Below, piece after piece: positions 1 through 64,000 of a stretch of DNA of 64,000 bases. The stretch comes from a virus (taxonomy: Duplodnaviria; Caudoviricetes). Positions within the stretch are counted from its first letter, which is position 1. Each line of letters starts with the position of its first letter. Below the pieces are notes generated by a model that was not told where the DNA came from, ran no database searches, and saw only the letters and a program-made list of their open reading frames with translations. The position numbers were made by a program, and so were the translations under genes. The stretch lies in the IMG/VR virus record IMGVR_UViG_3300020112_000942, positions 52,949 through 116,948 of that record, one strand, 5' to 3'.

Positions 1-1178
1 AGACAGTTTCCGAGTTTATCACCAACTGTCTTAATTACCTTAGCCTCTGTTTCAAGACGCATAAGATATTCGCTCTGCCATAAATCCTTTTCAATGAGTC
101 CGATAAGACATTCTGTTACCCAATACTTTTCTTGAACATTATCGCTACCAAGAAGAGCAGTAAGTGTTGGACATATATCCTTATAATCCCAATCAACCGA
201 AACAGGAGCTTTCTTCAACTCTACATCTACTCTTGGAATGATTGGATTGTGGAAAATTTCATACTTACCAATCTTATCGTAGATTTCCATAGAGTTCGCA
301 CAGAATTTTACGAACTCTTCCTCTGTGAATGTATCTTTTAAATTCTCATATGCTTCTTCATTATCCATCATATGAGAATAAGCGTAGAACTCATCAACTT
401 CTCTGTCTGCCTCTTTGGAGTTAAGATATGCTTTGTGAACTGGTCTTTCCTTTGCTGTAAGATAATGTGCGTCAGAACCAATTACCATTTTAACTTTATA
501 CCAAGCGGCGATTGATTTAACTCTTTCATTGAACTTAATCTGGTCTTTTGAACAAGCTGCGGCAATTTCAATATAGAAATCTTCTCCGAACAAGTCAATA
601 TTAAACTTCATAAATTCATCAATCTTTGACTTCCACCAATAAATGTCCTGCTCATTCTGCGTCTTCTCTGCCTTAATAAGTTCAAATACAAAGTGTGGAA
701 GTTCACCACCAATACAGGCGGTTGTTGCAATAAGTGAGCCAGGAAACTTCTCAACGATAGCTTTAAGTTCATCTTTCTGAGTTGGAACTCTCATCATACC
801 ACGAGAAATTCTTGCATTATACCATGCAATGGAGCTAAGCTCACGCAATGCCCTGTGCCCAACCGTATCCTTTGCAATGAGAATGTAGTGCCAATATTTT
901 TCAACATTATCTCTGTCATCAACGAGATAAATCTCATTACCACAAGCACACTTGAAGTCTTCAGGAATCTTTCCTTCCTTCTTCAACTTCTTTTCACATT
1001 CCAACCACTGTACGTGTCCCGCAACAGTTTCGTGGTCTGTCAATGCAATTCCTGACATACCCAATTTATATGCTGTGAGAATCATATCCTTTGGTCTGTT
1101 TGTTGAGTCAATCAATCTAAAATTTGAAAACTCACTATGAGAATGAGTATCAAATCTTTTTTCCTTTGTGATGTCCAT
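1..1178 (-). CDS. dnaE: DNA polymerase III alpha subunit (PHP domain; truncated by the window edge)
   Basis: Manual translation from ATG 1178 (RBS GGAGGA) gives MDITKEKRFDTHSHSEFS...GIALTDHET...GNEIY...HYILIAKD...TTACIGGE...GSDAHYL, the PHP motifs of DnaE. Open to position 1 with no in-frame TAG. Absent from the ORF track. Confidence 0.93.
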   Translation of the reverse strand, partial: MDITKEKRFDTHSHSEFSNFRLIDSTNRPKDMILTAYKLGMSGIALTDHETVAGHVQWLECEKKLKKEGKIPEDFKCACGNEIYLVDDRDNVEKYWHYILIAKDTVGHRALRELSSIAWYNARISRGMMRVPTQKDELKAIVEKFPGSLIATTACIGGELPHFVFELIKAEKTQNEQDIYWWKSKIDEFMKFNIDLFGEDFYIEIAAACSKDQIKFNERVKSIAAWYKVKMVIGSDAHYLTAKERPVHKAYLNSKEADREVDEFYAYSHMMDNEEAYENLKDTFTEEEFVKFCANSMEIYDKIGKYEIFHNPIIPRVDVELKKAPVSVDWDYKDICPTLTALLGSDNVQEKYWVTECLIGLIEKDLWQSEYLMRLETEAKVIKTVGDKLGNC

Positions 1179-1271
1179 ATCTTGTCCTCCTTCTTCAAGC
1201 CGCCGAGCCATTCAGCAGGGGCATTAAGTCGTTGTACATTTTATTTGTTTTTCTTAACCTTTTCTATATAT

Positions 1272-1300
1272 ATTATACCATAATTTTATAGAAAAGTCAA
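1272..1300 (-). promoter_or_regulatory. SigA-type promoter upstream of dnaE
   Basis: TTGACT-17 nt-TATAAT with extended TG. Confidence 0.75.
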
Positions 1301-1307
1301 TAATTTA

Positions 1308-1844
1308 TTATTCAAAATTAACAGTATGCTCGTTTCCTTCTTCATCACGCCAAGTTAAGCTAAGAATCTTTGAAATAGTCCAACATGGAACAGATGGCGG
1401 AGTAGGCGCTTCGCCTGGGAATGCAGTTCCTCTTTGGAAAGTTTGAATATTGTTTTCACCTGTAAGTTCATTGCCAAACCAATGATTATTAGCGTATTGC
1501 TCACAATCTCTTGTATCAACGTGGCAGGCATTATTCATTATACCAATACCACCAAATCCAACTCTTTCAGCTACCTCAGCGATATCATATCCTGTGTAAT
1601 AAGAGCCGTCCTATTTCTAAACTGAGATATCTGCAGCGAGACCAAGAGTGTGAGCATCATTAGCAAAACCGCCAACAGCTACACTACAATTAGGACATCT
1701 ATAGCCGCTATTAACGTATACGGCTTTTGCGCCCATAATACCGTGTAATTTCTCCAATCTCTACACGAGAATCTAACTCACGTCAGGATTGTTTCCGCAA
1801 TTGCACTTAAACTCTGTGCTGTCAAAATGTTCTGTAAGTTTCAT
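1308..1844 (-). CDS. Peptidase M15A-family (Zn D-Ala-D-Ala carboxypeptidase-like) cell-wall hydrolase, 178 aa, 4 in-frame TAG
   Basis: RBS GGAGG then ATG 1844. MKLTEHFDSTEFKCNCG...VNSGYRCPNCSVAVGG..DAHTLGLAADI...GIGIM..CHVDTR. TAGs at 1773-1775, 1761-1763, 1617-1619 and 1611-1613; ends TAA. Confidence 0.88.
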
Positions 1845-1865
1845 TAAAACCCCTCCTAATATAAA

Positions 1866-1888
1866 AGGGTCAAGTAAAACTTGACCCC
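1866..1888 (-). terminator. Intrinsic terminator-like hairpin directly upstream of the M15 gene
   Basis: GGGTCAAG/CTTGACCC inverted repeat followed by a T run on the minus strand. Confidence 0.55.
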
Positions 1889-1893
1889 AAGAA

Positions 1894-2013
1894 TTACTTC
1901 TTGTTTTTCTCTTTATTTTTCTTCTGAATCTCACGATTCATACGAGCAATATCTTCCTTGTTCTTTTCAATACGACGCTTGAAGTCTTCTTTTTCGTCTC
2001 TATGGAACTTCAT
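1894..2013 (-). CDS. Small basic hypothetical protein (39 aa)
   Basis: RBS GGAGGAG, ATG 2013, MKFHRDEKEDFKRR...KNKK, TAA. Confidence 0.55.
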   Translation of the reverse strand: MKFHRDEKEDFKRRIEKNKEDIARMNREIQKKNKEKNKK

Positions 2014-2137
2014 TCTATCTCCTCCCTTTATTCATCTCTGTTGTTTAACAAATCGCCTATGTCTGTCCAGAAAAGACCATTGACTGCGTTACCAACAAAT
2101 ATGATACCAAGTATTATTAAAAAAGTTTTCACTTATA

Positions 2138-2338
2138 TCACCATTGTTTCACAAGGGTTACAATAACCCATTCATCAATGATTTCACCTTTAGACTTCTT
2201 GTCCTTCTTTACCATTTTATAAGATTTGAGTTCATATCCCTCAACATTCTCATCCGCCTTAGCCTGCTCAATAAGAGCTTTAGCCTCAGTCTCATCGTTT
2301 ACTCTCCACTCTTCAGTTCTTTTACAAAGTTCACCCAT
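2138..2338 (-). CDS. Hypothetical protein
   Basis: ORF with RBS GGAGG before ATG 2338; operon context. Confidence 0.7.
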   Translation of the reverse strand: MGELCKRTEEWRVNDETEAKALIEQAKADENVEGYELKSYKMVKKDKKSKGEIIDEWVIVTLVKQW

Positions 2339-2374
2339 TATTATTTCCTCCCTTATTCTTATAAATTTCATCTC

Positions 2375-2707
2375 TCATTTTGTGAAATGTTCTACTCCAC
2401 GTGTACTTAGTGCTTCACTAATTGCTACAAGAACTTCATCAGTAGCAATTTCAGCACTTATGCGACCAATCCTAATATCATTTAATATTCTCTCTTTATA
2501 AGCTTGTATTGCTAATTCAACTGGAACGAGTCTTTTTCCACAGCAAGGACAAAATTGCATTATTGTTTCTATGGCATACATTTTATCTGTATTTGGTATT
2601 TCTGCGGTACTACTAAGGGGTTCCGCTTTTCCATGAAATTTTTTACAATAATAACATTCTCCATCAAGACCCTCAGGAGAGAAATATGTTACACTGATTC
2701 CGCTCAT
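2375..2707 (-). CDS. Hypothetical Zn-finger-like protein
   Basis: CYYC and CPCCG motifs; RBS GGAGGAG. Confidence 0.65.
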   Translation of the reverse strand: MSGISVTYFSPEGLDGECYYCKKFHGKAEPLSSTAEIPNTDKMYAIETIMQFCPCCGKRLVPVELAIQAYKERILNDIRIGRISAEIATDEVLVAISEALSTRGVEHFTK

Positions 2708-2721
2708 TTATCATCTCCTCC

Positions 2722-4527
2722 TCAAAAATCGTAAATAGTTCCAGTTTTAATATCAATTTCATCAACGTAAATCTGTGGTGTGATTTTTCCACCCCAATGA
2801 TTTAGGTTGGCTCTGCCGGCACAGGTAACAGTTATGCTCTGTGTCTTGTCAATCATATCAAGCTGCTCAAGAACGTCAGCGCCCTTAAAAATCATATAAG
2901 TCATACCATTGAAGATAAACTTAATAGTATCTTTCTTTGAACCGATGACCTGGATTGCGGCCTTTGGAATTGTAATATTCTCAACAACAATAACAGGCTC
3001 ATCGTTTGCTTGACCCCAGAGGTCAGCATGACCACCAACATCAAGTACCAAATCAACAAGACCAGAATAGTTGCCTGAGACAACGAAATCTGCTTCGTAG
3101 TAACCTTCGTTGAAATTGATGTCTGCAAGTTTCTCATTTGCATAATCCTGAAGTTTATCTACATCAGATGCCTTAATACTGAAACCTGCGGCATTTGCGT
3201 GTCCTTCAACGAAATCCATGTAGTAGCTGTCCTTGAGAAATCCCTTGAAGTCCTTTAAGGCACTCTCTTCTCTTCCTCTGATAGAACCCTTGAGGTATCC
3301 ATCTGGACTTGTTCTACCAAGCATTGTTGGCTTTTTATACTTAGCAGCGATACCCATTGCAATCAAACCTGTGAGGTTATTTGATACATCGAGTTCATCT
3401 GCGTTAAGAATAAGAATCTTGTTATCATCGAGACAATCATTGCTGATTTGAATATCAAGTAACTCAATAGCCTTATCCTTTTCTCTGTTCTGTCTACTAC
3501 GAGCATTAACGCAGTTTCTTGTTGCCTGCTCTGCAATAGTTTCTTTCTCGCCCTTACATCCACGCTTTGTAGAATCAACCATTTCAGTGCCGTTGATAAA
3601 TCCAAGGAATAACATTTCCTTTTCTTTCTGAGTGCCGACACGAATAAGAGCATTGATAAGAGGGGTTACATAGAAAGCAACCTTAATCTGAGTTACGGAG
3701 CCGTCTCTGTAATAACTGTCATTCCAATCATCAGCAGAAATACCAAACATTGAATAGCACTGTTTCTTTACAATCTCTGCAAATAAAGTGTTATTGATAT
3801 GGGACAAGCCTTCAACACAGATGTATCTGTTTTCGGGTGTCTGCATATTCATCATATCACTGATTTCTCCAAGTGCAACAAGGTCAATGAAATATTCTGA
3901 ACCCATTTCAATACCGAACATTACGTCACAATACTGAAGGAACTTATATACAATACCAACACCACTTGCGGCTTTATTCTGATAATCCTGAGACAACTGG
4001 TTATTAATGACAACAGCATTTTCACTGTACTTCTCAGCCTCATGATGGTCGAGAACAAGAATGTCATATCCCAATGACTTCAGTGTTGCGTGTTCCTCAT
4101 AATCATTTGAAGAACTATCTGGAAGGATGATTAAATCACAAATCCTCTCTCCTGTGAGTTCTTTCATTACAGTACGAAGACCATGTTCCTTACCCTCTGG
4201 AATGTGATAGGAGATTTCAACATCTGGATATCTGTCCTTCAAACACGCATTGAAATAATTGATGAACAATGCAGATGAGGTAAAACCATCAACGTCACAG
4301 TCAACATAAAATCTGATTCTACTGCCGTTCTGGAGATGCTTTCTGAATAACTCAAAGCCCTCTTCCATATGGTCAAGACTCAATGGGTCACAATAGTTAT
4401 CCCAAGTAGGGTTACTAAACCAATCTGGCCACTCTTGTGCATCGGCAGGGAGAATATTTCTGTCTTTGAGCAAAGATAAAGTGTAATTACTTCTTATATC
4501 TTCGCTTGTCTTTCTTACATACTTCAC
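2722..4527 (-). CDS. recJ: RecJ-like ssDNA exonuclease (DHH family)
   Basis: DCDVDG, LDHH and GHANAAG motifs. Confidence 0.92.
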   Translation of the reverse strand: MKYVRKTSEDIRSNYTLSLLKDRNILPADAQEWPDWFSNPTWDNYCDPLSLDHMEEGFELFRKHLQNGSRIRFYVDCDVDGFTSSALFINYFNACLKDRYPDVEISYHIPEGKEHGLRTVMKELTGERICDLIILPDSSSNDYEEHATLKSLGYDILVLDHHEAEKYSENAVVINNQLSQDYQNKAASGVGIVYKFLQYCDVMFGIEMGSEYFIDLVALGEISDMMNMQTPENRYICVEGLSHINNTLFAEIVKKQCYSMFGISADDWNDSYYRDGSVTQIKVAFYVTPLINALIRVGTQKEKEMLFLGFINGTEMVDSTKRGCKGEKETIAEQATRNCVNARSRQNREKDKAIELLDIQISNDCLDDNKILILNADELDVSNNLTGLIAMGIAAKYKKPTMLGRTSPDGYLKGSIRGREESALKDFKGFLKDSYYMDFVEGHANAAGFSIKASDVDKLQDYANEKLADINFNEGYYEADFVVSGNYSGLVDLVLDVGGHADLWGQANDEPVIVVENITIPKAAIQVIGSKKDTIKFIFNGMTYMIFKGADVLEQLDMIDKTQSITVTCAGRANLNHWGGKITPQIYVDEIDIKTGTIYDF

Positions 4528-5583
4528 TTACAACCATACTCCTTTTGATATTAGTTTTGCGGCAACGTCAGGTCCTTTGTCAAATGGGGATTGCTTTAGA
4601 CCTAATAAGCCACCTGTATCATATATAAAACCCATTGAGCAGTAGTTTTTATACTTCTCACAGATAGATTTTAACTTATAAAAATATTTTTCTTGCTCTG
4701 CCCAGGTCTCACCTTCTTTATCAAAAGCGAGCAGGACTCTTTCTGCTCCACATTCCAGTAATAAATCCAACTGATATTTATGGAAACTACTACCACAAGA
4801 TGCAACAACAATGTTTCTATCTTGTCCAAACATGGTGCTATATTGTAAACAGCTCTTTTCTGCTTCTGCAACAATTGCTGTTTTATATTTCCTTATATTT
4901 TCTCTGACAAAGTTTAGTCCATATAGATTATAGCCAAGAGGGTGGTTATATAACTTACCTTCTATTTTTACTGGCATATACTTTCCATATACGATATCTT
5001 CATCATTTAACGCTCTACCACGAATACCAATAAGATTTCCATTCATATCATAGTGAGGAATAATAATCTTATTCTCCAATATGGAATAACGAATGTTATA
5101 AATCTTCATAGCCTCTTCACTAATTCCATCCGCTAACCATTCTGCGGTAGGATGGAATGTATATGCATTAAGCAAACCTTTGTTGAGGATTGGTATATTA
5201 ACTTCTACATCATGGTTATGTTTCTCATACAGAGTTTCATACGGAACATAGAAGGTTTCTTTCTGTCGTCTTGAGGCACGGCCGCCAATCTTTAGAACAA
5301 TATCCTTATAGAAATCATACTGAATATTTAACAGCTCATATCTCTTCTTGAACATTTCAATGATATTAAATGTGCAGCCACAATCGGTATAACAATGAAA
5401 TGTCTTTGTCTTTGAGTAATAATATAATTTCATACTCGCCTCAGACGCATCGTGGTTGTGACAGATAGTTGGAAAGATAATTGAATTACCGCTCCTTGTA
5501 TACCTATCTGCACCGAGCTGAGTCATTATATCAATAACCTCAGAATCAGACAAACTATTCATTAGGTCTTTTAACTCACTCAT
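4528..5583 (-). CDS. dnaG: DNA primase (Zn-binding + TOPRIM)
   Basis: ICHN...FHCYTDCG zinc site, GIRGR, VAEAEKS, AFD; adjacent to the helicase. Confidence 0.85.
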   Translation of the reverse strand: MSELKDLMNSLSDSEVIDIMTQLGADRYTRSGNSIIFPTICHNHDASEASMKLYYYSKTKTFHCYTDCGCTFNIIEMFKKRYELLNIQYDFYKDIVLKIGGRASRRQKETFYVPYETLYEKHNHDVEVNIPILNKGLLNAYTFHPTAEWLADGISEEAMKIYNIRYSILENKIIIPHYDMNGNLIGIRGRALNDEDIVYGKYMPVKIEGKLYNHPLGYNLYGLNFVRENIRKYKTAIVAEAEKSCLQYSTMFGQDRNIVVASCGSSFHKYQLDLLLECGAERVLLAFDKEGETWAEQEKYFYKLKSICEKYKNYCSMGFIYDTGGLLGLKQSPFDKGPDVAAKLISKGVWL

Positions 5584-5594
5584 TTAACCACTCC

Positions 5595-7298
5595 TTAAAG
5601 AAAATCTGCGAATGACTTCTCTTTCAAACGTCTCTTGTTATCTTCCACATCTTGGAAGGCTTCTGCAACAGATGTACCAGAAATCAAATCTTCTGGCTTT
5701 ATATCAGAAACTTGATAGAACTCTTCATATATTTCATCTGAAACAACTCCTGTATTATACAGCTCACACAAGTCCTCAAAATTCTGAAAACGAATTGAGT
5801 CAAACTGAACGACTTGAAAATCTTTAATAGGTTTCATATCGGCTGTTGTTACAAACAAATCTTCTCTGCGGCAACAACCCAAGTCATTACATGACCATAT
5901 ACGAATCATATTCCATCGACCACGTCTATTCTTATAAATATCGGTTACAAGATTAGGCGTGAATGAGAATGAACTCTGAAAACCTTGCAGCTCTTGTAGT
6001 TCAGCCTTTGTTGGTCTTGACATAATACAAGCAAAGTCACAAAGGTTAACAATCGCTTTAGAACCTTGTACATTACGGAAATCTCTGAATCCGCCCTTTT
6101 CATCATCATCATTACTAACCTGAGTTGATGTGAGAATAAATACATTAAGTTCTACCGCAAGATTTTTTAACGCTGTTGTAAACAATCTTAAACAAACATC
6201 TTCTCTTAATTTCAAATCTCTATACTCATTAAGCATAGCAGGTGAAGAGAAAATATAATCATAAAAGAAGTTTTCAACACCGTGCTGGCTATTATATTTT
6301 CTGAACAAAATCTTAACCGCTGAAGCACAAGGGTCTGGGATTCTTGCGAATAACATATTATCCTTATACTTCTGCATAATATCAATAGCCTGTTGGATTC
6401 TTGGCATTTCTTTATCACCATATGTTCCATACAAGAACATTTCTTCATTATAGCCAGTGAGATATGCAAGAATCATTGTCTGAATTTCTGCCGGGTCTTG
6501 CTCTGTCATTACATACAAAACCTTTTCCGCACTACCAGTAGAAATCCATCTGCCTTTCTTTCTATCGAAACGAATTGGATAAGCAATAGAACACGCATCG
6601 CCAACCATTGAACGAGTTTTACCAACACCTGAGCCGGCGGAACGAAGATAAAGTTTTCCTTTTCTTCCTCCTCGACAAACTGTATTAACAATATCACCTT
6701 GAAGTTTACAACCAACTTCTGGCTTAACCTTCAATTCTGTGATTAACTCCTGAATGCCATCGACGGCACAGCTCTCTTCCATTACTGTATTAAGAATATA
6801 CTTACTTTCATATGCATCAACCTCAACTCTTAATGCATTGAGAATATCTTCAAGAGTCATTCTTTCAAACTTCTCATTGATTTCTGTATATCTTGGATTA
6901 AGAATATCCTCACAGTAAAACTTATCAATACTATGACCAGTTGACTGAATATCACGAAGAAAATTTATCTTCTTCATCTTATTATAATAATAATTGAAGT
7001 TTGCTGGCTCACTCGCCGTTTCACAATCTTGTAAATATACCTCTCCATTCTCCTTTTCGAGATAAACCTTAGCAGTAGCATTGTCTCTTAAATAATTAAC
7101 AATATCAACCGCTCTGATAATGGAGGCTCCATCGCCCATATTATAAAGATTGTTAATCGCAGAAAATATAAACTTATCAAGTGATGTGGAGAAATCTGAA
7201 ATCTCCAAACGATACTTGTCAACATCATTTAGCAACTCTGGCTTATTCATTAAGCCACCAAGAATCTGGATAATAGTATGACGGTCAACCTTAATCAT
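5595..7298 (-). CDS. dnaB: DnaB-like replicative helicase
   Basis: Walker A AGSGVGKT, Walker B FFYDY, STQ and KNRRG motifs. Confidence 0.88.
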   Translation of the reverse strand: MIKVDRHTIIQILGGLMNKPELLNDVDKYRLEISDFSTSLDKFIFSAINNLYNMGDGASIIRAVDIVNYLRDNATAKVYLEKENGEVYLQDCETASEPANFNYYYNKMKKINFLRDIQSTGHSIDKFYCEDILNPRYTEINEKFERMTLEDILNALRVEVDAYESKYILNTVMEESCAVDGIQELITELKVKPEVGCKLQGDIVNTVCRGGRKGKLYLRSAGSGVGKTRSMVGDACSIAYPIRFDRKKGRWISTGSAEKVLYVMTEQDPAEIQTMILAYLTGYNEEMFLYGTYGDKEMPRIQQAIDIMQKYKDNMLFARIPDPCASAVKILFRKYNSQHGVENFFYDYIFSSPAMLNEYRDLKLREDVCLRLFTTALKNLAVELNVFILTSTQVSNDDDEKGGFRDFRNVQGSKAIVNLCDFACIMSRPTKAELQELQGFQSSFSFTPNLVTDIYKNRRGRWNMIRIWSCNDLGCCRREDLFVTTADMKPIKDFQVVQFDSIRFQNFEDLCELYNTGVVSDEIYEEFYQVSDIKPEDLISGTSVAEAFQDVEDNKRRLKEKSFADFL

Positions 7299-8014
7299 GC
7301 TTCATCCTCCACGATAGAGTTGAGGTCTATCATCTTCTTCTTTTTCTTTGTGCCGATATAATCATTAGGATTGTACTTAATCTCAATTCTATCCTGCTCC
7401 AACTGCTGTTCAATTGCTTGTTCAATTTCTTTCTGTCTCTTTAACTGTGACTGATAATACGCCGATGCTTCCTCATAAATATAAGGAATAATACCTATTG
7501 TCTTATATTCTTTCTTAATTGGATTTTTCTTGACTTCGTAAAAATACTTCAATGTCAATAGCTGGGCACGATAATTCATCCCCATTCGATTGAATTTCTG
7601 CATCTGTGTTACATTCCATTTACTTACTGGTTCTCCATCATCCTCTGGTCCAAACAGACGGAAGATGTAATACCAAAGAGCGTCTCTATCGTCGTTGAGT
7701 TTTTCTTTCAGTTTTAGATTTTCCTCACTCAAATGGTTCTTAACAGTTACAGGTGATATACCCAACGCCTTAGCGACCTGAGCCATATTCTTACATTCAC
7801 GATACATCTCATTCATTTTCTGTATCAGTTCTTCATCCACCTTAACTCTTTTCTTTGCAACCACTTCCGCCGGTCCGCTCTGATAAATAGCAAGATATTT
7901 GTTTACGGTAGCGACACTAACTCCAAGCTGTTTTGCAACAGCAGTTTTATTTCCAATCTCTTCATATAAAACGGGAATCTTGTCGATTACCTCTTGTTCA
8001 ATTTTTCTTCCCAT
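7295..8014 (-). CDS. Tandem-HTH DNA-binding protein coupled to the helicase gene
   Basis: Two HTH-like segments (AVAKQLGVSVATVNKY; QVAKALGISPVTVKNH); overlaps the dnaB start. Confidence 0.65.
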   Translation of the reverse strand: MGRKIEQEVIDKIPVLYEEIGNKTAVAKQLGVSVATVNKYLAIYQSGPAEVVAKKRVKVDEELIQKMNEMYRECKNMAQVAKALGISPVTVKNHLSEENLKLKEKLNDDRDALWYYIFRLFGPEDDGEPVSKWNVTQMQKFNRMGMNYRAQLLTLKYFYEVKKNPIKKEYKTIGIIPYIYEEASAYYQSQLKRQKEIEQAIEQQLEQDRIEIKYNPNDYIGTKKKKKMIDLNSIVEDEA

Positions 8015-8046
8015 TTCATCACCCTTTTCTCTTAATTTCTATAATA

Positions 8047-8075
8047 ATTATAACACATTTTACAATAAAAGTCAA
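8047..8075 (-). promoter_or_regulatory. SigA-type promoter for the HTH-helicase-primase-recJ operon
   Basis: TTGACT-17-TATAAT, extended TG. Confidence 0.75.
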
Positions 8076-8092
8076 TATTTTTACTATAAAGC

Positions 8093-8116
8093 AAGGCGGC
8101 ATAAAATGCCGCCCAT
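8093..8116 (-). terminator. Intrinsic terminator after phoH
   Basis: GGCGGCAT/ATGCCGCC hairpin. Confidence 0.6.
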
Positions 8117-8118
8117 TC

Positions 8119-9369
8119 TTAGATATTATCGAGATAGTCTGCCGCAGAAGCAACAATACTACGTTCAATTATATGAAGCTGAATAGTAGCAAATAATGGA
8201 GCATGGATGGCACTTTCATGTAGGTTCAACAATAGTTTCAAACCGTTTCTATCTTTGAAGATAGCACTATCCGCCTGGTGAATATCGCCATCGAAATAAA
8301 TCTTTGTGTTATCACCACAACGGCCAAGTAATAGCTTAGCGTGTTCTTCTGTTAAGTTCTCTGCCTCGCTGACGAGCAGAATGCAGTCATCAAAACTACG
8401 TCCTCTGATATAAGCAACAGGAACAATTTCCAGTTTCTCTTCAGATATCCATCTCTGAATCTGGTCAATACCAACCAGGTCAATAAGTGGACCAATAGAA
8501 GGCATAATCTTTTCCATAAGGTCGCCCGGCAAAGCACCGAGGTCCATAGTGTTCTGAGTATAAGCATTGTTTGGAATATAAACAATCTTCTTAATTCTGT
8601 CTGCCTCCAGCTCTCTTATTGCATAATTATGTGTTAAAAAGGTTTTACCAGTACCGTATTTACCGCCGGCATAGATAATTGGAATATTAGATACTAATGC
8701 ATCTACAAGACAAATCTGTTCTGGGTTTCTTGGATAGATAGAGCCAGTCCAATTGTTCTTAATTTCTTTGCCCCTGACATAATGGAATCGGCACTTATTA
8801 TATCTGTATACAGAATAATCACCAAGAGAAGCGTCATTGTTTGGCGGCGGAATAATGAGATATTCATTCTCACTAAATTCATAGTCAGGAATTGCATCTT
8901 CAATAAGAATACCCTCATTGATAAGTTTGCTGAGAATATCATTATAAGTATCAATACTCATATTTTCAACATCAAGAGTAACCGCACCTACATAATCTTC
9001 ATCCCAGCTGTATCCCTCTGTCTTAATGCCGCTCTGGATACAAAATACTTTTAAGGCAATATCATTTGTTACAAGCACGCCATTACGCTCACTTGCAATA
9101 TCCATTAGCTTTGAATCAATTGATTTGTGAGTATATTCATCAAGTACACTAATCTTCTGATAAAACTCAATATTGTCCATATTCTTAGAAATATAGACTG
9201 CCGCCTTTCTTGCCTTATGTGCTGTTTCTGGATTATTATGTCTCTTTAATCCATCAATCTCTTCAAGAACACAAATAGGAATAATCCAATACTCATCATC
9301 TTTAGTTACAATCTGAGGATAATCCAATAATACATTTGTGTCAAGAATCTTTACATTTTTATCTTCCAT
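8119..9369 (-). CDS. phoH: PIN-PhoH protein (PhoH2-like)
   Basis: N-terminal PIN (LDTNVLL, EEID, TNDIAL); C-terminal PhoH ATPase (GKYGTGKT, YIRGRSF, EAEN, DGDIHQ). Confidence 0.9.
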   Translation of the reverse strand: MEDKNVKILDTNVLLDYPQIVTKDDEYWIIPICVLEEIDGLKRHNNPETAHKARKAAVYISKNMDNIEFYQKISVLDEYTHKSIDSKLMDIASERNGVLVTNDIALKVFCIQSGIKTEGYSWDEDYVGAVTLDVENMSIDTYNDILSKLINEGILIEDAIPDYEFSENEYLIIPPPNNDASLGDYSVYRYNKCRFHYVRGKEIKNNWTGSIYPRNPEQICLVDALVSNIPIIYAGGKYGTGKTFLTHNYAIRELEADRIKKIVYIPNNAYTQNTMDLGALPGDLMEKIMPSIGPLIDLVGIDQIQRWISEEKLEIVPVAYIRGRSFDDCILLVSEAENLTEEHAKLLLGRCGDNTKIYFDGDIHQADSAIFKDRNGLKLLLNLHESAIHAPLFATIQLHIIERSIVASAADYLDNI

Positions 9370-9397
9370 GTTCAACCTCTCTCATAAAAACAAAAAA

Positions 9398-9421
9398 CGG
9401 GGAAGAACAAGTCTTCCCCGC
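9398..9421 (-). terminator. Intrinsic terminator
   Basis: CGGGGAAGA/TCTTCCCCG hairpin followed by a T tract on the minus strand. Confidence 0.7.
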
Positions 9422-9426
9422 AGATG

Positions 9427-10407
9427 TTAAAGTATTTCCTTAATTCTATCCATAGCAACCTTGAGTTCATCAATTTGCTCTGGGAGAATTTCAGAGAACC
9501 TTGTGGGTTTTCCAAATACTTCCGCAAGGATTTTCGTAGCATTTTCTGCTTTCTCTTTTTGTACAACCGAACCCCATAAAGAGCGAGCCTCTTCCATAAG
9601 GTCATCAAAAGTCTGAACCAAATATGGATTCTCAGCTTCTGAAGCGGTTGTGATTGCGTCGCCGCCAGAGTGCTTAATTTCTTCGTCAATAGCCTCGTAA
9701 ATTGCATCAACAATATTTTCATAGCTGAACTTTACATAAGGCTTGATATACTTAAATCTGGACTTGGCGAAGAAACGCCTATCGCCACGGAAGAAAATAT
9801 ATCTTTCAAGATGATGGTCTTCAGCCTCTGGGTCTTCAACTTCTCTGATATAACCAATAAGGTCAACCATCTTATTGACGATGTCATAAGGTCTTGCGGG
9901 TAACGCTGGTGCAACCTGCACGTATTCCTGTCCAGTTTCATCTTTAAGTGTTTTCTCAACAGAGTGAGAAATAAAGATTACGCTGTAGCCGGCGAAGGTT
10001 AATTCTCTAAAGCCGTTCTGATATTCCTTTTTAGCAATATCATAACCACGGCCCCATGGAATATCACCAAGATTTTCAACGCTGTTCTGAGCACAAACCC
10101 ACTTAACACACAAGTCCCAAGCGGAATCGGCAGTATCAATTACGATAGTTTCAAACTTGTTTTTCAAGTCCTGTTTCTTAGTAAGCTGACTTACAAAGGA
10201 CTTCCAATCTTGCCAACCCTTTACAGGAGCAACGTGAATATTATTCAAAGCATTGGTACCCATCTCAAATCCCATAATAAGAGGACTTGGGAAGAGAGCA
10301 CCAAGACTTGTTTTACCAATGCCAGGCAATCCATAGAACATAGAGAACTTACCTCTTAAGTTTCTACTAATTATCTGTGGTTCGAGTGTTAATAAATCAA
10401 GAGCCAT
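9427..10407 (-). CDS. AAA_24/Sak4-like P-loop ATPase (recombination/annealing)
   Basis: YGLPGIGKT, IVIDT, FISH motifs; adjacent to the SSB-like gene. Confidence 0.8.
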   Translation of the reverse strand: MALDLLTLEPQIISRNLRGKFSMFYGLPGIGKTSLGALFPSPLIMGFEMGTNALNNIHVAPVKGWQDWKSFVSQLTKKQDLKNKFETIVIDTADSAWDLCVKWVCAQNSVENLGDIPWGRGYDIAKKEYQNGFRELTFAGYSVIFISHSVEKTLKDETGQEYVQVAPALPARPYDIVNKMVDLIGYIREVEDPEAEDHHLERYIFFRGDRRFFAKSRFKYIKPYVKFSYENIVDAIYEAIDEEIKHSGGDAITTASEAENPYLVQTFDDLMEEARSLWGSVVQKEKAENATKILAEVFGKPTRFSEILPEQIDELKVAMDRIKEIL

Positions 10408-10448
10408 TTACATTCACCTCCAAAGCATTTCCGAAACAGATTCGGTTA

Positions 10449-11357
10449 TTAGAAACCGAATCCGTTCTGATTAGGAGCCTGTGTCTTGCCCTTTACATTA
10501 GCCTTCTGCTTTGCCTCTTCAATTCTTACCTTACGCTCATCGAGTGCCTGCTTAACAGCATCATTGTCGTAAGAGTAATCTTCCTCAAGACCAGAAGCAG
10601 AACCACCAAGAATGATAAGCTCCTTACGAGAAACTGTCTTGGTTCTTACGATTGGCTCACCGAAGCCCTGCTCTTCTGTCCAAGTCTTAGTAGACTGGTT
10701 GATGCTGATTGCGCCGTTAAGGTTAACTGTATCACCTTCAGACCAGTTCTGCTCAATGAAGTTTACTGCATTTGCAGACTCAGCAATGAGGTCAATAACA
10801 TCAAGTCTGCCGCCGTATCTTACAACACCGAACTTAACCTTAAGTCTACCAGTGTCATCACCGTTGCCGTCAACTTCATTAGTCTTAGTAAGAATAATAC
10901 CAGAAAGCTCGAATGTAGCACCCTCAGTGAAATCGCTTGTGTTACGAGGAGCGTTCATGAAGTTTGTAGAAATCTGGAATGTACTTCTCTCTTCACCAGA
11001 GTTAGGGTCAATCCAAATGTTCTCTTCAAGATGACCAGCATTGATAACAACCTTAGATGCAAGCTCTGGCTGATTCTCTGGGCAAGCCGCAAGAGAAGTA
11101 AACTGGTCCTTGTACTTTACGATGCTCTGATAAATCTTGTTGGCACCGCCGTCCTTCTTAAGAGCCATGGAGAACATTCTTACTGGAATCTCACACTCAA
11201 CAGCCTTACCGTTGATTTCCTGGTCTACCTTTACTGTAGCCTTACAAGAAACGTATCCTCTGCCGTCAGCGGTCTACTTTTCCTCAATATCGAGGTCCTT
11301 AAGGATACCTGCAATCTCAACAACGTTTGTACTTTCTCTCTCTTTAATATTCAACAT
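10449..11357 (-). CDS. Single-stranded DNA-binding protein-like (tandem OB-fold-like), 302 aa, one in-frame TAG at codon 28
   Basis: RBS GGAGGA then ATG 11357, in frame with track ORF 10449..11177. MLNIKERESTNVVEIAGILKDLDIEEK*TADGRGYV..., TAG at 11274-11276. Next to a Sak4-like gene; C-terminal aromatic tail. Confidence 0.7.
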
Positions 11358-11403
11358 AACATTTTCCTCCGATAAATTAAAATAAAGTAAATCAGGAAAT
11401 CAA

Positions 11404-11422
11404 CGGGGACTTAATGTCCCCG
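11404..11422 (-). terminator. GC-rich hairpin between the wHTH gene and the SSB gene
   Basis: CGGGGAC/GTCCCCG inverted repeat. Confidence 0.5.
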
Positions 11423-11467
11423 GATTCCTTTTGGAACTTAATTGTTCCGTCCGCCGTGAAAGATAAA

Positions 11468-11764
11468 TTACTCAGCAATCTCTGCAGCTGCTGCATCTGG
11501 GTCAAATGCTGCACCAGCTTCTGTGAGGTAGAATACGGAAACTTCCTTCTCCTTGCCGTCAACCTCACGGATTTCCTTCTCACGAACTGCGTAACCCTTG
11601 TTTACAAGACCAGTAACAGAACCTGTAACAGAACCAGAATGCTCGAAACCGAGAGCTGTCTGAACTTCCTTAGTTGTAAACTTAACGCCTACGCCATTAC
11701 CCTTGAGATAATCGAAAACCTTTCTTGAATTTGCTGTCATAGTACCCTTCTTTGCTGTTGCCAT
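11468..11764 (-). CDS. Small winged-helix DNA-binding protein
   Basis: VFDYLK...FTTKEVQTALG...VTGLVNKGY...FYLTEAG wHTH pattern; own promoter at 11835-11863. Confidence 0.7.
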   Translation of the reverse strand: MATAKKGTMTANSRKVFDYLKGNGVGVKFTTKEVQTALGFEHSGSVTGSVTGLVNKGYAVREKEIREVDGKEKEVSVFYLTEAGAAFDPDAAAAEIAE

Positions 11765-11881
11765 TTTACATCACTCCTTTAATTAAATTAGTTTTATAAA
11801 AGATAGCTTGGCGTGCTATTCTTTTAACATATTTATTATATCATATCCTGTTAAGAAAGTCAAGTTTTTAACTTTCAAGGA

Positions 11882-12259
11882 TTATGAATCAAGTTTGGAT
11901 TGCAATATCTCTTCCAACTCACTTAGCATTTCATTTGCTTTCATAAGTGATTCAATCTGCTTTTTCGCTCTGATTAAGCAAAAGCTGATAGCGGAGCCGA
12001 TATATGCAATATCTTTTATAGTAAGGGGTTCATCACCCTTAACCTTTGCTAAAACCTTTTCATATTTTTCAGAATCGGTTTTAAGTCCTGCCGCAAATTT
12101 TTCTGCTTTTTGGTCTTTGAATAAAGATGTCATAACATTGTTCTTATTATTAGTTACTGGTGCAAGATAATTGTAATAAGTATCAAGCACAGCTTGTAAC
12201 GCAGCCATGACAGGGTCTTTATTCTTAACAATGATTTCTTGTTTCTGTTCAAGTGTCAT
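11882..12259 (-). CDS. Hypothetical protein
   Basis: ATG 12259 after GAGGGG; promoter at 12285-12313. Confidence 0.7.
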   Translation of the reverse strand: MTLEQKQEIIVKNKDPVMAALQAVLDTYYNYLAPVTNNKNNVMTSLFKDQKAEKFAAGLKTDSEKYEKVLAKVKGDEPLTIKDIAYIGSAISFCLIRAKKQIESLMKANEMLSELEEILQSKLDS

Positions 12260-12324
12260 TGGTATCCCCTCACTTTCTATATTTATTATATCATAGATGT
12301 TGGTGAAAGTCAAGTTTTTGACTT

Positions 12325-14685
12325 TCAGGCTTTCACCAAATCTACAACTCTTATACCCTCAGGCAACTTCATAGCCATAACGCCAGTTGCATCTCTTGAA
12401 AGAGTTCTGAGTCCAGCGGTATCAAATCTTATTGTTCCTTTATTTGATATAATAATTATATCACAATCTTTATCTAAAGTCAAGAATTTAACTATCTCAT
12501 CGTTCCCACGAGTACCAGAAATCTTCTTGCCCTTGATACCACGGTTGCTTACAGGGAAGTCACTCATAGAGGCTTTCTTTATAAGACCAGCGGCGGAAAT
12601 AGTAATAAGATTATTACCCTTAACAATGCGAGAATCAATTACAGAGTCGCCTTCGGATAACTTAATACCCTTAACACCCATAGAAACTCGACCTATCGCA
12701 TTTATATCTTCTGTATTTATTATAACAAAATTTCCGTTGGAAGTCAAGATTCCGACTTTTTCATTTTTGATAAAATGAACGGAAATTACTTCGTCATCAT
12801 CTTTAAGGTTGATAGCCTTAAGAGACTTACCTCTCTTCTTTTCATACTCTGATGCGGCAGTCTTCTTTACCATACCATTCTTTGTGACAAATACAAAGTA
12901 GTCAAAGTCATCCTTCTTGTATAAAGAAGTGAGAGTAGTTGTATGCTCACCGACTTCAAACTCAAACAATTGATTTATATTGACCTTTGCATTGATAGGG
13001 AGGTCGTCCATTGCAATACTATACATCAATCCCTTGTTTGTAAATACAAGCAAAGAACCAAAGTTATCATTGGCAAATGTATGAGTAATTACCTCAGTAT
13101 CTTTCAACTTAAGTGAAGTACCCTTGCCGCCACGCTTTGTCTTCATAAGTGTAGAAGACTCCTGTGTATAAATATTGCCGAGATTTGTGTAGTGAACAAT
13201 AAGTTCCTTTCTCTCAATAGGTTCAGCCTTCTCTTCCTCACCAGAGAAATCAAAGTTCAACATAGTTGTTCTACGCTCATCACCATATTTTGCGGCAACA
13301 GAACGTAATCCTTCTTCAATCTCTTTGTTGAGAAGTTCTCTATTTTCAAGAATATCAGTATGAGTCTTTCTATCAGCTTGAAGTTTCTTTAACTCTCCGT
13401 GGAAAGCCTCGATTTCAAGGTGTGCCAACTTAGCAAGTTTAATATCAAGAATAGCCTTAACCTGCTCTTCGTTGAAGCCATACTTTTCCATAAGTTTTGT
13501 CTTAGCTAATGCAGTTGTTTCTGAACCTCTGATAATTGCAATAACATTATCTACGTCTGCAAGAGCTTTAATGATACCCTCAACAATGTTGATACGCTCA
13601 TCAATCTTACGGATTTCATACTTGTGAATTTTTGTTCTGACTACAACTTCATGGTCAAGATGTGCCTGCAATGCCTCTTTCCAAGTGAATACCTTTGGTC
13701 TTGTACCCATATCAAGCATTGTGAAGTTAATAGGGTATACATAATCAAGGCTTGTTTCCTTATAAAGAGTCTTTACCATCTTAGATGGATTTACACCTTT
13801 TTCAAGAACAATCTTAAGGTTACATTCCATTGTAGAGAAATCTTTAATACCATTCTGAGCAATACCCACAATGATACCATCATTCATCTTCTTTACAATT
13901 TGCTCAGTAATGGAGTCAATATAAACACCATATGGTGAGTCTGTAAAAGTAAGAGAATTATCCTCAGCATCATATGTAACCTGTGCCCTCATTCTTACGC
14001 CACCCTTACCAGTAAGCATAGCTTGCTTTACAGCGTCGGCATTAAGAACTGTGGTCTTAGTCGCAAAGTCAGGAGGACAATAGATTTCTTCAAAATCTAC
14101 ATCAGGATTGTTCAACAGCTTAATGAGAGCATTATTAACTTCTCTTAAATTAAACTGAGGAATTGAACTTGCCATACCAGTTGCAATACCCATTGTACCA
14201 TTACAAATATTGTAATAGCCCAAAGATGGTAATACACTTGGATGTGGTACGTTTGGTGAATGTCCTTCAAACCAAACATCAATACAATCCTTTTTAATTC
14301 CTTCGTACAATGCTTCGCCGAGAACTCCAAGTCTCATATGTGTATATCTTGCGTGAGCCTGCTTACCAGAGGAAATAGTACCATACTGACCCTTAAACTC
14401 TACAAGTGGATAACGCATATTATAACATCTTGATAGTTGAGTTAAAAGGTCATAACAAGCCGCATCACCGTGGTCATAGAATTTCTTCATGGATTCACCA
14501 GTGGATACAACTGATTTCTCAAATGGCTTTGAATGTACAAGTCCTTCAAGTTTCTGTGCATACATACACATTCTTGCCGCAGGCTTTAAACAGTCACGTG
14601 CATCTATGAGGGCACGCTTTTGAATAGTCATGCCCGCATAAATAGAGAAACTGTCGTCAACAATATCTTTTAAATTGTATTCCAT
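12325..14685 (-). CDS. gyrA: Type IIA topoisomerase subunit A (GyrA-like)
   Basis: DARDCLKP, HGD, catalytic ARYT, GIATGMASSIP; C-terminal pinwheel repeats with a KRGGKG GyrA-box-like motif. Confidence 0.93.
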   Translation of the reverse strand: MEYNLKDIVDDSFSIYAGMTIQKRALIDARDCLKPAARMCMYAQKLEGLVHSKPFEKSVVSTGESMKKFYDHGDAACYDLLTQLSRCYNMRYPLVEFKGQYGTISSGKQAHARYTHMRLGVLGEALYEGIKKDCIDVWFEGHSPNVPHPSVLPSLGYYNICNGTMGIATGMASSIPQFNLREVNNALIKLLNNPDVDFEEIYCPPDFATKTTVLNADAVKQAMLTGKGGVRMRAQVTYDAEDNSLTFTDSPYGVYIDSITEQIVKKMNDGIIVGIAQNGIKDFSTMECNLKIVLEKGVNPSKMVKTLYKETSLDYVYPINFTMLDMGTRPKVFTWKEALQAHLDHEVVVRTKIHKYEIRKIDERINIVEGIIKALADVDNVIAIIRGSETTALAKTKLMEKYGFNEEQVKAILDIKLAKLAHLEIEAFHGELKKLQADRKTHTDILENRELLNKEIEEGLRSVAAKYGDERRTTMLNFDFSGEEEKAEPIERKELIVHYTNLGNIYTQESSTLMKTKRGGKGTSLKLKDTEVITHTFANDNFGSLLVFTNKGLMYSIAMDDLPINAKVNINQLFEFEVGEHTTTLTSLYKKDDFDYFVFVTKNGMVKKTAASEYEKKRGKSLKAINLKDDDEVISVHFIKNEKVGILTSNGNFVIINTEDINAIGRVSMGVKGIKLSEGDSVIDSRIVKGNNLITISAAGLIKKASMSDFPVSNRGIKGKKISGTRGNDEIVKFLTLDKDCDIIIISNKGTIRFDTAGLRTLSRDATGVMAMKLPEGIRVVDLVKA

Positions 14686-14742
14686 AACATCTCTCCTTTC
14701 TATAATATAATTATATCACGATTTTCCTTAAAAGTCAAATAA

Positions 14743-16605
14743 TTAGGAAACTCCACCATATTTAGAAAAGTCAATATTATTCATAATAAATTCTTTTCTA
14801 TACTGAACTTCATCACCCATAAGATGACATAACTGTTCGATACCCTCTTCTGAGTACACAATCTGGTCAAGTCTCTGACCACCAGTTGTAGAGAACATAG
14901 TTGTAGCAATATCAATATTCTCCAACTGACCAAGACCTTTGATTCTCTCAAGGTGTCCCTTAATTGAACCCTTAGCTTTGGCGGCGATAAGTTCCTCATC
15001 AGTGTAGTACCATGATAATGGAGTCATATCCTTATCATATGCAATATGAAGAGGACAACGTAACCAATATAGTCTATTCTCTCTTAAGAATTGAGGACAG
15101 ATTCTATGGAGATTTGCCATAATAAGTAAAGCAATATGTCCACCGTCATCATCGGCGTCGACACAAATAGCAATACTACCATAACGAAGTTTCTTTGGGT
15201 CATAATGGTCAGGGTCAATTCCGAGAGCATAGATAAGAAGTTCAATCTCCTTATTAGCAAAATACTCTTCATCGTCCTTTTCCTTAAGACCGTTCTTCAT
15301 CTTACCTCTAAGTTTCAATACTCCATACTTCTTATAGTCACGACCAATGATAATTGATTCACCCGCAGAATCACCCTCTACGATACAAAGAACAGAGTTT
15401 TCACCCAATACATCTGCGTCTTTTAACTTGTCGATGAAAGCAACTTTCTGCTTTCTTAGGTCATTCATCTTCTTTGTTCTATTAAGAGCAGCCTCTCTTG
15501 CTTTATCAGCAGCCTTCTCTGCAGCGGCGAACTTGTTCATCATTTCAATGATTGGAGTAAAGTCTGGTGAATTAGCAAATTCCTCAAGACCTTCCTTAAA
15601 TGCGGCAGATGCAAGTGTTCTTAAATTTGGGTTGTTAATCTTTGATTTTGTCTGGTTTGCAAAAGAAGGATTTGCAACCTTACAGTTAATTGCATATACT
15701 AATCCCTTACGGATAAGCTCTGGGTCAAAGTCCTTACCAGACAAACGCTTAATTGAAGTGGTAATAGTTGTCTTCGCACCTGTTACTGGTGTACCGCCCT
15801 CTGGACAGAATAAACCATTAACAAATACATAAGACTGACCAGGGTCACCAGTCCACATAAAAGCAACTTCAATTTCATCAACACCATCTGTTTTAGAAAT
15901 AATAATTGGAGCCTTCATAAGAGGTCTTTTGATATTGTCTTCAATGAAGTCTGCAATACCATTTTCAGAATAAAATTCTTTAGACTGTCCGCCCTTTTCG
16001 CTCACAACAAATTTAATACCCTTGTTAAGATAAGAAATATTCTTAATCTCTGAACAGATTCTGTCATAAGAGAAACACTTCTCTGCATTGACAAAAACCT
16101 CTTCATCAGGTCTGAAGACAATTTTAGTACCGTTTGGCTCCTTTGTCTTTGATTCATTGTAGCTTTTCAAATTACCCTGCCAAAATTCAGCACGAGCCAT
16201 TGTACCATCTCTGTAACTTTCAACAACAAAAGAAACAGAAGACATACATACGGCTGTACCACCAATACCATTAAGACCAGAACTGTTCTTATAAGCATTT
16301 TTATCAAACTTACCACCAGTATGGCTTTCAGTATAAATGGCTACAAGAATGTTCTTTCCATCCTTTACGCCGAATGGAACACCACGTCCATAGTCTCTTA
16401 CCGTGACAGTAGTATTATCTTCTACGGTAATCTCAATCTTATTACCATAACCAGCAAGAGCCTCGTCAGTGGAGTTATTGATGATTTCTTTCAAAGCTTG
16501 ATAGATACCCTCGGTATCATCAGAGCCGAGATACATCTGGATACGAGTACGCATAGCTTCTCGTGTTTCCAAATGTTCGATATTTTCAATACCGTAGTTG
16601 CCCAT
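14743..16605 (-). CDS. gyrB: Type IIA topoisomerase subunit B (GyrB-like)
   Basis: EIINNSTDE, DYGRGVP, GLNGIG, VEGDSA, DADDDG, RIKGLG. Confidence 0.95.
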   Translation of the reverse strand: MGNYGIENIEHLETREAMRTRIQMYLGSDDTEGIYQALKEIINNSTDEALAGYGNKIEITVEDNTTVTVRDYGRGVPFGVKDGKNILVAIYTESHTGGKFDKNAYKNSSGLNGIGGTAVCMSSVSFVVESYRDGTMARAEFWQGNLKSYNESKTKEPNGTKIVFRPDEEVFVNAEKCFSYDRICSEIKNISYLNKGIKFVVSEKGGQSKEFYSENGIADFIEDNIKRPLMKAPIIISKTDGVDEIEVAFMWTGDPGQSYVFVNGLFCPEGGTPVTGAKTTITTSIKRLSGKDFDPELIRKGLVYAINCKVANPSFANQTKSKINNPNLRTLASAAFKEGLEEFANSPDFTPIIEMMNKFAAAEKAADKAREAALNRTKKMNDLRKQKVAFIDKLKDADVLGENSVLCIVEGDSAGESIIIGRDYKKYGVLKLRGKMKNGLKEKDDEEYFANKEIELLIYALGIDPDHYDPKKLRYGSIAICVDADDDGGHIALLIMANLHRICPQFLRENRLYWLRCPLHIAYDKDMTPLSWYYTDEELIAAKAKGSIKGHLERIKGLGQLENIDIATTMFSTTGGQRLDQIVYSEEGIEQLCHLMGDEVQYRKEFIMNNIDFSKYGGVS

Positions 16606-16691
16606 CGTATCACTCCTTTTCTTGATTTTCTATAATTAGTATAACACAAAATAAAAAGAAAGTCAAGAAATTAATCCTGACTTTCTTCCTT

Positions 16692-16931
16692 TTAATCGCC
16701 AAATCCACCAGAAAGCATATCATCTTCCTCTCGACTTAGCTCATCAATAGCATTTTGAATCGCCTTTTTATATGGCGGCATAGGATTATAGTATTCATTG
16801 CAACAATTTACTTGTCGCTGATTTGGCGTACCAAGGCAAAGTTCGCAATTTCCGCAACCTTCCGCTCCACCATTTGACTGAGCAAGGGCACAGGTCTTGC
16901 AAATACAAAAATTACATTTTGAAGCACCCAT
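16692..16931 (-). CDS. Cys-rich hypothetical protein
   Basis: CNFCICKTC...CGNCELC...CC; start overlaps the FTR stop codon. Confidence 0.6.
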   Translation of the reverse strand: MGASKCNFCICKTCALAQSNGGAEGCGNCELCLGTPNQRQVNCCNEYYNPMPPYKKAIQNAIDELSREEDDMLSGGFGD

Positions 16932-17158
16932 TACATTTCCTCCTTTACATAGAGGCCGCAATGACAAGTCTCTCCCACTTGCACCTCTTCACGAAACGCC
17001 TTGCAAGGACAAATAAAATCTTCGTGATTTTCTGCTGAATAGAAACCACAAGGAACACAAGGACAATACCTTTCTCCATATAGTTTTTTATTCTTTGCAA
17101 GTTTATCCTTGATTTCTCCAACAAGAACAATATCTTCTTTACTAACTGTAAACTTCAA
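16931..17158 (-). CDS. Ferredoxin:thioredoxin reductase catalytic (beta) subunit-like
   Basis: YGERYCPC...ICPC...CHCGLY, the CPC/CPC/CHC signature. Start TTG 17158 inferred from the GAGGTG spacing. Confidence 0.85.
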   Translation of the reverse strand: MKFTVSKEDIVLVGEIKDKLAKNKKLYGERYCPCVPCGFYSAENHEDFICPCKAFREEVQVGETCHCGLYVKEEM

Positions 17159-17663
17159 TTCCAAGCACCTCTTCAATATTTTTAGCATATTGATTATCCG
17201 AAGCTAATCTTATACCAAGTAAATCATCATATCTTCCTTCATTATCTGGGATAAATCTACCAAATTTGATAATAATATTGGCAAAACTATGACCATGAAT
17301 ATACAGCTCTCTATACTTGCAACGGTCAATCTCTGACTCATTATATCCAGTATAGATAACTAAATCAACATTTTTAAGTTGCCACGCTTTTGAATCTTGA
17401 ACGAACTTCATCAAATCATAGAAATCATCAAAAGGTTCAAGACCTCCAATAACAATTGCTTTTATTACTGGATTGTCGGCTACTGTTTGCAATATATTTT
17501 TATTATCAAAATCAATAGTAGGTGAGGCGGCGAGCGGTGAATTTTGACACACCGCTCTACCACACTCTTTATCACATTTGAAACTACAAGTATGTGTACC
17601 GATAAATACACACGGAGTCTTATAGTTTACCAAATCCAAAAAGTTTATGTCTTTTACTTTCAT
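17139..17663 (-). CDS. nrdG: Anaerobic RNR activating radical-SAM protein
   Basis: CSFKC..EC, GGLEPF, IYTGY, KFGRF, ASDNQ; adjacent to nrdD; ends TAG-TAA. Confidence 0.85.
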
Positions 17664-19600
17664 TTACTCTCCAATTTGTTAATGCTTGCCCAACGTCTCA
17701 TACTGTATTCTGCTTTTCTTGGCTTAGACCAAGTTGTAATCTTTGTCATAAATCCAACAACACGAGTATACTCACCAGACATTGGCTTACCGCAATGAGG
17801 ACAAGTTGTACCATAGAATGCATGGTTATCCTCACAACACTGAATCTTTGTATTAAATGCAAAATATGTTACGCCCTTATCAGCTACATATTCTGTCATT
17901 GAACGAGCCTTCTCATAAGAGTCAAATGGAGCATCAATGTTCGCATGAAGAATTGAACCGCCGTTACAGAATCCATCAAACATAGCCTGAACTCTTACTC
18001 TCTCTTCAAGTGTAGCCTGAATACCAAGTGGCATAAACTGATTACCATAAAGAGGAAGGTCGTAAATCTTAGCTGTAGGATAGAAGAATCTGTCTTTCCT
18101 CATAAGTTTTGCGGCAGCATTTTCGCCAGGAATCTGCTCTGTGTTTATCTTATAATCGCATTCGTTCTCTTCGATAAACTTATCTGCCACTTCACGAATT
18201 GTCTTGAAGATTCTTTCACCAAACTCGGCAGCCTCCTGTGTGTAGAATGTATTGCCGAGCTTATCCTGATATGTACAACCGAATTTCTTCATTGTCTCAT
18301 AAATGCCGATAAATCCAACTGTGTTATAAAGATGCTCAAAGTCAATAAGTCCATAAGAGAAGTTTGGAAGAAGTCCTTTCTCAACATTTCTCTTGATGAT
18401 ATGACGAACAACATGGAGAGCACGAATAGCACAAAGAGTTCTTTCTTCCAGCTCTTTGATATACTCATCCTTTGTATTTGTATCAAGGGCAAGTCTTGCA
18501 AGATTAATTGTATTAACCTTTACAGAACCAACCTTGAGTGCAGTACCACCAATAGAATTGAAATATCCGAGGTCACGAATATCACTCTTAAGGCGGCAAC
18601 AATTGGAAAGGCTTGATACATTATCGTCAATAAACATATTACTGTCAGACCAAATCATATTGTGTCTGATTGCCCATTCAGCAAACTCTTCATCAAGGAA
18701 CTTACCATCCTTACGAACAAGGGAAATGGTAGAAACAGGGAAAGTAAACATATTTTCCTTTCTTACCTCTGCCATTTCTTCCATATAGAGTTTCTGGAAA
18801 GCAACAATTCCTTCAATATGGTCAACCATAAATTCACCATTAGGGAACTCTGCTCCGCCGAATAACGCCATAAGATATTCACGGTCAAATACAGAAGTAT
18901 TTGTAAATGCAGACTGCTGTCCATCACGAACGCAAGGCTGATTTACCGCATATATGAATCTCTGAACCTGCTGTCTTGAAAGAGTTTCAAAATCTGTCAT
19001 ACCGAGATACTTATTCTCAATATCCTTCTTACAGAAGTAATATAAATAAGGAATAAGATTTGGTAATCCAACAGCACCAGAAGTTCTGTTACTTGCAAAA
19101 TTGATATACTCCTTTACAAAATCAACAAAAGTCTCAGCGTGTTTTGGTGGCTTAGCATTGAAAGAATCACCGAGGAAGTATAGACCTCTTTCTGCAACGT
19201 CCTTTAAATCATAAGCGAAACAGTATGATTTGAATGTTGATGTGTCTGCGTCGTGAAGATACAGCTCTCCTACCCATTCACGTCTTAACCAGTCGTTGGC
19301 AGCGGAAAATCCATAAGCCTCCTGAAATTCCTGATAAATCTTATTGAAAGCAATAAGTTTTCTGTGTGGCTTAGGCATTTCTGTAAGTAAAGTTACAATA
19401 TCGCTACGACCAACATTACTGTTTGGGTCAATACTTGCATCAGCAACAACCTTGGTATCAACGAAATTATCCAAAAATTCAAGATGATTAAGTTGCTCAT
19501 CTGCAAAACCGTTTAACTTGGCAAGCTCAGTACCATACTCATTCTGCATTTGGTTGTATCGAGTGGTAAAGTTCTTTCCGCATTTGATGTTAATTAGCAT
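17660..19600 (-). CDS. nrdD: Class III (anaerobic) ribonucleotide reductase, redoxin-type active site, no ATP cone
   Basis: LYLHD, YCFAY, SNCCRL, PGEN, GGSILH, CPHCG and the glycyl loop TRVVGF. Confidence 0.93.
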   Translation of the reverse strand: MLINIKCGKNFTTRYNQMQNEYGTELAKLNGFADEQLNHLEFLDNFVDTKVVADASIDPNSNVGRSDIVTLLTEMPKPHRKLIAFNKIYQEFQEAYGFSAANDWLRREWVGELYLHDADTSTFKSYCFAYDLKDVAERGLYFLGDSFNAKPPKHAETFVDFVKEYINFASNRTSGAVGLPNLIPYLYYFCKKDIENKYLGMTDFETLSRQQVQRFIYAVNQPCVRDGQQSAFTNTSVFDREYLMALFGGAEFPNGEFMVDHIEGIVAFQKLYMEEMAEVRKENMFTFPVSTISLVRKDGKFLDEEFAEWAIRHNMIWSDSNMFIDDNVSSLSNCCRLKSDIRDLGYFNSIGGTALKVGSVKVNTINLARLALDTNTKDEYIKELEERTLCAIRALHVVRHIIKRNVEKGLLPNFSYGLIDFEHLYNTVGFIGIYETMKKFGCTYQDKLGNTFYTQEAAEFGERIFKTIREVADKFIEENECDYKINTEQIPGENAAAKLMRKDRFFYPTAKIYDLPLYGNQFMPLGIQATLEERVRVQAMFDGFCNGGSILHANIDAPFDSYEKARSMTEYVADKGVTYFAFNTKIQCCEDNHAFYGTTCPHCGKPMSGEYTRVVGFMTKITTWSKPRKAEYSMRRWASINKLESK

Positions 19601-19808
19601 TTTGTTCACCTACCCATTTAATTGCATCGGCAAATTCAAAAGCGCCATGGTCTGTTACAAGAATCGGAACAGTTGTGTATCCCCATGCAGTACAGAACTC
19701 CATAATCTCTTGATTGTCGTCGCATAATTCATACTCAATTCCTGCGGCGTCAAGTTTCTTTTTCAAAACTTCACACTTAGGACAGTGAGTGGTATAAAGT
19801 TTAACCAT
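19590..19808 (-). CDS. nrdH: Glutaredoxin-like protein (NrdH-like)
   Basis: CPKC, TVP motif; overlaps the nrdD start; promoter at 19843-19871. Confidence 0.8.
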   Translation of the reverse strand: MVKLYTTHCPKCEVLKKKLDAAGIEYELCDDNQEIMEFCTAWGYTTVPILVTDHGAFEFADAIKWVGEQNAN

Positions 19809-19955
19809 AATCCTTCAACTCCTTTTTATTTTCTATAATATAATTATACCACGAAGTATAATTAAAGTCAAGATTTTGTATAGATAAAGTAAAAATCAGA
19901 TGGTTTTCCTCTAACGTTTTTGCGTCATTTTATGAAAATCATCTGATTTTTTGTT

Positions 19956-20480
19956 TTAATATAAACTTGTTTCTTTTGTTTCGTTTGCAGTCTCTTTACC
20001 CCAAACTGCAAGCTGGTCTACCATCTCATTGTACTTGTTGCCAGAGTGACCCTTTACCTTAACAAATTCGAGAACAGAGAAAGAGTTCTTGATATTCTTG
20101 AGCATATTCCAAGTCTCTTTGATAATTTCAAGGTTCTCAATCTTCTCGTGTTTCTTTCCTCTTGTCCAGCCGTTACGCTCCCAACCAGCAGCCCACTGTG
20201 TGTAAATGTTAAGTGCATAAGCAGAGTCGGTGTAAATAGTGCAGAGTCCTTCTTTGTCTTTTGTGGATTCAACGAAATTACGGACGGCGGCGTATATTGC
20301 ATAAAGTTCCATAGCGTTATTTGTAGTCTCTGGAGAGCCACCATTTCTTGATTCAACCTGCTCGCCATCAACCAACTTGATATAACCCCAGCCGCCTGCA
20401 ACACGCACATACTCACCATCAATCTTCTTCATGGTTGCGGCACCATCTGTGTAGTATTCAAAGTTTGTATAATTTCCCAT
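19956..20480 (-). CDS. rnhA: Ribonuclease HI
   Basis: YTDGA, TTNNAMELYA, YTDSAY, VKGHSG, NEMVDQLA. Confidence 0.93.
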   Translation of the reverse strand: MGNYTNFEYYTDGAATMKKIDGEYVRVAGGWGYIKLVDGEQVESRNGGSPETTNNAMELYAIYAAVRNFVESTKDKEGLCTIYTDSAYALNIYTQWAAGWERNGWTRGKKHEKIENLEIIKETWNMLKNIKNSFSVLEFVKVKGHSGNKYNEMVDQLAVWGKETANETKETSLY

Positions 20481-20575
20481 AGAAATTCCTCCTTATCTTT
20501 AATGTAATTATATTATATCACAATAAAAATAAAAAGTCAAATAATTAAAGGGCAGATTGCTCTGCCCCTCAATTG

Positions 20576-21016
20576 TTATTCAGCTTCCCAAGTCATCATT
20601 TCATCATACAATTCATGCACATATGAGTTACCGCCAAGCTCCTCGTAAGCGGCAAACAAGAAACAAATGTCTTGCTTTACATTATGAGGGAATTTCTTTT
20701 CCCTACAATACTTATAATATACTTCTGTAATAGAATGTCGTATTGAAACTTCTTGGTTCTTTTGTGTTTTAACTAACATATCATTAAGTCCTTGATTGTC
20801 AGCATTGACTTTTTCAAAGCCTTTATCAACTTTTTCAACCAAAGATATTAACGAATTTTTGAACTCCTCTTTCTACTGGTCTACCTCTTCTTTCAATCTT
20901 AAATCACTCTCATCCGGCTCTTTTTTCGCTTTAATAACATCAACAATAACCTTACCTAAAACACCTATTAAACCACCGACACCAGCAAAAACAGCAGCGA
21001 TTAATGCTTCACTCAT
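20576..21016 (-). CDS. Putative holin-like membrane protein, 146 aa, one in-frame TAG
   Basis: Track ORFs 20873..21064 and 20576..20842 are in one frame, joined by TAG 20873-20875. N-terminal TM (ALIAAVFAGVGGLIGVLG) and C-terminal YEELGGNSYVHELY, a motif I associate with Firmicutes phage lysis-region proteins. Confidence 0.6.
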
Positions 21017-21020
21017 TAGT

Positions 21021-21413
21021 TCACCCCCTTTTGAGTAGGTCTGTATGGAACTTATTAGTGACACGATACTTAGGCTCAGTTAGGATTTTCTATAAAGTAA
21101 GATTATCATAATCCCAATAAGGGATGCGGATAAGAGGGATGCCTTTTCTTAAACAGTAGGCATTCTTTCTTCTGTCCCATTCTTGTGTCTGCTTAAATTC
21201 CATTATTGTTTTTTGGAAATGGGGAACACGATGGAAATGTTGCTCTCCATCGTATTCAATTAAACAAACCAACTTCCCATTTTTATAAATAGCAAAATCG
21301 AATCGTAACAGATTGCCACGAAGACTTTTGAGGTCAGGAAAGCTTACCTCTCGTTTGAAGTAAATGTGACCAGCTCGGAGAAGTTTTTCCACCTTTTCTT
21401 CTCCTTTCGACAT
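21021..21413 (-). CDS. PD-(D/E)XK (Vsr/DUF559-like) endonuclease, extended through TAG
   Basis: LRFDFAI...IEYDGEQHF...DRRKNAYC..GIPLIRIPYW; TAG 21090-21092 reads on to TGA 21021-21023. Confidence 0.75.
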
Positions 21414-22405
21414 TACATATCGCCTCTTCTCTTTGGCGGCAATGTCTTTCTCATCGGCTGTGGAGGGATATAAGGTTTAATGCACTTATCTTTTTCGCCA
21501 AAGAATAGTGGTGCATATGGCACCTCGCCCTTTTCAATATGATAAGTAGCGATATGATATAATGCCCTTCCACAATCATCAATTGGAATACCATATGGAT
21601 ACTTCTTAACCATAGCCTTTACAGCATCTTCATAAGAAGTTTTATTCCATTCGTACATATCACAATTAAGCATTGAAGAGAAATGAGTTGTATTGATAAT
21701 ATCTCTTCGTGGTGGTGGAGGCGGCATTTGAGCGTTAACAATTAGCTCTCTCCATTCAATAAGACCGAGTTGCATCTCTTCAAGAGTTTTCTCGTTCAAT
21801 TCATACTCAACACCATAGAAGGCTTCGGCACAACGTTTTAGGTCATAAAGTTCAGTATCCTTATTATAGACAAGTTGAATAAGAATATAATTCTTCTTTA
21901 CCATATAAACGACATTAACATAGTTAATACCATTAAATTTGGCAAGGAACAAATGACCACGATGGTCTTCGTTATTAAACTTGGCATGATGTGGAAAATA
22001 CTTATCTTGATTTACCAAAGGAAAACCTACGAAGTCTGGAATGATAATATACTTATCTGTCAACTCGTAGTCCTGTTGTGGAGCGCCAAGACAATTCTGG
22101 ATTAACTTGATGGTCTTCAAGTAATCTTTCTTGTATCCGCACATTTCGAAGTGTTTGCAGGTGAAACAGCGAGGTTGTACCTGCGTATGCTCCGGAGGAA
22201 GATGTGGAGGCAATGGTTCAAGAATCGGTCTCTATGGGTGATGTGGCATCGGCATTTTAGGGAATATTGGTTCCTGTGTATGCGGAGGAGCTGGAACTGG
22301 ACCCAATGCCGGAGTTACCTTAATCTCTGTATGTGGCTGTTCACACATGGGTGGAGTAGGTACTGGGCCATCATACTCTGGATATGGGTAATCATAGTAA
22401 TTCAT
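21413..22405 (-). CDS. Hypothetical protein with a Pro/His-rich N-terminus, 330 aa, one in-frame TAG
   Basis: ORFs 22232..22414 and 21413..22213 are in frame, joined by TAG 22232-22234; RBS GAGGTG before ATG 22405. Confidence 0.75.
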
Positions 22406-22496
22406 TCTTTTCACCTCACTATAAAAAAATGAGGTAGAAAAACAATTCTACCTCTACTATAATAATGTGAAAATTGTGCTATTTTTATCTAATGAA

Positions 22497-23627
22497 TTAC
22501 TTAGTGATTTGGTCGAAAGAGCAGTCTTCTGGAGCCTTGTCACTTCTCCAGTTCTCAATCCTACAGTGACGGAAACTGTAGTGACCATCAATATGCTCAA
22601 GCTCCATAGCATTGAGTTCAACAACTCTGTTAACCCACTTCTCAGGATTCTTAATGATACCTTCCTTAACTTCGTTAGGTACATTAGAAATCCAACCAAT
22701 ACAGTAAGGCTTTCCATCTTTCATAACAGAAAGGGAAATAGAACTTGCCCAGCCGAAGAAGTAAGGTTCTTTAACAGGTTCAACTGGTACTCCGTTTGTG
22801 TAGTCAGCGAACTGACAAGTATTGTACTTCTGTCCAGTCTTTGTGTTCTCCCAGTAAGGCCATGTTTCGATTTTCTTACCCGTATAAAGTCTGTTTGCAA
22901 GTTTGTAATCGCCATCAAGAAAAGCGTCAACAGTATCTCCGAGTTCCTTCTTCATCTTAAGAGTCATCCAAGCAGTACGCTTACCACAAAGATACTTGCA
23001 ATCCTTTCTTGTGATAACAATACCTTCTCCGCCTGCGGCAAGAGTCTCTGCGAGCTTATCCCAGAGTTCTGTTCCTTCGTAGTACTGTGCAATGTCAATA
23101 TGCTCAAGGTCTTTAAGAACATCAAGCAGCTCATAGTTAAGATAGTGATTGATACGCTCTTCAAAGCCAGTGTTGATAAGTGATTTACCTCCGTAGGCAA
23201 CTACATCAAAAATGTAATAATGAAGCCATTCGCCCTTCTTCTGTCTGTCGATGCACTTGTCTTTAAGACAGTTGAGAACAGAAGTAATCTTTCTGCTACC
23301 TTCGTTATTAGGGAAATAAATTTCACCTACAAATACAGTACCATTTGGAACGTCATCAAGTTCCTTGCAGATATGAGGAATCCACTCTGCCTTATCAACA
23401 AATCCGCCATTTACACCAGCCTTACGACTTCTAAGGTGATAGTTACCTTCCATATCTTTAATAAGAAGATTCCAAGCACCGTCCATCTTTCTGCTACCCA
23501 TATAGTTGTTAGAAAGACAGAGTTCTCTTGCCTTAGCCTGCTTGTCGCCTTTGAATGCAGATGTAAAAGAGTAGTAATTCATTGCATCCATATTCCAAAA
23601 ATCAAATCCATCAATAATATATTCCAT
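22497..23627 (-). CDS. ATP-dependent DNA ligase
   Basis: Motif I RKMDG, VGEIY, IFDV, GEGIV, WMTLKMK, FRH. Confidence 0.85.
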   Translation of the reverse strand: MEYIIDGFDFWNMDAMNYYSFTSAFKGDKQAKARELCLSNNYMGSRKMDGAWNLLIKDMEGNYHLRSRKAGVNGGFVDKAEWIPHICKELDDVPNGTVFVGEIYFPNNEGSRKITSVLNCLKDKCIDRQKKGEWLHYYIFDVVAYGGKSLINTGFEERINHYLNYELLDVLKDLEHIDIAQYYEGTELWDKLAETLAAGGEGIVITRKDCKYLCGKRTAWMTLKMKKELGDTVDAFLDGDYKLANRLYTGKKIETWPYWENTKTGQKYNTCQFADYTNGVPVEPVKEPYFFGWASSISLSVMKDGKPYCIGWISNVPNEVKEGIIKNPEKWVNRVVELNAMELEHIDGHYSFRHCRIENWRSDKAPEDCSFDQITK

Positions 23628-23631
23628 ATTA

Positions 23632-23922
23632 TTTCCTCCGTTTCATTTAATCTATATATAGTATATCATAAAATTTTATAAAAGTCAAGTTTTTTATTCA
23701 TTAACACATTTTCCTGTTATGTAATCAATATGACATCCGTTCTTTGCTTTATACTGGCATCTTTTGCAATACATATCATCGCAATGTATTTTCCAATATT
23801 TACCAAAATTATGCTATTTTAGCCATCTCATATAAAGTCTTTTTATATACTCAATCATTTATTGTTTCCTCCATTTCATTTAATCTATATATAGTATATC
23901 ATAAAATTTTATAAAAGTAAAG
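23632..23922. repeat. 58-bp direct repeat (promoter + RBS) at 23632-23689 and 23865-23922
   Basis: tttcctcc(g/a)tttcatttaatctatatatagtatatcataaaattttataaaagt(c/a)aag, 2 mismatches. Confidence 0.9.
23694..23858 (-). CDS. Small Cys-rich protein (54 aa), one in-frame TAG
   Basis: MIEYIKRLYMRWLK*HNFGKYWKIHCDDMYCKRCQY...; RBS GGAGG; TAG 23814-23816; ends TAA. Confidence 0.6.
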
Positions 23923-23933
23923 ACTTTAACTGA

Positions 23934-24140
23934 TTACCACTCACTGTAATGCTCATAAGTAACGATTCGTGTGTCACAATCTGGACATGTGACGATAATT
24001 GATTCCTTCCACAAATTATATCCAATTCTGTTGCTCTCACGCTTTACATCTGTTTTAGTGTTGTATTCAAATTCACAACAACACTTAGGACACTTTATAG
24101 TTGCAAAAGCAGTTCCCGTACCGTGTTTAATTACTCTCAT
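23934..24140 (-). CDS. Small Zn-ribbon protein
   Basis: CPKC...CPDC; resembles 49286..49492. Confidence 0.7.
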   Translation of the reverse strand: MRVIKHGTGTAFATIKCPKCCCEFEYNTKTDVKRESNRIGYNLWKESIIVTCPDCDTRIVTYEHYSEW

Positions 24141-24143
24141 ATC

Positions 24144-24659
24144 TCATTCCTCCGCAATAAAAGTTTCAACAAAGATTCGTGCTTCCTCTTCGAGTTCAGC
24201 GAGGCCGCGGCTATTGTCGATAATAATATCGTATTGATAATTGCTAACATTATCATCAGCGTGGTTTCCAAAAATTACAACCTCAACGTCCCCACGCTGA
24301 ACAAGGATAGTTGTCGCCTGGTAGTCGTCAACAAAACGCTGAATCTCTGCCGGCTCTCGACAGTCAATAAATACAGCATTTGTTCCGTTGATTTTGTGCC
24401 ATTCCAATCTCTCTTGCATTTTCTTGTAAGGCACATCATTCCAACGAGTTAACGCATCTTTGAGGTCGCTTAAGAATCTTCTGCTCTCTGGAGTTTTTGA
24501 ACCATCCCATCCAGCTTTCTTCGCATACTGTTTAACCCAATCAATAGTTGATTCAATAGCAACTGTTTTACCCTTTTCTTTCGCAATATTCTGCACCATA
24601 GTTTCAAATGTTGTCTTTCCGGCGGTGCCTCTGCCGTTTACAATAAAAATTTTACTCAT
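24144..24659 (-). CDS. P-loop nucleotide (dNMP-like) kinase
   Basis: IVNGRGTAGKTT, FIDCREP, YDIIIDN; ATG 24659 after GAGGAGG. Confidence 0.7.
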   Translation of the reverse strand: MSKIFIVNGRGTAGKTTFETMVQNIAKEKGKTVAIESTIDWVKQYAKKAGWDGSKTPESRRFLSDLKDALTRWNDVPYKKMQERLEWHKINGTNAVFIDCREPAEIQRFVDDYQATTILVQRGDVEVVIFGNHADDNVSNYQYDIIIDNSRGLAELEEEARIFVETFIAEE

Positions 24660-25593
24660 TGTTTTCTTCCTCCTCATCTGTATCCCAGTGGTAATCATCG
24701 GGATAGAAATAATTAAATTGTCCTTTTTCATCGGTGGATGGTGTATAGAAATTAAGTCTCATTGGTTGATTTCTATAATCAATGTAAGGAGAAAGATTAC
24801 ATTTTAAAAATTCAATATTCTCTTCTGATAAGCCGCTTACATCATAAAGATGAAGATTACCTTCTTTTGAAGATTCAAGAATAAAATCAAAATACTTTGC
24901 ATCTTCTTCGCCGAAGAACTCTTTGTTAAGATGTCTTGCGTCAAAGCTAAAGACACAAACTGGGACATCATAATCAATATTTGGTAACACTTGTGGTAAA
25001 TTATCTACTGATAATGGTAATGAAAAGAACTTATTCCATTCATCAATTGTAAACCAGTCGCTTAACTTAACTCTCTTATCAAGCGATTCAGCAAATGCGA
25101 CTTGAAGCCAATAACTTTGAGTCACTCTGAATGTATCAGGCACAAATCTTTCGAGTGGATTTGCAATTTCAATAAATTCCTTAGAGAGTTGAGCAAGGTT
25201 AATTACATTACAAATAGGATGAAAACCTGTAATTAGGATGGCTTTCTTAGCTTTCTTAGCCTTATGGTATGTAATGGTTTTTACTCTGTTAAAAAATTGT
25301 TTCTCTTCTGAGGTTTTGGGAGTTCCCATGAGGCGTATGTCAAGATTTCTCTTTACAATGCCACCGCAATTAGCAACAATAATATATGATAATGCAGAAT
25401 AAATGTCATTATCATATTTAATTATAAATGTATAATTGCTCTTTAATTCTTTTGAATATTTAGAGCAAAATCGACCCATAGCTTTTGTAATTAAAAGGTC
25501 GGCATCTCTATCCTTGTCTTCAATGACAGGACCATCGAGATTAAAATGATTTATTACTCGCAATGCGAGCATATCGTTCTTGGTCATGTGCAT
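24652..25593 (-). CDS. Hypothetical protein
   Basis: Long ORF with an RBS and the promoter at 25620-25648. Confidence 0.75.
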   Translation of the reverse strand: MHMTKNDMLALRVINHFNLDGPVIEDKDRDADLLITKAMGRFCSKYSKELKSNYTFIIKYDNDIYSALSYIIVANCGGIVKRNLDIRLMGTPKTSEEKQFFNRVKTITYHKAKKAKKAILITGFHPICNVINLAQLSKEFIEIANPLERFVPDTFRVTQSYWLQVAFAESLDKRVKLSDWFTIDEWNKFFSLPLSVDNLPQVLPNIDYDVPVCVFSFDARHLNKEFFGEEDAKYFDFILESSKEGNLHLYDVSGLSEENIEFLKCNLSPYIDYRNQPMRLNFYTPSTDEKGQFNYFYPDDYHWDTDEEEENNE

Positions 25594-25619
25594 CACACTC
25601 CTTTTCTTTTGATACTTTA

Positions 25620-25703
25620 ATTATATCATAGAAAGTTAGAAAAGTCAAGATTTTAGCAGAATTGATAAAACTGCTTGACTTAGCAGAAGAGAAATGCTAT
25701 AAT
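25620..25703. promoter_or_regulatory. Divergent SigA-type promoter pair at the strand switch
   Basis: Minus-strand TTGACT-17-TATAAT at 25620-25648; plus-strand TTGACT-17-TATAAT at 25675-25703. Confidence 0.8.
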
Positions 25704-25720
25704 AATAATAGGAGATGACA

Positions 25721-25975
25721 ATGATGAAAACGAGATATTACTTAAAGGAAAACTTACTTGAAAGAAATGCTATGAACTTTGTTGATGTAGTAGCAGATAT
25801 GAAGTCTACCATTTCTTTCTATAGAGATAATGAGCGTAGAGTTAATGGTAAATCCAGAATTGGAATTTTATCAGGACGCTTTATGTAGGGAGAGACCATT
25901 AATATTGAAGTGGAATCTTCTGAGGACATGAGTAGAGTAAAGGAGATATTAAATACAATCGGAACTGAAGTATAA
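25721..25975 (+). CDS. HPr/Crh-like phosphocarrier homologue lacking His15, 84 aa, one in-frame TAG
   Basis: MMKTRYYLKENLLERNAMNFVDVVADMKSTISF...RVNGKSRIGILSGRFM*GETINIEVESSED...; Ser46 motif retained; TAG 25886-25888; not in the ORF track. Confidence 0.75.
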
Positions 25976-25996
25976 GTTCCCAAGGAGGCGATTTGA

Positions 25997-26284
25997 ATGG
26001 ATTATCGTATGTATTCCGGCGGCGCAGAAGCTGGAGAAAATGTCGTTACTCTTATTAGAAATGAACTCTATAAGGATAGCGGCTTGAAAATCAAGGCTCC
26101 TTTGAAATTTGTTGGTTTTGAAGGAACAGCGGGCACAGAGTTTACACTCAACAATCAGGCACAGAAAATGGCTATCCCCTCAACAGGACATTTCGTAACA
26201 CCTTATAACGGTCAGCAATACTGTCAGGTTTACAGTCTTGTGTTTGACTCAGCATTTTTTGGCAACATTTATTATATTGTATAA
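25997..26284 (+). CDS. Hypothetical protein (possibly virion-associated)
   Basis: RBS GGAGG; precedes the collagen-like gene. Confidence 0.7.
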   Translation: MDYRMYSGGAEAGENVVTLIRNELYKDSGLKIKAPLKFVGFEGTAGTEFTLNNQAQKMAIPSTGHFVTPYNGQQYCQVYSLVFDSAFFGNIYYIV

Positions 26285-26297
26285 GGAGGGGATATGA

Positions 26298-28778
<2,481 letters not shown>

Positions 28779-28791
28779 TGGAGGTGATTTG

Positions 28792-29442
28792 ATGTCAGGA
28801 TTATTACACCTCCCATCTGGTATTGGTAGAGCGGCCGTATTAGACCAGATTCCTGAGATTCCAATTCCAGGACAAGATACTTCTGTTGATGATATCTTAG
28901 CTACTCTTGGTCAATACACGTGGGTTGCACTTCCAGATGGACAGATTAAAACTGTTTCTACAATCTGGGACGAAACAGTTGACTGGAAGAAATCTCCTCA
29001 GCTTGGTGATATGTGTATTATCAACCAAGTAAAACATAATGGACTTAACTTTCAGCCAACTATGGATGATGTTATTACAGTTAAGTTTATGTATATGGAT
29101 AGAGTGTTGAATTTTAATTCAAAAAGACTTATCACTCAGGTTAGAATGTCTGAGTCTGGCTGGACTACAACAAAAATTACTTTTTACTTTATTCCATATG
29201 AATCAAATCAAACATTAAACTCTGTTATTAACAAACTTAAGGCACACATTGAAGGAGCAAAAGACCCCTCAATTATTGAAATAAATTATCAGCACAGCGG
29301 TAGCGATGCAACTAATGATGAAGTTGGTACTATTGTTAGTGAGCTTCCAAATACAGGTAAGTATATGGTTGGAATGAGCGTTGAACCAAGCCAAGTAAAT
29401 GCTTGTCCTTCTATATATGAATTAAATTTCAGAACTTATTGA
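28792..29442 (+). CDS. Hypothetical protein (structural module)
   Basis: RBS GGAGGTG before ATG 28792. Confidence 0.75.
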   Translation: MSGLLHLPSGIGRAAVLDQIPEIPIPGQDTSVDDILATLGQYTWVALPDGQIKTVSTIWDETVDWKKSPQLGDMCIINQVKHNGLNFQPTMDDVITVKFMYMDRVLNFNSKRLITQVRMSESGWTTTKITFYFIPYESNQTLNSVINKLKAHIEGAKDPSIIEINYQHSGSDATNDEVGTIVSELPNTGKYMVGMSVEPSQVNACPSIYELNFRTY

Positions 29443-29447
29443 TTCAT

Positions 29448-29499
29448 CGAGCCGTCGCTTAGTCGGCGGCTTGACTTTTTATAAAAAATTTGTTATAAT
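29448..29499 (+). promoter_or_regulatory. Terminator hairpin overlapping a SigA-type promoter (29471-29499)
   Basis: GAGCCGTCG/CGGCGGCTT stem; TTGACT-17-TATAAT. Confidence 0.7.
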
Positions 29500-29514
29500 A
29501 GAGGTGAAGAATAA

Positions 29515-29787
29515 ATGGGAAGTTATGTAAAACGTCCTTATGAAGCTACCGCCCAAGAGCGTCAGATAAGCGAAAATAAGGGTGATACTCCTATTCTTTA
29601 TGAAAATCTTGGCAAAGACACGATAAAGGCCAGTGCCTCTGTTAGGATTATAGTTGGAACGAAGTATGTTGATATTGATGAGGAAACTTCAAAAGATATT
29701 AAGATTCTCGGTCCAAATTTTCAATCAAATGATGGATATTTTATCATATCGAATGATAATAAAATATTAAGCATAAAGGAGGGATAA
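29515..29787 (+). CDS. Hypothetical protein
   Basis: RBS GAGGTG; ORF. Confidence 0.7.
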   Translation: MGSYVKRPYEATAQERQISENKGDTPILYENLGKDTIKASASVRIIVGTKYVDIDEETSKDIKILGPNFQSNDGYFIISNDNKILSIKEG

Positions 29788-29789
29788 GA

Positions 29790-32700
29790 ATGGCAGATGA
29801 GCAGATTAAGTCAAGTCCTGCTGACCACTATTTTGAACCGGATGGTTTAAACGCCAATGCAGAGAATATTAGTCATGTGTTAAATGATTTGACAGATATT
29901 GTGGCAGATGGCACTCCAGAAGAGGGTGTTGATACTGTTAAATGGAATGGCGAAAAATTTATTCTTGGAGAAGGCGGCGGAGACATTGATGCAGATGAAA
30001 AACAAGCCTTGATGGGCGATGGAGAAGGTGGTGCGAGAGGAGCGTCAGCCGGCAAAGCATCCTATATGAAAACAGGTAGACCAGATTCGAGTTTAGGTTA
30101 TCCTGGTTTTTATTATAACGGAATTAATTTTGGATATTAGCTTGCTATTCCAGGTACTACTGACGGTGCCACAACTCAAAAGTTAACTTCTAACCCTTTG
30201 CTTAAAATGCAAGACGACGGAAAAACTGAAATACCACACCATCAGTTGACACTTGGAGATGCTGCAAATGTCGATTTCAGTGGTAATTCTTTGGTTGGCA
30301 TTAGTGGTCAAGACGTTCGTTTTACAATGCATGATAATGCAAAAATGGATTTAACTGGTGGAGTAAATAGACCAAATGCTGGCCCCGAAGTAATTGCACA
30401 CGGAAATGCAAAAATCTATATTCAAGACGGATTTTATTATTATGATAGTAAAAATAAAACAATTCCAGAAAATTATATAGAAATAGGGGGAAGTCAATTA
30501 ATTTTTACTATTACAAGAAGATGTACGAGTGCACAAAAAGCAATATATGAAGACCAAAGTATATGGAGTCAGCCTGGTGCTATTAATGAATTTTTTAATA
30601 TCGGAAAAGATTCACATCCATATCCATACGCATCAGAAGTAGAACTATTATCTGCTATGTATATTGATGGTACTAAAGATTATAGACAGCAATTAAAAAA
30701 ACAAGCACTTAACGTAGATAAAAATATTGTTGGACATTATACTATCGGAGACAGGCCATGGCTCATGGTCACAACCCAAAATTCCAATTTTGAATATAAT
30801 ATTGAAAACTTTTTCAATCAAACGGAAACCCTTGTGCACTATACCGGTAAAACACAAATATCATCATATAGCTCAGATTTTAAAGTAACGGTAGTTTTTG
30901 TAAATAATGCGCCAATATATTTAAAACCTAAAGATGGAAGTGTAACTTATTACCCAAATAGAGTATTCAGAAATAAATCTGAAGAATATAATAATCAACA
31001 AGGACCTCTTGTCGCCCTAAAAGACTCACCAAAGGTTGTCATTGAAGACGCAGCAGAGTTGTTTATGGGAGAAACATCAACGCTTTTGATGCAAAATAAT
31101 AGCGAGATGATAATGGATGGTCAAGGCTGTAAATTGCACGTCCATAATGATTTTATCGGTATATTGAATTATGGACAATTATTATTTAACGAACCTTCTA
31201 TTAAAGAATATGATACTAACGGAAGATTGAGTGTTCCACAATTCATAATGGATGGTGGTAGAATTCATATCAGTGATGGTAGCGATAGTCCAATAAAATA
31301 TAATATTGGAACACGTAATGATACAGATAAGCCAGCAACATTACTTGTCTATGGACACAGCCGACTTTCAACACATGATTATAGTATTATTAGTACTTAT
31401 GACTCTTCTCACTTTGAAATGTGTGGAACTTCTGATATTACAATGCATGACAATAGCAGAATTTACATGAGTGATTATGCAATGATATCAATGGATGGTA
31501 TTAAAGGACAATTGTCTCCTGCGATTTGGATGAATTAGCATCAAATTAAGATGGGTATTTTTGCAAATAATCGCTTAGGAAATTCAACTGGTAATACAGA
31601 TATGTATTATAAAAGACCTGCTCCGATGGATTAGAGCTTTATCAATGGACTAAGAAAAGGCACATCAATTACTGAAGAAGAATACAAGAAGATTTAGTCC
31701 TTCTTGAGCGATAGCGGAGGATTTGATAGTAGCCTTCCAATAAAGCAAGACAGATTTGATACAGAGGTTGAATTAAAAGCGGTATCAAATTGTTATTCAT
31801 CAATGAGTTATATAGACCCAACAGATATAGATTCCAGTATAATTCAAGAAATACCCAGTTATTATATGGAATTATATTATATTTTTAATCCATCAAAAGA
31901 TATGACTGACTATGTTAATTCATATCCAACCAATGAAAAAAATGTTTATGGTATACCATCATCTACATATGGTGCATTACCATCTGAGCAGCAATCATAT
32001 TTTAAACCAGTTTACAAAGTAAAGTATATTTCGAGTGTTAACGACATTTTAAAAAAATACAATAAACAAGATGCTATGAAACAAATGCTTATTGGAACAT
32101 CCAATCTAGAAAGCAAAAGGATACTATCCACTTTTTTGGATAATCATTATAATAAATGGAAATATTACAAAGATAACTATGGAAATAAGTTTTATGTATA
32201 TCTAATGGAGATTGGCAGTTTTGAGGCAGATGTTTATCGCAGTTAGTATCAAGGAAATATGATGTTTTATAAAAACATTACAGAAAATGGCAATGAATAT
32301 ATTTTACAATGTGATTTATCCAAACTACTAAACGCAAGAAATGATTTAATTAAACACGCTCCTTTTGCGGTATTAGAGGGAGGAACATCAATTCAAATTG
32401 GTAGCGATGGACAGGGTATTATCATGATAGAGCCAGGAACTGATGAGAAACTTGGTATTTATGTCATGAATAATTCTTTTATTCAAACAACAGGTAATTC
32501 TCATATTGAGTCACATGGTGCAGATGTTATTTTAAGAGACGTTAATAATAAAGCTCCATGGTTAGATTAGTATGACCAAGGATGGCTTGGAGAACATTGG
32601 CGAAGAGATAAGGATGTTAAGACCAACGCTCCTCAATTATAGTTTTATGATAATTGTAAGATAAGAATGAGGGGTGTTTGGGAAGAAGAATATCCAGAAA

Positions 32701-33131
32701 GTCTACCAGCGTTTACTATAACAGAAGACACAGGACTCTCTTTAAATACACCTACGGCATATGTTAATCTTACAGATGAACAACAAAAGATATTTACAGA
32801 TGTAATTGAATCAGAAAAATCAGAACAAATAAAACAAGGTAGAAGATTTAATATAAAAAGTGTTAATAGGATTAGACAAAATTCTTATATTATTTAGATT
32901 ACCGAAAGCACCCCAGAAGATTTTAATATGCATTTAACAAAAAATGAAAATCAACCATTGGTAGAAATCATTGAAAATGCAGAAATTCGTCAGCACGGTG
33001 ATACAAAATTCATTCTTGTTGAAAAAGAGACAGAAATTGATGAAGTAACTTATAAAGCAGGTCTTACTATTAAGATTGGTGATGAGCAAGTAACATTAAC
33101 AATGGCAAAGTTAAAAGAATTATTTGAATAA
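29790..33131 (+). CDS. Large putative structural/tail protein, 1113 aa, 8 in-frame TAG
   Basis: Six track ORFs share one frame. The only interruptions are TAGs (30138, 31536, 31632, 31695, 32244, 32568, 32640, 32895); ends TAA. Confidence 0.85.
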
Positions 33132-33149
33132 TATAAAGGAGGGATTGGC

Positions 33150-34253
33150 ATGGAAGGATTCTATGGCGGCAGTGATGGTGGAGGATTCTTCCCTTCCCAC
33201 TTCGCTCCATCTTCCACAATCGGATACACAGATGGCGTACCATTTTTTTGGGCGGGAAAGGAGGAAATTAAAATGACAGAGGATAAGAAGATTTGTGGCT
33301 ATAACTATGGCTATATGGCAAATCGTAGTGAGTATCGAAACCCAAAAGCAATTCAATCTCAAAACAAACTTTTTGCTCTTGGTTTAAACTGGGTATGTCT
33401 ACCTGTTGTAAACTATCAAGACAAATACTATTCAACAAATATCTATGCAGACCACTTGGCAACCCCAACAGACAGAGATGTGGCGGCATTTATTGAATCA
33501 GCCCATAGTCGTGGTGTGCATGTTTGTTTGAAACCTTTACTTGAAAGTAAAGACCATATGTGGAGAGCACACATCGGTTTCCCAGATTTGAATATGCAGG
33601 ATATGGATATGTACTGGGAAAAGTGGTTTATTAGTTATAAGAACTTTATTCTTCACTATGCAGAACTTGCACAGGAACTTAAAGTTGAAATGCTTTGTAT
33701 CGGCTGTGAAATGCTTGGTACTGAGCATAGAAAGTATGACTGGTTATTCCTTATTGGAGAAATCCGTAAGGTGTATAAAGGTAAACTCGTCTACAACACA
33801 AACCACGACCATGAGGATGATCAAGAGTGGTTTGACGTACTTGACTACATCGGAACTTCTGCTTATTATCCAGTCGGCGGCACAGACAGAACTTATGAGA
33901 CAATGGTTAAGAATTGGACAGAAGTAAAGTATCGTCTCGATGCTATTGCAAAGGATAGAGGAAAGAAATTCATCTTTATGGAAATCGGCTGCCGCTCTGT
34001 TGAAGGTGCGACAGAACATCCTTGGGACTTCACAGAAGAGTTGCCTTGGAGTGAAGAGGAACAAGCAAACTTCTATAAGTCTTGTTTTGAAGTATTTATG
34101 GATGACCCATATTTCGCCGGCGTATTCTGGTGGGATTGGCCTACATTTATTTACAATACTCGTGAAGAAGCAGAACAGAACAAGGACTTTGCAATTCATT
34201 TAAAGAAAGCAGAGGAAGTTGTTAAAGAGTATTACTCAAAGTATAGCAACTAA
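33150..34253 (+). CDS. Glycoside hydrolase family 113 (beta-mannanase-like / GTA TIM-barrel)
   Basis: VCLKP..WRAHI, LCIGCEM (acid/base Glu), FMEIGCRS (nucleophile Glu), GVFWWDW; alternative start at ATG 33273. Confidence 0.82.
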   Translation: MEGFYGGSDGGGFFPSHFAPSSTIGYTDGVPFFWAGKEEIKMTEDKKICGYNYGYMANRSEYRNPKAIQSQNKLFALGLNWVCLPVVNYQDKYYSTNIYADHLATPTDRDVAAFIESAHSRGVHVCLKPLLESKDHMWRAHIGFPDLNMQDMDMYWEKWFISYKNFILHYAELAQELKVEMLCIGCEMLGTEHRKYDWLFLIGEIRKVYKGKLVYNTNHDHEDDQEWFDVLDYIGTSAYYPVGGTDRTYETMVKNWTEVKYRLDAIAKDRGKKFIFMEIGCRSVEGATEHPWDFTEELPWSEEEQANFYKSCFEVFMDDPYFAGVFWWDWPTFIYNTREEAEQNKDFAIHLKKAEEVVKEYYSKYSN

Positions 34254-34338
34254 ATCCTTATAGTAACAATTAAAGAAATCTACATAAATAGAGAGGAAAG
34301 ATATTTTTCTCTCTATTTTTTATTATGAGGTGATTAAA

Positions 34339-34500
34339 ATGACAGAAGATAAGAAAAAGGAAATCCTTAAGGCTTGTCATTATGGATATACCCACGATGT
34401 AATCGCATCCATTTGCGGTATTACAGAGGATGAAGTCCGTAAGGTCATCGAAGAAAACCCCGATTATATGAAAGAATTGGAGGCGAGAAAGTATGACTAA
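34339..34500 (+). CDS. Small HTH-like protein preceding the endolysin (53 aa)
   Basis: RBS GAGGTG; MTEDKKKEILKACHYGYTHDVIASICGITEDEVRKVI...; overlaps the lysin start. Confidence 0.65.
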   Translation: MTEDKKKEILKACHYGYTHDVIASICGITEDEVRKVIEENPDYMKELEARKYD

Positions 34501-35614
34501 AGGTATTGACGTTTCTGTTTGGAATGGAAACATAGATTGGAGCAAGGCGGCGAAGGAAGTAGATTTCGCAATTCTAAGAGCTGGCTTTGGTAAAGTAATG
34601 ACTCAGAAGGATGGTAAGTTCGAGGCTAATTACAGCGGCTGTAAAGCAAATGGCGTAAAGGTTGGTATCTATTGGTACAGCTACGCAAAGACTGTTGACG
34701 AGGCAAAGATTGAAGCAAGAACTTGTCTTGCAGTACTCGGCGGTAAGAAACTTGATATGCCTATCTGGTATGACATTGAGGAGAACTCAACATTTGCAAC
34801 TGGTAAAGCAAACGTTTCTGCAATTGCAGATGCTTTCTTAACTATCATTGCGGCTGCAGGATATAAAGTTGGTATCTATTCTTCCTATTCTGCTTTCCAA
34901 ACTTATTACACAGATGAAATGAAAAACAAATATGACATATGGCTCGCTCATGTCGGTAATGGCGGTGCACCACTTACACAAACATCATATCCAGGAAAGA
35001 AGGATATGTGGCAGTATTCTTGGAAAGGAAGAGTAGCTGGTATTAATGGTGACGTTGATATGGATTACTGCTATAAGGATTATTGGACAGCAGAGAAACC
35101 AGTTGAGCCTGCTAAGCCAGTAGAACCTGCTAAGCCAGTAGAGCCTGCTAAGCCAGTAACTCCTGCACCAGCAGAGACAAAAACAGACATTGATGTTATC
35201 TACGGTTCATTCATTGGTCGTTGGCTCGGTGAAATCAAGAACTGCAATGACACCAACTCAAATGGATATTCTGGTATTGAGAATACTCCTATTAGTGGCT
35301 TTACAGCTTATGCGTCTAAGGGTACTCTTAAATATCGTGTCCATGTTCGTGGCGGCAAGTGGCTTGGTTGGATGGAAAAGTCCAATAGAAATGACTGGTC
35401 ACACGGTATTGCAGGCATTAAAGGAAGAGCTATTGATGGTCTTCAGATGGAACTTGTCGGTGCTCCAGGATATAAGGTGCAGTATAGAGTTTCTGTTGTA
35501 GGAAACAGTGCATATCTCCCATGGGTAAGTAATTGGGATAATTCAAATAACGGCTATGCTGGTATCTACGGAACTTTAATCGACAAGATTCAGGTTAAAA
35601 TCGTAAAGGCATAA
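34493..35614 (+). CDS. GH25 muramidase endolysin with PAKPVE linker and C-terminal cell-binding region
   Basis: GIDVSVWNG, YDIEE, WQYS..G.V.GI.GDVDMD; C-terminal YRVHVRGGKWLGW repeats. Confidence 0.93.
   Translation: MTKGIDVSVWNGNIDWSKAAKEVDFAILRAGFGKVMTQKDGKFEANYSGCKANGVKVGIYWYSYAKTVDEAKIEARTCLAVLGGKKLDMPIWYDIEENSTFATGKANVSAIADAFLTIIAAAGYKVGIYSSYSAFQTYYTDEMKNKYDIWLAHVGNGGAPLTQTSYPGKKDMWQYSWKGRVAGINGDVDMDYCYKDYWTAEKPVEPAKPVEPAKPVEPAKPVTPAPAETKTDIDVIYGSFIGRWLGEIKNCNDTNSNGYSGIENTPISGFTAYASKGTLKYRVHVRGGKWLGWMEKSNRNDWSHGIAGIKGRAIDGLQMELVGAPGYKVQYRVSVVGNSAYLPWVSNWDNSNNGYAGIYGTLIDKIQVKIVKA
35094..35158 (+). repeat. 18-bp tandem repeat encoding the (PAKPVE)n linker
   Basis: cctgctaagccagtaga repeated about 3.5 times. 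Confidence 0.85.
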
Positions 35615-35621
35615 TTTATTA

Positions 35622-35658
35622 CGCCGCCATTCGATTGACGGGTGGCGGCACATTTTTT
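35622..35658 (+). terminator. Intrinsic terminator after the endolysin
   Basis: CGCCGCCA.../...GGTGGCGG stem followed by TTTTTT. Confidence 0.6.
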
Positions 35659-35673
35659 AAGTGAGGTGATAAT

Positions 35674-35979
35674 ATGGAAGTATTGTTACAACTTGTTGGA
35701 GCTTCTCCACTTGGTATCATTGTGGTTATGGCAGTGATTGTTTCAGTAATTACTCAGGTGTTGAAGAATATCCTACCAGAGAAACTTCGTACAAGAGTGC
35801 TTGTATTGTTTGTTTCTATCTTTGTTGTATTTGGATATTCATTTGCTACACTACCAATAACAGCTATGATGATTTTCAATAGTATTTGCTCCTCATTCAT
35901 AGTTGCTTTCATCTCTATGTTCGGATTTGATTCATTGAAGGACGTTATTAAGAGATGCGGAGGTGGAAAGAGTGAGTAA
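35674..35979 (+). CDS. Holin
   Basis: Three hydrophobic segments, VITQVLK, MFGFDSLK; adjacent to the endolysin. Confidence 0.75.
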   Translation: MEVLLQLVGASPLGIIVVMAVIVSVITQVLKNILPEKLRTRVLVLFVSIFVVFGYSFATLPITAMMIFNSICSSFIVAFISMFGFDSLKDVIKRCGGGKSE

Positions 35980-38962
35980 TGAAGAATACAAAAAGATTTT
36001 CTATGATGTAATTAGAGATATAATAACTGGAGATAACGGCACTTTGGCAAATTGTTTTGATGGTACTACGCTGGGTATCCTTGCAAAAAACAAAGATTTA
36101 ATGTGGCAAGTCTTTACTGAATTTATGTCAGATGAAGGAGACGAAACAAATTGTTTGGGACACTACGGAATTAGAGATAAAGATTTTAATGGTAAAGAAA
36201 CTGTAGCTAAATATATCGGAGATAGAATTAGTCTTGAAGGTATGAGTAAAGCAATTGATAAATATGAGAAACATTGGAATGAATCTTTTGCTTCTTTAGT
36301 GTCTTTATATAAAGATTTATATTTAAGCGATGGTGCCGCATAGATAGGAGATTCTGCATTTACCATAAAAGATGTTCTTAATTCCGATGCCGGATATTCT
36401 TTTTCTTCTGAAACAGAATGGACAAGACCAAATAAAAATATCAGTGGTCAAACATATTCACAGGTTCGTGCAAACGATAAGATAAAAAGAATATTAAATA
36501 ATAAAGCATTTATGCAATTTACACAAGGATAGAATATCAATGATGAAGTTGAACTTGGCAAGATAAAAGAACGACTTTGTCGTCTATTGATGCCAGAATA
36601 TCAAAGAACAGTTCAAATTGAAGACCTTGATAGAAACTTCTGGGTTATTGGCGGCATAATTGCAGGAATATGTGAATTCTTATTCGATGCAAATTCACCA
36701 TTAAATAAAATTTTTGATGGATTATTAGATGAAATAACCCAAATTTGGGAGAATTTATTCTATCTTTGGATGGGAGCAATAGTTTTAACTTGGAAGACTA
36801 ATTCAAGAGAACAGGGCTTGTTTGTTCCACTAAACAATGATGTTTTAAGACCATATAAAAAATTTGATAATTTCAATGATACTGATATAAGTAAGATGCT
36901 TTCTGATAATGAGTTGATATCATACGATGATACAGTGAATGTTTTAAAACGCTGTCATGAAAGATTATCTTACTTTGAAGATGTTTATAACGACAGCTCT
37001 CTTGCGATTATACCAGAAATTCGTTTGGGAAACTATCAGACAAATTATTATTCAAAAGCATATTACCCTGGAATTATAGTTGTATTAAGACAAACAAATA
37101 TTGCATCTGAATAGGACTACTATTCTACTTTTGAAGATTTATATAAGGCGGCAACATCAAGAGTTGATTATTATTATATACCATTTTCAGTTAGTGATAC
37201 GGCGGCCAAAGAAAATAAAGTTAGCCCAGTATTTGTTGATATGTGTTCAGAAAATAAATATGTAAGGATAGGTAAACATACCTCATCAAGATTTTGTGGT
37301 GTATATGAATTAGATAATAATTATTATTTATCTTGCCCATATAATAAATCAACAAGTGGTAAAGTAGCAAATGGATGTTATGTTGCTGGAGTCCGTACGG
37401 ATATTGAAAAGTTTAGTTTTAAAACATCAACCGCATTTGATAATAGATTTTCATTTGACTTGAAAATTAATTTTTATGATGTTGGTAGCGTATTGACAGA
37501 TAGTCATGCTGATGTAGTAACCAGCGTAGAAGGGGCATGGCATCAGTATAATGGTCAGATATTTGTTTTAGAATAGGAACAAATGAAACCCCATGTAGCC
37601 ACTGACACATTAGTAAAAATAACACGAGGAAATTATAGAGGCGAATATGCTTCATGGCAGTACATTGAAGAACCAGTTTTTGATATTACTATTAAAAAGA
37701 TATGGGCTGATGTTAATCCAGATGTTATGACGGATAAAGATAAGAAAATAACAATTTAGCTCATGGGGTCAAACGGTGTATCACAGGAACAAACTGTAGA
37801 ATATAAAAATAAAAATAGTGAAACTCTTTATTTCCAAAATCTTCGTGCATATACAGACAACGGTGAAGTCATTAAATATACGGTAAAAGAAACCGATACC
37901 ATTGGAACTGATTGGGTTGATACCTATGAAAACAGAGTAATCTCCTATGAATCTGCGGATAAAACAGCAAAAATTACAAATACATGGACAAAAATTAATT
38001 ATAATAGTGAAGTTGAAATAATAAACATGACGGATACATCTGCAAGTATTGATGCATTTGTTGCAAAAATTAATAGCGACGATGGGACTGGTTATAAACA
38101 TATTTGGAGAGACAAAGTTAAGACTGCCGCATCAAAATTATCAGATAATAGTGCAAAAGTATATTTTTCACATTTTAATCATCTTGATAATCTAAATCGT
38201 TCTATTTTTGAATGTACGCCATATGTTTCCTTAGCTATAAAATTAAAAAATAAAAACATTCGCTATTATCATTATGATGTAAAAGTGAGTGAAGGAGATA
38301 GTATTCACGGTAAGAGCGGTAATTTGGCGGCAATTCCATTTCCTTATATTAGTTCCGTGTTAGCTCGAAGCACGGATATAAGAGCTACTTATGATATGAA
38401 GTCTGCACAGCGTTCTACACTAAAACTTGCTCCTTATGACCCACGTGATAATTTTGATAAAAACCCAGCGATTCCACCGGCTACTTATGACGATGCCAAA
38501 AAGAAATATTATGTAGGCCCATTAGTTAATAATCCGGACTCTTGGAACCCTAACGCATACCCACTTGGCAATATAGTTGTTCGACCAAATAAATTAGATT
38601 TTACTGGTGGCACACCATATTTATATAACTTTATTATTTATGCGATAGACAGGGCATGTGCAGGAATTTCTATAAATGAATCTCCAGAGCGTTTGTTCCC
38701 TTATTATTATAAATGTGAAATAAAAACAGGCGGTGAGGCTACTGAAAATAAATTTGGAACAATAACAGCTACATATCAAGAGTTTAATAAAGAGGGAAAT
38801 AAGATATACTGGGCAGACAACAGGAAGGAGACATATTTGGTCGACTCAAAAGATGGAGCAATTCCTCTAATTTCTACTAATGCATATACAAAATTTGAGA
38901 ATGGAGATAAAGTTCGTGATTTTTGTGCATTAAGCCATATAATGATAAAGGAGGGAGAATGA
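35972..38962 (+). CDS. Paralog A of a tandem giant-protein family, about 996 aa, with an internal CnaB-type domain; 5 in-frame TAG
   Basis: Four track ORFs in one frame; TAG 36341, 36530, 37112, 37574, 37757; ends TGA; motif RLLMP...IEDLDRNFWVI. Confidence 0.85.
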
Positions 38963-38963
38963 T

Positions 38964-41900
38964 ATGGATAAAGACAATGAAATTCTTACTTCTGCTGTTA
39001 ATGAAAAAGCCGCTGAAGACAGTGGCCTTCAACGAGATGACATTGTTTATTTAAGCAAAGGATATGTTCTCAGTCATCAAGATGAGTTTAATGATTTTAA
39101 TAATGATTTACTAAAACTTATCCACGAACAAAACGAACCCTATAAGGCTGAAGAGCTTAGTGCCCAAGATAGAATAGCTGGATTTTTAAGCAAAACTATT
39201 GATTGGGAAACACTTGAAAATGCTACTTCTGGTGAAGACGTATTCTTTGATGGAGAAAAAGGTTTATATACATCAATGAAAGAATCTTTCCGTGACCTTT
39301 ATAGCGGCGCAAATAATGATTATAAGGCTTTTGATACAATGCCATATAATTGGGATGATGCGTATTGGAATAAAGCAATCTCAAAAATGATTCAAGACTT
39401 TTACCAAAAGATAGATATTGCTTAGGTGAAGGACTATGAAAAGTCAGGACTATTAATTGAGAACATTGATGAGGATGGTACGATTGATGTTGACCATCTT
39501 AGAGCATCAATAAAAACTTCTACTGGTATTGCATCATTAAGAATTATTGATATTTTTGATGCAGATGCAGGTAATAGTTTTGAAAGTGAGAATTATCTTT
39601 ATGAATACAATCCTTTTTATGAAAACGTAACATTTTCAATAGAAGGATAGCAGAAAGAAGATAAGGGGAAACAAAAAACATATACAATTAAAAATGGTTT
39701 ATTCACATAGGCTGCATCAAAAGTGTTATCATTAATTGACAACGGAGAACTAATCAAGGGTTTAGAGATTAAGAGAATTACAAGTTTACATGCAACACAA
39801 GAAGATAATTATTTAATTGGTGGAGGAGTAAGCAGCGAAGGAGACTTGGATATTGAAGATGATGTAAGCTACTATGTTTCTATTGAAAAAGATAGTAGCC
39901 AGCGTAAAATATTTAAAGTCGTTACCAATCCATGGGTTATACCTTGGTATAATGTTGATGCAGACACATATCGAAAAGTGAGAGGAGAAGACCTCGCTGT
40001 TAGTGCCGCCACAAATGATAAACAAATTGACTTCACAAAAGATGCAGATACAAAATGGATAAGACTATTAATGCCACGCAATAAACGCAAGGTTGAAGTA
40101 GAAGATTTGAATAGAAATTTTTGGGTAATTGGTCAATGTTTAAGTGGAATAACATCATATCTATTTGACCGAGAAAGTCCTCTTTCTCAGTTTATAAAAA
40201 GTGCTCTTGATGAGCTTGCAAAACTATGGGAAAATATATTATTCCTTTGGGCGGCGAATATGATATTATCACAAGATAAAACATATAATTATATACACAA
40301 AGAAATTATTATGTTGTCTCCTACTGATTACGGTTTTGATATGAAATATGATAATATTCAATCAATAGTTGCGTATAATTATTCCGAGATTTGGGATATA
40401 GATGATTCTAATCAAATCTGGAATGATTTTGTTGCTCAAATCAGTCAGCGTCTTGATTTTATGATAAATAAATATGCTGATAGTAGTTTGCTTATAGTGC
40501 CATGCATTAGAGGTAAAAACTATTAGAATAATTATTATGGAGAGCTTTGTATTCCAGGCGTATGGCATTATGATAAGAATGAAAAAAATCCACAATGGAA
40601 AGTGTATCCACTTGTCACTCAAAATGGTGGAGTATTTACTATTTCTGCGGAACAGTATATGGATAGAACTTATGGAATAAACGAACAAGAAGAGAACTAT
40701 AAATATATCTATCCGCTTTCAAATGCAGAAAGCGTAGGTTCATTAATTGATTCACGCTTCTATTGTCTTATTAGAGATAATATTTCTCTGACTTGGACTG
40801 ACGCAGAAAAAGAAATAAATATTTCTCTGCATGATGAAGGATATAGTCTTGTTAATGGAAAATAGGCAAGAAAAATTGATGAGATTAAATTTAAGTATAA
40901 TGACGCCGATAAAACATTTGAGTATGTCAATTCAAATTTTTCTTTCGATGACTCCACTCCAAAAAATGGTGCGGTACCTATAAAGAGTGGATTTTATCAG
41001 GGAGAGCTATTAAGCGATTACAAGAATGTATCAAGGGTACATTATAATATGCATATTCTCAGGACTGCTCCATTACATCCAACAGAATTGTCGGCGTCTG
41101 AGTATAAAGAGAAATATGTAACCCCAGAATATGCTACAGTTAGACAGCAGGACAAGGATATACTTAGTAAAATTATTGAGACATATCTTGAATACAATCG
41201 TACTGATAATTTCTGGGATGGAAGAGAACAATATTTTAATGAAGAGAGTTCAGCTTTTGGTGCTTCATATACTCATGATAACGGACGTATTAATGATGAA
41301 TGGAAATAGGGTCTTAGAAAAGATACACCTGTTAATGCTCAAGCTGGAGCGGCATTATCTTTTCCAACTATTGATGATTGGAAAAATAAAACCATAGAAT
41401 ATTACAATACTGTTAATAAAGATGGTCCACTAAATGAAGCTACATTAATTTTTATTGAAGGCACAAGGACATGTGCTTATTCATCATCACAAAGTGTTGA
41501 CAGACAAGGTACTGTTTATTATTTTCCATATTAGGAATCAAAAGATGATTCAAACGAAATGTCTTTGCCATTCCCTGTATCGGATACGACTTCGATTGAA
41601 CATACAAGTACCGGAGCAGTATTATCTGTTCCAAAGAAAAATGGTTCAAGAGTCTATTCATATTATGATAAACATGTTGATATAAATAAAGCAGACCCAT
41701 ATTATAATGATAAGTATGCAGCAGCATGCGTAATTAGTAGAACTGATGATGGCCTACATTATAAAGTTGCAAATGGAGTTGAAAAAAATCCACCGCTTGT
41801 AACAGATTTAGATACAATAAAGAATTTTAAAGTTAATGAACTCGTTACTTAGGGTAATCGTGGAGGACTTGGCTCAACACAATGGCTTGTTATGTTAAAA

Positions 41901-42761
41901 AATGGCGAAGACGAATTAACTGATGATAACTGGCGAATTGTAAAAGTTGATTATTCTTATCTTAGCGGAATGCATTTTACCAAGAGCGAGGATAGTTATG
42001 AACCAAATGGTAACTGGCAAGAAACAATGGGATATCACGCATACGCTCCGGTGGATCAAAGTGGCGTAGATGCATAGTTAGCTCGACTATATGGACATAA
42101 TTTAATAAAAGATTCACAAGATTTAACTTATGGTGAAATAGCAGAAAAGATAGCGGAAAAAATAACAGGATATGACGAAAACTGGTACTTACAGCAAGCT
42201 ATAAGGGCACAGAGTAATAGCTGTTGTGATTCTTGGTTCACAGAACAAAATAAATTATATAGCAATCTAAGTGCAAAATGGAAAGAGAAAGTTGAAACAG
42301 CAGTAGTTTCAGACTGGAATTAGCAGATATATGAAAACAGCGGAACTGGTAGCCATGGTCTTGAAGATACAGAAGGTAATTCTTTTACGGGTCGTGTATA
42401 TCTAAATTGGCTAACTATTACAATAGTAAGAGTATATGTATTTGGACCAAATGGTTTATATGCAAGAGGTTGTTATTTAAGAGGTTTCGATACGGAGACA
42501 CGAGATTTGTATTTTGATGGCTTTTCTGATGACAATGTTGGCGGAGTAACTGTTGATTCAACAAGAGAAGGATATTATGTAATATCAAATTCAATGCCAA
42601 ATTATAACTATGAAAAGTATAAAGTAAAAGGATGGCATAATGGAACTGCGGCATACTTTGATGAATTTATCAAGCATAGTGACAAACAATTTGATAAATA
42701 TAATGTTACTTGGGACCCAGAGTTAATAAAATGGGAAGACCCAGCTGAAAAGGAGGTGTAA
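38964..42761 (+). CDS. Paralog B, 1265 aa, 10 in-frame TAG
   Basis: Eight track ORFs in one frame; TAG 39423, 39648, 39708, 40524, 40863, 41307, 41532, 41850, 42075, 42321; ends TAA; RLLMP...VEDLNRNFWVI. Confidence 0.85.
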
Positions 42762-42764
42762 TGA

Positions 42765-45743
42765 ATGAGCTTACAAGAGGCTTTACAAAAACTTGTTGAC
42801 GATTATAAATTTGATGCAAGTACAGAGTATAAATTTTGGAAGACATTCCTTGATTTCTTTAACGAAATAAAAGCACCATTTTCTTTTAGTAGTGATGACA
42901 AAGAACTGGATGTAGTATTAAACTACATCCAGGAGCTTTGCGACATTAAGGATGAGGATTTTAAGTCTTAGCTTTATACTGCACTAAAGGATATGACTGA
43001 AGCTCCTCTCACTGATGAAACAATTTATTGGAATTAGTCTTTATAGGATTTAATTCTTTTTTTCAAAGAGAAAATGGAGGCTGTTGGTGAAGATACTGTT
43101 TTACTCCCAATTAACGGCGAATAGAATATAACCGTTCTTGACCTTAAAAATGCAAATGCTGGAAATAGTTTTTAGGGACATAGTCAGTATGTAACTCCAT
43201 GGATAAACCAAAATGAAAAAAGCTATGATGATGTAAGGAAAAAAGATGCCGTATTAACATCTCTTACTAAAGAAAACAAAACTTAGTTTACCTTATAGCA
43301 TCAAAGCATAGAGGCGGCCGCAAAATGGATTCGTTTACTAATGCCTCAATATGCAAAGACAGTTGAGATTGAAGATTTGGATAGAAATTTTTGGGTAATA
43401 TCACAATCAATATCTGCAATAAGTAATTATTTATTCGATGATGATGCGGCATTACCAAAGTTTTTAAAAGGAATTATCAGAGAATTGTCTGAACAATGGG
43501 AAAATTTAATGTATTTATGGATGTATACGGCGGCGAAACATCAGAAAGAGAGTGACAGTTTAAGAATTATTGTACTGCCATTAACTGGTATGCGTAATCG
43601 AATGGATAAGAGATATGATGATATAAATAAATTTTTAAGAAGTTATTTTAATCTTTCTAATCCAGATTTGGGTAGTAAATTGAATTATAAATTTGAATTT
43701 AAAAAAGATATATTTCAAGACTTCCAAGCTGAAGTCAAAGCTGAGTTAATGAATCATGTAGATGAATACTGCCAGGCAAATGTACTCTTTATCCCATATA
43801 TCCGCCTTGATAATTATAAGCATAACTATTACAAAGGTGAGTATTATCCGGGTGCATATTTGTATAAACAGTCTGCTGACGATAATGATAAGTGGAAATT
43901 TTATGAGTTTCAAGAAAGAATAGGAGAAAGTGACACTGGTATTCCGCTAATTATTTCTCCTTATTATGAATATGATAAAAGATTTTCTCAAAGAATTTAT
44001 GGAATAAATCAATTAAAGAATGGAAGATATACATGGGATTATCCATACGCAAGTACACATGAAATTATATCAGATGAAAAGATTCAATACCTTTATGGAG
44101 CATTGAGAACAACATTAACTGATAATGGCTCTACGTATGAAAAGAGGGTTTTCCATGGCAAGTTGTAGCTTCATATTGAAGATGTTGGTTCAACTCTTGT
44201 TAATGAGTGTAAAACTGACTTTGGATACTATGAATCAGACCATGATGAAGAAAAAGATATTATTTACTTTACTTTCAAAGATAATCCAGATGGCATAATA
44301 ACTCCAGACGATGATAAAAAGTATAAAATAAATCATAGAATATATACAAATTCATCTGAGTCATTCTATCTTGGTGAAGTATCATCTTCAAGACTTAAAA
44401 CAGTTTAGGAAACTACATCAGAGAATCTTTTTAGAGATGCCTCTTATGTAGTAAAAATAGGTAACTTTTTACCAAAGTCTGCAAATAATAACCCATCCAG
44501 ATTTAAGATGTCATCCGTTGTATACAATGAAAAGACAGGGGCTAGGTCATACACCTCTATGGCAGGTAATGTAACAACAACAGGAACAAACATACAGGCT
44601 CAAATTCCAGTATGCTATTATAGATTTCCTTGGGAACATTATGATGCAAGTAAGGATGGAGATACATCAACAACATTCACTCCAAAAACTGGAGAAATTT
44701 GCTATCGTGATGAGAATGGTTATGTATTTCCACAGATTAAAAAACTTGAATATTTATCTGAAGATAATTTAAGATACGACGGACTTGTTGCATCAAAAGC
44801 TTTAATTGCGTCTGACCCAGAAAAACAAAAACAGCCATGTTATATACTTTCAACACTTGGACTCTGTCCATGGGATAACGGTACCAATAGCAACAGTAAT
44901 GTATATTGGTCTGTTGCCGGCGTATGTCATTTATTTTTATATATTCCAAAATCAGATATATTTATTTCAAACGATAAGAAAATGTCTACTATCTGTGATA
45001 CAACAGAGTATGATATTGAGTACGATAAACACGAAGCTATTAAAGCCTCAAACTCTGATGAAACAGCCACACCTTCTGGTGTTTTACCAGATATTGATGG
45101 AACAATTTTAGACAAAGATGGAAAAGAAATTGGTAAAATAATTTTTGCTACAAAAATAGACAGATATGAAGGATATTTTTCACAGTTTGGACTTAGTGAT
45201 TCTGGTGTGTATCAATCTGGTGCATGGCGACAATTTTTTGTTTTCAACGACAGCGACAGTGGAAATGCGACAAATACTTGCGTACGTGTAGAGGCAAATG
45301 TTGGTATTGATGAGGACGATATTAGAGTAAGATATACTAATGTTAAGTTTTCTAAAGTATTTAATGGTTATGTTAAATATTATGATGCCAGATACAATCA
45401 GAATGAAGTAAAAGAAAAATTACCGAACGAAGAATCTTAGGTCTCTATAGCAAGAGTAAGAATAGATGACGGATATAGTTAGATAGAGCCTGGACAAATT
45501 GTAGCGTGCTCTCAGAAAAAAACTTTCGATAGTAGAATTGCTAATCCAAACAATCATAAATAGATATATGATATGTGTACGGGCTTTTAGTCAAAATATA
45601 ATGCTACCACTAAAGAATTGGAATATAATAGTTTTATGGATAAACCTGTGGAATAGTTTAAAGATAAAACTACGGGTCTTTTCTATGGTGCAACTGTTAA
45701 CTCTAATCAGTATCTTAGCGTTTATGTAGAACCAAGCAATTAA
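42765..45743 (+). CDS. Paralog C, 992 aa, 14 in-frame TAG
   Basis: One frame from ATG 42765 to TAA 45741-45743, broken only by TAGs; RLLMP...IEDLDRNFWVI. Confidence 0.85.
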
Positions 45744-45747
45744 TCTA

Positions 45748-45776
45748 TTGACTTTTTCTGAAAATTATGATATACT
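45748..45776 (+). promoter_or_regulatory. SigA-type promoter
   Basis: TTGACT-17-TATACT, extended TG. Confidence 0.75.
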
Positions 45777-45808
45777 TATATTAGTTCAGGAAAAGGAGGA
45801 CTATTAAA

Positions 45809-46906
45809 ATGGAATACAACGTAAGACAAAAGAACCTTATAAAAGCAAATGATAAAAACATTCTTTGTCTTGCTTGTGCGGCGTCAGGTAAAACTCGTAC
45901 TCTCGTAGCACGTGTTGACAGACTTTTGGATGAGGGTGTAAAGCCCTCCTCCATTGTCGCTTTTACCTTTACCAATCAGGCGGCAGATGAAATGAAGAAG
46001 CGTCTTGGTGAGAGAGGTAGAGATGTATTTATTGGTACTGTCCATTCCTATGCAAATAAGATTTGTAACATTGGTGGAATTGATACCGTAAACTATATCG
46101 TAGATGAACGCTTCGATAAAATTATTGAGAAAGCTCTCACAGTATCTTTGGATAAATTTCCTTGTGTAAACCATTTGTTTGTCGATGAGTTCCAGGACAC
46201 CGATAGTCTACAATATAAATTCATTTGTAGAATCCCGGCGGTAAATCGCTTTTATGTCGGTGATGAAAGACAGTTTATCTATTCTTTCAGAGGAGCAAGT
46301 GATAAATTCATTCGTACTCTTGCGACAGACAATAACTTTAAGAAATACGGACTTGTTGAGAACTATCGTAATCCACCTAACATATTAAAATTTGCTGACG
46401 CATTTCTTAATTCAATGCCAAAGATTTCTGCATCTGCAATTGCAGTACAAACAAAGGACGGATTCCTTGATGACAGTTGTACATTTAAGGATGCGGCGGA
46501 AGAAATGACATGGACTACAGATTGGACTGGTTGGACAGTTCTTTGTAGAACCAATAGCGAAATTGAAGAGGCTCAGAAATATCTCAATTCCATTGATATT
46601 CCAAATGTAATTGTTAAGCGTGGAGACCTTGACCTTGAACAGCAAGGACAGTTACTCAGCCAGAACAGAGTTAAGATTATGACAATCCACTCTGCGAAGG
46701 GATTAGAGTTTGACCATGTTGTTGTTACTGGCGGCAAAACATTTTATGAAGAGGAAAGACGTATCTGTTACGTTGCGGCGACTCGTGCTATGAAATCTCT
46801 TTATTGGTGTCCATCAATTGCCCCATACAGAGGTAAGGCAAAAGGCAGAAATCATCTTGCAGGTAATGTATTCTCAAAGACAGGCACAAAGTCTATCCAA
46901 TTCTGA
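45809..46906 (+). CDS. Compact UvrD/Rep-family SF1 helicase
   Basis: ACAASGKT, FTFTNQAA, VDEFQD, GDERQFIYSFRGA, ENYR, TIHSAKGLEF, YVAATRA. Confidence 0.9.
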   Translation: MEYNVRQKNLIKANDKNILCLACAASGKTRTLVARVDRLLDEGVKPSSIVAFTFTNQAADEMKKRLGERGRDVFIGTVHSYANKICNIGGIDTVNYIVDERFDKIIEKALTVSLDKFPCVNHLFVDEFQDTDSLQYKFICRIPAVNRFYVGDERQFIYSFRGASDKFIRTLATDNNFKKYGLVENYRNPPNILKFADAFLNSMPKISASAIAVQTKDGFLDDSCTFKDAAEEMTWTTDWTGWTVLCRTNSEIEEAQKYLNSIDIPNVIVKRGDLDLEQQGQLLSQNRVKIMTIHSAKGLEFDHVVVTGGKTFYEEERRICYVAATRAMKSLYWCPSIAPYRGKAKGRNHLAGNVFSKTGTKSIQF

Positions 46907-46915
46907 GGTGTTAAA

Positions 46916-47422
46916 ATGGAATTGGTAACTATATACCAAGATGATAATACATAGGTAACTATGTTTAAGAAGGTGGCAGACTATTTAGTCTATCGCCGCA
47001 ATAATGATTATCAAGTCTCTCAACTGGAAGCGGAGGAGGTTTTGGCTGAAGAATTGGATTACCTTACAACCTTTACTGATTTAAAAGGTAAAAAGATTTT
47101 TACTTCCTCTCGCATTCCATATTTACATCGCAATAAAGTATTTAGCCTTACAGAGAATTATCAAGAACTTGAAGAGGCAGTACTTCTATTAAGTGAGTGT
47201 TTTGATAACACTTCTGGCGGCGTAACAGAAGAATGGAAAGTTAAAGTTGAGATGATGATAAAACTATACTACTACCTGTAGAAAAAATAGGATTGTATAG
47301 TTCATATATTTGATGAAAAACTTTTTGGAGTCTCAGGGTTTTGCTCGTTAATCAAGCAAGACAAAATTTTGATTCTTCCTTTTTCCCTTAACGAAGATGA
47401 TAATTATTATAGACTCTACTAA
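46916..47422 (+). CDS. Hypothetical protein, 168 aa, 3 in-frame TAG
   Basis: RBS GAGGTG, ATG 46916; TAG 46952, 47279, 47288; ends TAA. Confidence 0.7.
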
Positions 47423-47518
47423 GATTTTCTACATATTAAATGTTACTCTCTGTGAGTAAACCAATTTTACAGTAGTCCTTTTAAGAGTCAGAAATGGCAA
47501 ATAAAAGGAGGCTTTATT

Positions 47519-48484
47519 ATGAAAAACTTTACAAAGATTGTTTGTGGCATTATGTTAATGGGCGCATTGAGTTTTGCGGCTTACGGATGCGGGGATGTTG
47601 ATGAACTCCCTGAAGTAATCGAGACAGAGACCGTCGATGTCACAGAGAGTACATCATTCGAATCCACCACTTCAACAGTAGAAACAACAACTACTACTAC
47701 TGTTGAAACATCCACATCAGACACAACTTCAACAGAGGATACAACCACTGTTGAAACCACCACTTTTACTACAGAAGCTACTGCCCAAGCAGTTCCTTCA
47801 ACTTTCAAAGAAACAAGTAAAGATACAACTACTTGTGATTCTTATACAAAAGAGGTAGTAAACATCGTAGACGACCCTATTACCTTAGTAGCAACTACTG
47901 AGCCGGCTCCTGAGACAACAACAGTTGTTTCAGTTCCACAAAAGTCCGTTGAGGAAATTGCTAAGGAAGTTTGGCAAGGTAAATGGGGCAATGGAGCAGA
48001 CAGAAAAGCTCGTCTTATTGCGGCAGGCTATGATTACAGCGAAGTTCAGAAGGCTGTTGATGCATTAAGACCAACTCCACCAGTGTCAACTACTCCAACA
48101 ACCAATACAGATTCTACTGTTGTAGACGGCTATCCTATGAGTTATGTTAAGCAGTTCTCAAGAGGAACATATTATGCTTACGGCGGTCCTCGTAATGGCG
48201 GTTCTGGTAGAAGTTTGATTGACTGTTCTCAGGGTAGCGGTGGAATTAAGGGGTCCATTGCAAGTTCATATTTGTACAGAAACTATGGTTACAACTATAA
48301 CGGAAAGCGTACGATGGTATATCTTGAGATTAGTGGATATCCAAGCATGAGCGGCTATTACTATCTTGATGATAGCGATGCTGGTAATTCAAACGTAATC
48401 GACTTCTTCTACTTGGCAAATGGAAACTGCCAATTCCAGTACCAGGGCGTTGTAACAGTTGATTGTTGGATAGTATCATACTAA
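47519..48484 (+). CDS. Lipoprotein: Thr-rich stalk, Cpl-7 (CW_7) peptidoglycan-binding repeat, 3D-like lytic transglycosylase domain
   Basis: Signal peptide ending AAYG-C; SVEEIAKEVWQGKWGNGADRKARLIAAGYDYSEVQKAVD; C-terminal GTYY...YYLDDSD..NVIDFF. Confidence 0.78.
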   Translation: MKNFTKIVCGIMLMGALSFAAYGCGDVDELPEVIETETVDVTESTSFESTTSTVETTTTTTVETSTSDTTSTEDTTTVETTTFTTEATAQAVPSTFKETSKDTTTCDSYTKEVVNIVDDPITLVATTEPAPETTTVVSVPQKSVEEIAKEVWQGKWGNGADRKARLIAAGYDYSEVQKAVDALRPTPPVSTTPTTNTDSTVVDGYPMSYVKQFSRGTYYAYGGPRNGGSGRSLIDCSQGSGGIKGSIASSYLYRNYGYNYNGKRTMVYLEISGYPSMSGYYYLDDSDAGNSNVIDFFYLANGNCQFQYQGVVTVDCWIVSY

Positions 48485-48604
48485 TAATAAGAAATCAAAA
48501 GTTTATTGTGGAATAAACTTATGTGAAGAAGTTTTACTGGAGAGTCCAGTAAGATTAACGGAAACATAAGGATTACTGTAAAAATTGAAAATTGGGAAAT
48601 GATT

Positions 48605-48669
48605 GGGGATGGCTTTGGTCATCCCTTTTCTGTTTATCTATTGACTTTTTTCGTGGATTGTGGTATACT
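48605..48669 (+). promoter_or_regulatory. Terminator (48605-48629) followed by a SigA-type promoter (48641-48669)
   Basis: GGGATGGC/GTCATCCC+TTTT; TTGACT-17-TATACT. Confidence 0.7.
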
Positions 48670-48698
48670 AATTATAGAAAAGAAAGTGAGGTGAGACT

Positions 48699-49286
48699 AT
48701 GGGTAAGACTTTTATTATCGCAGACTTACGTTTGTATGATGAAGAGCAGAAAACGAAACTTGGATTCAACACTTTTGAACAGATGAATAACTACATCATC
48801 AGAGCGTGGAATAAAACCGTAAACGAGGGTGACCAAGTTATTCTTATGGGTGATTCAGGCTCAGGAACATTGGAGCAAATGAAAGAAGTTTTTTCTCAGC
48901 TCAATGGAGAATTTACAATCACATCAAAACATTTGAACGAAAAGTTTTCAAAGCAAGAGTGGCGTGAGATTGGTATTAAATTCTTCTGGGAAGTGTCAAT
49001 GTTCAATACATATCCAGACGGCCGTGAGGCATTGTATGTTATTAAGCCAATTCAGAATATTGAATTGTACAGACCTACTTATGCTTTGCTTGTTGTTGAT
49101 AGTGAAAATCCAATCGAGGGAGAACTTCCTTTTAAGGACATTATGCTTTCAGCAGATGCAATGAGATGGGGCTATAGCCCTCTCGATACAGACGAACTAT
49201 TTACTTTATATGATAATATGAAACAGTTTGCGGAGATGGAGAATACCGAGAGCCGTAGCGAAATTAAAGAGGAAGGTGAGGAATAA
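48699..49286 (+). CDS. Degenerate calcineurin-like phosphoesterase
   Basis: IIADLRL...MNNYIIRAWNKTV..GDQVILMGD; later metal ligands missing. Confidence 0.65.
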   Translation: MGKTFIIADLRLYDEEQKTKLGFNTFEQMNNYIIRAWNKTVNEGDQVILMGDSGSGTLEQMKEVFSQLNGEFTITSKHLNEKFSKQEWREIGIKFFWEVSMFNTYPDGREALYVIKPIQNIELYRPTYALLVVDSENPIEGELPFKDIMLSADAMRWGYSPLDTDELFTLYDNMKQFAEMENTESRSEIKEEGEE

Positions 49287-49492
49287 TGGAAATTTTAACT
49301 CATGGCAACCCAGCACAAATTGAAAAAGTACGACAAGAAAGATTAGGTCTTAAAAAATTTTCTTGCCCTAAGTGTGGATGTACTTTCCAGTGTGTGAAGG
49401 GCGAATATATGTATCATGCTGACCAGAGAGAAGGCAGTTGGTATGAAGTTACTTGTCCAGATTGTGATTCAAATTTACGAGCAAGTGTATAA
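49286..49492 (+). CDS. Small Zn-ribbon protein
   Basis: CPKCGC...CPDC. Confidence 0.7.
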   Translation: MEILTHGNPAQIEKVRQERLGLKKFSCPKCGCTFQCVKGEYMYHADQREGSWYEVTCPDCDSNLRASV

Positions 49493-49506
49493 GGAGGGAT
49501 AGCAAT

Positions 49507-50235
49507 ATGCTTAAAATTGAAAACGTAGAAGTCTTTGGATGGGAAGGCGCCATTCGAGGTATGAGAAATCCTAAGAACTCTTGGGATAGGTCTGACTCAA
49601 AAACAATTGCAACACTTGAAGATGGAAAGATGATTGTTCGTTATGAAATCGGACCGAATGATTTAAAGCTGGCTAAAGCTCTTGTAGCAGGCGGCCCTGT
49701 TCATTGTAAATTCAGACGTCAAATTATGGTAACCCTTGATATCACAGCACCGATGTTTTGGTGGAAGGAGTTTGATACCTACAAGGTAGGTACTGTAAGA
49801 GACTCTTGTTCTACTATGCATAAGATTACTTCAAAGCCTTTTGAGGTTTCCGATTTCTCTGTTGAAACTATCGAAGGATATTGTCCTCACGAGAGTGAAT
49901 TCTCATATATGAGCGGCTTGCCTTTGAACTCCAGACGAGCATTGGAATATACTATTGCGGCACTTAATAACCTCAGAGAGCTTTACCTCAAGGCAAAGGA
50001 AGCTGGAGCAGAGGAAGAGGCAAAGATTTACTGGAGAAAGATTATTGAATTACTTCCTTCTTCTTACAATCAGAAGTCAACTGTAACTCTTAATTACGAA
50101 GTTCTTGCTAATATGCGTAAATGGAGATGCGGACACAAGCTCTATGAGTGGTCAAAGACTATGTGTGGTTGGATTGATACACTCCCTTACGCAAAGGAAC
50201 TTATCATCGGTCCAGTTCTTGGCGAGGAAAACTGA
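49507..50235 (+). CDS. ThyX/Thy1-like phage protein (non-canonical motif)
   Basis: HCKFRRQIMVTLDITAPMFWWKEFDTY..G..RDSCSTMH, LPSSYNQ, HKLYEW; recognised by resemblance only. Confidence 0.55.
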   Translation: MLKIENVEVFGWEGAIRGMRNPKNSWDRSDSKTIATLEDGKMIVRYEIGPNDLKLAKALVAGGPVHCKFRRQIMVTLDITAPMFWWKEFDTYKVGTVRDSCSTMHKITSKPFEVSDFSVETIEGYCPHESEFSYMSGLPLNSRRALEYTIAALNNLRELYLKAKEAGAEEEAKIYWRKIIELLPSSYNQKSTVTLNYEVLANMRKWRCGHKLYEWSKTMCGWIDTLPYAKELIIGPVLGEEN

Positions 50236-51221
50236 TGGGAGCAGGCACAGTAGCATTAATCTGTTGTGGTTTACTTATACTGGCGGTAATTATTGCCGCC
50301 TTAGTATATGTTCGTGGTTCAGATAATTTTGAAGGATTGGATAGAGAATATCGTGCAAACCTTTAGTCTATTATCAATGAGATACAGGACAGTCATAAGA
50401 AAGAACTTGAGGTGTATCAAGCAGACCTTGACGCAAAGAAGAGAGACTGTGCTCGTCAAGAAGAGTTCTACTTGAATGAACTACAACAGAAGAAAGAATC
50501 TTATGAAGTTAAAGCAAGAGAGCTTGAAGATAAACTCATTGCTTTAACAGAACAAAAGTCCAGGGAAGAGGCTAACTCCATTGAAAGTATTGTAGCTTAC
50601 TATGCTAATGAAAGAGCAAGATTGCAAGAGGAGCAAACAACATTTGAGGAAAAGATAAAAGCCCGTATGGATGCGGCGGCGGAGAAGGTTGCAAAAGAAG
50701 AGGCTCGTGTTGCGGAAATTATTGAGCAACATAAGCGTGAAGAGAAGATAAGAAAAGAAAAAGATTTCTATCGCATTGTGCTTTCAGAGGATGCTGTTCA
50801 CGATGTTCAAAGCCTCCGTAAGATTGCAGAGCAACTCAGAAATCCTACTGTTCTTTATAAACTTATCTACAAAGAGTATTATGAAAAGCCATTCTCTGAA
50901 ATGGTCGGTAGGATTGTGCAGGGACGTGGCTCAATAGGTATCTACAAGATTACCAATACCGTTAACGGCAGGGTATATATTGGACAGACCAAGCAGGCAT
51001 TTAAGGAGCGTTGGCGTACGCACCTTAAGCGAGGCGTAAAGGCAGAGCCAGGTACCCAGAACAAACTCTACAAGGCTATGTGGGAAGAAGGTCCAGAGAA
51101 CTTTACGTTTGAAGTTCTTGCCGAATGTCTCGCCACAGAATTAAATCAAAAGGAAAGAGAATATATTTCTCTTTATCACGCCGACACTTGGGGATATAAT
51201 TCAACTGGAGGAAACAGTTAA
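50235..51221 (+). CDS. Membrane-anchored coiled-coil protein with a C-terminal GIY-YIG nuclease domain, 328 aa, one in-frame TAG
   Basis: ATG 50235 overlaps the upstream TGA; TM VALICCGLLILAVIIAALVYV; TAG 50364-50366; GIYKITN...YIGQT...ERWRTH...GYN. Confidence 0.8.
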
Positions 51222-51481
51222 TGGAGAAGTTATCTGAAATATTTTTAGGTTTTGTTAATGATAAACAAGGTCGCTCCTATGGTTTGATACTTAGTGACGA
51301 AGAATATGACAAATCTACTTCTGAGATTATAAACTATTTAATTATTTACGCAGAAGAACATCCCGACAGAGTAGAAATTACAGCGAAAAAAGAATCAATA
51401 GAGCTTTGTATTGATGATAACAGGAGATTTACTGTTTACAGAGGATATCCAAAACATTATCCAATTGATATGATTAAGTAA
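51221..51481 (+). CDS. Hypothetical protein
   Basis: Translationally coupled ORF. Confidence 0.65.
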   Translation: MEKLSEIFLGFVNDKQGRSYGLILSDEEYDKSTSEIINYLIIYAEEHPDRVEITAKKESIELCIDDNRRFTVYRGYPKHYPIDMIK

Positions 51482-51675
51482 TCAATATCCACTCTCTTTT
51501 TATAGGGGGTGGATTATTTTCATATATAGGAGATTTTTCCTTAGAAAAACGTAGAAACTTTGGCAAAACTTTTTGGGGAATTTTAGACCCTCCGCTTCAG
51601 AAAAGTACATTATACAAGGAGAAAGAAATTTCTCTACGGCTTAAGAGATAAATCAACTTACAGAGGTGAAGTAAA

Positions 51676-52368
51676 ATGACTCATAAACAGTCTGGTTTAA
51701 ACGGCGTGGACTATGCAGTTCCAACTCCTATCCGCCACAAGCATCCTTGTCCACCTCCGCCACCAAAGCCACCGGTACCTCCATGTCCAGTGCCTCATGA
51801 GTGGGATGTGTATCCGTTCTATCCACCATACCCAGATATGCCACCGGCACCAGTTCCAAGACCTGATATTCCGGAGCATCATCATCATCATCACCACCCA
51901 TGTCCTCCTCCATTCCCACCATATCCACCTGTACCTCCATATCCTCCACCAAAACCTGAGAAGGTTGATGAGTGTTCTAAGAAACTCGCTAAGCTCTCTC
52001 AGAAGGTAAGAGTACTTGTACAGATGATTAATGACTTCGAGGACAAGAACAAGGCTGCTATCCTTACTATCGGACCTAACAGCTATCAGTTCGGCACAGA
52101 AAACGTTACTGACTTTGACGGTGAACCTGCAAAGGGTATGTATGCAGACCTTATCTGCGGCGACCCAATCGAGCAGCTTGATGAAGACGATTACGTAGTT
52201 GACGAGACTAAGACAAGAGTTTGCCTTAAGAATCCTGTTGACCTTCTTCAGTCTGAGCTTGCAAGAGTTCGTCAGGAAATTACACTTGTTGCAGCTGCTG
52301 TTAACAAGGAAGTTTCTGAGGACAATGCTCCTGACTTCCACGGACTTATCCCTGGAACAGACGAATAA
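51676..52368 (+). CDS. Pro/His-rich low-complexity protein
   Basis: RBS GAGGTG; PPPPPKPP..HHHHHHH..PPYPP; own terminator at 52392-52418. Confidence 0.8.
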   Translation: MTHKQSGLNGVDYAVPTPIRHKHPCPPPPPKPPVPPCPVPHEWDVYPFYPPYPDMPPAPVPRPDIPEHHHHHHHPCPPPFPPYPPVPPYPPPKPEKVDECSKKLAKLSQKVRVLVQMINDFEDKNKAAILTIGPNSYQFGTENVTDFDGEPAKGMYADLICGDPIEQLDEDDYVVDETKTRVCLKNPVDLLQSELARVRQEITLVAAAVNKEVSEDNAPDFHGLIPGTDE

Positions 52369-52431
52369 TTTTCATACACTTATTTCATTTTGGGGAGAGG
52401 GCGAAAGTCTTCTCCCTATTTTGTTCAGCTA

Positions 52432-52460
52432 TTGACTTTTTTAAAAAATTGTGATATACT
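52432..52460 (+). promoter_or_regulatory. SigA-type promoter
   Basis: TTGACT-17-TATACT. Confidence 0.75.
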
Positions 52461-52487
52461 TATTATAGTAAAGGAGATGAAGAGAAT

Positions 52488-52763
52488 ATGGTAAATCCAG
52501 GCGAGATTTTAGCAACAAACATACTTAAACGTTCTTTCCAACTCGTGTTAACTGTAATCAATTCTTACGGTGAGGAGCATGAAATGGTCTTCAAGAAGAA
52601 GAGAAAGCAGTTCATTAACGAGATTGATTTTAATACAATGCGTACTAAAATTATTGACGGGTATCCTCAAGGAGAAATGGAGCCGAACGTTCTCTATATC
52701 AAGCGTACTGGCGACATTGTTTGGGCAAAGTTTTACGAAGCTGACACTAAGCTGGTCGACTAA
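52488..52763 (+). CDS. Hypothetical protein
   Basis: ORF with RBS AAGGAG. Confidence 0.7.
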   Translation: MVNPGEILATNILKRSFQLVLTVINSYGEEHEMVFKKKRKQFINEIDFNTMRTKIIDGYPQGEMEPNVLYIKRTGDIVWAKFYEADTKLVD

Positions 52764-52855
52764 ACGCAGCTCCTTGACGAGTCAAGCTGGCCCGGATGCA
52801 GCTCATTTGAATTTTTGAGTCATCGGGCGTATAGAAATTTTCAGAGGTGAGGAAA

Positions 52856-53152
52856 ATGGACCGAAGTTACATCGGCAAAATCGACCTGTGGGTACTTGTG
52901 GCGGCGATTATTGGAATGTTTCTGATAGTCTTGTATGTCGTTTGGTCGAAAGATGACTGCAAAGACAAGTATCTCATACTAACGCATACGGATATTGTAG
53001 CCAACGAAACATAGGAAATTGAATATGAAATTGACTTCAAGTTTGGAAATACTTTTTTCCTTACCAACGGTAATCATATTCATATTGACGAGTATTTCAC
53101 CGACTACAAAATTGAAGAAAGAAAGAGGGAGATAAACGTTGAAGAAGGATAA
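52856..53152 (+). CDS. Single-TM hypothetical protein, 98 aa, one in-frame TAG
   Basis: RBS GAGGTGAGG; TM LWVLVAAIIGMFLIVLYVVW; TAG 53012-53014; ends TAA; not in the ORF track. Confidence 0.65.
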
Positions 53153-53561
53153 GATTACTTTACGCAGGGCAATAAATTGTCACAAGCCTTGCCGCATCGA
53201 GCCTTGTGATGGCAAAAGATATGAAGAGTCTTTACGCTTCAAGAAGAAGTATGGTTTCTATTTTGAGGAGATTTGGAATCTTGATACTGAGTTCGCATAC
53301 TTTATTCTTGTAAGACTTGTACACTACAGGAAGGTTGCTTTGGGAGTTCCTTGTAATTTCCTCAGTGGTACAGACAAGTATGGTAACGTAGGACCGGCGC
53401 CAGGCAATGTTGACTATAAGCGTTGGCGTACAGTGTTGGACAAAATGATAAGAGGTTTTTATCTCTATCTTACAAAGGACTTCCCCGATAAAAAGGAAGA
53501 GAAGATTATTGCAAAAGGAATGCAATTATTTGCTGAAAACTGGCGTTCACTTTGGGACTAA
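53139..53561 (+). CDS. Conserved-looking phage hypothetical protein
   Basis: EEIWNLD...WRTVLDKMIRGF...GMQLFAENWRSLWD. Confidence 0.7.
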   Translation: MKKDKITLRRAINCHKPCRIEPCDGKRYEESLRFKKKYGFYFEEIWNLDTEFAYFILVRLVHYRKVALGVPCNFLSGTDKYGNVGPAPGNVDYKRWRTVLDKMIRGFYLYLTKDFPDKKEEKIIAKGMQLFAENWRSLWD

Positions 53562-53575
53562 AGGAGGAATGAAAA

Positions 53576-53842
53576 ATGGGTAATGAGAGAGAGATGTATC
53601 CAAAGAGCAAATTCAGATACATTGTAAATGTTGTCAGAATTGAGGGCGAAGGAGACGAGAAAAAGTTTAAGGTTGTTGACACAAAGATTCAGAGCATGAG
53701 CGGCAAGCAGTATTTTAATATGTGCAGGTCCGTAAACAGAACTCCTGTTCGTGTGTTTGAGAAGCCTAAAAAGTTCCAGCTTAATGAGCAGTATATGCTT
53801 GCGACAAGAGATGTTGTTTGGACTTGGACTGAGGAGGAATAA
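53576..53842 (+). CDS. Hypothetical protein
   Basis: RBS GGAGG; ORF. Confidence 0.7.
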   Translation: MGNEREMYPKSKFRYIVNVVRIEGEGDEKKFKVVDTKIQSMSGKQYFNMCRSVNRTPVRVFEKPKKFQLNEQYMLATRDVVWTWTEEE

Positions 53843-54193
53843 GTGAAAAGGATTTTTATTTCACAGCCTATGAATGGAAAGACTGAGCAAGAGATATTGT
53901 TGAATAGAATGACGGCGACAACTGTTATTTATAGACTACATCCTCTTACTCGTATATATTTCCTTGATTCGTTCATCACTGGAGCAAAGGACGTAAATCC
54001 TTTGTTCTGTCTTGGACATGCTCTGCAGGCTTTATCAAAGGCTGATGAGGCTTGGTTTATTGACGGATGGCAAGAATCAAGAGGGTGCAGAATTGAACAC
54101 GCTTGTTGTGTGGAATATAATATTCCTATACATTACTTGGATAAAAATGGAAAGGAGGTAAAGGACGATGTGGGATATCAGCAAGTTTATTGA
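53843..54193 (+). CDS. DUF4406 / nucleoside 2-deoxyribosyltransferase-like protein
   Basis: IFISQPMNGK...LSKADEAWF..GWQESRGCRIEH. Confidence 0.7.
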   Translation: MKRIFISQPMNGKTEQEILLNRMTATTVIYRLHPLTRIYFLDSFITGAKDVNPLFCLGHALQALSKADEAWFIDGWQESRGCRIEHACCVEYNIPIHYLDKNGKEVKDDVGYQQVY

Positions 54194-54410
54194 TAAGGAA
54201 ACATTAGTATCCTCTCCGAGAGATACGTGGGATTTACTTCTTTTAGAGCATGAGCTTGAAAGGATTGAAAAAACTATATTGTTCGCACATGCCAAGGGTT
54301 ATAAGAGTGCTGTGGTCTTTGACGCATCGCCAAAGGCAATAGAATTTTTGAAAGAAAAAGGCTACACAGTTGTGAAGACTCCAGACGGCTGCGAGATTTT
54401 GTTGGTTTAA
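54168..54410 (+). CDS. Hypothetical protein
   Basis: RBS GGAGG; ORF. Confidence 0.6.
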   Translation: MWDISKFIDKETLVSSPRDTWDLLLLEHELERIEKTILFAHAKGYKSAVVFDASPKAIEFLKEKGYTVVKTPDGCEILLV

Positions 54411-54420
54411 GGGGTGTATT

Positions 54421-55215
54421 ATGGGTAACGTGATGGGAGCAATTGCGGGAGATGTTATTGGCTCTCGATTTGAATTTGCAAATCACAGGGACAAGGACTT
54501 TGTTTTATTCAATTCTTCTTGTACCTTTACTGATGATACAATTCTAACCGTAGCAATTATGGCGGCACTGATATAGATTAAGGACAAGGATTTTAAAAAT
54601 CTTGAAGCTCATTTTGCCAAGCACCTGAGAGCAATGGGAAAACTTTTCCCTTCAAGCTATGGCGGCGGATTCCAAAGATGGCTTCACTCAGATTATCCAA
54701 TGCCTTATAATAGCTATGGCAATGGAGCTGGTATGCGTATAAGTCCTGTTGCATATGCGGCGAGAAATGAGTCTGAATTAGAACGGCTCGTTTATGCGGC
54801 AACTGTTCCCACTCATAATCATAGCGAGGGTATCAAAGGGGCGCAGGCTATCGCTCACTGTGTTTGGATGGCGAAGAATGGTGCAGGCAAATGGGCGATA
54901 GAGAATTATGCAGCTAATGAATACTCCATTGACCTTGACCTTAATGAACTCAGAAAAACAAATGAGTTTGATGAAACCTGTCAGGTTACTGTGCCGCAAG
55001 CCATAAGATGCTTTTTGGATAGTGATTCATATGAAGATGCTATACGCAATGCTATCTCCACAGGTGGAGACAGCGATACCATTGCGGCAATGACGGGTAG
55101 TATTGCATCAGCCTATTATGGTATGCCGACTGAGATTGAGGCAGAAACGAAGAAGAGATTGCCTCCTTTGTTTTTGCAAATCATAGAACGATTTGAGAAC
55201 ATATATTGTAATTAA
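54421..55215 (+). CDS. ADP-ribosylglycohydrolase (ARH/DraG family), 264 aa, one in-frame TAG
   Basis: GAIAGDVIGSRFEF...FTDDT upstream of TAG 54574-54576; SYGNGAGMRISP, THNH, GGDSDTIAAMTG downstream. Confidence 0.9.
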
Positions 55216-55338
55216 GAGAGTAAAATTTTTACTCTCTTTTTTATTGACTTTTTAAAAAATTTATGTTATAATCGCACGTTCATTTATATTAGAGATTTTC
55301 TGATAAAATTTCACATTGATAATGAAGGAGGTGATATT

Positions 55339-56025
55339 ATGGGAAATATTTATCTCGTAGAGAATATCATAACAAAAGAAAAATATGTTGGACAGACACG
55401 ATTTACAACAGAAAAGCGATGGAAATAGCATATCAAAGAGGCATATGAGGCACTGGATGGAAAAAGACAGTCCTTCCCGCTGTTTCATAGAATGATTATA
55501 AAATATGGAGAAGATGCCTTTACAGCAATAACTTTGGAGGAATGTAATAAAGAAGTTCTTGATGAAAGAGAGCAATACTGGATAAAATATTATGATACAT
55601 ATAATGCTGGATATAATCGTACTATTGGCGGTCAAAATGGATAGGTTCAAAAACATAATAGAGAAGTGAGTCAATTTAACCTTTAGGGTGAATATATTAC
55701 AACTTTTCCTTGTGCGACTGATGCGGCAGAAGTTATCGGTGTTAGTCCAAGTAATATCAGACATAATTGTAATGGGGATACAAAGACTTGCGGCGGCTTC
55801 TTGTGGCAATGGGGCGCAGACAAAGTATATAATAAAGATATTCCCAAGGGTGTAAAAATAGAATGTAAAATTTTATAGATTGATGAAGAAGGAAATATTG
55901 TAGGTGAGTATAAATCAATGAAGGAAGCATCACGACAAACAGGAATAAGTTATGCAGGCATTTATAACTGTTGCAAAAATGCACAGAATAAAGCTGGCGG
56001 ATATAAATGGAAAAAGAATATTTAA
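55339..56025 (+). CDS. GIY-YIG endonuclease with two NUMOD1-like repeats (homing endonuclease-like), 228 aa, 4 in-frame TAG
   Basis: MGNIYLVEN...YVGQT...KRWK*H...EREQYWI...GYN; TAG 55426, 55642, 55684, 55876; RBS GGAGGTG; missed by the ORF track. Confidence 0.88.
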
Positions 56026-56121
56026 TAAGGTATAGGGATAAAAATTTTTTAAAATCAAAGTCTTTACTTTTTTGAAAATTTATGATATACTGTATATAGT
56101 AAATCAGAAAGGAGAAATCGT

Positions 56122-56361
56122 ATGAGGGCAATAGGATTTCCAAGTGAGCCAAGTGAGTTTGATTTTCCTGAGGAAATGGCAGAACTTAAACGCCGCCTTA
56201 AAGATGCAGATACAAAAGTAAATGTATCGGATAAGACACTTGAAATTCTTTGGTATAAATTTAGTAGCGACTATTCTGATTTTTCTGGCTATTGGATTGA
56301 AGTTGATGACGAAACATTTGCGGATTTCTGTGAATGGTTATCCAGATATAAGCTAAGCTAA
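56122..56361 (+). CDS. Hypothetical protein
   Basis: RBS AAAGGAG; promoter at 56063-56091. Confidence 0.7.
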   Translation: MRAIGFPSEPSEFDFPEEMAELKRRLKDADTKVNVSDKTLEILWYKFSSDYSDFSGYWIEVDDETFADFCEWLSRYKLS

Positions 56362-56408
56362 TCACATGGACGCCTATGGATTTATCCACGAATGAAAGGA
56401 GCGTACAC

Positions 56409-56762
56409 ATGCCTATCGAAATGAAAAAGACACATCTTATCGTCACCGACCAGTACGATGAGTATGGAATGAATTGGGTCGGCAGGCTTATCGACATTAA
56501 GCCAAAGATTGATGACCACGGTATGCTTGAATTTGCTTTTATTTCTTCTTGTGGAAGAATGGAAGTTAAGGCTTTCTTCGATATGAAATACATCACCAAG
56601 CTCGCTCAGAAGTTCACATACCCAAGAGGTAGACAGAGTGTTACAACTGACAAGTGCTGGGTATACATCAGAACTGAGGACGGCGGCGAGGCATTGATTG
56701 CAGTTGCAAAGCACGACCACATCAAAAAGTATGCACCAATGTTTGACCCCGTAGAAGTATAA
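56409..56762 (+). CDS. Hypothetical protein
   Basis: RBS AAAGGAG before ATG 56409. Confidence 0.7.
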   Translation: MPIEMKKTHLIVTDQYDEYGMNWVGRLIDIKPKIDDHGMLEFAFISSCGRMEVKAFFDMKYITKLAQKFTYPRGRQSVTTDKCWVYIRTEDGGEALIAVAKHDHIKKYAPMFDPVEV

Positions 56763-56775
56763 TGGAGGAATATAT

Positions 56776-57234
56776 ATGGTAAAGGAATTTGAATTTAAAC
56801 GTAAGCGAGAGACAATTGAGGACTGGACGAATGAAATCTATGAAGAGTGTACAATTATGTACGGCGAAGGCAGCGACAGATTTGATGAAGAATATGAGAA
56901 AAGATGCAAGGCTCTGATAGAGGAATATGATGCCGCATTGTCACAGGCTATTAAGAACGGAGAGCGAATTGGAGATGAACATATTGCGGCAATCCGTGAA
57001 TATAAAATGTGCGGCTGGACCTATGACAGTGACAAGGTTTGCTATTACGACCTTGAAAAATCTTTTGAAGCAAAGATTATGGTAGTTCAGGTTGACGGCG
57101 AATTATATGGTATTGACGGATATGAAACCCCATATCAGTCCTTTGAAGCAGAAGAGAATGTATTCCGTAAGATGAAGAAAGTTGAGAAAGTGGTTATGGA
57201 ATATGTATTTGAGGAGGAAGAATACGATGGATAA
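56776..57234 (+). CDS. Acidic hypothetical protein
   Basis: RBS GGAGG; ORF. Confidence 0.7.
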   Translation: MVKEFEFKRKRETIEDWTNEIYEECTIMYGEGSDRFDEEYEKRCKALIEEYDAALSQAIKNGERIGDEHIAAIREYKMCGWTYDSDKVCYYDLEKSFEAKIMVVQVDGELYGIDGYETPYQSFEAEENVFRKMKKVEKVVMEYVFEEEEYDG

Positions 57235-57829
57235 GACTGGCAAGATTTATCTTATAGCCGACCCTCATTTCAACCACGACAGAGACTTTATTTATAAACC
57301 TCGTGGCTTCAACAGCGTGGAAGAAATGAATGAGGCTATCATTGAAAGATGGAATAAAGTAGTAACAGAATATGATGACGTGTATGTCCTTGGGGATTTC
57401 TTCCTCGGCACAGACGAAAAATTCATCAAGGAAACCATTGACAAACTTAATGGATTTATTACCCTCATTAGAGGTAATCACGACACCGATGCGAAGATGC
57501 ACTTATATCGAAACCACGGATTTGTTTATGACACAGCAGATGCTAAGTTTCTCAAGTACAAGAAGAGAACATTCTTCTTGTCTCACTATCCAACTTTAAC
57601 ATCTGACCTGCAAACAGAACCAAGTAAGTACGTTTATAATCTGTTTGGTCATACGCACTCTAAGGATAAGTTTTATATGGGAAGACCATATATGTATAAC
57701 GTGGCGGCAGATGCACATGATTGCACACCTGTTTGCATTGATACTATCATTGCAGATATTAACGAAAAGATTAAGGAACACAAAGAGATGAGAGATGCTC
57801 TTATGAAAGGTGAAAAAATTTCATTTTAA
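57227..57829 (+). CDS. Calcineurin-like metallophosphoesterase
   Basis: ADPHFNH, LGD, RGNHD, SHYP, FGHTH all intact. Confidence 0.88.
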   Translation: MDKTGKIYLIADPHFNHDRDFIYKPRGFNSVEEMNEAIIERWNKVVTEYDDVYVLGDFFLGTDEKFIKETIDKLNGFITLIRGNHDTDAKMHLYRNHGFVYDTADAKFLKYKKRTFFLSHYPTLTSDLQTEPSKYVYNLFGHTHSKDKFYMGRPYMYNVAADAHDCTPVCIDTIIADINEKIKEHKEMRDALMKGEKISF

Positions 57830-57888
57830 AATAATTGACTTTTTTAAAATTCTGTGATATAATTATTATAGAAAGTGAGGGAAAGGAA

Positions 57889-58410
57889 ATGGAAAAAGAA
57901 TTTGTTTTTACGGGCGGTTGTTATGCTTTCCCCGAACATTTCATTGAGTTCGGGGAATCCATCGGCTATTCCAAAGACCATATGAACCTCAATATCGGCA
58001 ACGAAAGTGCAGATATCTGGTGGGACCCTCGTATGGTTGAGTACGTAAAATCCCACTTTGACTGGCGTGGCAGATTTATGAAAGGGGCAGCAAGCTACAA
58101 GTATCGTATCGGTTTTGCTGGAGCGGTTCATATTCTTAAAGCAGACACTTCTAAAAACTGGAGACTTACTCGTAAGAGGATTGACGGTATAGAAGAGATT
58201 GTGGTTGAGTATGTTGACATCCACAGAAACGATAAGGGACACGTATGGCTCGCCGCACCACTTGACATTGAAGATATGAGAAAAAGATGGCAGACTCTTG
58301 TCGAAAAAGCAACAAAGGCTGGAGATGCTGATATGGAGAAGAGATGTACAGAACTTCTTAACTCCCTTGATAAAGTAGTTGACATCGGGAAGGAAACAAT
58401 TATCGGATAA
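57889..58410 (+). CDS. Hypothetical protein
   Basis: Promoter at 57835-57863, RBS, ATG 57889. Confidence 0.7.
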   Translation: MEKEFVFTGGCYAFPEHFIEFGESIGYSKDHMNLNIGNESADIWWDPRMVEYVKSHFDWRGRFMKGAASYKYRIGFAGAVHILKADTSKNWRLTRKRIDGIEEIVVEYVDIHRNDKGHVWLAAPLDIEDMRKRWQTLVEKATKAGDADMEKRCTELLNSLDKVVDIGKETIIG

Positions 58411-58510
58411 AAAATAAAACCTTATAAATATTTGACTTTTTTTCAAAAAATATGTTATACTATTTATAGAAGCTAAGGAAAAGACAATTTGAAAGAGAGG
58501 TAAATGCCTA

Positions 58511-59407
58511 ATGGATATGAAAAAGTATGTTGACATTGAGCGTTTCAAGGAGAAGTACGCTCTTGTATTCACGAAGGGTGAGCATATCACTATCACAGAA
58601 AAGGTCGATGGTGCAAACGCATCTATCCGTTTTGATGGCGATAAGCTCGTTGCATTCTCTCGTAGGCAGATGCTTGCTGAGGGTAACACACTTCAGGGTT
58701 TCTACGACTTCGTACAGACTCTTGATGCAACCATCGTAGGTGCTGCACTTGGTACTCGCTACATCCTCTTCGGAGAGTGGCTTGTTAAGCACACAATCAA
58801 GTACCCCGATTCTGTTATGAAGCAGTTCTACGTGTTCGACGTATGGGACACTGAGACAGAGCAGTACGTACCTTGGGAGAAGACTAAGCAGATTGCGGAG
58901 TTCGTAGGTCTCAAGACTGTTCCGCTCTTCTACGATGGTCCATTCACAACTTGGGAGGACGTAACTAAACTCGTTGGTAAGACAAAGATGGGCGGCGAGC
59001 CTACTGGTGAGGGTATCGTTATCAAGTCTCAGGACAGACTTGACAACAAGTACTCTGGTACACCCGCATACGTGAAGATTGTATCCGCAGAGTTCTCTGA
59101 GGTACATATGTCCAAGCCTACAAACGTAGACCCTGAGAAGCTCGCTGCACGTCAGGCTGCACAGGAGAAGGCAGAGTCTATCGTTACAAAACGTAGGGTA
59201 GAGAAGCTCATTCAGAAGATGGTTGAGGACGGCTACATTCCAGAGGACTGGGACGAGAAGTGCCTTGGCACAATCGCAAAGCGTCTTCCAAAGGATTGCT
59301 ACGCTGACTGCGTAAAGGAGGAGCCTGAGGTAGTAGAGGGTATCGAGAACTTCGGTAAGGTATGTGCAGGTATCTGCATGAAGCTCGCACGTGAGTGTGT
59401 AAAGTAA
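58511..59407 (+). CDS. RNA ligase (Rnl2-like)
   Basis: TEKVDGAN, FGEW, FYVFDV, GEGIVIK, YVK nucleotidyltransferase motifs. Confidence 0.85.
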   Translation: MDMKKYVDIERFKEKYALVFTKGEHITITEKVDGANASIRFDGDKLVAFSRRQMLAEGNTLQGFYDFVQTLDATIVGAALGTRYILFGEWLVKHTIKYPDSVMKQFYVFDVWDTETEQYVPWEKTKQIAEFVGLKTVPLFYDGPFTTWEDVTKLVGKTKMGGEPTGEGIVIKSQDRLDNKYSGTPAYVKIVSAEFSEVHMSKPTNVDPEKLAARQAAQEKAESIVTKRRVEKLIQKMVEDGYIPEDWDEKCLGTIAKRLPKDCYADCVKEEPEVVEGIENFGKVCAGICMKLARECVK

Positions 59408-59420
59408 AGGAGGAATAATT

Positions 59421-60053
59421 ATGGGCATGAATGGTATTATGAGTGGTATGAAAGGTATGTTTGGACCTGTCGGTCCCGATATGTGTCGTCTCACGATGGA
59501 AGGCGGCATTGCAGTAAAAACTCCGAGTGGCTATAAGTCTTATAATCCTGCGACCAATTCTTTTGTGAATTGTGACAGTTTTGTGTTTGACATCGGCGAT
59601 GAAATGTTCTTTGTCATTCCTACAAACTCTGTGCAGACAGGTGACATTATCCTTGCGGGTGACGGTCCTCGTTATGTTCTCAAGGCTGAGGATAATATGC
59701 TGACTACTATCAATTATAAGACTGGCACTGTGGAGAATATGCTCCCTGAACGTCACGTCTTTATGGGTAACACATATTTCTACGGAAAGATTGTATCTAT
59801 GTTCGGCAACCTTGCTGGCGGCACTGGCACTGAAAATGTAATGAAGTATATGATGATGTCTCAGATGATGAAGGGTATGGGCGGCAAGGATTCTATGAAT
59901 CCTATGATGATGATGATGTTCATGGGCGGCACCAACCCATTTGCTGATATGTTCGGCGGCATTGGGGCAACTGCACCTACTGTCAAGGTCAAGGGCAAGC
60001 GTGCGGAATCAGGTATTCTTGATGAGGTATGTGACATTAAGGAGGGCGTATAA
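59421..60053 (+). CDS. Met/Gly-rich hypothetical protein
   Basis: MKYMMMSQMMKGMGG..MNPMMMMMFMGG; coupled to the vWA gene (TAATG). Confidence 0.8.
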   Translation: MGMNGIMSGMKGMFGPVGPDMCRLTMEGGIAVKTPSGYKSYNPATNSFVNCDSFVFDIGDEMFFVIPTNSVQTGDIILAGDGPRYVLKAEDNMLTTINYKTGTVENMLPERHVFMGNTYFYGKIVSMFGNLAGGTGTENVMKYMMMSQMMKGMGGKDSMNPMMMMMFMGGTNPFADMFGGIGATAPTVKVKGKRAESGILDEVCDIKEGV

Positions 60054-60964
60054 TGGGTAGCTGTTCTTGGAGCAATGATGAATTTAAGACCTATTCCAGA
60101 AGTATGAGCAGAGGTGTCGGTGATGACGGCACCGTTCTGCTTAGTGCACACACAAAAGCAACACAACTTTATACAGCCACAAGCCTTGACCCGATGCTCG
60201 ACCCAAAGGGCGTAATCCGTGAATGTAAGGACTGTGAGGCACACCCTCAGTCTATCCCTGTCATTCTTGCTCTTGATGTAACTGGCTCTATGGGTCGTAC
60301 TGCGGTCGAAGTCAGCAAGAATCTCGGCGTTATTATGACAGAGCTTTGTAATCTTTCTCCGAACGTGGAGTTTATGATTATGGGTATTGGCGACTTTGCA
60401 TTTGACAAGGCACCTCTGCAGGTTTCTCAGTTTGAAGCGGACGTGCGTATTGCGGAGCAGCTTGATAAGTTATACTTTGAGGGTGGCGGCGGACCAAATC
60501 CGTTTGAGTCTTACAGTGCCGCTTGGATGTTTGCGGCTAACCAGACCTCTCTCGATTGCTGGAATAGGGGCAAGAAGGGTATTATCATAACCATTGGTGA
60601 CGAGGTTCTCAACCCTCATATCGAAAGAGGAAAGTATTACGGGGTCACAGAATGTCTTGGTGATGACCGTCAAAATACGAACTACTATATTGACACACAT
60701 GATATTTATAATATGGTCAAGGATAAGTATGACCTGTACCATATTGACATCAATCATTACAGCAATGAGAGAAGTGAACGTAATCGCAAGAGTTTCGCAC
60801 AGGTAATCGGAAACGAGAATGTATCCGTCTGCACAGTAGAGCAGGCTACCCAGAGAATTGTTGCCATTATATCGGAGTATATCTATAAAGAGGATGGCAT
60901 TTACGAAGTGCCTGTCGCAGAGTCTACAGTTGAAACAGATGAGAACGGCTTTATAAGCTGGTAA
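60053..60964 (+). CDS. vWA-domain protein
   Basis: MIDAS-type ILALDVTGSM, EGGGG..ESY, ITIGDE. Confidence 0.82.
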   Translation: MGSCSWSNDEFKTYSRSMSRGVGDDGTVLLSAHTKATQLYTATSLDPMLDPKGVIRECKDCEAHPQSIPVILALDVTGSMGRTAVEVSKNLGVIMTELCNLSPNVEFMIMGIGDFAFDKAPLQVSQFEADVRIAEQLDKLYFEGGGGPNPFESYSAAWMFAANQTSLDCWNRGKKGIIITIGDEVLNPHIERGKYYGVTECLGDDRQNTNYYIDTHDIYNMVKDKYDLYHIDINHYSNERSERNRKSFAQVIGNENVSVCTVEQATQRIVAIISEYIYKEDGIYEVPVAESTVETDENGFISW

Positions 60965-60973
60965 GGAGTATAT

Positions 60974-62230
60974 ATGCATTACAAGATTGATGTTGTAATG
61001 GGGCTTAATTATGGTGACGAGGGTAAAGGTCTCGTCACCAATTGTCTTGCTGACGAAAATAGTCTCGTTATATTACCGACCAACTCTTGTCAGAGAGGTC
61101 ATACAGTAGAATATAATGGCATGAGACACGTCTTCCATCACTTTGGCTCTGGAACACTGAAGGGTGCGGCTACGTATATCGCAGCTCCTTTTATTGTCAA
61201 CCCAACTCTATTCAGAAGAGAGTGGGAAGAGCTGGCAGCTTTAGGTATTACACCCAAAGTATATGTTGAAGACGGCTGTACAGTCGGCACGCCTATGGAT
61301 ATGTTTGCCAACAGACTCATTGAAGACAGCCGAGGTAGCAATCGTCACGGTAGCGTCGGTGTAGGTGTATGGGAAACTATGAAGAGGAACTATAACTGTC
61401 TTGTTTATGGCACGAACAGTATGCTTACTTTTCAGCCTTGGCATATAGAGTCAAAGCAGAAGGTAGAAAGCACCATTGTAAATATGAGACGATATTATGC
61501 TGAGTATTTGGGAAAGAAGTTCAGCGGGGATTACACCAGACAAATTGCAGACTTCTATGGCGGCGAATATCTTATTGATAATATTGTAGAAGATTTCTAT
61601 TTTATGCTGAGCCATGTCCAACTTGTAAATCAATTTCAGAGACGTCCTCTTGTAAAAGAGTATAACCATATCATCTTCGAGCTTGGTCAAGGTCTTATGC
61701 TTAGCGAGATATATAACTATGACCCTCTTTATTCAACCCCTATGGAGACAGACTGTCATTCTGCCTTTCTATTTATCAATCGGATTTATAGTATGACTGA
61801 CGAACTGGAAATCTCTCTTGATTTTGTAACAAGACCATACGTGACTCGTCATGGTGCAGGTCCTATGGGATTTGGTATTCGTGAAACGCACCCTCAAGCA
61901 GTCGGTGTTTTCGAGAGAGATGAAACTAATCAGCCTAATCAGTATCAAGGGGATTTCAGATATGGGAGAATAACCCCAACATATATCGAGAAGATGAAGG
62001 CTAATATTTCTCGCTGTCTTGAGGGCGGCAGTTCACTTATGCAGAAGGTTAGTTTTTCAAATCGTATTGTAATTACTCACTGGAATGAATTGGAAAATGT
62101 AAATCTTGCAAGAGAACTATACTCTATCGAGGGTATTGACGGGGTATGGCTTTCTGCAAATAAAGAAACTATCTACGGAAGATATGAAACTCAAACTAAT
62201 AAAATAATTGACTTTTCTAAAAAATTATGA
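60974..62230 (+). CDS. purA: Divergent adenylosuccinate synthetase-family (PurA-like) protein
   Basis: YGDEGKG, GHTV, FHHFGSG, ELGQGLML, TRPYVTRHGAGP; substrate loops diverged. Confidence 0.8.
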   Translation: MHYKIDVVMGLNYGDEGKGLVTNCLADENSLVILPTNSCQRGHTVEYNGMRHVFHHFGSGTLKGAATYIAAPFIVNPTLFRREWEELAALGITPKVYVEDGCTVGTPMDMFANRLIEDSRGSNRHGSVGVGVWETMKRNYNCLVYGTNSMLTFQPWHIESKQKVESTIVNMRRYYAEYLGKKFSGDYTRQIADFYGGEYLIDNIVEDFYFMLSHVQLVNQFQRRPLVKEYNHIIFELGQGLMLSEIYNYDPLYSTPMETDCHSAFLFINRIYSMTDELEISLDFVTRPYVTRHGAGPMGFGIRETHPQAVGVFERDETNQPNQYQGDFRYGRITPTYIEKMKANISRCLEGGSSLMQKVSFSNRIVITHWNELENVNLARELYSIEGIDGVWLSANKETIYGRYETQTNKIIDFSKKL

Positions 62231-62264
62231 TATACTATTTATAGAAAAGTTAAGGAGGAAGCAA

Positions 62265-62789
62265 ATGGACTGGGGAGTATCATTGGAGGAGAAGCAGGTT
62301 ATGGATATCGGTAGTGGAAAAGGATACCCTTCAAGCTCCTTATCTAACTTTGCACCCCACCCTTTTGTTATTGATGGTATCGAATGTAATTCTATGGAGG
62401 GATTCTTGCAATCTCTGAAATTCGAGAGTCCCGAAATGCAAAAGGAAGTGTGCAAACTTGTAGGTAAGGCGGCGAAATTTAAGGGCAAGAATAAGAAATG
62501 GTGGATAAATCAGACTTTATACTGGCAGGGTGTACCTATTAAAAGGGAGAGTCAGGAATACCAAGACCTTCTTGATAGGGCATACAATGCATTGAGTGAG
62601 AATAAGGGCTTCCGTGAAGCACTACTCGCAAGCGGCGATGCTGTTCTTACTCATTCCATCGGTAAACGCAAGGAGCAGGAGACTGTCCTTACTGTTCGTG
62701 AGTTTTGTTCTCGATTAACTGAAATCAGAGAGCGGCTCAAGCAAGAGCTAAAAGAGAACCAAAAGAAAATGAAAAATTTGGATTTCTAA
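62265..62789 (+). CDS. NADAR family protein (T4 gp30.3-like)
   Basis: LSNFAPHPFVIDGIECNSMEGFLQSLKF...QTLYWQG...FREALLAS...LTHSIG; promoter at 62208-62236. Confidence 0.82.
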   Translation: MDWGVSLEEKQVMDIGSGKGYPSSSLSNFAPHPFVIDGIECNSMEGFLQSLKFESPEMQKEVCKLVGKAAKFKGKNKKWWINQTLYWQGVPIKRESQEYQDLLDRAYNALSENKGFREALLASGDAVLTHSIGKRKEQETVLTVREFCSRLTEIRERLKQELKENQKKMKNLDF

Positions 62790-62856
62790 ATAATTGACTT
62801 TTTATAAAAGTTATGATATAATTTTTATAGAAAGTTAAAGGAAAGGAGAAATGTGA

Positions 62857-63765
62857 ATGGCTACTATGTATATGATGGTTGGTATTGCTGGTTCTGGTAA
62901 GTCTTACGTGGCTGCTCAGATTGGTGCACCCGTTGTATCTTCTGACGCTATTCGTGAAGAGATGTACGGTGACGAGTCTATTCAGGGTGATGCTAACCGT
63001 GTCTTCAACGAAGTTCATCGTCGTATCAAGGAGTACCTTGCAAACGGCGAGGACGTTATATACGATGCTACTAACCTCTCTGCAAAGCGTAGAAAGGGTT
63101 TCCTTTCTCAGCTCCCTAAGGACGTAAGAAAGGTAGCAGTTGTAGTTGCAACTGATATCGACCTTATCCTTAAACAGAACGCTGAGCGTGAGCGTCACGT
63201 TCCTGAGGACGTCATCATGCGTATGTACCGCTCTTTCCAGTTCCCAGAGGTCTCTGAGGGCTTCGATAGGGTAGATGTAGTTGTGCATCCTGACAACAAG
63301 TCTTCCGTAGAGTCTGAGCTGAAGAAGTGTGAGTCCTTCGACCAGAAGAACCCGCACCACTCTGCAACTCTTGGCGTGCATATGGAAGAGGCAGGTCGTT
63401 ATGCTTATGAGCGTAGAGGTGAAATGCCCGACAGGGTAAGCGAGAGAATGCTTGTTGACGCAGCTCGTCTGCACGATATCGGCAAGCCAGATACTCAGAC
63501 TTTTGTAAAGCCGAACGGTGTAGTAGACACTTCTGCCCACTACTACAACCACGAGAATGTGGGAGCATATAAGCTCGCTTGTATGCGTGACCATATGGGA
63601 TACACAGAGGCTCAGTGGGCAGCTATTATCCGCTTAGTACAACACCATATGGACGGCTACTCTTTCAAGGGCGATAAGGAGTATGCAAAGTTCGGTGCTG
63701 TATATGGAGCAGATATGCAGAAGGCAATCAGGATAATTCACGATGCAGACCTTAACGCCCACTAA
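62857..63765 (+). CDS. Polynucleotide kinase (AAA_33)-HD domain fusion
   Basis: MVGIAGSGKS, SSDAIR, YDATN; PHH..LGVH, LHDIGKP, HENVG, HHM, DAD; promoter at 62794-62822. Confidence 0.85.
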   Translation: MATMYMMVGIAGSGKSYVAAQIGAPVVSSDAIREEMYGDESIQGDANRVFNEVHRRIKEYLANGEDVIYDATNLSAKRRKGFLSQLPKDVRKVAVVVATDIDLILKQNAERERHVPEDVIMRMYRSFQFPEVSEGFDRVDVVVHPDNKSSVESELKKCESFDQKNPHHSATLGVHMEEAGRYAYERRGEMPDRVSERMLVDAARLHDIGKPDTQTFVKPNGVVDTSAHYYNHENVGAYKLACMRDHMGYTEAQWAAIIRLVQHHMDGYSFKGDKEYAKFGAVYGADMQKAIRIIHDADLNAH

Positions 63766-63786
63766 GGTCTACGGAAAGGAGTCAAT

Positions 63787-63963
63787 ATGGGATTGATTGT
63801 TGCAAGAGTTGTTATCGCTATTACATTGCTCTTTGGTTCACTTGGATACCTCTCTATCTACGGAGATAAGAATGTTTCTGCTGAACGCCGCAATAAGGCG
63901 GGTTGGCTCGGTTGGTTCTGTTCCGTTTCATTCGGAGTTATTCTTATGGTAATTTTTGGATAA
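63787..63963 (+). CDS. Small two-TM membrane protein (58 aa)
   Basis: RBS AAGGAG; two hydrophobic segments; ends TAA. Confidence 0.65.
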   Translation: MGLIVARVVIAITLLFGSLGYLSIYGDKNVSAERRNKAGWLGWFCSVSFGVILMVIFG

Positions 63964-63971
63964 TTAAAATC

Positions 63972-64000
63972 TTGACTTTTTATAAAAATTATGATATAAT
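63972..64000 (+). promoter_or_regulatory. SigA-type promoter for the next gene
   Basis: TTGACT-17-TATAAT. Confidence 0.75.

Follow-up and report, generated by a model that had tools for sequence, protein, structure and literature searches.

Here we describe three abutting genes, denoted A, B and C, of a TAG-recoded phage (Caudoviricetes) that encode what, judged from sequence, is an uncharacterized and unnamed protein family. We give roughly even odds (probability about 0.5) to the reading that the three genes encode paralogs that diverged long ago, are borne on the virion and contact the host cell envelope. The window analyzed here is the 64,000-nt stretch at positions 52,949-116,948 of IMGVR_UViG_3300020112_000942, and all gene coordinates refer to this window. 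The array consists of the following elements:

35972..38962, + strand: paralog A (position-1 clade), 996 aa from the GTG at 35972, 5 in-frame TAGs
38964..42761, + strand: paralog B (position-2 clade), 1265 aa, 10 in-frame TAGs
42765..45743, + strand: paralog C (position-3 clade), 992 aa, 14 in-frame TAGs
within the 3' end of A, + strand: Shine-Dalgarno site of B (AAGGAGGGAG)
within the 3' end of B, + strand: Shine-Dalgarno site of C (AAAGGAGGTG)
39582..39965, + strand: B-specific insertion, ~112-130 aa, between the DAGNSF and TY.KVR..D motifs

Under translation table 15 (TAG = Gln), the stretch contains three plus-strand ORFs of 999, 1265 and 992 aa, separated by 1 nt (A/B) and 3 nt (B/C) and ending with the TAA stop of C at 45743, whereas table 11 breaks the same stretch into at least nine fragments; the claim of an earlier sequence-only reading that the three abutting genes become visible with code 15 is thus borne out. 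The GTG at 35972 is preferred as the start of A because GGAGG is located 9 nt upstream. The in-frame TAGs of A, B and C total 29, consistent with the previous estimate of half of all those in the window (~60 counted from the ORF list). All seven ordered motifs proposed for these proteins were found, in identical order in each, and only the spelling of the RLLMP motif needed correction, with five residues rather than four preceding the V. In B, 135 aa separate the first motif from the second, compared to 23 aa in A and C, which confirms an early insertion in B, initially put at roughly 100 aa, and sets its length at ~112 aa; throughout the family, this site is a hot spot for insertions. In a tblastn search with C as the query, A and B were retrieved far above chance (3e-36 and 6e-39, respectively). 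The C-terminal parts are mutually unrelated, as originally stated (hhalign of family profiles, probability <1%). An upstream 1113-aa TAG-rich protein was considered as a fourth paralog and ruled out (hhalign probability 0.2%).

The family includes at least 480 clusters at 50% identity (482 counted), all confined to metagenomic phage contigs of ~140-190 kb that are binned with gut or rumen Clostridia. The suggestion that it had not been described previously agrees with the outcome of all sequence and fold comparisons. No PHROGs family was matched by A, B or C at E up to 0.01, NCBIfam yielded no match, and the sole Pfam match is a Cna_B domain in A, with none in the conserved ~550-aa core; the conserved module therefore matches no characterized family in these three collections. 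PDB sequences were searched with two profiles of the family and with the single sequences of A and B, and nothing was returned at E up to 1-5. No known fold was found for a confident AlphaFold model (pLDDT 82), and two models compared with the PDB and BFVD using Foldseek and with VIA-align (wide, second-look) gave only noise-level helical-hairpin or beta-propeller-like rows, the fold search with the full 992-residue model being weak for single domains. The ESM Atlas, searched with one homolog, contained no usable match, and neither tblastn of C nor megablast of the 11-kb region produced a match among 50,697 GenBank phage records. The expectation that databases built with code 11 would hold these proteins only as fragments applies to IMG (403/692 aa, 101/960 aa) but not to sets derived from ENA and Logan, where hundreds of full-length sequences are present. 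Code-aware gene calling is needed for such genes to show in IMG-type annotations.

The following domains and regions were delineated in the three proteins:

35999..37744, + strand: N-terminal family module of A (profile A2 positions 9-526)
37685..37984, + strand: Cna_B domain (adhesin stalk-type) of A, residues 575-674 of P0001
38964..41144, + strand: N-terminal family module of B, residues 1-727, B-type insertion included
42765..44492, + strand: N-terminal family module of C, residues 1-576
44493..45740, + strand: C-type C-terminal region, 416 aa, mostly beta, model pLDDT ~85-97

The layout noticed in the sequence-only reading, a conserved N-terminal part followed by a divergent C-terminus, is real: A, B and C share a module of 550-730 aa that carries the ordered motifs. 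In the model of the C module, N-terminal helices are followed by a long helical hairpin (residues 202-259), which bears EDLDRNFWVI and WENL.YLW, and then by a beta-rich part (residues 339-545). About 12 positions, many of them charged or aromatic, are invariant over 44 sequences that share just 20-37% identity with C (in C numbering, Y154, R158, D161, T176, L191, P194, E203, L205, F209, W210, V211 and D473). The C-type C-terminal region is 31-39% identical among position-3 orthologs, and fold searches of its model detected no known fold. Using the Pfam HMM gathering score as the criterion for membership, Cna_B (PF05738) was identified in paralog A only, over profile positions 1-87 of 87, with 39.8 bits against a cut-off of 22.3 (E 6.2e-10). 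Some homologs contain Cna_B or SpaA (the latter in one of the 39 tested), and others include GH25 muramidase, GDPD, BspA-type LRR or dockerin modules; one GH25-bearing member is encoded in a canonical holin-linked array (L013). Both a secretion signal peptide and a transmembrane segment are absent from A, B and C, and A has no LPXTG sorting signal. A check of longer homologs for fusion to known virion domains turned up a single longer homolog, which has no Pfam domain.

The proteins encoded at positions 1, 2 and 3 of the array form separate clades, with SH-aLRT support of 99-100, and the A-B-C order is retained in at least 11 phages; by this phylogeny, the triplication is ancient, and an ancient triplication of conserved order suggests that A, B and C may form a hetero-oligomer. 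Given that all three are kept in one order in many phages, they appear to be a fixed set rather than exchangeable cassettes. The C-termini had been envisaged as swappable receptor-binding ends, a picture that, as stated, is not supported by three observations: the C-terminal type is tied to the array position across phages, C-termini and cores diverge at roughly equal rates, and in close phage pairs the C-termini are 90-98% identical. Comparison of the C-termini among relatives, which had been proposed as a check, thus shows no hypervariability in close pairs, but does reveal occasional replacement or loss, mostly at position 1. In a shuffling test, no pairs combined C-termini at least 60% identical with cores less than 40% identical, and, conversely, unrelated C-termini on cores at least 70% identical occurred in just four pairs. 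By these comparisons, C-terminus and paralog mostly descend together, without free swapping. Within the same phage pairs, A, B and C are 30-40% identical compared to 56-77% for the neighboring GH113, endolysin and UvrD.

The phage encodes TerL, a portal protein, a 2640-aa tape measure protein and a 1132-aa Dit that matches Dit PHROGs, and no sheath gene was seen among its genes. We assign it provisionally to a TAG-recoded, siphovirus-like clade of ~140-190 kb phages of gut and rumen Clostridia. To our knowledge, this phage group, common in gut and rumen metagenomes, has never been cultured, and its hosts are assigned from binning only. TAG accounts for a fraction of 0.20 of the Gln codons in A and B and 0.32 in C, compared to 0.19 in the tape measure gene, 0.17 in Dit and 0.20 in the gene for the 2151-aa protein that follows Dit. 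CAA is used more often than CAG in all three array genes, whose GC content is low (32-33%); replication genes, endolysin, GH113 and UvrD contain 0-1 TAG and are higher in GC. This pattern suggests that A, B and C share the late, structural expression class of the tail genes. The collagen-like tail fiber gene among the upstream neighbors has no TAG, and TAG content is therefore an imperfect marker of structural genes.

The array is flanked by the following elements:

35623..35649, + strand: hairpin resembling an intrinsic terminator (11 pairs, 8 GC, T run), located between endolysin and holin-like genes
35674..35979, + strand: orf101, 101 aa, holin-like, three hydrophobic segments and a charged C-terminus; phrog_18218
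45748..45776, + strand: promoter-like site, TTGACT-17-TATACT with TG, before the UvrD-like helicase gene (ATG 45809)

The terminator-like hairpin ahead of orf101 indicates that a separate orf101-A-B-C unit starts there, and the promoter-like site ahead of UvrD suggests that the unit ends at C. The last codons of orf101 overlap the start of A. A holin is predicted from the sequence of orf101, a small protein with three hydrophobic segments (2-4 transmembrane segments expected) and a charged tail (KDVIKRCGGGKSE), encoded beside the endolysin; its sole named match is phrog_18218, to which no function is assigned. The orf101 gene is located directly 3' of the endolysin gene in the window and in relatives, and its homolog lies immediately 5' of the array in ~30 related loci.

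A role as a virion appendage is plausible, given the tail-like TAG and codon usage, the extracellular-type domains in proteins without signal peptides, and the fast evolution. As read from the sequence, orf101 and A-B-C are transcribed late as a single unit with coupled translation, and, under the published model for recoded phages, the 29 TAG codons would hold back synthesis of the three proteins until TAG is decoded as Gln. The proteins, which lack a secretion signal, would be synthesized in the cytoplasm and then become part of the virion, the tail tip or the length of the tail being the probable location. The N-terminal module of 550-730 aa, with its best-conserved motifs in the helical hairpin beside the beta-rich domain, would be the docking or oligomerization unit, and the three distinct C-terminal halves would touch different components of the Gram-positive envelope. 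The three proteins would work as a fixed set in one of two ways: each could form a distinct appendage on one of several equivalent sites, or all could join in one hetero-oligomer. In a more specific version, which appears unlikely, the conserved module would be a new fold whose helical hairpin and beta domain drive the co-assembly of A, B and C into a hetero-oligomeric tail-tip adhesion complex; if true, this complex would be a specific trait of large siphophages with TAG recoding from gut Clostridia, presenting three envelope-binding heads together, and would constitute a receptor-recognition apparatus unrelated to the Dit/Tal/Bpp or tailspike systems.

Several observations argue against a virion role. 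The proteins have no sequence or fold likeness to known virion proteins in PHROGs, Pfam, NCBIfam, BFVD or the PDB, and their genes are not part of the main head-tail operon but are found between the lysis genes and the helicase gene. The C-termini, unlike those of many receptor-binding proteins, are not hypervariable in close relatives. The strong invariance of the polar motif E-D-L-D/N-R-N-F-W could just as well reflect an active site. It is improbable, in our estimate, that A, B and C are non-virion accessory factors of lysis, made with the holin, freed via holin lesions or lysis, and helping to dismantle a thick Gram-positive wall or capsule. Co-transcription with the holin-like gene, the endolysin and GH113 glycosidase genes that neighbor the array in ~30 loci, and the GH25, GDPD or M23-like segments of a few homologs fit such a role, but most members have no recognizable enzyme domain (0/39 and 0/6 homologs tested with Pfam, nor A, B and C), the true endolysin and GH113 lack the TAG codons present in A, B and C, and three co-inherited ~1000-aa proteins with adhesin-type domains resemble no known lysis factor. 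Virion proteins of another kind, which decorate the head or tail or are internal, ejected with the DNA and active on the wall during penetration, are a doubtful alternative as well.

The ~12 invariant, often charged or aromatic positions and the UvrD-like helicase gene that adjoins the array downstream in nearly all loci are what can be said for non-structural late proteins, with the module acting as an enzyme or cytoplasmic machine (for example, in assembly, DNA handling next to the helicase, or host takeover) and the C-termini as regulatory or targeting parts. We find this quite improbable, as UvrD has a promoter-like site of its own and almost no TAG, no enzyme family or fold match was found, and the extracellular-type domains of family members would be hard to explain in cytoplasmic proteins. 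A resemblance to polymorphic toxins, with an N-terminal trafficking domain and variable C-terminal effectors, is evoked by the conserved N-terminus, the varied C-termini and the wall hydrolases among the latter; this reading is strongly disfavored, given that the abutting genes leave no space for immunity genes, each paralog and its C-terminus share vertical descent, the family occurs on large phage contigs only, and no toxin domain was detected by Pfam in A, B, C and 39 homologs.

Several known systems come close to A-B-C under the preferred virion-borne, envelope-contacting reading. Tail-tip proteins of Gram-positive siphophages, namely, Tal (tail-associated lysin), evolved Dit, and lactococcal BppU, BppA and BppL, carry wall hydrolases or adhesion modules. 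They resemble A, B and C in being large, modular late proteins without signal peptides, and some family members contain GH25, M23-like, GDPD or carbohydrate- and adhesin-type modules. However, the phage already encodes Dit and, at the Tal position of the tail operon, the 2151-aa protein, whereas A, B and C belong to another operon, behind the holin-like gene, match no Dit or Tal family in PHROGs or Pfam, and showed no such relationship in fold searches, which are weak for single domains. The likeness to the Cna_B/SpaA stalk domains of Gram-positive adhesins (PF05738, PF17802) is restricted to the single 100-aa domain of A and the SpaA of one homolog, and the rest of A is unrelated to MSCRAMM adhesins. 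The TSP1-4 proteins of Ackermannviridae form a branched tailspike complex, a set of multiple receptor-binding proteins (RBPs) with conserved N-terminal anchor modules (PMC11414711). Like A-B-C, these proteins and the dual or branched RBPs of Klebsiella phages are encoded by adjacent large genes with shared N-terminal modules and different distal halves, and such sets stay together in the genome and evolve faster than their neighbors. In contrast to branched tailspikes, A, B and C show no sequence match, no XD or anchor domains and, in a weak full-length fold search, no beta-helix; the shared module, far from being a short anchor, makes up over half of each protein; close relatives do not exchange C-termini; and the phage is siphovirus-like, with a Gram-positive host, and A-B-C is known from genes alone.

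If A, B and C are host-recognition proteins, they would offer handles for host prediction and for host fishing with tagged binding domains, as well as insight into the attachment of very long-tailed siphophages to Clostridia. The family fills ~10 kb per genome, diverges faster than its neighbors and has no detectable relative of known structure, and the conserved order of three paralogs is a clean case of a single phage protein turned into a fixed three-member set. The only case of code-15 proteomics found in the literature concerns crAss-like phages.

Phages of the Agate clade are reported to have genomes of 154 +/- 27 kb, with TAG recoding found mainly in the structural and lysis modules, which are dispersed across the genome (Borges et al., bioRxiv 10.1101/2021.08.26.457843); the portion of that preprint available to us does not describe the A-B-C family for this clade. 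Our phage is similar, as far as such a likeness can be drawn from the description alone, in its pattern of TAG recoding and in its estimated genome size of ~158 kb (relatives, 140-190 kb). No tRNA gene, and hence no suppressor tRNA, was detected on the 117-kb contig, which is 74% complete. A switch in GC skew suggests bidirectional replication.

Read with translation table 15 (TAG as Gln), positions 35963-45743 of the window contain the three abutting plus-strand ORFs (999, 1265 and 992 aa, with 5, 10 and 14 in-frame TAGs, respectively) that the sequence-only reading had recognized as a tandem triplet, denoted here A, B and C; under table 11, the same stretch breaks into many pieces. A most probably begins at GTG 35972, with GGAGG 9 nt upstream; this start codon falls within the last codons of the gene before it, orf101 (101 aa). 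B starts 1 nt past the TGA of A and C starts 3 nt past the TAA of B, each with a strong Shine-Dalgarno site within the preceding gene. All seven motifs reported previously were found, in identical order in the three proteins, and the early insertion in B corresponds to about 112 extra residues between motifs 1 and 2. The paralogs share a conserved N-terminal module (550-730 aa); C matches A at E = 3e-36 and B at E = 6e-39. The complete divergence of the C-terminal halves (405, 538 and 416 aa) was borne out by hhalign comparison of family profiles (probability <1%). A contains a Cna_B domain; direct inspection of the sequences of A, B and C revealed no signal peptide or TM segment.

The window is the final 64 kb of a 116,948-b IMG/VR contig (estimated completeness 74%) from what looks like a large siphovirus. 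The contig encodes terminase, portal, a 2640-aa tape measure protein, a 1132-aa Dit and, after Dit, a 2151-aa protein, with no sign of a sheath gene. The minus-strand replication arm encodes RecJ, primase, DnaB, PhoH, topoisomerase II, NrdD and ligase. In a second plus-strand late region, the genes run from a collagen-like tail fibre gene through a 232-aa ORF and the genes for a TAG-rich 1113-aa protein and a GH113 glycosidase to an endolysin gene; a terminator separates these from orf101 and the A-B-C array, 3' of which come a UvrD-like helicase gene and one for a CW_7-repeat protein:

26298-28778, plus strand, collagen-like tail fibre protein (many tail-fibre PHROG matches, zero TAG)
29790-33131, plus strand, 1113-aa protein (8 in-frame TAGs)
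33150-34253, plus strand, GH113 glycoside hydrolase, just upstream of the endolysin (Pfam E = 1e-98, no TAG)
35674-35979, plus strand, orf101
35972-38962, plus strand, A
38964-42761, plus strand, B
42765-45743, plus strand, C
47519-48484, CW_7 repeat protein, downstream of the array (Pfam E = 5e-17, weak endolysin/amidase PHROG matches)

The 1113-aa protein has no match in PHROG, Pfam or NCBIfam, and weak homologs occupy the equivalent place in related phages; its relationship to A, B and C was ruled out (hhalign probability 0.2%). The 2151-aa protein, which follows Dit and so occupies the Tal position outside this region (G000:C1:39875-46327 of the source contig; L033:4875-11327), has 18 TAGs and likewise no PHROG or NCBIfam match. 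The GH113 protein, which retains 58-77% identity among relatives, could be a lysis- or entry-linked depolymerase of capsule or mannan. The CW_7 repeat protein is a second cell-wall-binding protein, consistent with a Gram-positive host.

Between the endolysin gene and orf101 of the window lies a strong terminator, and a promoter-like site precedes the UvrD-like helicase gene, so that, most simply, orf101-A-B-C would form one transcription unit. With three hydrophobic segments and a charged tail, orf101 is holin-like; its sole match is phrog_18218 (function unknown in PHROGs). About 30 loci, some of them distant, share the gene order endolysin, orf101 homolog, array, UvrD helicase.

In A, B and C, 20-32% of Gln codons are TAG, CAA is favoured over CAG and the GC content is 32-33%. 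The genes for the tape measure, Dit and 2151-aa proteins show the same pattern; replication genes, endolysin, GH113 and UvrD contain 0-1 TAG and have a higher GC content. In phages with such recoding, it is the late structural and lysis genes that are rich in TAG (10.1101/2021.08.26.457843). The collagen-like tail fibre gene is TAG-free, unlike other structural genes, so TAG content is uneven among late genes. The 117-kb contig (the window plus the contig pieces L031-L033) carries no tRNA gene and hence no TAG suppressor tRNA, which, given the estimated completeness, may be encoded in the missing part.

A scan of viral contigs yielded 27 related loci, and a scan of species-representative genomes added 13, mostly on contigs of phage size (150-184 kb) that had been binned with Oscillospiraceae, Ruminococcus, Eubacterium and other Clostridia. 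When a profile built from the N-terminal ~560 aa was searched against 1.84 billion proteins, it matched 482 clusters at 50% identity, 350 of these at <1e-30. The family is restricted to this phage clade and has no known relatives; none of the matched family proteins bears a functional name, a few being labelled 'hypothetical protein' and the remainder unnamed. The expectation that code-11 databases would hold only fragments applies to the IMG entries (e.g., 403 of 692 aa) but not to the many full-length members (800-1400 aa) among the matches; thus, the family is hidden only where code 11 was used in gene calling. Distant members from standard-code phages (0 TAG) keep just the segment from WNES to WEN..YLW. 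Domains found in homologs include Cna_B or SpaA, GH25 muramidase, GDPD, BspA-type LRR and dockerin, with a single GH25-bearing member in a canonical array (locus L013). In the 1083-aa homolog P0255, a type I dockerin (residues 164-216) within an N-terminal extension hints at possible attachment to cohesins of cellulosome-bearing hosts.

Copy number per array ranges from one to three. A maximum-likelihood tree built on the conserved module (quick search mode) placed copies from positions 1, 2 and 3 of triplets in three separate clades (SH-aLRT 99, 100 and 99 for the close groups), indicating that the triplication is old, and the A-B-C order is kept in at least 11 phages. The type of C-terminus tracks position as well (position-3 type in 14 loci, position-2 in 11, position-1 in 6), with position 1 at times lacking any C-terminus or carrying a different one. 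The C-termini of orthologs share 26-39% identity with those of the window, a level close to that of the cores (30-41%), and between close pairs core and C-terminus alike reach 83-98%, which does not support the suggestion of swappable ends as first put. Among the family members compared, no near-identical C-terminus was found on a distant core, and the reverse, close cores with unlike C-termini, occurred in only four cases. With about 29 C-terminal clusters and occasional loss or replacement, these position-bound, co-diverging ends are modular on a long time scale, without swaps between close relatives. Compared between the same phages, A, B and C each show 30-40% identity, against 56-77% for GH113, endolysin and UvrD.

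The N-terminal 560 aa of C were modelled with pLDDT 76, and full-length C (71 aligned sequences) with pLDDT 82 and pTM 0.61, the C-terminal half mostly reaching 85-97. In the C model, the two most conserved motifs, EDLDRNFWVI and WENL.YLW, each occupy one helix of a long hairpin (202-224 and 229-259), P.IR..NY..NYY..PG opens a beta-rich domain (339-545), and the C-terminus is predicted to be mainly beta, with some very long strands. Foldseek searches against PDB and BFVD gave no match at E <= 0.001, which is no proof of a new fold because the queries were long models rather than single domains.

Extracellular-type modules on proteins that lack an export signal are the look of virion proteins. 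From this, from the codon usage shared with tail genes and from the fast divergence of A, B and C, we infer late expression, virion location and envelope binding, and put at roughly 50% the probability that the three form a fixed trio of late proteins, carried in the virion and touching the host envelope. The conserved module would then serve for docking or oligomerisation, with a different contact made by each C-terminus; an old triplication of a single ancestral copy, with gene order kept since, would fit separate appendages as well as a single hetero-oligomer. A different virion role, for example as decoration or ejected proteins, appears unlikely, and so, to the same degree, does a function as lysis-associated accessory proteins, notwithstanding the adjacent endolysin and holin-like orf101. 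A cytoplasmic enzyme or machine, to be reconciled with extracellular-type modules, is less probable still, and a toxin-like system is highly improbable.

Gram-positive siphophages have tail-tip proteins bearing wall hydrolases, to which the array of envelope-contacting proteins proposed here is alike in concept. The same holds for the Ackermannviridae TSP complex, a multi-RBP set with shared N-terminal modules (PMC11414711). At the sequence level, membership of A-B-C in multi-RBP/TSP or Gram-positive tail-tip systems failed every test; at the fold level, the matches listed included no beta-helix tailspike, in a search with little power for single domains. A, B and C belong to an uncharacterised family that probably performs a job of a known kind.

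The phage carrying A-B-C contains a second tandem paralog series: outside the window (G000:C1:15285-25623; L031/L032), five successive genes (1047, 658, 651, 747 and 309 aa) all match phrog_2729, 'virion structural protein'. Within the window, the C-terminal ~90 aa of a 328-aa protein (50235-51221) match GIY-YIG homing-endonuclease PHROGs, and this gene is duplicated in some relatives (loci L010 and L011).
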